NCBI GenBank assembly: GCA_035692365.1
Contig: DASSIB010000030.1
Location: forward strand, 1-44,754
Reading direction: 5' to 3'
DNA length: 44,754 nucleotides
From: Candidatus Limnocylindria bacterium
Lineage (GTDB): Bacteria > Chloroflexota > Limnocylindria > QHBO01
Both the position numbers and the translations under genes were made by a program. Positions within the stretch are counted from its first letter, which is position 1. Every line of letters starts with the position of its first letter. Below the pieces are notes generated by a model. That model did no database searches. It was not told the DNA's origin and was given only the letters and a program-made list of their open reading frames with translations. Below, piece after piece: positions 1 to 44,754 of the stretch.

Positions 1-304
1 CACCGAGACCGGCTGCGGCCGGGATCCGCTTCTCGAGTGCCAGGCAGGCGAGCTCGGGCGGGCCACCGAGGCCCGCCAGGAGGCCGCGCCAGGCGAGATT
101 GCTGGCGTCCAGCGGGATCTCGTCGCCCGGCGCCGCCTCGACCCGCAGGCCGGTGGCACCGGGGAGGAGCAGCAGGCGATCGGCGAGCTCGAGCAGCACC
201 ATCTCGGTCTCGAGCAGGTGGAAGCCGTCCGGACGCCGCCCTACGACCCGCAGCGACAGGTTCAGCTTCGCCGGCGCCTCCAGGCTCAGCGCTGCCGACG
301 GCAT
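1..304 (-). CDS. ispE: 4-diphosphocytidyl-2-C-methyl-D-erythritol kinase IspE, N-terminal part (3' end lies beyond window start)
   Basis: Not in the ORF track because it runs off the window. Hand translation of the minus strand from ATG 304-302 gives MPSAALSLEAPAKLNLSLRVVGRRPDGFHLLETEMVLL...LEKRIPAAAGLGG. This carries the APAKLNL / GRRxDGxH and IPxxAGLGG motifs of GHMP-kinase IspE. The ATG overlaps the rsmA TGA by 1 nt (TGATG). rsmA-ispE adjacency is a common synteny. Confidence 0.85.
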   Translation of the reverse strand, partial: MPSAALSLEAPAKLNLSLRVVGRRPDGFHLLETEMVLLELADRLLLLPGATGLRVEAAPGDEIPLDASNLAWRGLLAGLGGPPELACLALEKRIPAAAGLG

Positions 305-1197
305 CACGCCTCGCTCGGCTCGGGCTCGGCGAGGAGGGGCGAGAGGTGCGTATCCAGGCACTCCCACTCTGCAAGGGAGAGCGTCTGTGCCCGCCGCTCC
401 GAGTCGATGCCGCAGGCCGCGAACGCGTCGTTCAGGGTCGAGCGCGGTACCGGCAGTTCACGACCAAGCGCGTTGTGGAGCTGCTTGCGCCGCTGCCGGA
501 ATCCTGCCTGCACCAGCCGGTAGAACGGCTCACGACCGGCGCCCACCGGGATCTGCGGCATCGGGCGCCGTCGCAGCCGCAGGATCGCCGAGTCGACCTC
601 GGGAGCGGGCTCGAAGGCGGCCGCATCGACGTGTCCGACGATCTCCGCGTCCGCGACGTTCTGGACGAAGACCGAGAGGTAGCTCATCTGGCCCGGCGCC
701 GCCGCAACCCGGGTCGCGACCTCCGCCTGGACCAGCAGCACCGCGAGCAGCGGCGGCCGATCCCCCTCGAGGAAGGCGTGCAGCAGCGGGCTGGTGATGT
801 GGTACGGGATGTTCGCGACCAGCTTGAAGTCCTCGCCGGGGAAGCATTCCCGCGGATGGAGCGAGAGCGCGTCGGCCTCGATCAGCTCGAACCCCGGGGC
901 GGAGCCCAGCTCGCGGCGCAGGTAGGCAGCCAGGCGCGGATCGAGCTCCACCGCGAGGACCCGTGCCCCTGCCGCGAGGAGGCGCCGGGTAAGCACGCCC
1001 AGGCCTGGACCGACCTCCACCACGCGGTCGCCCGGCGCCAGCTCGGCGGCGGCGACGATCGCGTCGAGAGCGGCGGCATCGGTCAGGAAGTTCTGGCTGA
1101 GCGCCTTCCGCGGCCGGAGCCGCTCCGCGGCGAGGAGGCGTCGCAGCTGCCCCGGCGTGGGCGGGACGAGGCGCTCGGGCGCGAGCGGTCCGGTCAT
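304..1197 (-). CDS. rsmA: 16S rRNA (adenine1518/1519-N6)-dimethyltransferase RsmA/KsgA
   Basis: ORF 304..1314 trimmed to ATG 1197 (MTGPLAPERL...), which forms ATGA with the tsaD stop. Contains the LSQNFL and VVEVGPGLGVLT SAM-binding motifs. Confidence 0.92.
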   Translation of the reverse strand: MTGPLAPERLVPPTPGQLRRLLAAERLRPRKALSQNFLTDAAALDAIVAAAELAPGDRVVEVGPGLGVLTRRLLAAGARVLAVELDPRLAAYLRRELGSAPGFELIEADALSLHPRECFPGEDFKLVANIPYHITSPLLHAFLEGDRPPLLAVLLVQAEVATRVAAAPGQMSYLSVFVQNVADAEIVGHVDAAAFEPAPEVDSAILRLRRRPMPQIPVGAGREPFYRLVQAGFRQRRKQLHNALGRELPVPRSTLNDAFAACGIDSERRAQTLSLAEWECLDTHLSPLLAEPEPSEA

Positions 1198-2237
1198 GCT
1201 TCGGTCCAGGCGAGGGAGAGGTTCGGGATCGCCTCGAGCGCCGGCCCGGCGCGATCCCCCGCAACGAAGCGGAAGCCCGCCGCAGCTCCGATCATCGCGC
1301 CGTTGTCGGTGCACCAGGCCGGGGGTGGCACGAGGAGCGGGAGCCCGAGCGCGTCGAGCCGTTCCCGCAGGACGCGTCGCAGGGACCGATTCGCGGCCAC
1401 CCCGCCCCCGATCGCGACTGCGGCGACGGCGTGCTCCTCGGCAGCGGCGACCGTCTTGGTGACGAGCGCATCGACGACCGCCTCCTCGAAGGCCGCCGCG
1501 AGGCCATCGACGGGGATCGGCTCGCTCCGGTCGCGGTAGCCGGCGACCTCGCGCAGGACGGCGGTCTTGAGGCCTGAGAAGCTGAAATCGTACGGACCGG
1601 CGGTGCGGGCCCGCGGGAAGCGGGTCGCGGCCGCGATCCCCTCCGCGGCGGCGCTGATCGCCGGGCCACCCGGATACGGGAGTCCCAGGAGGCGGCCGAC
1701 CTTGTCGAAGGCCTCCCCGGCGGCGTCGTCGACGGTCTGTCCCAGCAGGCGGTAGCGGCCGTGATCGGCCATCAGCACCAGCTGCGTGTGTCCTCCGCTC
1801 ACGACCAGGCAGAGCAGCGGAAACGGCGGCTCCGCCGGGAGCGGCTCCCCGGGCGGTGCATCGGTCAGCCAGTTGGCGTAGATGTGCCCCTCGATGTGAT
1901 TGATCGCGACCAGCGGCAGGTCGTGCACCACGGCCAGCGCCTTGGCGACGTTCACCCCCACCAGCAGCGAGCCGATCAGCCCCGGACCGCAGGTCACCGC
2001 CACCGCGTCGAGGTCATCCCAGTCGACCCTGGCCTCCGCCATCGCCGCGCGCACCGTCGGCACGATCCAGCGCAGCTGCTGCCGCGCGGCCACCTCCGGC
2101 ACGATCCCGCCCGTGGCCGCGTGCAGCGCGATCTGGGTTGCGACCTGGTTGGCGGCGATCCGCCGCCCGCCGCTCACCACCGCGACCCCGGTCTCGTCGC
2201 AGCTGGTCTCGATGGCGAGCACCCGTGGGCCGCTCAT
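1194..2237 (-). CDS. tsaD: tRNA N6-adenosine threonylcarbamoyltransferase TsaD (Kae1/Gcp family)
   Basis: MSGPRVLAIETSCDETGVAVV N-terminus and the INHIEGHI metal-binding motif. ATGA overlap with the rimI stop at 2234-2237. Confidence 0.95.
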   Translation of the reverse strand: MSGPRVLAIETSCDETGVAVVSGGRRIAANQVATQIALHAATGGIVPEVAARQQLRWIVPTVRAAMAEARVDWDDLDAVAVTCGPGLIGSLLVGVNVAKALAVVHDLPLVAINHIEGHIYANWLTDAPPGEPLPAEPPFPLLCLVVSGGHTQLVLMADHGRYRLLGQTVDDAAGEAFDKVGRLLGLPYPGGPAISAAAEGIAAATRFPRARTAGPYDFSFSGLKTAVLREVAGYRDRSEPIPVDGLAAAFEEAVVDALVTKTVAAAEEHAVAAVAIGGGVAANRSLRRVLRERLDALGLPLLVPPPAWCTDNGAMIGAAAGFRFVAGDRAGPALEAIPNLSLAWTEA

Positions 2238-2758
2238 CCGAGGCCGTCCTCGGCCGCCCGCGCCCGCTCGGCCGCAAGCAGTGCCCGCATCCCGTCCCCG
2301 GCGAGATCGGGCGTCGTCATCACCAGCGCGTCCTCGCCGTCGTCGCTGTAGTACGCCACCCGGCGACCAGCCTCGACGAAGCCGAAGGACCGATACAGCG
2401 CCTGCGCCGGCTCGTTGCTGACCCGCACCTCCAGGGTCAGCCGCGCCGAGCCGAGCTCGAGCGCGACGTCCGCCAGCTCGAGGAGGAGGCGCCGTCCGAC
2501 GCCACGCCGCCGATGGTCGGGGTGCACGCCGAAGGTCGTGATGTGGGCGTCATCGACCATGAGCCAGATGCCGCCGAAGGCGACCACGCGCTCCCCGAGC
2601 CGGGCCACTCGATAGTGGGCGAGGCGGTTGGCGGTGAGCTCCTGCTCGAAGGCGAAGGCGGGCCACGGTGCGCTGAAGCTGAGCCGCTCGATCTCGAGGA
2701 CCGCCGCGACGTCTGCCATCCGCATCGGCCCGACGACGAGTGGCGCGCTCACGGCCAT
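2234..2758 (-). CDS. rimI: Ribosomal-protein-alanine N-acetyltransferase RimI (GNAT)
   Basis: The 461-aa ORF 2234..3619 is an over-extension across tsaB and tsaE. The GNAT core (VHPDHRRRGVGRRLL acetyl-CoA motif) starts around ATG 2758 (MAVSAPLVVGPMRMADVAAV). In-frame ATGs at 2725 and 2719 are alternatives. Its position in tsaB-rimI-tsaD is canonical. Confidence 0.85.
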   Translation of the reverse strand: MAVSAPLVVGPMRMADVAAVLEIERLSFSAPWPAFAFEQELTANRLAHYRVARLGERVVAFGGIWLMVDDAHITTFGVHPDHRRRGVGRRLLLELADVALELGSARLTLEVRVSNEPAQALYRSFGFVEAGRRVAYYSDDGEDALVMTTPDLAGDGMRALLAAERARAAEDGLG

Positions 2759-3384
2759 CGGCTCACCGTCGCGGTCGAGGGAACGCCTCGAGGCGCCTGG
2801 TGGTACCACGGCTCGATCGTGGCGAGATCGTCGCCACGTGGATCCGTCAGGAGCCGCGCGGCCCCGAGTCGCGCCACCGCGGCGGCGGCCTCGTGCGGCG
2901 GCAGCGCACCGGCCAGCTGGAACGATGCGGCGAGCTCCGACGGAGCCGCCAGGATCGACCCCTTCAGCAGGCCGGACAGCTCCGCGGCGGCAACGATCCG
3001 CGGCTCGGGATCGCCGCGCAGCAGCAGGTACGCGTCCTGGGCGCCGGCGCGGGCGACCGCGGCCGCGGCGCGATGCTCGGCCTCGAGCCAGGCCTGCAGG
3101 CTCGGGACGCCGACGAGCGGCAGGCGCAGCGCGAGCGCGATCCCCTTGGCGAGGCTCATCGAGACGCGCAGGCCGGTGAACGAGCCGGGGCCGACGCCGA
3201 TCGCCAGCGCCGTCGCCTCGCGCAGCTCGCGCCGGGCGCGCGCCAGCAGGACCAGGAGGCGCGGCAGCAGCTCGCTGGCCTGGCGTCCCTCGCCCGTCCA
3301 GCCATCGGCGGCGAACGCCACCCCGTCGGACGACGCGAGCGCCAGCGACGGGTCGCCCGAGGCGCTCTCGATGGCGATGATCAT
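2749..3384 (-). CDS. tsaB: tRNA threonylcarbamoyladenosine biosynthesis protein TsaB (YeaZ family)
   Basis: ORF 2749..3534 trimmed to ATG 3384 (MIIAIESASGDPSLALA), which forms ATGA with the tsaE stop. ASKHA-like TsaB N-terminus and conserved context. Confidence 0.88.
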   Translation of the reverse strand: MIIAIESASGDPSLALASSDGVAFAADGWTGEGRQASELLPRLLVLLARARRELREATALAIGVGPGSFTGLRVSMSLAKGIALALRLPLVGVPSLQAWLEAEHRAAAAVARAGAQDAYLLLRGDPEPRIVAAAELSGLLKGSILAAPSELAASFQLAGALPPHEAAAAVARLGAARLLTDPRGDDLATIEPWYHQAPRGVPSTATVSRWP

Positions 3385-3857
3385 CCCTGCACCAGCGCGT
3401 CCTGCGCGAGGCGGAGGTGCGACGGCCCCACCGCTCGCCAGCTGATCCGTCGCTGGTCGCTCCCGTCCGCCTCGGGCACCAGTGTGAGCTCGAGCCGCTC
3501 CGCCGGGAGGCGATCGGCGAGGCGATCGGCCCACTCCACCACCGCCACCCCGGTGGCCTGCCGGTCGTCGAAGAGGCCGGCGGCGAGCGCCTCATCGGGA
3601 TCGTCGAGGCGGTAGGCATCGATGTGGAAGAGGCGCAGCCGGCCGAGGTGCTCGTTCATGAGCACGAAGGTCGGGCTGTTCACCACGCTCGTCACGCCGA
3701 GCCCTTCGGCCACTCCCTTGGCCAGCTCAGTCTTCCCGGCTCCCAGCGGGCCGATGAGGGCGACGAGCGCGCCGGCGTGCGCATGCGAGCCGAGCGCGTG
3801 GCCGATGGCCCGCGTCTCCTCCGGCGCGGCAGTACGGAGATCACCGGCGGCTTGCAT
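3381..3857 (-). CDS. tsaE: tRNA t6A37 biosynthesis ATPase TsaE (YjeE family)
   Basis: 158 aa with the P-loop GPLGAGKTELAKG. Lies upstream of tsaB-rimI-tsaD. Confidence 0.9.
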   Translation of the reverse strand: MQAAGDLRTAAPEETRAIGHALGSHAHAGALVALIGPLGAGKTELAKGVAEGLGVTSVVNSPTFVLMNEHLGRLRLFHIDAYRLDDPDEALAAGLFDDRQATGVAVVEWADRLADRLPAERLELTLVPEADGSDQRRISWRAVGPSHLRLAQDALVQG

Positions 3858-3883
3858 GGACCGAAGAATACGGGAGCGGCCGG

Positions 3884-4924
3884 TCAGCGGCCCTCGGGCA
3901 GGACCGTGGCCTCGATGTTGGCCAGCGGGACAGGCGCAAGGCGGCCGTCCTCGAATCGGACGAGCGCCATCCGCGTCGGGATCCCGGACTGGGCCGCGTG
4001 GAGATCCTCGAGCAGCGCGACGAGCACGCCACCTCGCCCCTGGAAGGGGCGCCGATTCGCGATGATGCGATCTCCGACCTTCGCCAGCGCGCGGCGGGAT
4101 GGGAGCGGTGCGGCGTCGTACACGTACAGCAGCCCATCGGCGCCGAAGAGGCTGGCGACACGCCCCGCGTGCGCCCGGAACCAGCTGAAGAGCTGGGGAT
4201 CGATCCCGACCTTGCCGAAGCCCTCCACCAGCAGGATCCCGAACGAGCCCGTCATGCCGCCCGCCTCGCGCCGGCGGCGCTGGATCGCCTCGAAGTCGCG
4301 CAGCTCCTTGTCCAGCACGCCGCCGAGCACGATCCCGGCGACCCCCATCGCCCGGGCGCGCGTGAGCGTCTCGGCCGAGGCGCGCGATCCACCGACCAGG
4401 ATCTTTCCGGTGGCACCGGCGTCAATCGCCGCGGCTCGCAGCTCGTCCCCGGGGTTCGGAACCCCGACCACCAGCTCCCCGTGCACCGCCTCGCCGCTCC
4501 CGCCGATGCCCCGCAGCCGGGCCGCCGGCACCTCGATCACCAGCGAACCCTCCTCGACGTCGCGAACACGGCCGCGGACGTGGCCGATGACCGGCTCCTC
4601 GGGGCCGAGCGGGGCGAGGAGAAGCGACCCGTCGCGTCCGGAGGCCGCCAGCACGAGCCCCGCGACCGGTGCGAGCACCACGCCGGCTCCCTCCACCATC
4701 GCCAGTGGCTGCTCCGCCTCGACCCGCTCGCCGGGCCGGACCACGAGCAGCTCCTCGATGTCGCCGGGCTGCCGGTGCAGAACGCGGGTGACGGGTACCC
4801 GAACGGGGGCCATCGCTCCTCGCCGCAGCCCGATCACCTCGTCGGGCTTGATCTCGGCGCCGACCCGCGCGCTGACGACCGTCCCGCGCGGCAGGTGGAT
4901 GCGATGGAGCGAGGCCTCGATCAT
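3884..4924 (-). CDS. Hypothetical cytoplasmic protein (cluster member 7) with a lipoyl/biotinyl-like barrel-sandwich motif and a KOW/SH3-like C-terminal motif
   Basis: 346-aa ORF with strong GC3 bias and no hydrophobic segments. VRPGERVEAEQPLAMVEGAGVVLAPVAGLV resembles the barrel-sandwich-hybrid signature. KVGDRIIANRRPFQGRGGVLVAL resembles a KOW motif. The ATG at 4924 overlaps the upstream stop as ATGA. Confidence 0.7.
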   Translation of the reverse strand: MIEASLHRIHLPRGTVVSARVGAEIKPDEVIGLRRGAMAPVRVPVTRVLHRQPGDIEELLVVRPGERVEAEQPLAMVEGAGVVLAPVAGLVLAASGRDGSLLLAPLGPEEPVIGHVRGRVRDVEEGSLVIEVPAARLRGIGGSGEAVHGELVVGVPNPGDELRAAAIDAGATGKILVGGSRASAETLTRARAMGVAGIVLGGVLDKELRDFEAIQRRRREAGGMTGSFGILLVEGFGKVGIDPQLFSWFRAHAGRVASLFGADGLLYVYDAAPLPSRRALAKVGDRIIANRRPFQGRGGVLVALLEDLHAAQSGIPTRMALVRFEDGRLAPVPLANIEATVLPEGR

Positions 4925-6588
4925 GCCGCCCCCTCGCTCGGAGGCCGGACCTCGCGCAGGAAGGTGTCACGCCAGGCGCCGAGGACGGCCCGCCGGTCGT
5001 CGCTGCGTCGCGGGAGGAGGAGTGGCGCGTCTCTCGCGTCGAGCACCACACCGACGGCGCCGCCGCTGACCGATGCGCGCAAACGGCGCGCGCGTCGCGG
5101 GGAGCCGAGACTCACAGACTGATCGAGCTCGATCTCGAGCTCGGCCACCTGTCCGCGCGGCAGCGGCACCACCTCGAGCTGGCCGGGCCGCACCTCGATC
5201 GGGCCGAGCGAGCGCCAGCCGACGCGGTGGACGGTGACGCGCATCGACGCGTGGCCAGAACGTCCGCCGCTGCAGACGACCGCCGCCCCGAGCGGTGTCA
5301 GGAGGTCGTCACGCAGGGTCCCCAGGCCCTCGACGATCTCGTCGTCGCGCAGCGCGCCCAGCGGTCCCAGCGCGCCGGCGGGGTCGATCGCGAGCTGCAC
5401 GATCCCGATCGGCCGGACGCCGTCCAGCAGCAGCTGCATCGACTGCGCCGGCAGGGGGGCGTTCCCGATCGTGCGCCCGGAGCCGATGAGCAGATCGATC
5501 CCCGCGGGCTGGGGACCATTGGCGGCCAGGTCGGCCAGCAGGTCGCGGGCGGCGCCGTGGACCACGGCGAGCTCCTCATCGGTCTGCGGGATCGAGCCCG
5601 GCCTGGCGCGCAGGTTCTGCAGGGCGTCCGCCACGGCCAGCTCGTCGATCGCCAGCGCCAGGCTGTGCGCGATGCGCGCCGGGCCTCCCTGCGCGGTCAG
5701 GGTCGGCGATGCGAGGCCGCCGAGCGCGACGACGCGGCTCTCGGCCATCCCGTTCTCGTCGGCGCTTGCCCAGGTGGCGTAGCGAGCGCCGAGGTCCACG
5801 CCCACGACCCGCAGGCGCGACGCGCGCGCGAGCTCGGCCACCGCCCGGCCGAAGCCGATGGGAGCCAGCTGGCGCGCGGCTCCGCGCTCGACCAGCCGCT
5901 CGATCAGGCCGTCGAGATAGCGTCGCAGTGGAAGGAGGTTCTCCCGCTCGGCAGAGGGGCGTGGATTCGCGACCGCTCGCAGCACGCCGGGTTCGAAGAA
6001 GGCGCCGACGCGCTCGGTCAGCCCCGCCGAGCCGGCCCACACCACCGGCGATCGACCGCCGCCGCGAGCAGCGGCGACGAGGCCCGCCACCTCGAGGGCA
6101 CCCTCGCCACCCTCCTCGTCGAACCCGCCCGCGATCAGCCACGCATCGACCTCGGCCGATTGGAGGGCCCCGAGTCGATCGACCACGGGCCGCCCGTCAT
6201 CGACGGTGACTGCCTCCACCACGACCCAGCCGGCCGCCTCCGCGGCGCGCCGTGCCGCCTGGCCGGAGAGCTCCGAGGAGACGGCAGCCAGGGCGATCCG
6301 GCCCGGCCGGGCGGGCGTGTGCACCGCGATCCGCGGGGCATCGGCGAGGAGGGTCGCGATCCGTCCGGAGACGCGGGGATCCGCACGGCCGGCCAGCCGT
6401 GCGGCCAGGGTGGCAATCAGCTCGGACTCATCCCATGCCGAGGGCTGAGCTGCGTGCGCCGCGATCCGCCATCGGCCCAGGGCGCGTCCGACCACGGCCG
6501 CCTTCGTCCAGGCGGAGCCGATGTCCACCAGCAGCGACAGCTCGGCGGTGGCGCGGCCAATCTCACGCGGGCGGGCCTCGGTCGTCAT
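4921..6588 (-). CDS. ASKHA-fold ATPase-like protein, GlmL/MutL-like (glutamate mutase L family) (cluster member 6)
   Basis: ORF 4921..6606 trimmed to ATG 6588 (MTTEARPREIG), which forms ATGA with the upstream stop. LLVDIGSAWTKAAVVG matches the D-x-G-S-x-x-T-K phosphate-1 motif of the GlmL/MutL branch. A second VVGVDLGARYATW motif is present. The family call is by eye only. Confidence 0.6.
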   Translation of the reverse strand: MTTEARPREIGRATAELSLLVDIGSAWTKAAVVGRALGRWRIAAHAAQPSAWDESELIATLAARLAGRADPRVSGRIATLLADAPRIAVHTPARPGRIALAAVSSELSGQAARRAAEAAGWVVVEAVTVDDGRPVVDRLGALQSAEVDAWLIAGGFDEEGGEGALEVAGLVAAARGGGRSPVVWAGSAGLTERVGAFFEPGVLRAVANPRPSAERENLLPLRRYLDGLIERLVERGAARQLAPIGFGRAVAELARASRLRVVGVDLGARYATWASADENGMAESRVVALGGLASPTLTAQGGPARIAHSLALAIDELAVADALQNLRARPGSIPQTDEELAVVHGAARDLLADLAANGPQPAGIDLLIGSGRTIGNAPLPAQSMQLLLDGVRPIGIVQLAIDPAGALGPLGALRDDEIVEGLGTLRDDLLTPLGAAVVCSGGRSGHASMRVTVHRVGWRSLGPIEVRPGQLEVVPLPRGQVAELEIELDQSVSLGSPRRARRLRASVSGGAVGVVLDARDAPLLLPRRSDDRRAVLGAWRDTFLREVRPPSEGAA

Positions 6589-7229
6589 CGGAGCACGGTA
6601 AGCCAATCGCCGAGCAGGAACCCGATCCGGTCGACAAGCAGCGAGAGGCGGCTGACCACCAGGAAGCCGATCCAGCCGCCGATTCCCCCGACCAGCAGCC
6701 AGCGCCCAACGGTCGCGGCCCGCGTCGTGAGCCTCCCGCGCGGCGCGCCATGCAGGAAGGCGAGGAGTACCAGGGTCGTGATCGCCAGCGAGATCAGCTC
6801 ACCCGCCAGGTCTCCCGATGCAACGCGGCCCGCCGGCAGCGCGGCGGCGATCTGGGGGAGGATCGTCCCCACCACGGCGCCGCCCAGTGCATATGCCGCG
6901 ATCCCGCCGACGAGAATCGCCCCCACCGGCGCCATCGCGGGCCGCGGCAGCCACGAGGCGCCGACCAGCATCCCCGCCAGCAGGAGCGCCGGCACGAGCA
7001 GCGCGCTCTCGTTCGGGCGCTCCACGAGAGGTACAAGCAGCCGCGGCACGAGCACGTCGGTGATCGCCAGCAGCACGAGGTAGCCGGTGGCGAGGCCGGC
7101 GAGGAGGTGCTGCATGACCACGAAGAGGCGCCGCCAGCCGGCGAGGTACGACCACACCGCGATCGTCACGATGGCCGCCACCCAGGTGGCGAGGGTCCCG
7201 CCGAAGTCCGCGCCGCTGAATCCATTCAT
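6585..7229 (-). CDS. Polytopic membrane protein, unknown function (cluster member 5)
   Basis: 214 aa with about six hydrophobic segments (for example LATWVAAIVTIAVWSYLAG and VGRWLLVGGIGGWIGFLVV). ATGA overlaps at both ends (7226-7229 and 6585-6588). Confidence 0.72.
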   Translation of the reverse strand: MNGFSGADFGGTLATWVAAIVTIAVWSYLAGWRRLFVVMQHLLAGLATGYLVLLAITDVLVPRLLVPLVERPNESALLVPALLLAGMLVGASWLPRPAMAPVGAILVGGIAAYALGGAVVGTILPQIAAALPAGRVASGDLAGELISLAITTLVLLAFLHGAPRGRLTTRAATVGRWLLVGGIGGWIGFLVVSRLSLLVDRIGFLLGDWLTVLR

Positions 7230-8098
7230 GCCGGAGCACGGCCCTTCGGACGGCGACCCCTGCGGCGGGCGAACCGTCGCAGGGCCGCCTCGGCCAGGAC
7301 GGCAATGGCGGCGAGCATGCCGACCAGCATCGGCAGCGGCCCGGGGGTGGGCCCTGGGTTCGACCCCGCGCTGCCCGCGGCGGCCTCCACGTACGCCACG
7401 CCGTCCCGCAGCGTTGCGAGGAGTGCAGTCAGCTGCCCGGAACGCAGGTACGGCTCGAGCTCCGGGTCGAGGAAGGTCGGCGCGATCGCGACCAGTGGCA
7501 GCTCCGGAAGGCGGCTCCCTACCTGCTCGACCCAGCTCCGCGCCGAGATGTCGCTCCCCGAGACGACGAGGACCATGGCAAAGGCGCCGATACCACCGCC
7601 GGCGTCGCGAATGGCGTCGGCGGTCGGACCCTGCGCGCTCTCCGGGACGACCGACGCGATGCTGCGCACCAGCCCCGCCTCCGCGCCCGCCACGAAGCCG
7701 AGATCAGCGGGCGGCTCCCCCGCGCCGCGCGCGATGCGGTCCCGCTCGGCCGCGGCGATGGCGCGGCCGTCCGGCGTGAAGCTGACGATCGCCAGCCGGG
7801 CATCGTGGGCCGCGAGGTCGTCGATCGCGACGCGCGTCGCGGCGCGAATCTCCGGGTAGGTTCCGAGGTCCGCGTCGAACGCGATCAGCACCAGAGCGTC
7901 GTTCGGCAGCTCCCCGATCGCCCTCCGCAGCTGGTCGACGCGCGAGCGGTCGGGGCTTGCCAGCTGGAGCCCGCCGGTGCCGTTGGAGAGCAGCGAGGCC
8001 AGCGCCAACAGGAGCAGGAGGAGCAGCGCCGGAGCCGCGCGGCGCAGGCGGGCGACGCGCTCCGTGTCCAGCACGGCCGGCTCCGCGCTATTCGTCAT
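7226..8098 (-). CDS. Bitopic membrane protein, unknown function (cluster member 4)
   Basis: ATG 8098 (MTNSAEPAVL) is chosen over TTG 8113. N-terminal anchor APALLLLLLLALASLL, a soluble domain of roughly 220 aa, a C-terminal TM (LPMLVGMLAAIAVLAEAAL), then the basic tail RRFARRRGRRPKGRAPA. Confidence 0.68.
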   Translation of the reverse strand: MTNSAEPAVLDTERVARLRRAAPALLLLLLLALASLLSNGTGGLQLASPDRSRVDQLRRAIGELPNDALVLIAFDADLGTYPEIRAATRVAIDDLAAHDARLAIVSFTPDGRAIAAAERDRIARGAGEPPADLGFVAGAEAGLVRSIASVVPESAQGPTADAIRDAGGGIGAFAMVLVVSGSDISARSWVEQVGSRLPELPLVAIAPTFLDPELEPYLRSGQLTALLATLRDGVAYVEAAAGSAGSNPGPTPGPLPMLVGMLAAIAVLAEAALRRFARRRGRRPKGRAPA

Positions 8099-8705
8099 CG
8101 CCGTCCATCGCAAGCAGCGAGCGTGCCGCGCTCACCGCCACCAGGATCCCGATCCCGATCAGCAGCCCGCGGAAGACGCCGGCGAGCGGCACGTCACGCA
8201 CCCAGCCGGCGCTCGCCGCCAGCCAGTCACCGGCCTGGCCACCGACCGGCAGCAGCAGGATGATCACCACCGTGGCCGCGCCGGCCATCAGCGTCGTCTC
8301 GCGCACGCGGAGCGCAAAGCCGCGCCGGAAGGCACCCAGCAGGAAGATGAAGAGAAGGGCGAAGACCGATGCGGCGATCGGCGCCAGCAGCGCCGCCACC
8401 AGCCAGAGGACAGCCGGGTCGGCCGTCCCGCTCGAGCCGGGCCGCAGCCCCGCCACTAGGATCGCCGCCATCCCGAGCAACAGCGCGATCGAGCCGATCG
8501 AATCGCCGTCCCCGGCGGCGAGGCTGCGGGCGTGGTGCGCCACCAGGGTCGCGCCACCACCGACCGCCGCGGCGGCGGCGAGGAGCACGAGCAGCTCGTT
8601 GACCGCCCCGGCCGCAGCATCGAGCGATGGATTCACGACCATCAGGTCCAGCAGGACCACGAGGCCGGTGACCAGCACGATGGCCGTGAGGATCGAGCGC
8701 CGCAT
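8088..8705 (-). CDS. Polytopic membrane protein, unknown function (cluster member 3)
   Basis: 205 aa with about six hydrophobic segments. ATG at 8705 lies 5 nt after the upstream stop. Acidic C-terminus MDGDDE. Confidence 0.72.
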   Translation of the reverse strand: MRRSILTAIVLVTGLVVLLDLMVVNPSLDAAAGAVNELLVLLAAAAAVGGGATLVAHHARSLAAGDGDSIGSIALLLGMAAILVAGLRPGSSGTADPAVLWLVAALLAPIAASVFALLFIFLLGAFRRGFALRVRETTLMAGAATVVIILLLPVGGQAGDWLAASAGWVRDVPLAGVFRGLLIGIGILVAVSAARSLLAMDGDDE

Positions 8706-8710
8706 CTAGC

Positions 8711-9553
8711 TCAGCGCCCCGTCAGGAAGGCAGCGACCCCCGGCCCGCCGGCCCAGGTGAGGAGCGAGCCGACCAGGAGGAGCCCGACCGCCCCCCAGAT
8801 CAGCCGATTCGCGGCGAGGACTGCGGTCCGCGCATGCCCACGGGCACCGATCTCGCCGGCGGCCTGGAACAGCTCCGGCCCGATCAGGGTGCCATCGCCG
8901 TCGAGCAGTGGCCCGGCCGCCTGCGAGGCGCTCGCCGTCGCGGCGAGGCTCCATTCGGCGTCGCCCAGCACCCCATCCAGCACCAGCAGCCCTTCCTCGC
9001 CAAGCCCCCCGGCCACCACGGCGACCCCGTGCGGCTGCGCCGTGGCGATGGCGAACGCGGCAGCCGCGGCGCGACCCTCCCCCACGTACTCGACCGCCGC
9101 CGAGGAGGCGCGCTCCGGCGTCGCGGTCCGCCGATGCGATCCCGCGAGCGTTCCCTGGGCCAGCATCCCACCCACGGGATCGTTGGTGGTGACCCGCAGA
9201 GGGACCCCGGCCCTGGCCGCAGCGTCGGCGACGCGGCCGAGCAGCGGCAGCGCCGCCAGCGTCTGGAGGCGCTCGGTGGCAGACGCCGCGCGGCTGACGC
9301 CGGCGCTGCCGAGTGAGATGGTGGCGTCCGCTCCAGACTCCGCCGCGAGCGCCATCACCCGACCGACGCGCGCCAGCCCGCCGAGCCCGGAGCCGCTCCA
9401 GCGGGCGCCGGGTCGGGCAACGAGCGAGAGGAGCACGAGCAGCACGACGAGGATCGCCATCGTCGGCGCGGCGCCCAGTCGGGTCTCGGAGGAGCCGATG
9501 GCATCGGTCACAAGGCCGACAAGGTAGGAGGCGAGCTCGCCGAGATTGGGCAT
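8711..9553 (-). CDS. Membrane-anchored protein, unknown function (cluster member 2)
   Basis: 280 aa. TM near the N-terminus (TMAILVVLLVLLSLVA), an Ala/Gly-rich central domain of roughly 200 aa, and a C-terminal TM (LIWGAVGLLLVGSLLTWAG). ATG 9553 directly abuts the upstream TAG (9554-9556). Confidence 0.7.
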   Translation of the reverse strand: MPNLGELASYLVGLVTDAIGSSETRLGAAPTMAILVVLLVLLSLVARPGARWSGSGLGGLARVGRVMALAAESGADATISLGSAGVSRAASATERLQTLAALPLLGRVADAAARAGVPLRVTTNDPVGGMLAQGTLAGSHRRTATPERASSAAVEYVGEGRAAAAAFAIATAQPHGVAVVAGGLGEEGLLVLDGVLGDAEWSLAATASASQAAGPLLDGDGTLIGPELFQAAGEIGARGHARTAVLAANRLIWGAVGLLLVGSLLTWAGGPGVAAFLTGR

Positions 9554-9850
9554 CTAGCGGATACCGTCCTTGCGCCCGCGGGCCAGCGTGCCGGCGATGC
9601 GGTCGTAGAGGGCCGGGTCCTCGAGGGCCCGTCGCACGAGGCCGAAGCGACGCGCACCGAGCAGCGGGCTCAGCAGCGGCCCAAGGAAGATGGCCCCCTG
9701 GCGAAGGAGCGGCACGAGGGGTCGATGGGCGTCCATCAGGATTGCGGCCGGCGCCCCGATCCCGCGGCGTTCGAGCTCATCGACGAGTGCATCGGCCCGC
9801 TTCACGCTGGACCCTCCTGACGAGACACCTGATTCGGTCCGCTCACCCAT
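9554..9850 (-). CDS. Small hypothetical protein (cluster member 1)
   Basis: ORF 9554..9922 trimmed to ATG 9850 (MGERTESGVSS...) so that it does not overlap alr (stop at 9870). 98 aa with one hydrophobic stretch (GAIFLGPLLSPLLGA). The weakest CDS call in the block. Confidence 0.55.
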   Translation of the reverse strand: MGERTESGVSSGGSSVKRADALVDELERRGIGAPAAILMDAHRPLVPLLRQGAIFLGPLLSPLLGARRFGLVRRALEDPALYDRIAGTLARGRKDGIR

Positions 9851-9869
9851 GGTCGCTCGCTCGACGGCC

Positions 9870-11024
9870 TCACCCCTCGTCCGTGGCGACCTCCGGCAGA
9901 TGCACGCGCGGGAGGCGGTCACGAAGGGCGGTCGTCACTTCGTAGTTGATGGTGCGTCGCTGGGCCGCGACCTCATCGGCGCCGATGCGGGACTGCATCT
10001 GCTCGCCGATCAGGACGAACTCGTCGGCGTAGGTTACATCATCAAGATCGCCCAGATCGACGGTGATGCCGTCCATGCTCACCGCGCCGACGACCGGGCG
10101 ACGCTCGCCACGGACCAGCACCCAGCCGTTGTTGGCGTGTGCGCGCGGCCACCCATCCCCGTAGCCGATGCCGAGGGTGGCGATGCGTGTCGAGCGCTCG
10201 GCGCGGAAGCGCAGCCCGTACCCGATCGCCTCCCCCGCAGCCAGGCTGAAGATGCGCAGTGGGATGGCGCGCAGCGAGAGAACCGGCTTCAGTCCCGGGT
10301 CGCGGTCGGCCGCCCAGGCCGGGACCATGCCGTAGAGCGCGAGCCCGGGCCGGATCGCATCGCCGAAGGTGCCAGTGCGCGCCAGGATGCCGCCGCTGGC
10401 GGCGAGGTGCACGAGTCCGGGATCCGCGCCGGCCGAGCGCATCGCATCGAGGGCCTGGGCCAGGCGCAGGACCTGCACGTCGGTGTACGCCTCGTCCTCG
10501 CCGGGGACGGCGAGGTGGCTGAAGGTCCCCGCCAGGCGCAGGTGCGGGCTGCGCACGATGCGCAGCGCCAGCTCGACCGCCACCGCCGGGTCGCTCCCCT
10601 GCCGTCCCAGCCCCGAATCGATCTTGAGCTGGACCGATGCCCGGCGCCCAAGCGCGGCGGCGGCGGCTTCCAGCAGCTCGATCCCCGCCTCGTCGTAGAC
10701 GACCGGCTCCAGGTCGGCGGCGACCGCCCGCTCCGCCTCCGGAGCCCCCAGCGCCCAGAGGATGAGCAGCGGCGCGGTGATGCCCGCGTCCCGCAGCTCG
10801 AGCGCCTCCCCCAGCGTCGCCACCGCGAGGCGCTCGACGCCGTGCGCGAGCAGGGTGCGCGACACCTCGATCGCGCCATGTCCATAGGCGTTCGCCTTGA
10901 CGACGCCGATGACGCTGCGCCCCTCGCCGGAGAGCCGACGCACCACCGCCAGGTTGTGCACCAGCGCGCCGTGGTCGATCTCGACCCAGGCGCGGTGCGG
11001 GCTTCGACCACCGGAGAGGCTCAT
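9870..11024 (-). CDS. alr: Alanine racemase
   Basis: ORF trimmed to ATG 11024 (MSLSGGRSPHRAWVEIDHGAL), which forms ATGA with the nnrD stop. Contains the VVKANAYGHG PLP-lysine motif. Confidence 0.93.
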   Translation of the reverse strand: MSLSGGRSPHRAWVEIDHGALVHNLAVVRRLSGEGRSVIGVVKANAYGHGAIEVSRTLLAHGVERLAVATLGEALELRDAGITAPLLILWALGAPEAERAVAADLEPVVYDEAGIELLEAAAAALGRRASVQLKIDSGLGRQGSDPAVAVELALRIVRSPHLRLAGTFSHLAVPGEDEAYTDVQVLRLAQALDAMRSAGADPGLVHLAASGGILARTGTFGDAIRPGLALYGMVPAWAADRDPGLKPVLSLRAIPLRIFSLAAGEAIGYGLRFRAERSTRIATLGIGYGDGWPRAHANNGWVLVRGERRPVVGAVSMDGITVDLGDLDDVTYADEFVLIGEQMQSRIGADEVAAQRRTINYEVTTALRDRLPRVHLPEVATDEG

Positions 11025-11923
11025 TCGCGCTTCCCGCGGCTCAGCTGCTCGATCGCCGCCGGAAGCAGGTTGGCGATGTCGCGCGCCACCACCCCGGCGT
11101 GGCCGATTCGTTCCTCCGCCAGGAGACCGGCGGCACCGTGCACGGCGACCCCGCACCCGGCCGCGTCGAACGGGTCAAGCCCCGCCGCCAGGAACGCGCC
11201 GATGGCGCCGGCCAGCACGTCGCCGCTCCCCGCGGTGGCGAGTGCCGGCGTGGCGATGTCGGATCGAAGCAGGTCGCCGGTTGGAGCCGCGATCACCGTG
11301 TGCGCTCCCTTCAACACCAGGACCTGGCCCCAGCGCGCCGCCGCATCACGGGCCGCGTCCGCGCGCTGGTCGTCGTCATCGGCCACCGATGTGCCCGGCG
11401 GCATCCCCTTCAGCCTCGCGAACTCGCCGGCGTGCGGGGTGAAGACCAGGGGGGCGCGGACCGATTGCCACCAGCGCTGCCCCTCGGCCAGCGCCGTCAG
11501 CCCATCGGCATCGACCACGGCCGGGTGGCTCAGCTCACCGATGAAGTTGCGCGCGCGGCGCAGCGTGGTGGGATGCCGCCCGAGGCCGGGACCGATGACG
11601 AACGCCTGGTATCCGGCCGCCTCCGTCGCAAGCTGGCGCCAGCCGGCGGGAGCCGTCAGGCCAGGCGCCTCCTCGGCCAGCAGCATCGAGGTCAGCTCAG
11701 GGACGAGTCCCATCAACCGCATGCCGACCGTCTCGGGCGTGGCCAGGCAGGCGAGGCCGACCCCGGCGCGAATCGCGCCGAGCCCGGTCAGCAGCGCCGC
11801 GCCGCCGTACTCCAGCGAGCCGGCCACGATGAGGAGCCGCCCGAAGGTCCCCTTGTGAGCCCTCGCCGGCCGCTCGGGGAGGCGGCTGGCGACCCAGTCC
11901 TGGGTGAGGGCGACCACCGCCAT
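11021..11923 (-). CDS. nnrD: ADP-dependent NAD(P)H-hydrate dehydratase (YjeF C-terminal domain only)
   Basis: HKGTFGRLLIVAGS, GPGLG and GSGDVLAG motifs of the carbohydrate-kinase-like Nnr dehydratase domain. No epimerase domain is present. Confidence 0.85.
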   Translation of the reverse strand: MAVVALTQDWVASRLPERPARAHKGTFGRLLIVAGSLEYGGAALLTGLGAIRAGVGLACLATPETVGMRLMGLVPELTSMLLAEEAPGLTAPAGWRQLATEAAGYQAFVIGPGLGRHPTTLRRARNFIGELSHPAVVDADGLTALAEGQRWWQSVRAPLVFTPHAGEFARLKGMPPGTSVADDDDQRADAARDAAARWGQVLVLKGAHTVIAAPTGDLLRSDIATPALATAGSGDVLAGAIGAFLAAGLDPFDAAGCGVAVHGAAGLLAEERIGHAGVVARDIANLLPAAIEQLSRGKRE

Positions 11924-11926
11924 CGG

Positions 11927-12307
11927 CTAGGCCTCGGGAGCGCGATGGGCTACCGCCACCGCCACGGCCATGTGCCGCTCGTGCGAGATGGTCACGCTCA
12001 CGTCCTCGAGCCCGAGGGCCGCCGCGCGAGCCGCCGCGCGCGCGTGGAGGCGCACCTGTGGCGCGCCGGCAAAGTTGGGAAGGATCTCGATCTCCCGCCA
12101 GCCCACCCCGCGGACCCCCAGCCCGAGGACCTTGCTGATCGCCTCCTTGGCGGCCCACCGACCGGCGATCCGCTCCACCTTGGCGCCACAGTACCGCGCC
12201 TCTCCCTCGGTGAGGACCCGCTCGCGGAATCGATCGGGGAAGCGGGCCAGGGTCGCGGTGATGCGGTCGATGTCGATCAGGTCGACGCCGATCTCGTGGC
12301 GGCTCAT
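11927..12307 (-). CDS. acpS: Holo-[acyl-carrier-protein] synthase
   Basis: ORF 11927..12526 trimmed to ATG 12307 (MSRHEIGVDLIDIDRI...). Contains the RWAAKEAISK motif and has the typical length of 126 aa. Confidence 0.88.
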   Translation of the reverse strand: MSRHEIGVDLIDIDRITATLARFPDRFRERVLTEGEARYCGAKVERIAGRWAAKEAISKVLGLGVRGVGWREIEILPNFAGAPQVRLHARAAARAAALGLEDVSVTISHERHMAVAVAVAHRAPEA

Positions 12308-12326
12308 CGAGGCGGCGTGATCGGGG

Positions 12327-14156
12327 CTATTCGACGGTGACCGACTTCGCCAGGTTGCGCGGCTGGTCGACGTCCGTGCCGCGGGCCACCGCAACCTCGT
12401 AGGCGAGCAGTTGGAGCGGCACGATCGCGATGACCGGAGCCATCTCCTCGGGGGTCTCGGGAACGTACAGCACGTCCTGCGCGTATCGGTCGATCGTCTC
12501 GTCGCCGATCGTCGCGACCGCCACAACGGGGGCCTGGCGGGCGTGCACCTCGGCGACGTTGCTGACCACCTTGTCGTAGGTGGCGCTCCTCGTCGCGATC
12601 GCCACCAGCGGGGTGTGCGGATCGAGCAGCGCGATCGGCCCGTGCTTCAGCTCGCCGGCGGCATATCCCTCGGCATGGACGTAGCTGAGCTCCTTGAGCT
12701 TCAGCGCCCCCTCCATCGCCACCGGGAATCCGAGCGCCCGGCCGACGAACATGACGTCCCGCACCGCGCCCCAGCGCCGGGCCAGCCTCTTCACCTGCGG
12801 GGCGAGCTTCAGCACCTCGGCCGCCTGTCCCGGCAGGTCGCGCAGCGCGAGCCCGAACGACCGGCGACGCCGTTCGCTGAGCGTGCCGCGCAGGCCGGCC
12901 AGGTAGAGGGCAATCATCTCGAGCACGACCACCTGGGTCACGAAGGCCTTGGTCGAGGCCACCGCCACCTCGGGACCGGCCTGCAGGTAGCAGACCGCGT
13001 CCGCCTCCCGGGTGAGGGCGCTCCCCACGACGTTCGTGACGACCACGATCACCGCGCCCCGCTCCGTGGCGAGCTTCTGAGGCGCCAGCGTATCGGCGGT
13101 CTCGCCGGACTGGCTGACGCTGATCACGAGCGTCTTGGAGTCGATCGGCGGCGGTGAGTAGCGCATCTCCGAGCCGATCTGTCCGCTCGCCGGAAGGCCG
13201 GCCCAGCTCTGGATCAGGTGCGCGCCGACCTCTCCGGCGTAGCGCGCCGTGCCGCAGCCGACCACGTACACGCGCTCGACTCCGCGCAGCTTCTCGACGA
13301 TCGCGTCGAGCTCGGGGAGGTGCAGGTTGCCGGCCTCGTCGACGCGGCCGCGGAGCGCCTCGCCGATGGCGTGGGGCTGCTCGTAGATCTCCTTCAGGGT
13401 GAAGTGCGGGAAGCCGTCCTTCTCCGCCGCGGCGATGTTCCAGCGGATCTTGGTGACCGGACGATCGACGCGCACGCCGTCCATGCCGATGATGGTGACG
13501 CCGTGGGACGTCACGTCGGCGATGTCGCCCTCCTGCAGGATGACGACGTTCTTGGTGTGCTCCAGGATGGCCGGCACGTCGCTGGCCAGGAATCCCTCGC
13601 CGTCCCCCAGCCCGACGATCAGCGGCACGTTCATGCGCGCCCCCACGATCCGGTCGGGATGGTCCAGGTGCATCACCCCGATGGCGTAGGCGCCCCGCAC
13701 CTGGTTGAGGGCGTCACGGACCGCCTCCACCAGGTCGCCGGTGTAGCGCTCTTCGATGAGGTGCGCCAGGACCTCGGTATCGGTCTCAGACGTGAACCGA
13801 TGCCCGGCCTCCACCAGTCGCGCCTTGATCTCCGCGTAGTTCTCGATGATCCCGTTGTGGATCAGGGCCAGCCGACCGCTGCAGTCACGGTGCGGATGCG
13901 CGTTCGCGTCGTTCGGACGACCGTGGGTCGCCCAGCGGGTGTGGGCGATGCCGGGGTGCCCGGCCGGGGCACCGCCGTTGAGGTGCTCGGTCAGGTTCGA
14001 GAGCTTGCCCGCCTTCTTCTCGACGAACACCTCTCCGTCCTCGGTGAGCACGGCCAGCCCCGCCGAGTCGTAGCCACGGTACTCGAGGCGGCGGAGCCCC
14101 TCCAGCAGGATCGGCGCCGCGTCACGCGGGCCAACGTACCCCACGATGCCGCACAT
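12327..14156 (-). CDS. glmS: Glutamine--fructose-6-phosphate aminotransferase (isomerizing)
   Basis: 609 aa. MCGIVGYVG N-terminal Cys nucleophile, SIS domains, and C-terminal LAKSVTVE. Confidence 0.97.
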   Translation of the reverse strand: MCGIVGYVGPRDAAPILLEGLRRLEYRGYDSAGLAVLTEDGEVFVEKKAGKLSNLTEHLNGGAPAGHPGIAHTRWATHGRPNDANAHPHRDCSGRLALIHNGIIENYAEIKARLVEAGHRFTSETDTEVLAHLIEERYTGDLVEAVRDALNQVRGAYAIGVMHLDHPDRIVGARMNVPLIVGLGDGEGFLASDVPAILEHTKNVVILQEGDIADVTSHGVTIIGMDGVRVDRPVTKIRWNIAAAEKDGFPHFTLKEIYEQPHAIGEALRGRVDEAGNLHLPELDAIVEKLRGVERVYVVGCGTARYAGEVGAHLIQSWAGLPASGQIGSEMRYSPPPIDSKTLVISVSQSGETADTLAPQKLATERGAVIVVVTNVVGSALTREADAVCYLQAGPEVAVASTKAFVTQVVVLEMIALYLAGLRGTLSERRRRSFGLALRDLPGQAAEVLKLAPQVKRLARRWGAVRDVMFVGRALGFPVAMEGALKLKELSYVHAEGYAAGELKHGPIALLDPHTPLVAIATRSATYDKVVSNVAEVHARQAPVVAVATIGDETIDRYAQDVLYVPETPEEMAPVIAIVPLQLLAYEVAVARGTDVDQPRNLAKSVTVE

Positions 14157-14171
14157 GGCTCGAGCTGGCTC

Positions 14172-15500
14172 CTAGTTCAGTCGCGCACGGGCGAGCTCGG
14201 ACAGCTCCCGTGCAATCTGGTTGATCTCGTCAGCGTCTTCGCCCTCGACCATGATCCGGATCTTCGGCTCCGTCCCGGAGGGCCGCACCAGGATCCGTCC
14301 ACGCGCGCCAAGACGGGCGTCGGCCTCTGCCACCGCGACTGCGAACTCCGGATCGACCTCCCACTGGTCCCGGTGGCGGACGGCCGAGTTTATCATCACC
14401 TGGGGGAGGAGCCGGATCTGGGAGGCTCCCTCGGCGAGGGTGGCACCGGTGTCTCGCAGCGCCCTGAGCAGCAGGATGCCGGTCAGGATCCCGTCACCGG
14501 CATTCGCGACGTCGCGGAAGATGACGTGCCCCGACTGCTCGCCGCCGAGGGCTGCATCCGCCCGCTCCATCGCCTCGAAGACGTGGCGATCACCGACCGG
14601 CGTCCTGATGACGCGACCCCCTGCCGCGACGATCGCGCGATCCAGCCCGCCGTTGCTCATCACCGTCGTGACCAGGATCCGGTTGCGCAGGGTCCCGTCG
14701 GCGAGGCGCGCCAGGGCGCAGATCCCCATCACACCGTCGCCGTCCACGATCGAGCCGCGTTCGTCGACCGCGATCAGGCGGTCGGCGTCACCGTCGAATG
14801 CCATCCCCATCTCGAGCCCCCCGGCCAGGACCGCGGCGGCCAGCGCCTGCGGCTGGGTCGATCCCGAATCGAGGTTGATGTTCGTCCCGTCGGGGGAACC
14901 CGAGAGCACCGTGACCTCCGCCCCGAGCTCGCGCAGCAGCTCTGGCGCGATCGCCGAGGCGGACCCATTCGCGCAGTCGATGCCGATGCGCCTCCCCCGC
15001 AAAAGATCGCCGGCCTCCACGAGCAGCATGGCTCGGTAGGCCTCGATCGGCCCTGTCTCGCGGGTGATCCGTCCCAGGTGCCCGTTCGGCATGCCGGGGA
15101 GGGATTCCGCCTGGAAGATGAGGCGCTCGAGCTCCTCCTCGACCTCGTCGTCGATCTTGCGACCGCCGGAGAGCACCTTCAGGCCGTTGTCGTCGGCCGG
15201 GTTGTGGGAGGCCGAGACCATGATCCCCGCGGCGAACTCACCGCTTGCCGCGGCATGCGCGAGGCATGGGGTGGTTACCACGCCGAGCTGGATCGCATCG
15301 GCTCCGACCGACGCGAGGCCAGCGGAGACGGCGGCGACGAGCATGTCGCCGGAGCGGCGGGTGTCCTGGCCGATCACGACCCGCTGCCCGGACGCCTCGA
15401 GCAGGTGCCCGACGGCGCGCCCCAGGTCGTAGGCGAGGGTCGGGGTCAGGTCGACATTGGCGACGCCGCGGATGCCGTCCGTCCCGAAGAGGCGACCCAT
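14172..15500 (-). CDS. glmM: Phosphoglucosamine mutase
   Basis: ORF 14172..15755 trimmed to ATG 15500 (MGRLFGTDGIRGVAN). Contains the SASHNPADDNGLK phosphoserine loop. The start overlaps the cdaR TGA by 1 nt. Confidence 0.95.
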   Translation of the reverse strand: MGRLFGTDGIRGVANVDLTPTLAYDLGRAVGHLLEASGQRVVIGQDTRRSGDMLVAAVSAGLASVGADAIQLGVVTTPCLAHAAASGEFAAGIMVSASHNPADDNGLKVLSGGRKIDDEVEEELERLIFQAESLPGMPNGHLGRITRETGPIEAYRAMLLVEAGDLLRGRRIGIDCANGSASAIAPELLRELGAEVTVLSGSPDGTNINLDSGSTQPQALAAAVLAGGLEMGMAFDGDADRLIAVDERGSIVDGDGVMGICALARLADGTLRNRILVTTVMSNGGLDRAIVAAGGRVIRTPVGDRHVFEAMERADAALGGEQSGHVIFRDVANAGDGILTGILLLRALRDTGATLAEGASQIRLLPQVMINSAVRHRDQWEVDPEFAVAVAEADARLGARGRILVRPSGTEPKIRIMVEGEDADEINQIARELSELARARLN

Positions 15501-16723
15501 CAGGGCGCCGGCGTGGCCGGCGGGACGATCGTTACCGTGACCGAGATCGGCGACACCGAGAGCAGGTTCACCCCGTCGGGCAGCGCGATGCTCGGCTGGA
15601 CGAGGTGGTCTCCGGGGCCGAGCCCGGCCACGTCGAGGACGGCGGTCAGGTCGCCGACATCGAGCGCGTCCAGGTCGGAGACGGTGCCGCTGACGATGGC
15701 TGCCACCTGCGCGGTCGCTGGCAGGCAGGCGCTCCCGGACGGTGCCCCGCTGCACACGAGCCCGAGCAGCAGCGTCCGCGTGCCGATGACCTCGCGGATC
15801 TGAACGGTGATCGTCGGCGCAGCCGCCGCCGGGTCGGCCAGCCGCGCTCCCTCGGGAAGGACCAGCGTGCCGGTCGCGCGCAGGGTTGAGCTCGTGCCCG
15901 CCAGGCTGATCGGCTCGGTCAGCACCTCGCCGATGACCGCCAGCACCTCGGGAGCTCCGCGCAGAGTCACGACCGAAGGATCGGCGGTCACCGTGCCGAC
16001 CTCGAAGCCGGCGGCCGGCGCCCCGGTCAGCAGCGGACGGATCGCCACCGTGCGGCTCGTCTCGACGGTGCTGACCTCGATCTCGACCCGCACCGTGGAC
16101 GGGTTCAGCTCCACCGATTCCACCCGACGCCCGTTGATATCGACCGGGACGAGGTCGACCTGGCCGCAGCAGTCGATCCCCGATGGGTCGATGCGGACGG
16201 TGCCAAGCGCTCGGTCGACGCGATCGAGGAGGCTCTGCGGGCCGCTGGCGCTGACCCGCTGGGCGCTGAGCCGGGGGGTACCGATCTCCAGGCCCGCCGG
16301 CACGTCACCCGAGTCGACGGAGACCCGGATCTGGACCTCGTCGAGACGGTCGATCGCCACCGGGACCGCGCTCCGCGTGGAGGAGAGCACTTCGATGCCG
16401 TCGTCCAGCGCCCTGACGTGGATCTCGAGCGACTGGGCCTGTGGGGCCAGGGACATGTCGTAGGTCGCAAGGTCGATGGTGACCGCGAAGGAGTCTGCGG
16501 TGACGGTCGTCCCCGGATCGGTGGCGCTGCGGTACTTGATGTCGACCGAGCCGAGCTGCTGGGTCAGCAGGTAGGTGCCCTCCGGCTGTGCAAGTGCCGT
16601 CACTGGAACTCCGGGGAACGTCTTGTCGCTGAAGGAGCCAGAGAAGACGAGGCCGGTGTAGAGCACCGTAGCCAGGGCGACCGCACCCAGCTTCAGCGCC
16701 CAGTTGCGGAAGAGCCAGGCCAT
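15500..16723 (-). CDS. cdaR: CdaA regulatory protein CdaR (YbbR-domain repeats)
   Basis: 407 aa with an N-terminal TM (LKLGAVALATVLYTGLVF) followed by repetitive beta-rich YbbR-like modules. Lies between cdaA and glmM, as in Firmicutes. Confidence 0.8.
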   Translation of the reverse strand: MAWLFRNWALKLGAVALATVLYTGLVFSGSFSDKTFPGVPVTALAQPEGTYLLTQQLGSVDIKYRSATDPGTTVTADSFAVTIDLATYDMSLAPQAQSLEIHVRALDDGIEVLSSTRSAVPVAIDRLDEVQIRVSVDSGDVPAGLEIGTPRLSAQRVSASGPQSLLDRVDRALGTVRIDPSGIDCCGQVDLVPVDINGRRVESVELNPSTVRVEIEVSTVETSRTVAIRPLLTGAPAAGFEVGTVTADPSVVTLRGAPEVLAVIGEVLTEPISLAGTSSTLRATGTLVLPEGARLADPAAAAPTITVQIREVIGTRTLLLGLVCSGAPSGSACLPATAQVAAIVSGTVSDLDALDVGDLTAVLDVAGLGPGDHLVQPSIALPDGVNLLSVSPISVTVTIVPPATPAP

Positions 16724-17728
16724 CTAGGCGCGCTTCGAGGCGGGAGCAGCCGCGGCCGGTTCCGGCGGCTCCGCCGCGCCGCCGGCGACCATCGCCTTCT
16801 CGTCGCTCGCCACCTTGACGACCCGTGCGTCCGGATCGATCGGCGGCTCCGCCTCCGGCTTGTCGACTCCCCAACGCCCCTCCAGGGAGCGGCGCAGGAG
16901 CGGCGCCTGGCGGCGTGGAGCCTGTGGCCGGATGAGATTGAGGATCCGCCTCCGGAGCTGCTCCTCGGTCAGGTTGCGTTCGATCCGGCCGCGCATCACC
17001 AGCGAGATCGAGCCGGTCTCCTCGGAGACGACCACCACGATCGCGTCCGACTGCTCGCTGATCCCGATGGCTGCCCGATGCCGGGTTCCGTAACGCTCCG
17101 AATCGAGGACGTTCTGCGACAGCGGGAGCAGCACGCCGGCCGCCAGGATCCGATCGCCGGAGATGATCACCGCGCCATCGTGGAGCGCGGTCCCGTGGTA
17201 GAAGAGGGTCGCCAGCAGCTCGGCGCGCAGGTCGGCATGCAGGAGCACCCCGGACTCGGCGGCGAGGTCGGCGAGGCCCGTCTCGCGCTCCAGCACGATC
17301 AGCGCCCCGTGCCGCGAGCCGGCCAGCAGGCGCGCCGCGCGGCTGATCTCGCGGGCCACGCGCTCCGCCTCGGAGTTGTCGCTGCTCACGAAGAAGCGGT
17401 TAAACGAGCCGAAGCGCCCGATCTGCTCGAGGGCACGCCGCAGCTCGGGCTGGAAGACGACCACGATCGCGAAGAGACCGACCACGGCGCCGGTCTGCAG
17501 CAGCCTGGAGAGGAGCTGCAGATCTGCGGCCTCGGCGACGAGGTAGACCAGGTAGAGGATCGAGAGGCCGATGACGATGCGCACCGCTCGGGTGCCGCGG
17601 ATCAGGATGAAGACCCAGTAGATGACGATCGCAACCAGCAGGATGTCGATAACCGACGTCCAGCTGCCGCGCAGATAGAGCCCGAGGAAGTCAGCGATGG
17701 CGTCGAACAAGGGACCCGATGATACCAA
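16724..17728 (-). CDS. cdaA: Diadenylate cyclase CdaA (c-di-AMP synthase) with a C-terminal extension
   Basis: Three N-terminal TM helices. DAC domain with FQPELRRALEQIG, HDGAVII and GTRHRAAIGISE motifs. The only in-frame start near the N-terminus is TTG 17728. The C-terminal part, roughly 70 aa, is Pro/Ala/Glu-rich. Confidence 0.9.
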   Translation of the reverse strand: MVSSGPLFDAIADFLGLYLRGSWTSVIDILLVAIVIYWVFILIRGTRAVRIVIGLSILYLVYLVAEAADLQLLSRLLQTGAVVGLFAIVVVFQPELRRALEQIGRFGSFNRFFVSSDNSEAERVAREISRAARLLAGSRHGALIVLERETGLADLAAESGVLLHADLRAELLATLFYHGTALHDGAVIISGDRILAAGVLLPLSQNVLDSERYGTRHRAAIGISEQSDAIVVVVSEETGSISLVMRGRIERNLTEEQLRRRILNLIRPQAPRRQAPLLRRSLEGRWGVDKPEAEPPIDPDARVVKVASDEKAMVAGGAAEPPEPAAAAPASKRA

Positions 17729-17770
17729 AGGGCCCCGGACCCCCCTCCCGGAACACTCGGGCGGACCCCG

Positions 17771-18163
17771 CTAGCGCTTGGTGTACTGCGGCGCCTTGCG
17801 GGCTCGCTTGAGGCCGTACTTCTTCCGCTCCTTGGCCCGCGGATCGCGCGTCAGCAACCCGGCGGCCCGAAGCGCGGCGCGTGCGTCGGGGTGGGCGCTC
17901 AGCAGCGCGCGAGCGATCCCGTGCCGGATTGCGCCCGCCTGGCCGGAGAAGCCGCCACCGGCGACCAGGACGCTGGCCGAATAGCGACCCTCGGTCTCCG
18001 TCACACGGAACGGCAGGCGCAGCGTGGCCAGGCCGGGCGTCCCGCCGAAGTAGTCGGCGGCGTCCTTGCCGTTCACCACGATGCTGCCGTCGCCCGGCAG
18101 GAGTCGCACGCGCGCGACTGCCTCCTTGCGTCTGCCCGTTCCGTAGACGTAGCTGGTGCTCAC
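17771..18163 (-). CDS. rpsI: 30S ribosomal protein S9
   Basis: ORF trimmed to GTG 18163, preceded by GGAGGAA with a 7-nt spacing. Contains [13 protein letters not shown] and ends in KAPQYTKR. Confidence 0.93.
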
Positions 18164-18176
18164 CGGTGCGTTCCTC

Positions 18177-18605
18177 CTACAGCTCGGCAGCCGTCGGCTG
18201 CTGTGCCTGATGGCGGTGCTCCGGCCCGCGATAGACATGGAGCTTCTTGAACATTGCCCGACCGAGGCGGTTCTGCGGGAGCATCCCCTTCACGGCCCGC
18301 TCGATCACGATCTCCGGCTTGCGGGCCATCAGGGCCTCGAGGCTCTCCTCGCGCAGCCCGCCCGGGTAGCCGGAGTGGCGGTAGTAGGCCTTCTGGGTCA
18401 GCTTGTTGCCGGTCACCTTGACCTTGGCGGCGTTGATGACCACGACGTGGTCACCGGTGTCGAGGTGGGGAGTGTAGATCGGCTTGTGCTTCCCCTCGAG
18501 CAGCGTGGCGATGCGCGTGGCGAGGCGACCCAGCGTCTGGTCAGTGGCATCCACCACGAACCAGCTCCGCTCGATCTCGCTCGCCTTGACTGCGTACGTT
18601 GTCAC
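18177..18605 (-). CDS. rplM: 50S ribosomal protein L13
   Basis: [20 protein letters not shown]... The GTG start at 18605 overlaps the truA TGA (GTGA). Confidence 0.96.
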
Positions 18606-19420
18606 GTTGCCTTCTTCCTCGATCCAGGTGCGGCTGGTGCCGTATTCGAATAGATGACCCGCTCGAGCGTCAGCCCGCGCGCCGGTGCCGCGCGCCCGTG
18701 AAGGGCACGTTCATCGGCGTCGAGCAGCCCGGCGACCGATCCGGGTGCCAGCCTTCCGCGTCCCGCCTCCAGCAGGAGGGCCACGATGCTGCGCACCATT
18801 CGCCTCAGGAACGCGTTGGCCGTGACACGGACCTCCACCGAGGTTCCGTGCTGCACGACCGACACCTCCCGCAGGTGGCGGACGGTTCGACCCTCTGCGT
18901 TGCTCCCCAGCGCCGCGAAGTCTCGCTCGCCAGGGAGCTCAGCCGCCACGGCCCGCATGGCCGCGACGTCGAGCCGATCGCCGATCTCGAGCGTCCGATG
19001 CCGGTCCCCCGGCCGCTTCTCCCCCGCCATCCGGATTCGGTAGCGGTAGACCCGCGAGCGGGCGTCGCGCCGGGGGTCGAAACCCTCCTGCGCCGAACGG
19101 AGCGAGCGCACCGCCAGGTCTGGCGGGAGGGCTGCGTTCAGCCGTCGCCGCAGTTCCGGCCACCCGATCCACTCGCCGCGTGGGCGGCGAGCGAGGCAGA
19201 AGGCCGCGACCTGGCCGGTGGCGTGCACCCCGGCATCGGTTCGCCCGGCGAATCGGACTCGTATCCGCTCGCCGGTCAGTCTGTTAAGCGCCTCCTCCAG
19301 CTCCCCCTGCACCGTCCGCACGCGCGGCTGGTACTGGGAGCCGGCGAAGTCGGTCCCGTCGTACTCGATCACCGCCCGTGCACATCGTCGTCCAGCAGGT
19401 GGCATCGGTCCGTCTTCCAT
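18602..19420 (-). CDS. truA: tRNA pseudouridine(38-40) synthase TruA
   Basis: Contains [13 protein letters not shown] and RTDAGVHA (catalytic Asp). The start is ATG 19420, or alternatively ATG 19405. The longer ORF start at 19489 would overlap rplQ. Confidence 0.88.
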
Positions 19421-19448
19421 TGTCCGCCCAGTTCGCTGCGGGCCTGAG

Positions 19449-19802
19449 CTAGACCAGCTCGATCTGGACGATGGCCGCCGCGTCTCCAAGCCGTGGCCCG
19501 ATCTTGACGATGCGGGTGTAGCCGGAGCTGCGATCGGCGTATTTGGTGGCCAGCTCGCCCATCAGCTTGTCGATGATGAGGGGCTCGTCCGGCATGGCCG
19601 AGATCAGGAGGCGCCGCGCCGAGAGGTCGCCGCGCTTCGCCAGCGTGATCATGTGGTCGACGCGGCCGCGGACCTCCTTGGCCTTCGCCTCGGTGGTGCG
19701 GACCTTCTCGTAGCGAAGCACCGACACCGCCAGGTTGTCCAGCATGTGCAGGCGGTGGTCGCTTGCGCGGCCGAGCCTGCGGCCGGCCAACCGATGCGGC
19801 AT
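19449..19802 (-). CDS. rplQ: 50S ribosomal protein L17
   Basis: MPHRLAGRRLGRASDHRLHML... and YTRIVKIGPRLGD. Confidence 0.96.
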   Translation of the reverse strand: MPHRLAGRRLGRASDHRLHMLDNLAVSVLRYEKVRTTEAKAKEVRGRVDHMITLAKRGDLSARRLLISAMPDEPLIIDKLMGELATKYADRSSGYTRIVKIGPRLGDAAAIVQIELV

Positions 19803-19805
19803 CGA

Positions 19806-20825
19806 TCAGCCCTCCCGGTCGAGCTCTGCGGCGGCGGCCTCGTCGAGCTCTGCCGCGGCCGGCAGGTCCGACTCGTCGACACTTCCGCCCGTGCTCTCCG
19901 GCACGATGAAGCCACGAAGGGCGAGGCGCTCCTTCATCTCGTCGAGGCTCTTCTTGCCGAAGTTGCGCATCCGCAGCAGCTCGTCGTCACCGAGCGCCAG
20001 CAGCTGGCCGATCTTGGTGATGTTGTTGCGCTTCAGGCTGTTGTAGGCGCGCATCGGCAGGTCGAGCTCCTCGATCGGCGCATCGAGCAGGTTGGCGCTG
20101 ACCAGCGCCGGCGCATCCTCGGCGCCGGGAAGCGGCCGCCGGCCGATCTCGGCGAAGCGGCTGAACTCCGCGACGAGGATCTCGGCGGCACTCGAGAGCG
20201 CCGCCTTCGGAGTGGTCGTCCCGTCAGTCTCGATCTCGAGGGTGAGGCGGTCGAAGTTGGTCATCTGCCCGACCCGCGTGTCGCTGACGATGAAGTTCAC
20301 GCGGCGCACGGGGGTGAAGATCGCGTCGACCGGGATGATCCCGATCGGCAGGTCCTCGGCGTGCTCCGCGGGGCGGTAGCCGACGCCGGTCTCGACGGTC
20401 AGGTCCATCTCGATCGACCCCGCGTCCGAGTCGAGGGTCAGGAGGAGGAGCTCCGGGTTGACGATCTCGACATCGGCCGACTCGGTGATGTCGGCCGCGG
20501 TGACCGGGCCTGCGCCATGCTTCATCAGCTTGAGCGTCACGGCGTGGCGCGCGAACGAGCGGAGGCGGAGCTTCTTGATGTTGAGGACGATCTGGGTGAC
20601 GTCCTCCTTGACGTTATCGATGGTGCTGAATTCGTGGAAGACACCAGCCACCTGGACGGAGGTGACGGCGGCTCCCTCGAGCGAGTTCAGCAGGACGCGG
20701 CGCAGGGCGTTGCCGAGCGTCACCCCGTAGCCATCGGCCAGCGGATTGACCTCGAAGATGGACAGGTCGCCGCGCGTTTCGACCTCCTCGATGCGGGTGG
20801 TCGGCGTGGACTCAAGTTCGATCAT
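19806..20825 (-). CDS. rpoA: DNA-directed RNA polymerase subunit alpha
   Basis: 339 aa. Contains GYGVTLGNALRRVLL and the C-terminal-domain motif RAYNSLKRNNI. Confidence 0.97.
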   Translation of the reverse strand: MIELESTPTTRIEEVETRGDLSIFEVNPLADGYGVTLGNALRRVLLNSLEGAAVTSVQVAGVFHEFSTIDNVKEDVTQIVLNIKKLRLRSFARHAVTLKLMKHGAGPVTAADITESADVEIVNPELLLLTLDSDAGSIEMDLTVETGVGYRPAEHAEDLPIGIIPVDAIFTPVRRVNFIVSDTRVGQMTNFDRLTLEIETDGTTTPKAALSSAAEILVAEFSRFAEIGRRPLPGAEDAPALVSANLLDAPIEELDLPMRAYNSLKRNNITKIGQLLALGDDELLRMRNFGKKSLDEMKERLALRGFIVPESTGGSVDESDLPAAAELDEAAAAELDREG

Positions 20826-20846
20826 GAACGCGTCTGACTCCTGCTG

Positions 20847-21473
20847 CTATCGCGAGTAGTACTCGACGACGAGCTGCTCGTTGAATTCGAGCGGCATCTG
20901 CTCCCTCGCGGGTTCGGCCATGACCGATCCGGCCAGCTTGGACGGATCGATGCTCACCCACTCGGGGATGGATGCCGACTTCATCGTCTCGGCGGCGGTC
21001 TTGAAGATCTCGCGACCGCGTCGACTCTCCCGGACTTCGATCTTGTCGCCGATCTTGGTCCCGAAGCTTGCAATGTTGGTGGGCCGGCCATTCACGGCGA
21101 AATGCCGATGGTTGACGAGCTGCCGCGCCTCGGCCCGAGACCGCGCGAAGCCCATGCGGTATACGACGTTGTCGAGGCGCATCTCCAGCATGCGGAGGAG
21201 GTTCTCGCCGGTCATCCCCTGGCGCTGCTCGGCCTTGGCGAAGTAGTTGCGGAACTGCTTCTCGAGGACGGAGTAGCTGCGACGCACCTTCTGCTTCTCG
21301 CGCATCTGCATCCCGAACTCGCTCACCTTGCGGCGGCGCTGGGTGTTCATGCCGGGCGGGGTGCTGCGGCGCTCGAAGGCGCACTTCTTGCTGAAGCAGC
21401 GGCTCCCCTTCAGGAAGAGCTTGAGCCCCTCGCGGCGGCAGATGCGGCAGACCGGATCGGTGTAGCGGGCCAT
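20847..21473 (-). CDS. rpsD: 30S ribosomal protein S4 (Cys4 zinc-finger form)
   Basis: ORF trimmed to ATG 21473 ([31 protein letters not shown]). Ends in VVEYYSR. Confidence 0.95.
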
Positions 21474-21477
21474 CGGC

Positions 21478-21873
21478 TCAGACCCTGCGCCGCTTCGGAG
21501 GGCGGCAGCCGTTGTGCGGGATCGGGGTGACGTCGGTGATGGCGGTGACCTCCAGGCCTGCCGTCTGGAGCGAGCGAATCGCCTGCTCGCGGCCGGCGCC
21601 CGGGCCCTTGACGAAGACTTCGATCTGGCGCATCCCATGCTCCATGGCGCGCTTCGCGGCGCCGTCGGCGGTCTGTGCGGCGGCGTACGGCGTGCTCTTG
21701 CGCGAGCCCTTGAACCCGACCAGCCCGGCGCTGCCCCAGCTGATCACGTTCCCGGTCATGTCCGTGATGGTCACGATCGTGTTGTTGAACGTCGACTGGA
21801 TGTGGGCGTGCCCGGTCGGCACGTTCTTCTTCTCGCGCTTCTTGGTGCGGGTCGCCTTCTTTCGCTCAGCCAT
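21478..21873 (-). CDS. rpsK: 30S ribosomal protein S11
   Basis: [18 protein letters not shown] and a C-terminal [13 protein letters not shown]. Confidence 0.97.
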
Positions 21874-21888
21874 GGAACTCCTGTGTCG

Positions 21889-22260
21889 CTACTTCTTGCG
21901 GCGAACGCCGACGGTCTTGCGCGGACCGCGCCGCTGCCGAGCGTTGGTCTTGGTGCGCTGGCCACGCACCGGCAGGTTGCGCCGGTGTCGAAGGCCCCGG
22001 TACGAGCCGATCTCCATCAGCCGCTTGATGTTCATGCTCACTTCGCGGCGAAGGTCGCCCTCCACCTTGAAGCGCTTGTCGATGACCTCGCGGAGGCGGT
22101 TGACCTCCTCCTCGGTGAGGTCGCGGACGCGCGTCGCCTGGGGCACGTTGGCCGCCGTCAGGATCTGTTGCGACGAGCTCGGCCCGATCCCGTGGATGTA
22201 GGTCAGCGAGATCACGACCCGCTTCTCGCGGGGAATGTCTACACCGGCGATGCGTGCCAT
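21889..22260 (-). CDS. rpsM: 30S ribosomal protein S13
   Basis: [26 protein letters not shown]. Confidence 0.97.
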
Positions 22261-22267
22261 CGGCGCC

Positions 22268-22381
22268 TTATCCCTGTCGCTGCTTGTGCTTGGGGATGAC
22301 GCAGATGACCATCACCACGCCGGAGCGCTTGATGACCTTGCACCGCTCGCAGCGCGGCTTCACGGAGGCAGAAACCTTCAT
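22268..22381 (-). CDS. rpmJ: 50S ribosomal protein L36 (zinc-binding form)
   Basis: Absent from the ORF track because it is only 37 aa. Hand translation gives [37 protein letters not shown] followed by TAA. The ATG overlaps the infA TGA (ATGA at 22378-22381). Confidence 0.95.
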
Positions 22382-22596
22382 CTCATCCTGTAGGTGATGC
22401 GACCCCTGGTGAGGTCGTAGGGACTCAGCTCGACGCGGACCGTGTCGCCGGGCAGGATGCGGATGAAGTTCTGGCGCAGCTTGCCGGAGATGTGGGCGAG
22501 GACCTCGTGGCCATTCTCCAGTCGCACCTTGAACATCGCGTTGGGCAAGGGGAGCACTACCTCGCCCTCGACCTCGATCGCATCCTTCTTCGCCAA
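22378..22596 (-). CDS. infA: Translation initiation factor IF-1
   Basis: [40 protein letters not shown] verified by hand that the start codon is TTG (22596-22594). Confidence 0.96.
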
Positions 22597-22684
22597 GCGC
22601 TACGCAACCTCGAACTGCTGATCAGCTGCAAATCTGTTGGGAACACACGGAAAGGCCGCCGCACGGGGCGACCATGGAAAAGGG

Positions 22685-22714
22685 AGTATACACGAGGCGC
22701 CATGCCGAGCACAA
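22685..22714 (-). promoter_or_regulatory. Candidate internal promoter upstream of infA: -35 TTGTGC, 18-nt spacer, -10 TATACT
   Basis: The -10 hexamer (TATACT) and the 18-nt spacer length match the rpsL promoter, but the -35 is weak (3 of 6). It lies in the 136-nt map-infA spacer, which looks to be the least GC-rich stretch of the window. Confidence 0.35.
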
Positions 22715-22732
22715 CGCCGATCAGAGCGGCAT

Positions 22733-23500
22733 TCAGGCACGGGTGAGCACCTCCGGCCCGGTTGCGGTGACGGCGATCGTGTCCTCGAAATGGGCCGAGA
22801 TGCTGCCGTCGGCGGTGACCACTGTCCAGCCGTCATCGAGCAGCGCGACGTCGTCGCCGCCCAGGTTGAACATCGGCTCGATCGCGAAGCACATCCCCGC
22901 CTCGATCCGCATCCCCGTCCCCGGGCGCCCGTAGTTCGGCACCTGCGGATCCTCGTGCATGGCCGTGCCGATGCCGTGGCCGACGAGGTGGCGGACGATC
23001 CCGTAGCCGTGCTCCTGCGCGACCGCCTGGACGGCGGCGCCGACATCGCCGAGGCGGTTGCCGGGAACGGCCGCGGCGATGCCCGCCTCCATCCCCCGTC
23101 GCGTGGCGTCGATCAGCCGCGCGAGACGCTCGGAGACCGGCCCGACGGCGAAGGTGCGGGCGGTGTCGGCATGCCAGCCCTGCCAGATGCAGCCGATGTC
23201 CAGCCCCACCAGGTCGCCGGCGCCGATCCGACGCGTGCGCGCCGGGATGCCGTGCACGACCTCGTCGTTGATCGAGACGCAGATCGAGCCTGGGAAGGGG
23301 ATGACTCCCCGCGAGCCGCCATAGCCGAGGAACGAGGGGGTCGCGCCGGCGTCACGGATCATTCGCTCGGCGATCACGTCAAGCTCCGCGGTGGTGACTC
23401 CGGGGCGCAGCTCCCCCTCGAGGACCCGGAGGACATCGGCCAGGATGGCGCCCGCATGCCGCATCCGGGCCACCTCCTCGGGGCGCTTGATCGTCACCAT
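22733..23500 (-). CDS. map: Methionine aminopeptidase, type I
   Basis: 255 aa with the metal ligands in DIGCIWQGWHAD, HGIG and FAIEP. Confidence 0.95.
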   Translation of the reverse strand: MVTIKRPEEVARMRHAGAILADVLRVLEGELRPGVTTAELDVIAERMIRDAGATPSFLGYGGSRGVIPFPGSICVSINDEVVHGIPARTRRIGAGDLVGLDIGCIWQGWHADTARTFAVGPVSERLARLIDATRRGMEAGIAAAVPGNRLGDVGAAVQAVAQEHGYGIVRHLVGHGIGTAMHEDPQVPNYGRPGTGMRIEAGMCFAIEPMFNLGGDDVALLDDGWTVVTADGSISAHFEDTIAVTATGPEVLTRA

Positions 23501-24189
23501 CCGGCGCGCAGGCCTTCGAGGATCTCGTTCGTCACCGCATCGATCGGCTGGGTGCCGTCCACGTGCTGCACGATCCCCGTCTGGTCGTAGTACTCGAGCA
23601 CCTCGAGCATGGGCAGCACCTGCTTCGCGAGCCGGGCGCGCACCACCTCGGGTCGATCGTCATCGCGCTGCTGCAGCTCCGCCCCATCGTTGTCGCAGCG
23701 TCCGGGGACACGCGGCGGGTCGCCCGCGACGTGGTACGGAGTGCCGCACTCGGGGCAGACGCGACGACCGGCGACACGCGCCACGAGCTCCTCGACGGGG
23801 ACCTCGATCGAGATCACCCGCTCGATCCGCTCCCCGCGGTCCGCGAGCGTCGCGTCCAGGGCCCTCGCCTGTGCAACCGTGCGCGGGAAACCGTCGAGGA
23901 TCGCGCCACGCATCGCCGCCGGCTGCGACAGCTCCTGCATGAACATCTGGATGGTGACGTCGTCGGGCACGAGGTCGCCTCGCTCCATGTAGGCGCGGGC
24001 CTGCTCGCCAAGCTCGCTGCCGTCGCGCAGCGCCTGACGGAAGAGGTTGCCGGAGGCGAGGTGCGCCAGGCCGAGCTCGGTGCTGAGTGCCGCCGCCTGG
24101 GTCCCCTTGCCCGCGCCGACCGAGCCGACCAACAGAAGGATCCGCCGGCCGGTGGCCGACGCCGCCGGGCTGCCGCCCGGATCGGTCAC
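23494..24189 (-). CDS. adk: Adenylate kinase (Cys3-Asp zinc lid)
   Basis: Contains GFPRT. The lid reads CPECG...GRCDNDG. The P-loop reads GSVGAGKGT rather than the usual GPPGAGKGT. The GTG start at 24189 overlaps the secY TGA, and an N-terminal extension of about 15 aa is present. Confidence 0.92.
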   Translation of the reverse strand: MTDPGGSPAASATGRRILLLVGSVGAGKGTQAAALSTELGLAHLASGNLFRQALRDGSELGEQARAYMERGDLVPDDVTIQMFMQELSQPAAMRGAILDGFPRTVAQARALDATLADRGERIERVISIEVPVEELVARVAGRRVCPECGTPYHVAGDPPRVPGRCDNDGAELQQRDDDRPEVVRARLAKQVLPMLEVLEYYDQTGIVQHVDGTQPIDAVTNEILEGLRAGW

Positions 24190-25469
24190 CGGATGAAGCC
24201 CTCGTAGTGGCGCATCAGCATCTGCGCCTCGAGCTGCTTCATCGTCTCGACCACGACGCTGACGACGATCAGGACGCTCGTGCCGCCGAGCTGGAGTCCC
24301 TCCGTGCCGGGGATCGCGGCCGATACCAGGAGTGGCAGGACGGCCAGGGTGGCCAGGAAGAGGGCGCCGCCGAGCGTGATGCGGTTCGTGATGCGGCCCA
24401 GGAACTCCTCCGTCGGCTTCCCGGGGCGAATGCCGGGGATGAAGCCGCCGTTCTTGCGCAGGAAGTCGGCGGTCTGGTCGGGCCGGAACTGGAACGCCGT
24501 GTAGAAGTAGGTGAAGAACACGACCAGCACGAAGTAGAGCAGGCCGTACACGGCCGGATTGCTCTGGCTCAGGTTCGCGACCACGAAGTCCGCAACGCTC
24601 TTCACCCAGTCGATGGTCGAGGTCTGGAAGTAGGACGCGATCTGCGCCGGGAAGAGGAGGATGCTGATGGCGAAGATGATCGGGATCACACCGGCCATCG
24701 TCACCTTCAAGGGGAGGTACTGGGTCTGGCCCTGGTACATGCGCCGCCCGCGCACGCGGCTGGCGTACTGGACCGGGATCCGCCGCTGGCCCTCGTTGAT
24801 GAAGACCACACCGGCGATCACCACGATGGCGATGATGATGAACGGGATGATCCGCAACAGGCCGTCCGGGCCGGTCGCGATCGGCGCCGCCGTGTGTGGC
24901 AACCGCCCCACGATGCCGGCGAAGATGATGAAGCTGATTCCATTGCCGAGGCCGCGCTCGCTGATCAGCTCACCGAGCCACATCAGCAGGATCGTGCCGG
25001 CGGTGAAGGAGAGGAGGAGGGACAGCGTCTCGAAGCTGAAGAGCGGGTTCGCCGGGATGACGCCGTTCGCGGAGAGCAGTACGGAGAACCCGTAGCCCTG
25101 GGCGAAGGCCATCGGGATCGTCAGCAGGCGGGTGTACTGGTTGAGCCGATTGCGCCCGTACTCGCCCTCGCGGGCCAGCTCGCCGAGGCTCGGAATCACC
25201 CCCTGCATCAGCTGCATGATGATGCTGGCGTTGATGTAGGGGTTCACCCCCATCCCGATGATCGACGCCGTCGCCAGGCCACCACCGGAGAAGAGGTCGA
25301 GCAGGCCCAGCAGCTGGTTGGTCTCGAACAGGTTCGACAGCTGCGCCTGGTCCACGTTCGGGACCGGGACGTTCGTGAGGGCACGGAAGACGAGCAGGAT
25401 CCCGAGCGTGAAGAGGATCTTGCGGCGGATGTCCGGTGCGCGGAACGCCTGGACCAGGGACTCGATCAC
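24186..25469 (-). CDS. secY: Protein translocase subunit SecY
   Basis: 427 aa, ten-TM profile, with GMGVNPYINASIIMQL. The GTG start at 25469 abuts the rplO TAG. Confidence 0.96.
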   Translation of the reverse strand: MIESLVQAFRAPDIRRKILFTLGILLVFRALTNVPVPNVDQAQLSNLFETNQLLGLLDLFSGGGLATASIIGMGVNPYINASIIMQLMQGVIPSLGELAREGEYGRNRLNQYTRLLTIPMAFAQGYGFSVLLSANGVIPANPLFSFETLSLLLSFTAGTILLMWLGELISERGLGNGISFIIFAGIVGRLPHTAAPIATGPDGLLRIIPFIIIAIVVIAGVVFINEGQRRIPVQYASRVRGRRMYQGQTQYLPLKVTMAGVIPIIFAISILLFPAQIASYFQTSTIDWVKSVADFVVANLSQSNPAVYGLLYFVLVVFFTYFYTAFQFRPDQTADFLRKNGGFIPGIRPGKPTEEFLGRITNRITLGGALFLATLAVLPLLVSAAIPGTEGLQLGGTSVLIVVSVVVETMKQLEAQMLMRHYEGFIR

Positions 25470-26171
25470 CTAGGACTCGCTCTCGCTCTCGGTCTCGCTG
25501 ACTGACTCGGTGTCGCCATCCGGCTCCGGCACGTTGTCGGGCCGGGTCGCCTCAGGGGCGCCAGATTCGGAGGCCGCCTCCGCTGCTTCAGCATCGGCCT
25601 CGTCCTTCGCCTTGCTTGCAGAAGCCTTCCTGGCCGACGCCTTCCTGGCGCGCTGGCCGGTCGGCCCGGAATCGGCCGGGGCCTCCGGCTCGAACGAGAT
25701 CGGCGCCCCATCCGGCCAGCTGATCAGCTGCGCCGTGCTGCCCGCCGCCGCGAGCTTGGCCAGGGCCGAACGCGTGAACGCGTGGGCGTGGATCGTAACG
25801 CCGCGCGGGGCATCGCCCCCGCCCAGGATCTTGACCGGCATCGGCCGGGTCTTCTGGTCGCGCACGAGCTGGTCATGCCGCAGCACGTCCGGCGTAATCA
25901 GCGTGCCGGCCGCCGCCTCAGTCAGCCGCCCCAGGTTCAGCGGGGCGTACTCGACCCGGAACCGGTTCTTGAATCCGTGCAGCTTCGGGGTCCTGATGTG
26001 GAGTGGTGTCTGGCCGCCCTCGAACCAGGCGGGGATGCCGCCACCGGCTCGCGACTTCTGCCCCTTCGTGCCGCGGCCGGCGGTCTTGCCTCGGCCCGAG
26101 CCGTGGCCGCGGCCGAGGCGGCGTGGCGGCTGGTGCGAGCCGGGGCGTGGCCGTGGGTCGTGCAGCTTCAT
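25470..26171 (-). CDS. rplO: 50S ribosomal protein L15 with an 83-aa low-complexity C-terminal tail
   Basis: The L15 core (GRGHGSGRGKTAGRGTKGQKSR ... AAAGSTAQLI) spans aa 1-150. It is followed by a tail rich in Ala, Ser, Glu and Pro that ends in SETESESES. Confidence 0.92.
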   Translation of the reverse strand: MKLHDPRPRPGSHQPPRRLGRGHGSGRGKTAGRGTKGQKSRAGGGIPAWFEGGQTPLHIRTPKLHGFKNRFRVEYAPLNLGRLTEAAAGTLITPDVLRHDQLVRDQKTRPMPVKILGGGDAPRGVTIHAHAFTRSALAKLAAAGSTAQLISWPDGAPISFEPEAPADSGPTGQRARKASARKASASKAKDEADAEAAEAASESGAPEATRPDNVPEPDGDTESVSETESESES

Positions 26172-26375
26172 CTAGCCCTCCCCCTTGCTCGGCCCGGCGG
26201 TCGCCGGCTCATCCACCGTCACCAGGAAGGCGACGCGGCGCAGCATGCCGCGGGTCACCGCGTTGTCGGCGACCTCGACCGTCTCGTTGAGACGATGCAG
26301 CCCGAGCGCGCGGATCGTGCCGCGGGCACCTGCCCTGTGGCCGATCGTCGACTTGACCCAGGTGACGCGCAGCAT
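26172..26375 (-). CDS. rpmD: 50S ribosomal protein L30
   Basis: ORF trimmed to ATG 26375 (MLRVTWVKSTIGHRAGARGTIRALGL). GTG 26411, which would overlap the rpsE stop by 11 nt, is an alternative start. Confidence 0.9.
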   Translation of the reverse strand: MLRVTWVKSTIGHRAGARGTIRALGLHRLNETVEVADNAVTRGMLRRVAFLVTVDEPATAGPSKGEG

Positions 26376-26400
26376 CGGCCCGCTGCTCGCCGCCTTGCGC

Positions 26401-26985
26401 TTACCTGCCACGGCCGCCTCCACCGAATGCGGGCGCGGGGCGCTCGACGTACTCGTGCGGACGGCGGGCAGCCTCCGCACCGCGCTTGCCGAGGAGCCGC
26501 TCAGCGGTCGTGCCGCGGCTGCGGGCGATGTCGTCGGCGGAGCGCAGTGAGCGCAGCGCCTCGATGGTCGCGCGCACCACGTTGACCGGGTTCGTGCTGC
26601 CCATCGACTTCGACAGGATGTCGCGGATGCCGGCCGCCTCCACCACCGAGCGGACGGAGCCCCCGGCGATCACGCCTGTGCCGGCCGAGGCCGGGCGCAG
26701 GAGGACGGTGCTGGCGCCGAAGTCGACGCTCACGGCGTGCGGAATCGAGGTGCCGACCAGGGGGACGCGCACGAGGTGCTTCTTGGCGTCCTCGACGCCC
26801 TTGCGGATCGCCTCGGGCACCTCGCCGGCCTTGCCGAGACCGGCGCCGACGACCCCGTTGCCGTCGCCGACGACCACGACCGCGCTGAAGCTGAAGCGCC
26901 GTCCGCCCTTGACGACCTTCGCGACGCGGTTGATCTGGACGACCTTTTCCTCCAGGTTGAGCTTGGTTGGGTCGATGCGAGCCAT
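26401..26985 (-). CDS. rpsE: 30S ribosomal protein S5
   Basis: ORF trimmed to ATG 26985, which is preceded by GGAGGAACC. Contains [22 protein letters not shown] basic C-terminal extension of about 30 aa is present. Confidence 0.95.
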
Positions 26986-26995
26986 GGTTCCTCCG

Positions 26996-27355
26996 CTACA
27001 GGTCGAGGCCGCCCTCGCGGGCGCCCTCGGTGAGCGAGCGAACCCGCCCGTGATATCGGTATCCGCCGCGGTCGAGCACCACGGCGCTGACCCCGGCCGC
27101 CTTCGCCCGCTGGGCGAGGGCGCGGCCGACCGCGCGGGCCGACTCGACCTTCCCCGGGCCACCGGTCAGGGTCGCCTCCCGGCTCGACGCCGAGGCGAGC
27201 GTGCGCCCGCTGCTGTCGTCGATCACCTGGGCGTAGATGTACTTCGCGCTGCGGAAGATCGAGAGCCGCGGACGCGCCGAGCTCCCCTCGAGCCGCAGCC
27301 GCAGCCGTTCGTGGCGCTTCCGCCGCAGCAGGTCGCGCGAGACCTTCTTGATCAT
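26996..27355 (-). CDS. rplR: 50S ribosomal protein L18
   Basis: [20 protein letters not shown] and [17 protein letters not shown]. The start overlaps the rplF TAA by 1 nt. Confidence 0.96.
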
Positions 27356-27906
27356 TACTTGGCTCCCCCGACCTTGCCGGCCTTGCCGGCCTTGCGCAGG
27401 ATCTGCTCGCCGGCGTACCGGATCCCCTTGCCCTTGTAGGGCTCGGGCTTGCGCCGCGAGCGAATGTAGGCGGCCGTCTGGCCGACCAGCTCCTTGTCCG
27501 CCCCGACCACGGCCAGGCGCGTCGGCGTCTCCACCTGGAAGCTGATGCCGTCGGGCGGGTCCACCTCGACCGGGTGCGAGTAGCCCAGCGCCAGGACCAG
27601 CTTGGTGCCCTGCAGCTGGGCCCGATAGCCGACCCCGCTGATCTCGAGCCCCTTGGTGAAGCCGGTGGTCACGCCGACCACCATGTTGTTGACCAGCGTC
27701 CGGGTCAGCCCATGCAGGGCCCGATGGCGCGGCTCGTCGCTCGGCCGCACCACGCGCAGCTCGGCGTCGCCGCGCTCCACCACCATCTCGGGGTGGATCG
27801 ACCGCACGAGGGTGCCCAACGGCCCCTTTACGCTGAGGGTCGCCCCCTCCTGCGTTACCTCCACGCCCGACGGGAGCGGGATCGGCATCCGACCGATGCG
27901 TGACAT
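27355..27906 (-). CDS. rplF: 50S ribosomal protein L6
   Basis: [18 protein letters not shown]... and [11 protein letters not shown]. Confidence 0.96.
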
Positions 27907-27918
27907 CGCGTTCGCTCC

Positions 27919-28317
27919 TTACCAGACGTAGCAGAGGACCTCGCCACCGAGATTCAGCTTCCGGGCGCTCTGCCCGGTCATGATCCCGTGGGAGGTTGAG
28001 AGGATGGCCGTGCCGAGCCCGCCCAGGACGCGCGGGATCTCGGTCTTGCGGGCATAGACCCGCAGCCCCGGCTTGCTGATTCGCTTCAGGCCGCTGACGA
28101 CGGGCGTCTTGCCCTCGACGTACTTGAGCTGGATGGTGAGCAGCTCCTGCACGCCGTCCTGGCTCGTCGCGTACGACTCGATGAACCCCTCCTCGACCAG
28201 GATCCGCGCGATGTCGCGCTTGATGCGGGACGAGGGCAGGGTCAGCTCGCGATGCCGCGCCAGGCTCGCATTGCGAATCCTGGTCAGCATGTCGGCGATC
28301 GGGTCAGTCACATTCAT
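27919..28317 (-). CDS. rpsH: 30S ribosomal protein S8
   Basis: [17 protein letters not shown]..., ending in GGEVLCYVW. Confidence 0.97.
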
Positions 28318-28416
28318 GTTTGCTTCTGTTTCTCCTCGGCGGTGGTTCGCCCCGTGCCCATCGGCATCGGCGCCTTCCGCTGATGGGGCCGCGTGGCGGC
28401 CGGTGGTCTCTTCGAG

Positions 28417-28602
28417 CTACCAGCTCGACTTGGTGACGCCGGGCAACTGACCCTCGAGGGCCCGCTCCCGGAAGCAGATGCGGCACAGCGCGAAGCGCCG
28501 CATGTAGCCGCGCGGTCGTCCGCAGACGGCACAGCGACTGTGTTGCTGGACGGCGAAGCGCGGCTTGCGCTGCGACTTCACCACCATCGACTTCTTGGCC
28601 AC
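28417..28602 (-). CDS. rpsZ: 30S ribosomal protein S14 type Z (zinc-binding)
   Basis: 61 aa with [20 protein letters not shown] (CxxC...CxxC). The GTG start is preceded by GAGGA. Confidence 0.95.
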
Positions 28603-28613
28603 TCGAATCCTCG

Positions 28614-29282
28614 CTAACTGGCCTGGAACGGCATGCCGAGGAGCTGGAGGAGCTTCAGCCCCTCCTCATCGGTCCTGGCGGTGGTGACGATGCTGATCTC
28701 CATCCCCCGCAGGCGATCGATCTTGTCGTAGTCGATCTCCGGGTAGACGAGCTGCTCGCGCAGCCCCAGGCTGAAGTTGCCGCGCCCGTCGAACGAGTTG
28801 CGGCTGATCCCCCGGAAGTCGCGGATGCGGGGCAGCGCCAGACGCATGGTGCGCTCCAGGAAGTCGTACATCCGCTGCCCGCGCAGGGTCACCTTGGCAC
28901 CGATCGGCATCCCGGTCCGCAGGCGGAACTGGGCGATCGAGCGCTTCGCCTTGGTGATGATCGGCTTCTGGCCGGTGATCTGGGTCAGGTCTCCCACCGC
29001 GGCGTCAAGCGCCTTGGCGTTCTGGATCGCCTCGCCCAGGCCGATGTTCACGACCACCTTCTCGAGTCGCGGAATCTGCATCGCGTTCACGTAGCCGAAC
29101 TCGCGGCGCAGGGCCGGCGCAACCTCGTCCAGGTAGCGCCGCCGAAGTCCACCGGGCGCAGCCGGAGCGACGGCAGGGGCCTCCGGCGTCTCCGCCGGCT
29201 TGCGGCGGAGCGCACGCACCGGCTTCTCCGGCTTGGCCGGCTTGGCCGGCTTGGCCGGCTTGGCGGCAGTCTCGTCGCTCAC
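28614..29282 (-). CDS. rplE: 50S ribosomal protein L5 with an N-terminal extension of about 45 aa containing (AKP)n
   Basis: The L5 core runs from [40 protein letters not shown] onward. GTG 29282 overlaps the rplX TGA (GTGA). An in-frame GTG at 29219 is a shorter alternative. Confidence 0.9.
29221..29265 (-). repeat. In-frame 9-bp tandem repeat (GGCTTGGCC on the plus strand): three perfect copies flanked by two imperfect ones
   Basis: Perfect units at 29230-29238, 29239-29247 and 29248-29256. Degenerate units at 29221-29229 and 29257-29265. It encodes the [15 protein letters not shown] segment of the L5 N-terminal extension. Confidence 0.9.
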
Positions 29283-29608
29283 TGGGCCACCTCCATCTGC
29301 TCGCCGCAGTGCTTGCAGACGCGGACGCGCTTGGTCCCGCCCTCGAGCAGCTGGTGCGAGATCCTGGTCGGCTTGTCGCAGCGCGGGCAGACGACCTGCA
29401 CGTTGCTGAGGTGGAGCGGCACGGGGAGGTCCAGGATGCCGGCCTGCTGCGTCCGCGAGCGCGGGCGCTGGTGACGCTTGGCCATGTTGATCCCGGGGAC
29501 CACCACGCCGAGGCCGCGCTTCGTGCGCTCGACGCGCTCGACCACGCCACGCTTGCCGCGATCCTTGCCGGCCAGCACGAGCACGGTGTCGCCCTTGCGA
29601 ATGTTCAT
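29279..29608 (-). CDS. rplX: 50S ribosomal protein L24 (Cys4 zinc-ribbon form)
   Basis: KOW motif in [24 protein letters not shown]-terminal [10 protein letters not shown]...RVCKHCGE, as in Thermus-type L24. Confidence 0.95.
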
Positions 29609-29609
29609 C

Positions 29610-29978
29610 TCACAGCACCTCCGGGGCGAGCGAGACGATCTTCATGTAGTTGCGTTCGCGCAGCTCGCGAGCCACGGGCCCGAAGATGCGCGTCCCGCGT
29701 GGACTGCCCTGGGGCGTGATCAAGACCGCCGCGTTCTCGTCGAAGCGGATGTGGCTGCCGTCGGGGCGGCCATATTCCTTGGCGGTGCGCACGATGACGG
29801 CGCGGACCACCTCGCCCTTCTTCACGCCGGTGTTGGGCAAGGCCTGCTTGACGCTGGCAACGATGACATCGCCGACCTCGGCGGTGTCGCTGCTCGAGCG
29901 ACCGATGACGGTGATGCACATCAGCTCGCGCGCGCCGGAGTTGTCGGCGACTCGCAGCCGTGTGTACTGCCGGATCAT
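29610..29978 (-). CDS. rplN: 50S ribosomal protein L14
   Basis: [28 protein letters not shown] overlap with the rpsQ stop. Confidence 0.97.
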
Positions 29979-30250
29979 GCGGTGTCCACCAGCTCCTCGC
30001 CCGACCCGCGGGCGACCACCTCGATGACGGTCCAGCGCTTCTGGCGGGAGAGCGGGCGGCTCTCCTCGATGCGCACCGTGTCCCCGACGTGCGCCGAGTT
30101 CTCCTCGTCGTGCGCCTTGAACTTGCTGGACAGCCGGACGACGCGCTTGTAGATCGGGTGCCTTCGCAGCCGCTCGACGCTCACCACGACCGTCTTGTCC
30201 ATCTTGTCCGAGATGACGCGGCCGACCTTGGTACGACGCTTGCCTGCCAT
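29975..30250 (-). CDS. rpsQ: 30S ribosomal protein S17
   Basis: ORF trimmed to ATG 30250 ([28 protein letters not shown]). 1-nt overlap with the rpmC TGA. Confidence 0.95.
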
Positions 30251-30483
30251 CAGCTGGCCTTCTCGATGTCCGCAGCCGCGTCGTCGGCGGCGTGCTGACG
30301 CTCGGTCATCACGGTGAGGATGCGGGCGATCCGCTTGCGGGTCGCGGGCAGCCGGCTGTAGTTCTTCTCCTGGCGGGTGGCCAGGTCGAAGCGAATCTTC
30401 CACAGCTCCTGCTTGGCATCGACGAGCGCGCTCTGCAGGTCGAGGTCCGACAGCCCCCGGATCTCGTTGATATCCATGATCAC
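30250..30483 (-). CDS. rpmC: 50S ribosomal protein L29
   Basis: [29 protein letters not shown]. The start is GTG 30483 (GTGA with the rplP stop), or alternatively ATG 30477. Confidence 0.93.
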
Positions 30484-30893
30484 GCGCCCTCCTTGGCGAC
30501 GAACCTGGTCTGAATCGGCAGCTTGTGGCTGGCCAGTCGCATCGCCTCGCGAGCGATCTCCTCCGGCACGCCCGACATCTCGAACATGACCCGGCCGGGC
30601 TTCACCACCGCGACCCAGTGGTCAGGGGCACCCTTGCCGGAGCCCATCCGGACCTCGGCCGGCTTCTTGGTCACCGGCTTGTCGGGGAAGACCCGGATCC
30701 AGATCCGGCCTCCCCGCTTGATGTGATGGGTCATGGCACGCCGCGCCGCCTCGATCTGGCGGCTGGTCAGCCAGCAGACCTCCTCGGCCATCAGCCCGAA
30801 CTCACCAAAGCTGACGGTGGTGCCTCCCTTTGCCAGCCCACGGCGGCGGCCACGCTGGACCTTGCGGTGAGTCACCCGCTTCGGCATCAACAT
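30480..30893 (-). CDS. rplP: 50S ribosomal protein L16
   Basis: [19 protein letters not shown]... and [24 protein letters not shown]. Confidence 0.97.
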
Positions 30894-30895
30894 GA

Positions 30896-31654
30896 CTAGG
30901 CCTCCTCGGCGGCGCCGGCGGGCGTCGCCTCTGCGGCTGCGGCGGTGGCTGCGGGGGTCGCGCGGGTGCGTGTGCGGGCGGTGCGCTGGCGTGGCTCGCG
31001 GGGCTCGGTCCGAGCCGAGCCGGGTCGCTCGCCGAGCTGGTCACCGCGATAGACCCACACCTTCACCCCGATGCGTCCGTAGGTGGTGCGCGCATGGACT
31101 ACGCCGTAGCTGATATCGGCGCGCAGCGTCCCGAGCGGGATGCGCCCCTCCTTGTCCCACTCGGTGCGGCTCATCTCCGCCCCGCCGAGGCGACCGGAGA
31201 CCTGGATCTTCACGCCCTTGGCGCCAGCCTTGATGGTGCGCTGCACGGTCTGCTTGACCGCCTTGCGGAAGGCGATCCGGCGCTCCAGCTGGCCGGCCAC
31301 GTTCTGCGCGACGAGGACCGCGTCGAGCTCGGGCTGCAGGATCTCCTTGATCTCGAGCTTGACCTTCTTGTCGGTCAGCTTCCCGATCGAGTTGCGCAGC
31401 AGCTCGACGTTCGCTCCGCCCTTGCCGATGACGATCCCCGGCTTGGCCGAATGAACGGTGACGGTGACGTGGTTGATGCCGCGCTCGATCTCGACCTGGC
31501 TGACGCTCGCGTTGGCCAGCTGCTTGCTGACCAGGGCGCGGATCTTCATGTCCTCCTGGAGGAGGGTGGCGTAGTCGCGATCGGCGTACCACTTCGCCAG
31601 CCATGGCTTGTTGATCCCGATCCGGAAGCCGTAGGGATGAACCTTGTGTCCCAT
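30896..31654 (-). CDS. rpsC: 30S ribosomal protein S3 (with a low-complexity C-terminal tail)
   Basis: [18 protein letters not shown]... KH and S3-C domains, followed by a tail of about 45 aa rich in Arg, Thr, Ala and Glu. Confidence 0.96.
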
Positions 31655-31995
31655 CAGGACTCCTCTCGATCGGCCACGGCGACCGTGATGTGGCTGGTTC
31701 GCTTCAGGATGCTGAAGGTGCGGCCCTGCGCTCGGGGCCGGAATCGCTTGAGGGTCGGTCCCTCGTTGGCGGTGGCACTCAGCACGCGGAGCTCATCGGC
31801 CGAGAGGTTGAAGTTGTTCTCGGCGTTGGCTGTCGCGCTCTTGAGGACCTTCGCCACGTCGCGGGCAGCCGCGTTCGGCAGGAAGCGCAGGATGGCGGCA
31901 GCCTCCTCGACCGGCTTGCCGGTGATCAGGTCGGTCACCAGGCGCACCTTGCGCGGGCTGATGCGGATGTACTTGGCGGTGGCGATGACTCGCAT
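31654..31995 (-). CDS. rplV: 50S ribosomal protein L22
   Basis: [18 protein letters not shown] and [20 protein letters not shown]. Confidence 0.96.
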
Positions 31996-32007
31996 GTCAG
32001 AGCATTC

Positions 32008-32292
32008 CTACTTCAGTGCCGTGGAGCGATCCGTGGCCTTGCCGTGGCCGCGGTAGTGACGGGTGGGGGCGAACTCGCCGAGGCGGTGCCCGACCATGTT
32101 CTCGGTGACGAAGACCGGCACGTGGCGCTTGCCGTCGTGCACGGCGATCGTGTGCCCGATCATCTGCGGGAAGATCACGCTCGGGCGCGACCAGGTCTTC
32201 AGCACCTTGCGCTCGTTGCGCTTGTTCATCTCGTCGATGCGGCCGAGGAGGCGTGCATCGACGAAGGGTCCCTTCTTGACGGAACGGCTCAT
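32008..32292 (-). CDS. rpsS: 30S ribosomal protein S19
   Basis: [12 protein letters not shown]... and [17 protein letters not shown]. Confidence 0.97.
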
Positions 32293-32301
32293 CGCGCTCT
32301 C

Positions 32302-33132
32302 CTACCCTCGTCCATATCGACGACGGACGATCATCTTGCCGGTCGTCTTGTTCTTGCGGGTGCGCAGCCCCATGGCGGGCTTGCCCCATGGTGTCTTGGG
32401 CGGCATCCCGGTCGGGGACTTGCCCTCACCGCCGCCGTGCGGGTGGTCGCGCGGGTTCATGACGACGCCCCGGACCTCGGGCCGGCGGCCCATGTGGCGG
32501 CTCCGTCCCGCCTTGCCGATGTTCTGGTTCTCGTGGTCCAGGTTGCTCACCTGGCCGACGGTGGCCATGCAGTTGGCGCGCACCCGTCGGACTTCGCCGG
32601 AGGGGAGCCGGATGGTCGCCATCTGGCCCTCCTTGGCGAGCAGCTGGGCGCTACTGCCGGCGCTGCGCACGATCTGGCCGCCGCGACCGGCGACCATCTC
32701 GACGTTGTGGATCTGCGTGCCGAGCGGCATCCGTCCGAGCGGAAGCGCATTCCCGACGCGAGCCTCGGCGTCCTCGCCGGAGACGACGACGTCGCCGACT
32801 CCCAGGCCGTGAGGCAGGAGCATGTAGCGCTTGTCGCCGTCGGCGTAATGAAGGAGGCCGATGCGGGCCGAGCGGTTCGGGTCGTACTCGACCGTGGCGA
32901 TCGTGGCCGGCACGCCGAACTTGTCGCGCTTCCAGTCGATCACGCGGTAGAGGCGCTTATGGCCGGCGCCCTGGTGGCGGACGGTCAGCCTCCCCTGGCT
33001 GTTTCGTCCCGCCTTGCGAACGAGGCGCTCGGTCAGCGGCTTGTGCGGCTCATCCGTCGTGATCTCGTCGAAGGTCGAGCGCGTCATCTGGCGCAGGCCA
33101 GGGCTGGTGGGTCGGTAGTTGCGAAGTGGCAT
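32302..33132 (-). CDS. rplB: 50S ribosomal protein L2
   Basis: 276 aa with [19 protein letters not shown] and [14 protein letters not shown]. Confidence 0.97.
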
Positions 33133-33137
33133 CAGCG

Positions 33138-33434
33138 TTACACGGCCTCGAAGAGTTCGATCTTCTGCCCGGCGGCGATGGTCACGACCGCCTTGCGCCA
33201 GCCGGGGACGGTGCCCATCGTTCGGCGGCCACGCCGCTTCTGCTTCGGCTTGACCCAGAGCACGCGGACGCCGAGGACGGTCACCTTGAACTCGGCCTCG
33301 ACGGCGTCCTTGATCTGGAACTTGTTCGCATCCCGTCCGACCATGAACGTGTAGTTGTTGCGCTCCGTCTGGGCGACGCTCTTCTCGCTGATCACCGGGC
33401 GGATGAGGATGTCGTGGACGCTGACGGCGGTCAT
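33138..33434 (-). CDS. rplW: 50S ribosomal protein L23
   Basis: The long ORF is trimmed to ATG 33434 ([19 protein letters not shown]), which forms ATGA with the rplD stop. Confidence 0.94.
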
Positions 33435-34060
33435 CCGTACACCTCCTGGGCGCGTGCCAGGGCGTCGGCAGTGAAGACGATCGTGTCCGCCTCGAGCAGG
33501 TCGACCACGTTCAGGCTGTCGGCGAGCAGGACGCGCACCTCGCGCAGGTTGCGGCACGAGCGCTCGACGATCGGGTCGCGGGCAGGCAGCACCACGAGCA
33601 CCTTGCCCTCGGTCTTCCAGGCCACGAGCCGCTCCGCGAAGGCCCTGGTCCCCATCGTCTCGAGGCCGAACCCCTCGACGACGCGGAGCGCGCCGTCGTC
33701 CGCCTTCCCGCTCAGGACGCCCTGCAGCGCGGCGCGGCGCATCTTGGCCGGCATGCGCTGGGCGTAGCCACGAGGGTGCGGGCCGAAGACGACGCCGCCA
33801 CCCTTCCAGTGCGGGGCCGAGCGGGTCCCCTGTCGGGCGCGGCCGGTCCCCTTCTGGCGCCAAGGCTTCTTCCCGCCGCCTCGGACCTCGCCGCGGGTCA
33901 GCGTGTCGGCGGTGCCGAGGCGCTGCCCTGCCAGCTGGCGGACGACCGCCTGGTGGATGAGTGCCTCGTTCACCGGCGCGGCGAAGAGCGAAGGGGCGAG
34001 GTCCACCTTGCCCGCCTCGGACCCACTGACGTTGAGGATCGATGCCTTGTCCATGCTCAC
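33431..34060 (-). CDS. rplD: 50S ribosomal protein L4
   Basis: [34 protein letters not shown]. The start is GTG 34060 (GTGA with the rplC stop), or alternatively ATG 34054. Confidence 0.95.
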
Positions 34061-34680
34061 TTCGCCTTCTGCACGAGCAGGACCGCGTTGCGCGCGCCCG
34101 GGACGGCGCCCTTGACGAGGATCAGGTTGCGTTCGGTGTCGACCTTCACGACCTGCATCTTCTTGACGGTCACCCGGTCGTCGCCCATATGGCCGCCCAT
34201 CCGCGTGCCACGGAAGACGCGGCCCGGCGTGGTGCCGGCGCCGATCGAGCCGGGCTGGCGGATGTTCGTCGAGCCGTGGGTCTTCGGACCGCGCTTGAAG
34301 TGATGCCGGGCGATGGTGCCGGTAAAGCCATGCCCCTTGCTTACACCGGTCACGTCGACGAGGTCGCCGGCCGCGAAGAGGCTGACGTCGATCCGCTGGC
34401 CGAGCTCGAAGCCGTCGGTCGACTCGACCCGGAACTCGCGGACGTGGCGCGGCCGCTGCAGCTCCTTGTCGAGCTCCTTGAACTGGCCGGCAACCGGCTT
34501 GCTCTGGCGCTTGGCGGAGCCCGCGCCGACCTGCAGGGCGGCATAGCCGTCCCGCTCCGTCGTGCGGAGCCGCGTGACGCTGTTGGGCGTCGCCTCGATG
34601 ACGCTCACCGGGACGACGCTGCCGTCGTCACCGAAGATCCGCGTCATCCCGAGCTTGCGCCCGATCAATCCTGCCGGCAC
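34057..34680 (-). CDS. rplC: 50S ribosomal protein L3
   Basis: [16 protein letters not shown]... and [17 protein letters not shown]. Confidence 0.97.
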
Positions 34681-34699
34681 TGCTTCTCTCGTTCCCCAA

Positions 34700-35008
34700 T
34701 CACATCTTGATTTCGATGTCGACGCCTGCTGCCAGGCTCAGCCGCATCAGCGCATCCACCGTCTTCGTCGACGGGTCGATGATGTCGATCAGCCGCTTGT
34801 GCGTCCGGATCTCGAACTGCTCCCGGCCGTCCTTGTGGACGAACGGGCCGCGGATGACCGTGTACTTCTCGATCCGCGTCGGCAACGGAACCGGGCCGGC
34901 GATGCCGGCGCCGGTCCGCTGCGCCGTCTCCACGATCTGCTCGGCCGACTGGTCGAGCAGCTTGTGGTCGTACGCCTTGAGCCGGATGCGGATGCGCTGT
35001 TTGGCCAT
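34700..35008 (-). CDS. rpsJ: 30S ribosomal protein S10
   Basis: [21 protein letters not shown]... and RTHKRLIDI. Confidence 0.97.
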
Positions 35009-35015
35009 CGTCTGA

Positions 35016-36215
35016 TCAGCTCAGCGCTGTGATCACGCCGGCGCCGACGGTGTGCCCGCCCTCGCGGATGGCGAAGCGCTGACCCTGTTCGATCGCGATC
35101 GGCGTGATCAGCTCGACGTCGATGTTCACGTTGTCGCCGGGCATGATCATCTCCACGCCGGGGGGCATCGAGATGGCACCGGTGACATCGGTCGTGCGCA
35201 GGTAGAACTGCGGACGGTAGCCGGCGTAGAACGGCGTGTGGCGGCCGCCCTCCTCCTTGGTGAGGACGAGCACCTCGGCCTTGAACTTGGTGCCGGGCTT
35301 GACGCTGCCGGGCTTGGCCATCACCTGGCCGCGCTCCAGCTCTTCGCGCTCGATGCCTCGCAGGAGGAGGCCGACGTTGTCGCCTGCCTGCCCCTCGTCG
35401 AGGGTCTTCTTGAACATCTCGACGCCGGTCACCACCAGCTGGCGGCTCTTGGCATGGATCCCGACCAGCTCCACCGTGTCGCGGGTGTGGACCACGCCGC
35501 GCTCGATCCGGCCGGTGGCCACCGTGCCGCGGCCCTTGATGCCGAAGACGTCCTCGATCGGCATCAGGAAGGGCTTGTCGACCTCGCGCACCGGGGTCGG
35601 GATGTAGTTGTCGACCGCGTCCATCAGCTCCTTGATGGAGGCGTACTCCGGGGCGTCCTGGTCGGTCGAGGTGGACTCGAGCGCCTTGAGCGCCGAGCCG
35701 CGGATGACCGGGGTCTCTTCGCCGGGGAAGTCGTACTTGGTGAGGAGCTCGCGGACCTCCATCTCGACCAGGTCGATGAGCATCTCATCGTCGACCATGT
35801 CGACCTTGTTCAGGTACACGACCAGGGAAGGGACCTCGACCTGGCGGGCGAGGAGGATGTGCTCGCGGGTCTGCGGCATCGGGCCGTCCGCGGCCGACAC
35901 GACCAGGATCGCGCCGTCCATCTGGGCGGCGCCGGTGATCATGTTCTTGATGTAGTCCGCGTGGCCGGGGCAGTCCACGTGCGCGTAGTGACGGTTCGCC
36001 GTCTGGTACTCGACGTGGCTGATCGCGATCGTGATCCCGCGCTGCCGCTCCTCAGGAGCGTTATCGATCGAATCGAAGGCGCGGAAGTCAGCACCGCCCT
36101 GGAGGGCGAGGTACTTGGTGATCGCGGCGGTCAGGGTCGTCTTGCCATGGTCGACATGACCAATGGTGCCCACGTTGACGTGTGGCTTGCTGCGGTCGAA
36201 CTTCTGCTTTGCCAT
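35016..36215 (-). CDS. tuf: Elongation factor Tu
   Basis: 399 aa with [18 protein letters not shown] and NKVD GTPase motifs. AAGGA lies 6 nt upstream of the ATG. Confidence 0.98.
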
Positions 36216-36236
36216 GGTGTGTCCTTCGTCGCTCCT

Positions 36237-38315
36237 TTAGCTCTTGGACTTCGCGATCAGCTCGGCGGCCAGGTTGGCCGGGACTTCTGAGTAACGGGAG
36301 AATTCCATCGAGTACGTGGCACGGCCCTGGGTCATGCTGCGCAGCTCGGTGGCGTAGCCGAACATCTCGGCCAGGGGGACGTGGGCGGTGATGACGCGCG
36401 AGCTGCCCCGCTCGTCGACCCCGTCCATGTGCCCGCGCTTGCTGTTGAGGTTGCCGATGACGTCGCCCATGAACTCCTCCGGGGCGACGACCTCGACCTT
36501 CATCACCGGCTCCAGGATCGCCGGATCGGCCTTGCTGACTCCGTCCTTGGCGGCCATCGAGCCGGCGATCTTGAAGGCCATCTCCGACGAGTCGACCTCG
36601 TGGAACGATCCGTCGATGAGGGTCGCCCGCAGGTCGATCACCGGGAAGCCGGCGACCACGCCGCCCGCGAGGGCGTCGCGGATGCCCTGCTCGATCGGCT
36701 TGAAGAACTCCTTCGGCACCGAGCCGCCCACGATCTTCGAGACGAACTCGACACCGCCCCCGCGATCCAGTGGCTCGAGGGTGATGACCGCATGCCCGTA
36801 CTGGCCCTTGCCGCCGGTCTGTCGCACGAAGCGACCCTCGCCCTTGACGGCCTTGCGGATCGTCTCCCGATAGCTGACCTGCGGGCGGCCGACGTTGGCC
36901 TGCACCTTGAACTCGCGCAGCATACGGTCGACGATCACCTCGAGGTGCAGCTCGCCCATGCCGGCGATCCGGGTCTGGCCCGACTCCTCGTCACTGCTGA
37001 CCCGGAAGGTCGGGTCCTCCTCGCCGAGGCGCTGCAGGGCGATCGACATCTTGTCCTGGTCCGCCTTGGTCTTGGGCTCGACCGCCAGCTCGATCACCGG
37101 CTCGGGGAAGGTGATGTTCTCGAGCACGATCGGCTTCGCCTCGTCGCACAGCGTGTCGCCGGTGAAGGTGACCTTGAGCCCGACCGCGGCGGCGATGTCG
37201 CCGGCGCTGACCGACTCGATCTCCTCGCGATGGTTGGCGTGCAGCTCGATCAGGCGCCCGATCCGCTCCTTCTCGCCCTTGGTGGCGTTGTAGACGTAGG
37301 AGCCGGTCTTGAGCGTCCCGGAGTAGACGCGGAAGAAGGCGAGCTTGCCGACGAAGGGGTCGGCCGCGATCTTGAAGGCGAGCGCGGCGAACGGCTCTGC
37401 CGGATCAGCGTGTCGCGTCACCTGCTCGCCGCTCCGCGGGTCGGTGCCGATCACCGCCGCCACGTCGAGCGGCGAGGGGAGGTACTCGATCACCGCGTCG
37501 AGCATCGGCTGGACGCCCTTGTTCTTGAGGGCCGAGCCGCACAGGACGGGGATGATCTTGGAGGCCAGCGTGCCGGCGCGCAGGGCGCGGCGCAGGGAGT
37601 CGGCGTCCACCTCCTGCCCCTCCAGGAAGCGATGTGCGATGTCGTCATCGAGGTCCGCGACCGCCTCCACCAGCTTGTCGCGCCACTTGGCAGCGTCCTC
37701 CGCCAGCTCGGCAGGGATCTCGCCAACCTCCACCAGGTCGCCAAGGTCGCTGCCGTAGGTGATCGCCTGCATCTCGAGCAGGTCGATCACGCCCCGGAAG
37801 CCCCCCTCGGTGCCGATCGGCAGCTGGACCGGCACCGCGGTGGCGCCCAGCCGGTCACGGATCATGTCGACCACGCGCCAGAAGTCGGCCCCGGTGCGGT
37901 CGAGCTTGTTGACGAAGCAGAAGCGCGGCACCCGGTAGCGATCGGCCTGGCGCCAGACCGTCTCCGACTGGGGCTCGACGCCCGCCACGCCGTCGAAGAC
38001 GACCACCGCGCCGTCGAGCACGCGGAGGCTGCGCTCGACCTCGACCGTAAAATCCACGTGCCCGGGCGTGTCAATCAAGTTGATGCGATGATCTCGCCAG
38101 AAACAGGTCGTGGCGGCGGCGGTGATGGTGATCCCCCGCTCCTGCTCCTGCTCCATCCAGTCCATGGTGGCGGCGCCCTCGTGGACCTCGCCGAGCTTGT
38201 AGATCTTCTTCGTGTAGAAGAGGATCCGCTCGGAGACAGTCGTCTTGCCGGCGTCGATGTGGGCGATGATCCCGATATTGCGGGTCGTCTGGAGCGGGTA
38301 TGCCTGGGTCATCAT
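36237..38315 (-). CDS. fusA: Elongation factor G
   Basis: ORF 36237..38456 trimmed to ATG 38315 ([26 protein letters not shown]), 4 nt after the rpsG stop. The result is 692 aa. Confidence 0.97.
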
Positions 38316-38319
38316 CGGC

Positions 38320-38793
38320 CTACCACTTGAAGTGGCTGAAGGCCTTGTTGGCCTCCGCCATCCGGTGGGTGTCCTCGCGTCGCTTGACGGCGTTGCCGAT
38401 GCCGTTCGAGGCGTCCATGAACTCGGCAGCCAGCTTCTCGCCCATGCTGCGTCCATTGCGCTTCCGGGCGGAGTCGATCAGCCACCGCATGCCGAGGCTG
38501 ATGCGTCGATCGGCGCGCACCTCGACGGGGATCTGGTAGGTGGACCCACCGACGCGCTTCGGCTTGACTTCGATCAGCGGCATCGCGTTGCGGAGTGCCA
38601 GCTCCATCACCTCGACCCCGGACCGCCCCGCCTGCTTCTCGCAGCGTGACAGTGCGTCCTCGAGGATGCGCGCGGCCAGCTGACGCTTGCCGCCGTGCAT
38701 CAGCTTGTTGGTGAACTGGTCCAGGGTCAGCGCGGTGCCGACCAGGAGCTCCTGGTACTTGGTCTTGCGCGCGATGGTGGGACGGCGGGGCAC
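38320..38793 (-). CDS. rpsG: 30S ribosomal protein S7
   Basis: [10 protein letters not shown]..., ending in [12 protein letters not shown]. The start codon is GTG. Confidence 0.96.
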
Positions 38794-38800
38794 GGTTGCG

Positions 38801-39220
38801 CTATCCCTTGCCCGGCGACTTGGCGCCGTACTTCGAGCGGCTCTGGCGGCGGTCTCGGACGCCGGCGGCGTCGAGCGTGCCGCGCACGATGTGGTACTTC
38901 ACGGCCGGGAGGTCCTTGACCCGCCCGCCGCGGACCAGCACCACGGAGTGCTCCTGGAGGTTGTGGCCGACCCCAGGGATGTAGGCGGTGACCTCCATCC
39001 CGTTGGTGAGGCGCACGCGCGCGACCTTGCGCAGCGCGGAGTTCGGCTTCTTCGGGGTGCGGGTCATGACCTGCAGACAGACGCCGCGGCGCTGTGGCGC
39101 CCCACGCCCTTCAGAAGCGGTCTGCTTGAGGGTGTTGAAGGTACGGCGCAGCGCCGGTGCCTTCACCTTCTGCCCGGCCGGCTTACGGCCCTTGCGGACC
39201 AGCTGGCTGATCGTCGGCAA
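38801..39220 (-). CDS. rpsL: 30S ribosomal protein S12 (long, Firmicute-type form)
   Basis: [13 protein letters not shown]... and [17 protein letters not shown] verified by hand that the start codon is TTG (39220-39218), preceded by GAGG with a 7-nt spacing. Confidence 0.96.
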
Positions 39221-39358
39221 GAGAGAACCTCACACTCCGTTGGCTGATCGTGCGTCGGCGTCGAGTGATGGCGGCGCGTACCGAGGCCGGCACTCAAGGG
39301 GCTGACGGCGCCCTCCCCGGAGGGCACACACGAAGGCGTCCCGCGAGCGGGACACCGA
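39221..39358 (-). promoter_or_regulatory. Predicted structured 5' leader of rpsL (about 138 nt if the promoter call is right)
   Basis: Two GC hairpins with 6-bp stems and 4-nt loops: GTCCCG-CGAG-CGGGAC (39338-39353) and GCCCTC-CCCG-GAGGGC (39310-39325). Confidence 0.4.
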
Positions 39359-39364
39359 AGCCGG

Positions 39365-39394
39365 AGTATACGGTTCGCGCCGCTCGAGTGTCAA
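39365..39394 (-). promoter_or_regulatory. Putative sigma-70-type promoter of the str/S10/spc cluster: -35 TTGACA, 18-nt spacer, -10 TATACT
   Basis: The minus strand reads TTGACA (39394-39389), CTCGAGCGGCGCGAACCG, TATACT (39370-39365). It sits in the 215-nt rpoC-rpsL spacer, immediately downstream of the rpoC hairpin. I verified the coordinates against a plus-strand ORF frame. Confidence 0.6.
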
Positions 39395-39402
39395 CCGAAG
39401 GA

Positions 39403-39428
39403 GGCGCCCGGCGAGCTCGCCGGGCGCC
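39403..39428 (-). terminator. Perfect 26-nt palindrome 7 nt downstream of the rpoC stop (possible intrinsic terminator or attenuator)
   Basis: GGCGCCCGGCGAG/CTCGCCGGGCGCC. On the minus strand it is followed by TCCTTCGGTT, which is only a weak U-tract. Confidence 0.5.
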
Positions 39429-39435
39429 CCTCGGA

Positions 39436-43776
<4,341 letters not shown>

Positions 43777-43898
43777 GGGTTGCTTACGGCTCCTGCGGCT
43801 GACGCCGCTTCTGGCGCGGTACGCCAGGGCTGACCAGGCCCCGGCTCGAAATGGACCGATGGATGGGGCGCGACGCCGTCACGACGCCGCCCCCGCGA

Positions 43899-44754
<856 letters not shown>

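Follow-up and report, generated by a model that had tools for sequence, protein, structure and literature searches.

The window, by which we mean the whole 44,754-nucleotide stretch of DNA that was analyzed, carries seven minus-strand genes, here called G1 to G7, between alr and tsaE (Table 1). Both the ORF table and the junction sequences bear out the ORF lengths and every junction given in the earlier, sequence-only reading of this DNA. The stop codon of G1 abuts the ATG of G2, a 5-nucleotide gap separates G2 from G3, G3 and G4 overlap by 11 nucleotides, and an ATGA overlap is found at each of the junctions G4/G5, G5/G6, and G6/G7. These abutting and overlapping junctions support the translational coupling that had been proposed for the seven genes. 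The stop codon of G7 is followed after 26 nucleotides by tsaE, and on the other side the ATG of alr forms an ATGA overlap with the stop codon of the Carb_kinase-type ORF that comes before it. No promoter-like site was found within the seven-gene block, and the single terminator-like match in the block, located inside G1, did not rise above the level seen in shuffled sequence. GC3 is 0.80 to 0.90 in the block versus 0.87 to 0.93 in the neighboring genes.

Table 1. Genes of the module and its two flanking genes
Gene	Position	Strand	Length	Description
alr (alanine racemase)	9870-11024	minus		upstream flank, outside the module; Ala_racemase_N and Ala_racemase_C; TIGR00492, 308 bits
G1	9554-9850	minus	98 aa	small, soluble, probably helical protein
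G2	8711-9553	minus	280 aa	DUF6754, two-span
G3	8088-8705	minus	205 aa	polytopic membrane protein
G4	7226-8098	minus	290 aa	two-span, short form
G5	6585-7229	minus	214 aa	polytopic membrane protein
G6	4921-6588	minus	555 aa	ASKHA-fold putative ATPase, PF13941
G7	3884-4924	minus	346 aa	soluble, three domains
tsaE	3381-3857	minus		downstream flank, outside the module; PF02367, E = 1.6e-33; TIGR00150, 92 bits

Conservation and distribution of the module

All seven genes have orthologs, in the same order, on a 2.2-Mb contig (about 63% identity for G6; phmmer E values from 4e-14 for G1 to 1e-211 for G6), and we therefore reject the idea that they are chance ORFs in high-GC DNA. The alr-block-tsaE layout is kept in relatives whose G6 identity is as low as 53%, which, together with a GC3 like that of the neighbors, upholds the view that the block is native rather than recently acquired. 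The homologs belong to the Chloroflexota, class Candidatus Limnocylindria, and not to the Actinobacteria. Given this host, the M. tuberculosis alr-tsaE arrangement that had served as the baseline is only an analogy. Likewise, the description of the block as inserted between alr and tsaE applies within Limnocylindria, the only group in which this position is fixed, whereas in other groups unrelated housekeeping genes surround the module.

Judged from sequence, the block is a self-contained module that recurs across about ten bacterial phyla, in hundreds of species. Joint occurrence of the seven families as a block was seen in Anaerolineae, Thermoflexia, Caldilineae, Planctomycetota (Brocadiales), Armatimonadota, Eisenbacteria, and Symbiobacterium, among others. 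In a survey by phmmer and all-against-all clustering of 81 loci, many of them on truncated contigs, G6 was present at 81, G7 at 72, G5 at 66, G4 at 64, G3 at 47, and G1 and G2 at 46 loci each. No eighth family recurred in this clustering, every other family being found at no more than 9 of the 81 loci. Since the six partner families accompany G6 across phyla, they are not chance neighbors.

Two gene orders stand out, 1-2-3-4-5-6-7 at 29 complete loci and 1-6-7-2-3-4-5 at 8 loci, with 3 further loci that have the latter order and lack G1. G1 always immediately precedes G2 in the Chloroflexota order and G6 in the other, and G1-G6 pairs are present even where the remaining genes are not nearby. 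At four loci (L055, L058, L066, and L074), G6 or G1-G6 was found with no other module gene within 9 kb, so that G6 may work without the membrane parts in these few genomes, or the other genes may lie elsewhere in the genome. Junctions overlap or abut in many lineages. Furthermore, one polypeptide carries both G6 and G7 as a fusion in three separate clusters at 50% identity (P0310, P0274, and P0283), and one of the fusion loci also holds G1, G2, G3, G4, and G5 (E values from 3e-23 to 4e-83).

In every lineage examined, the neighbors of the module are core metabolic or translation genes, and PADLOC gave zero matches. Together with the neighbor-like codon composition, this points to a housekeeping character.

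The ASKHA-fold protein G6 and the three-domain protein G7

G6 is soluble according to the hydropathy scan and matches PF13941 (MutL/GlmL) with 74 bits (E = 1.3e-20; cut-off, 27). It remains below every curated GlmL cut-off, scoring 24.6 bits against the 475 of the GlmL equivalog, for which a Brocadiaceae ortholog reaches 236 bits; the Or-4 model gave 214 bits against a cut-off of 600. The AF2 model (pLDDT, 92.7; pTM, 0.91) has an ASKHA fold with high confidence. Conserved ASKHA positions include D22, G24, D265, G267, and G371 in the phosphate and adenosine motifs. The last 125 or so residues, from about residue 431, form an extra beta-rich domain with one helix, in which G509, G510, G513, D517, R519, and P522 are invariant. 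In the Limnocylindria clade, the family motif GGxDGGA has degenerated to GGFDEEGGE. The full-length family falls into 880 clusters at 50% identity, and the strict C-terminal motif occurs in at least 573 GTDB species genomes.

A Foldseek search with G6 returned hydantoinase-A-type subunits as the best matches, namely, N-methylhydantoinase 9h03 (2.8e-9), acetone carboxylase beta 5svc_B and 5m45_B, and acetophenone carboxylase 5l9w, at TM-scores of just 0.25 to 0.32. PilM (about 1e-6) and FtsA (7e-6) came next, with TM-scores of 0.22 to 0.37. A sequence-profile search of the PDB detected no homolog of G6, while fused members of the family weakly match the Pfam models Hydantoinase_A and Hydant_A_N. 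These results suggest that G6 is a putative ATPase which, within the ASKHA fold (actin/Hsp70/sugar-kinase), belongs to the GlmL/hydantoinase branch and bears a beta domain as an addition.

G7 is likewise soluble, its lone hydropathy peak (residues 73 to 95) being a beta strand in the AF2 model (pLDDT, 76.7). Three domains make up the protein: at the N terminus a barrel-sandwich hybrid of the RnfC_N/NqrA_N kind, in the center a swivel-like alpha/beta domain (GGS...L.RA...GV.GIVVGG ... TEGFG), and at the C terminus a KOW/Tudor-like barrel. Foldseek gave weak matches to single domains only, among them the RnfC structure 8ahx_C at rank 50 with a probability of 0.12. Among 21 orthologs, RnfC_N was matched in 10 (best, 1e-6), KOW in 3, and NQRA_N in 2. 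When compared with PDB sequences, the G7 profile found the KOW domains of Spt5, NusG, and uL24 and touched the N terminus of NqrA, the latter at E = 0.04 to 0.06.

The small protein and the membrane proteins

G1 is soluble by hydropathy and probably helical, with a conserved core in the ortholog alignment that reads PAIxFLE..PL.F.GSQ..F..P followed by LLEDR..VE.LI.RLE. Like G3, G4, and G5, it has no relative in Pfam, NCBIfam, or the PDB.

Hydropathy analysis places one N-terminal and one C-terminal span in each of G2 and G4. G2 matches PF20539 (DUF6754; E = 1.1e-7; 31.8 bits; cut-off, 27), the family under which its orthologs are also recorded, and its profile found no relative among PDB sequences. 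Positive charges follow span 1 and precede span 2, so that the domain of about 190 residues between them would face the cytoplasm. In G4, which carries the motifs (A/S)FDYDP...E and W(I/V)EQV, both termini are rich in arginine; they are probably cytoplasmic, and the inter-span domain of about 210 residues would be extracytoplasmic. In other Chloroflexota, the N terminus of G4 bears a double zinc ribbon and a linker of acidic character in which IPDWL-like motifs recur, up to 37 of them in the long forms, and this supports the N-in topology. The protein encoded here is a short form that lacks the repeat tail. None of 19 G4 orthologs matched Pfam.

G3 and G5 each have about five to six spans by hydropathy. 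Motifs conserved in G3 are PLQAT.FSLLAFF.ASAAYRAFRAR and W(I/V)..VP..AG.RGI..G.ALG, and those in G5 are GDNPL..LAEH.FVG...GY, LPQ, and R.SLLIGR..FLL. A consistent Pfam family was absent among the 23 orthologs of G3 and among those of G5, and an hhalign comparison indicated that the two proteins are not homologous. In G2 to G5, we found neither conserved Cys/His nor a transporter signature that would hint at a substrate.

Discussion

Hydropathy, AF2 models, and profiles agree with the composition originally proposed for the block: one small protein, four membrane proteins (two polytopic and two with two spans), a protein of the ASKHA ATPase type, and one that combines barrel-sandwich and KOW domains. 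The accompanying statement that none of the proteins can be placed and that only the 555-residue protein is recognizable needs correction in its second half. The block indeed cannot be assigned to a characterized system, and we came across neither a named family nor a paper that accounts for the function of the module, but G2 (DUF6754), G6 (PF13941), and the G7 orthologs (RnfC_N and KOW) do have family matches. The co-occurrence of the seven families across phyla and the natural G6::G7 fusions strengthen the idea of a single complex. We tentatively prefer, at somewhat less than an even chance, the reading that the seven genes encode the parts of a single membrane-embedded complex, conserved and housekeeping in nature, with an ATP-driven cytoplasmic module. 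G6 and G7 would constitute this nucleotide-driven module, and G1 would serve G6 as a small adaptor in the cytoplasm. The polytopic membrane core would be made up of G3 and G5, with the G2 domain as a docking platform on the cytoplasmic side. The G4 domain would lie outside the membrane, and in many Chloroflexota its long cytoplasmic zinc-ribbon/repeat tail may recruit partners. Conceivably, ATP binding and hydrolysis in G6 drive a conformational cycle through G7 and the membrane subunits that moves or assembles a component of the envelope or membrane. Against this reading stand the degenerate GGxDGGA motif of G6 in Limnocylindria, the few genomes in which G6 or G1-G6 has no other module gene close by, and the missing substrate clues in G2 to G5.

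The link to the envelope, first suggested by the genes upstream, is still guilt by association, to which we can add just weak hints from gene neighborhood: alr and glmS lie near the module in Limnocylindria, a phosphohexomutase (below the GlmM cut-offs) in three lineages, and cdsA and a DAG kinase upstream in one lineage. The cell-wall precursor genes around the module in Limnocylindria would also suit a membrane-tethered actin-fold scaffold with a logic like that of MreB-MreC-MreD-RodZ, FtsA-FtsN, or PilM-PilN-PilO, in which G6 binds the cytoplasmic tail of G4 or G2 and might oligomerize on the membrane, positioning envelope synthesis rather than powering transport. The PilM and FtsA matches of G6, the presence of two-span proteins with cytoplasmic tails next to small polytopic proteins, and the repeats of long G4, which resemble a multivalent recruiting tail, are in line with such an arrangement. 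However, the sequence of G6 places it in the PF13941 branch, whose characterized relatives do not, to our knowledge, form polymers, by TM-score it has little similarity to PilM and FtsA, the alignments of short G4 and G2 contain no conserved N-terminal PilN/FtsN-like peptide, and the repeat tail is missing from the G4 studied here. We regard a scaffold as unlikely.

The hydantoinase matches of G6, by structure and in fused family members, raise the alternative of a hydantoinase/acetone-carboxylase-type enzyme that, at the membrane, activates or phosphorylates a small molecule; G7 would be its partner subunit, and G2 to G5 would act as permease or anchor for coupled uptake and activation. This seems rather improbable given that a HyuB-type partner is absent, G7 having a different fold, that the structural similarity is low and finds no echo in the PDB profile search, and that known permease families gave no match to G3 or G5.

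We consider it highly improbable that the module is distantly related to the Rnf/Nqr ion-translocating complexes and lacks their cofactors. G7 would be the RnfC/NqrA cap in such a complex, G3 and G5 the six-helix pair RnfA/E or NqrD/E, and G2 and G4 anchored subunits like RnfG/NqrC. The RnfC_N and NqrA matches of G7 fit this scheme, as do the similar subunit number and sizes, with two six-span proteins of about 200 residues and two anchored proteins. The alignments, however, reveal no Fe-S, flavin, or NADH-binding motif and no conserved Cys/His in any subunit, G3 and G5 match no Rnf-Nqr Pfam family, and RnfC ranks far down the G7 structure matches. Least credible of all is that G6 is a true GlmL-type reactivating accessory of a B12-dependent mutase amid unrelated cotranscribed neighbors: public records do name its homologs "glutamate mutase L," the Pfam MutL threshold is passed, and Foldseek hints at a swivel-like domain in G7, as diol-dehydratase reactivase contains, but the scores fall far below the equivalog and Or-4 cut-offs, and mutase subunit genes are missing both from the gene tables and from the set of recurrent families.

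Two further points count against the Rnf/Nqr reading. Unlike RnfA and RnfE, G3 and G5 are not homologous to each other, and the Rnf/Nqr complexes have no counterpart to the ASKHA ATPase of the module.

RESULTS

Organization of the block

The seven ORFs that had been read from the sequence at 3884-9850, here named G1 to G7 in order of transcription, match the ORF table in coordinates, length, and strand. Likewise, the tight junctions described for them could each be seen in the junction sequences. The TAG of G1 abuts the ATG of G2, G2 and G3 are joined as TGA-GCTAG-ATG, G3 and G4 overlap by 11 nt, and the G4/G5, G5/G6, and G6/G7 junctions are ATGA overlaps. The block is flanked by the alanine racemase gene (alr) upstream and by tsaE downstream. 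The gap between alr and G1 is 19 nt (9851-9869), and the ATG of alr itself overlaps the stop codon of an upstream Carb_kinase-type (nnrD-like) ORF at 11021-11923 by another ATGA (11021-11024), so that the chain of translational coupling reaches upstream beyond the seven genes. No promoter-like site was found within the block, and the one terminator-like match in it, inside G1, is within the number given by shuffles. The window contains no Rfam families and no tRNA genes.

By hydropathy, G3 and G5 are polytopic, G2 and G4 each carry one hydrophobic span at either end, and G1 and G6 have none. The single hydropathy peak of G7 (residues 73-95) corresponds to a beta strand in its predicted model.

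Genes of the block and recurrence of their families among 81 related loci (counts are lowered because many contigs end within the module)
Gene	Position	Strand	Length (aa)	Loci with family
G1	9554-9850	minus	98	46/81
G2	8711-9553	minus	280	46/81
G3	8088-8705	minus	205	47/81
G4	7226-8098	minus	290	64/81
G5	6585-7229	minus	214	66/81
G6	4921-6588	minus	555	81/81
G7	3884-4924	minus	346	72/81

Conservation in Limnocylindria

All close homologs of G6 and G7 came from MAGs labeled Chloroflexota or Candidatus Limnocylindria, and a profile-based homolog search returned mostly the same Limnocylindria proteins. The direct succession of alr and tsaE in Mycobacterium tuberculosis, which the sequence-only reading had used as its baseline, is therefore an analogy and not the relevant point of reference. 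Within the class, the order acpS - Carb_kinase - alr - [G1-G7] - tsaE - tsaB - rimI - tsaD is fixed. The same alr-block-tsaE arrangement is found on a 2.2-Mb contig (L001; 63% G6 identity), on three further contigs (L002 to L004; 62%), and at the more distant loci L088 and L089 (53% and 57%), and orthologs of all seven window proteins were found in Limnocylindria relatives (E values of 4e-14 to 1e-211). GC3 is 0.80 to 0.90 in the block and 0.87 to 0.93 in the flanking genes. With this arrangement kept in relatives and a GC3 like that of its neighbors, the block is native, as had been proposed, and old in Limnocylindria. At two of these loci, a Macro-domain gene (PF01661) lies between alr and G1 (L001, 6267-6791; L089, 2810-3349).

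Distribution and gene order across phyla

Searching 1.84 billion cluster representatives exhaustively with G6 yielded 880 clusters at an E value of ≤1e-3 and 512 at ≤1e-10, many of them of ~575 to 610 aa and aligned to query residues ~19 to 540 at 26 to 35% identity. The family's C-terminal motif, G-[LVI]-[ILV]-[IV]-D-A-R-G-R-P, is nearly invariant, and a scan for it in one genome per GTDB species gave at least 573 stretches confirmed as relatives. This species count is a lower bound, coming from one strict motif and an Anaerolineae-centered alignment, and it does not include the window's own clade because the motif reads DARDAP there. The best 80 of these at least 573 loci include Anaerolineae, Thermoflexia, Caldilineaceae, Chloroflexia, and Candidatus Aquidulcis; Planctomycetota, including Brocadiales and Scalindua; Armatimonadota, Eisenbacteria, WOR-3, TA06, Cloacimonadota, and Zipacnadia; and MAGs labeled Acidobacteriota and Symbiobacterium thermophilum. 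The module is presumably also present in cultured Anaerolineae and Armatimonadota.

Loci were translated in six frames and searched with the seven window proteins, after which all ORFs were clustered all against all. Consistent with the view of the block as a set of cooperating genes, the seven families recur together across phyla in these 81 loci (see the table). An eighth recurrent family was not seen, any other family being present at no more than 9 of the 81 loci, antisense shadow ORFs aside. There are two gene orders: 1-2-3-4-5-6-7 at 29 complete loci, nearly all from Chloroflexota, and 1-6-7-2-3-4-5 at 8 loci, plus 3 that lack G1, from Planctomycetota, Armatimonadota, Eisenbacteria, and others. 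ATGA-type overlaps (gap of -1) are common at module junctions in these other lineages too. The correspondence extends to protein size; the locus of cluster P0424, with a G6 only 28% identical to that of the window, encodes proteins of 95, 250 (DUF6754), 207, 764, 218, 572 (MutL), and 350 aa.

Four loci from WOR-3, Armatimonadota, and unclassified genomes (L055, L058, L066, and L074; positions around 9001-10800 in each) hold only G6 or G1-G6, with G2-G5 and G7 all absent from the 9 kb flanking them on each side. Here the partner genes may lie in another part of the genome, or G6 may also work outside the module. In the Symbiobacterium thermophilum MAG (L075, 1725-11965), a second set, G1-G1-G6-G7, comes after the module, which indicates that the cytoplasmic part has been duplicated there.

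Outside Limnocylindria, the block adjoins neither alr nor tsaE, with the Symbiobacterium MAG as the sole exception. There, thiL-tsaE-tsaB-rimI lies 3.8 kb downstream; no other locus outside Limnocylindria has tsaE close by. Six loci from different candidate phyla (L040, L049, L061, L066, L070, and L076) carry gcvPA and gcvPB directly upstream of G1-G6 (in L066 at 7221-8675, overlapping the G1 start at 8668), which may reflect shared ancestral synteny or co-transcription. A locus with fused G6 and G7 (see below) has cdsA and a DAG-kinase-type gene upstream, a phosphohexomutase scoring under the GlmM cut-offs occurs near the module in three lineages, and PspA and two-component genes occur near it in one Anaerolineae group. 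No mobile-element or defense signatures were found around the module, and lineage-specific housekeeping neighbors without such signatures fit a core cellular function. An anti-phage defense system was rejected on the PADLOC comparison, in which none of the seven proteins had a match at an E value of ≤0.1.

G6 is an ASKHA protein on the GlmL branch

Window G6 matches the Pfam family MutL/GlmL (PF13941) at 74.1 bits (E = 1.3e-20; gathering threshold, 27), with residues 25 to 354 aligned to model positions 2 to 345. G6 orthologs and fusions match the whole 450-position model at 171 to 429 bits (E values of 1e-110 to 1e-128). Both window G6 and a Brocadiaceae ortholog nevertheless score below the cut-offs of the GlmL equivalog NF040745 (24.6 and 235.9 bits; cut-off, 475), of Or-4 NF040744 (22.8 and 213.7 bits; cut-off, 600), and of TIGR01319 (165.4 bits for the ortholog; cut-off, 204). 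In public records, the module proteins are labeled "hypothetical," "MutL protein," "glutamate mutase L," or "TIGR01319 family."

The AF2 model of G6 (pLDDT, 92.7; pTM, 0.91) places an alpha/beta subdomain within an ASKHA core. A seven-strand beta domain with a helix is predicted for the last ~125 residues; it holds the C-terminal motif of the family and reaches ~110 aa past the Pfam MutL model. Foldseek comparison with the PDB placed hydantoinase-A-type subunits at the top (E values of 2.8e-9 to 7e-7), followed by PilM, FtsA, exopolyphosphatase, and Hsp70; the probability was 1.00 for many ASKHA proteins, yet TM-scores were only 0.2 to 0.37. Neither single-sequence nor profile searches gave a significant PDB relative. 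In the alignment, the ASKHA positions D22, G24, D265, G267, and G371 are invariant or nearly so, and the phosphate-1, phosphate-2, and adenosine motifs are conserved. By its predicted fold and these motifs, G6 is a member of the ASKHA superfamily, and the same features point to ATPase activity.

A GGxDGGA motif that is widely kept in the G6 family is degenerate in the window's clade, reading AGGFDEEGGE in window G6 (around residues 150 to 165) and being lost altogether in close relatives, while the ASKHA phosphate motifs are retained. The C-terminal motif also bore some resemblance to a strand of a hotdog thioesterase (2eis), which was not significant (E = 0.3) and was set aside. Two unusually long family members, P0349 (1332 aa) and P0286 (1304 aa), have ~700 extra residues before the apparent G6 part, in one case with a Peptidase_M1 domain and in the other with a bacterial TSP3 repeat; these may be real fusions or gene-calling artifacts.

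G7 and its fusion to G6

In its predicted model (pLDDT, 76.7), G7 consists of three domains. The N-terminal one is a barrel-sandwich hybrid domain, matched by RnfC_N in 10 of 21 orthologs (best E = 9.9e-7) and by NQRA_N in 2 of 21. One listed ortholog scores 25.4 bits against the RnfC_N cut-off of 25.6, and window G7 itself gives only Biotin_lipoyl at E = 0.16. A G7 profile searched against PDB sequences found NqrA chains at E values of about 0.04 to 0.06. The central alpha/beta domain resembles swivelling domains in Foldseek at the domain level only, examples being the C-terminal domain of pyruvate kinase (2e28), AF_0055 (2hi6), and RraA, and the C terminus is a KOW/Tudor-like barrel. The G7 alignment contains no conserved Cys or His. 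A lysozyme match of the profile consisted of a 26-residue motif hit repeatedly, with no single significant stretch, and was judged to be due to chance.

Three separate 50%-identity clusters (P0310, P0274, and P0283) consist of single G6::G7 proteins of 976 to 1003 aa; one member of P0274 is named from Candidatus Ozemobacteraceae. The G6 profile covers residues ~5 to 600 of the fusions (E values of 1e-152 to 1e-165) and the G7 profile residues ~630 to 1000 (1e-65 to 1e-115). P0310 has 12 members, 8 of them full length, on independent contigs, and its locus reads G1 (109 aa) - G6::G7 (995) - G2 (387, DUF6754) - G3 (232) - G4 (293) - G5 (311), with the genes identified by family HMMs at E values of 3e-23 to 4e-83. 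A fusion within the module locus argues for joint action of G6 and G7 as a single unit.

G1 and the membrane subunits

G2 matches DUF6754 (PF20539) at 31.8 bits (E = 1.1e-7; gathering threshold, 27), a family that is also precomputed for its orthologs. G1, G3, G4, and G5 matched no Pfam or NCBIfam family, either singly or in sets of 19 to 23 orthologs, and profile searches gave no PDB relatives for G2 to G5; single sequences of the larger proteins likewise yielded nothing significant in the PDB. Some candidate relationships were discarded. WD40 matches of the G4 profile were a short SxxPDGxxLA element summed over repeats, with no single stretch passing, and were considered an artifact, and a duplication relating G3 and G5 found no homology in hhalign (probability, 0.2 to 0.3%). 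G2 and G4 aligned colinearly with ~20 sequences each (E = 0.002; probability, 13.5%), but with 46 and 64 sequences the probability was 2.6% over 70 columns. Since the signal fell with larger alignments, paralogy is not supported.

G4 is much longer in most non-Limnocylindria Chloroflexota, reaching 2666 aa (e.g., in Anaerolineae-type genomes at L022, 139-8136; L036, 3309-8303; L045, 4455-8318; L018, 5828-8287). The extension lies N-terminal of the first hydrophobic span. A double zinc ribbon (matching DZR and Zn_Ribbon_1 of Pfam; E values down to 7e-13) comes first, and an acidic, Pro-rich linker with 1 to 37 copies of an IPDWL-like motif continues it. Window G4 and the forms from Planctomycetota and Armatimonadota do not have it. 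Zinc ribbons without a signal peptide suggest a cytoplasmic N terminus, which would place the conserved ~210-aa domain between the spans outside and the Arg/Lys-rich C terminus inside. Positive charges in G2 follow span 1 and precede span 2, which suggests that its domain is cytoplasmic. Both topology assignments are deduced with the positive-inside rule.

DISCUSSION

We tentatively read the seven proteins, taken as a whole, as a single membrane complex with a G6-G7 ATPase module, a reading to which we give slightly less than an even chance. The envelope role that the sequence-only reading had hinted at is far less certain. In such a complex, G6 and G7, whose partnership is shown by the fusions, would be the nucleotide-driven cytoplasmic module, with ATP hydrolysis presumed from the fold and motifs of G6. 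G1, constantly placed beside G6 or heading the operon, might be the G6 adaptor; G3 and G5 would make up the membrane core, G2 would offer a cytoplasmic docking domain, and G4 would face outward. Domain motions that depend on ATP typify ASKHA proteins as well as swivelling domains, and their transmission to the membrane subunits could move, or assemble, a component of the envelope or membrane.

A bolder proposal, which we regard as possible but doubtful, is that the module represents an undescribed class of membrane machine, in which an actin-fold (ASKHA, GlmL-branch) ATPase and a G7-type partner power work across the cytoplasmic membrane via four membrane subunits of uncharacterized families. 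In known systems, such work falls to an ABC, AAA+, or P-type motor. As part of the same proposal, the machine would be an inherited housekeeping system of Chloroflexota, Planctomycetota, Armatimonadota, some Firmicutes-like bacteria, and several candidate phyla. The initial impression that the block belongs to no characterized system held up for the systems compared, in that tests for the GlmL equivalog and a mutase context, for the downstream domains of RnfC/NqrA, for the Rnf-Nqr membrane family, for PilN/O and FtsN, and for PADLOC models all failed. Literature searches on DUF6754, PF13941, TIGR01319, and "glutamate mutase L" of Chloroflexi, with coverage of few subscription journals, found no paper, and titles and abstracts on GlmL/ASKHA, or on actin-like proteins in Chloroflexota or Armatimonadota, contained nothing apparently relevant. 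Given the failed membership tests and this literature, we rate the module as new in the sense of an undescribed system; the sequences themselves are already in databases.

If the seven proteins form one ATP-driven membrane complex, they would constitute a novel kind of membrane machine based on an actin-fold ATPase. Hundreds of species carry the module; most of them are uncultured, and they include abundant Chloroflexota of soil and freshwater as well as anammox Planctomycetota. Four of the seven components (G1, G3, G4, and G5) have neither a Pfam or NCBIfam family nor a solved relative, and G2 has only a DUF. Once defined, the function would annotate thousands of "hypothetical" and misnamed "glutamate mutase L" genes, could bring to light a hidden step in how these phyla build their envelope or membranes, and would add to the roles known for ASKHA proteins of the GlmL/hydantoinase branch. 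The module is a clean target for study, being self-contained and having a Rosetta-stone fusion and cultivable relatives.

PilM-PilN-PilO, FtsA-FtsN, and MreB-MreC-MreD-RodZ likewise combine an ASKHA protein with bitopic or two-span and small polytopic proteins, and the plan of G4 (cytoplasmic tail, membrane anchor, outside domain) recalls RodZ and FtsN. The module might be a membrane-tethered actin-fold scaffold of the MreB/FtsA/PilM kind. We consider this unlikely, as G1 to G5 and G7 are without sequence or profile similarity to PilN/O, MreC/D, RodZ, or FtsN, and G6 sits on another ASKHA branch. G2 and G4 have no PilN, PilO, or FtsN Pfam matches, the N termini of short G4 and of G2 are not conserved, and no pilus or divisome genes recur near the module at the 81 loci.

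Somewhat less likely still is an ATP-dependent enzyme of the hydantoinase kind, coupled to a permease. Structurally, the G6 model is indeed matched best by hydantoinase-A-type proteins (N-methylhydantoinase, acetone carboxylase beta, and acetophenone carboxylase alpha), which are ATP-hydrolysing ASKHA proteins. However, these are soluble whereas the G6 module has membrane proteins, the TM-scores are only 0.25 to 0.32, there is no profile similarity among PDB sequences, and a HyuB-like partner is absent from the module.

A cofactor-less relative of Rnf/Nqr appears very improbable. The predicted N-terminal barrel-sandwich domain of G7 is matched by RnfC_N or NQRA_N in some orthologs, and NqrA, like G7, is soluble beside membrane subunits, but G7 has a swivel-like domain and a KOW barrel in place of SLBB, NADH-binding, and Fe-S domains. 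None of 21 G7 orthologs gave an SLBB/NADH-binding, 4Fe-4S, NQRA, or NqrA_SLBB Pfam match, and no Rnf-Nqr matches were found in 23 G3 and 23 G5 orthologs. With similarity confined to one domain of G7, no cofactor motifs, and unrelated membrane subunits, we rejected this relationship.

GlmL/MutL proteins are accessory proteins whose genes lie with those of B12-dependent glutamate and ornithine mutases, and they have in common with G6 the match at Pfam level and the ASKHA fold with inserted alpha/beta subdomain. That G6 is a true GlmL reactivase with unrelated neighbors is barely credible, as it misses the curated cut-offs, has the additional C-terminal beta domain, is partnered instead by G7 (72 of 81 loci) and usually four membrane proteins, and lacks B12-dependent mutase genes in the examined gene tables and recurrent families of the 81 loci.

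A further comparison is with the DdrA-DdrB reactivase. DdrA, the diol/glycerol dehydratase reactivase, is an ASKHA ATPase with an inserted swivelling domain, and in both systems an ASKHA ATPase would be joined to a swivelling domain of the beta/beta/alpha type, a combination that in the module is divided between G6 and G7 and, in some lineages, fused. The differences are that there is no detectable sequence similarity, with no DdrA/GdrA chains among the PDB matches listed for G6, that there is no target enzyme, and that the module is tied to membrane proteins. Judged by these analogies, the logic of the module is most like that of membrane-tethered actin-fold modules and its predicted domain content like that of reactivase-type ASKHA-plus-swivel chaperones, while its subunit set is its own.
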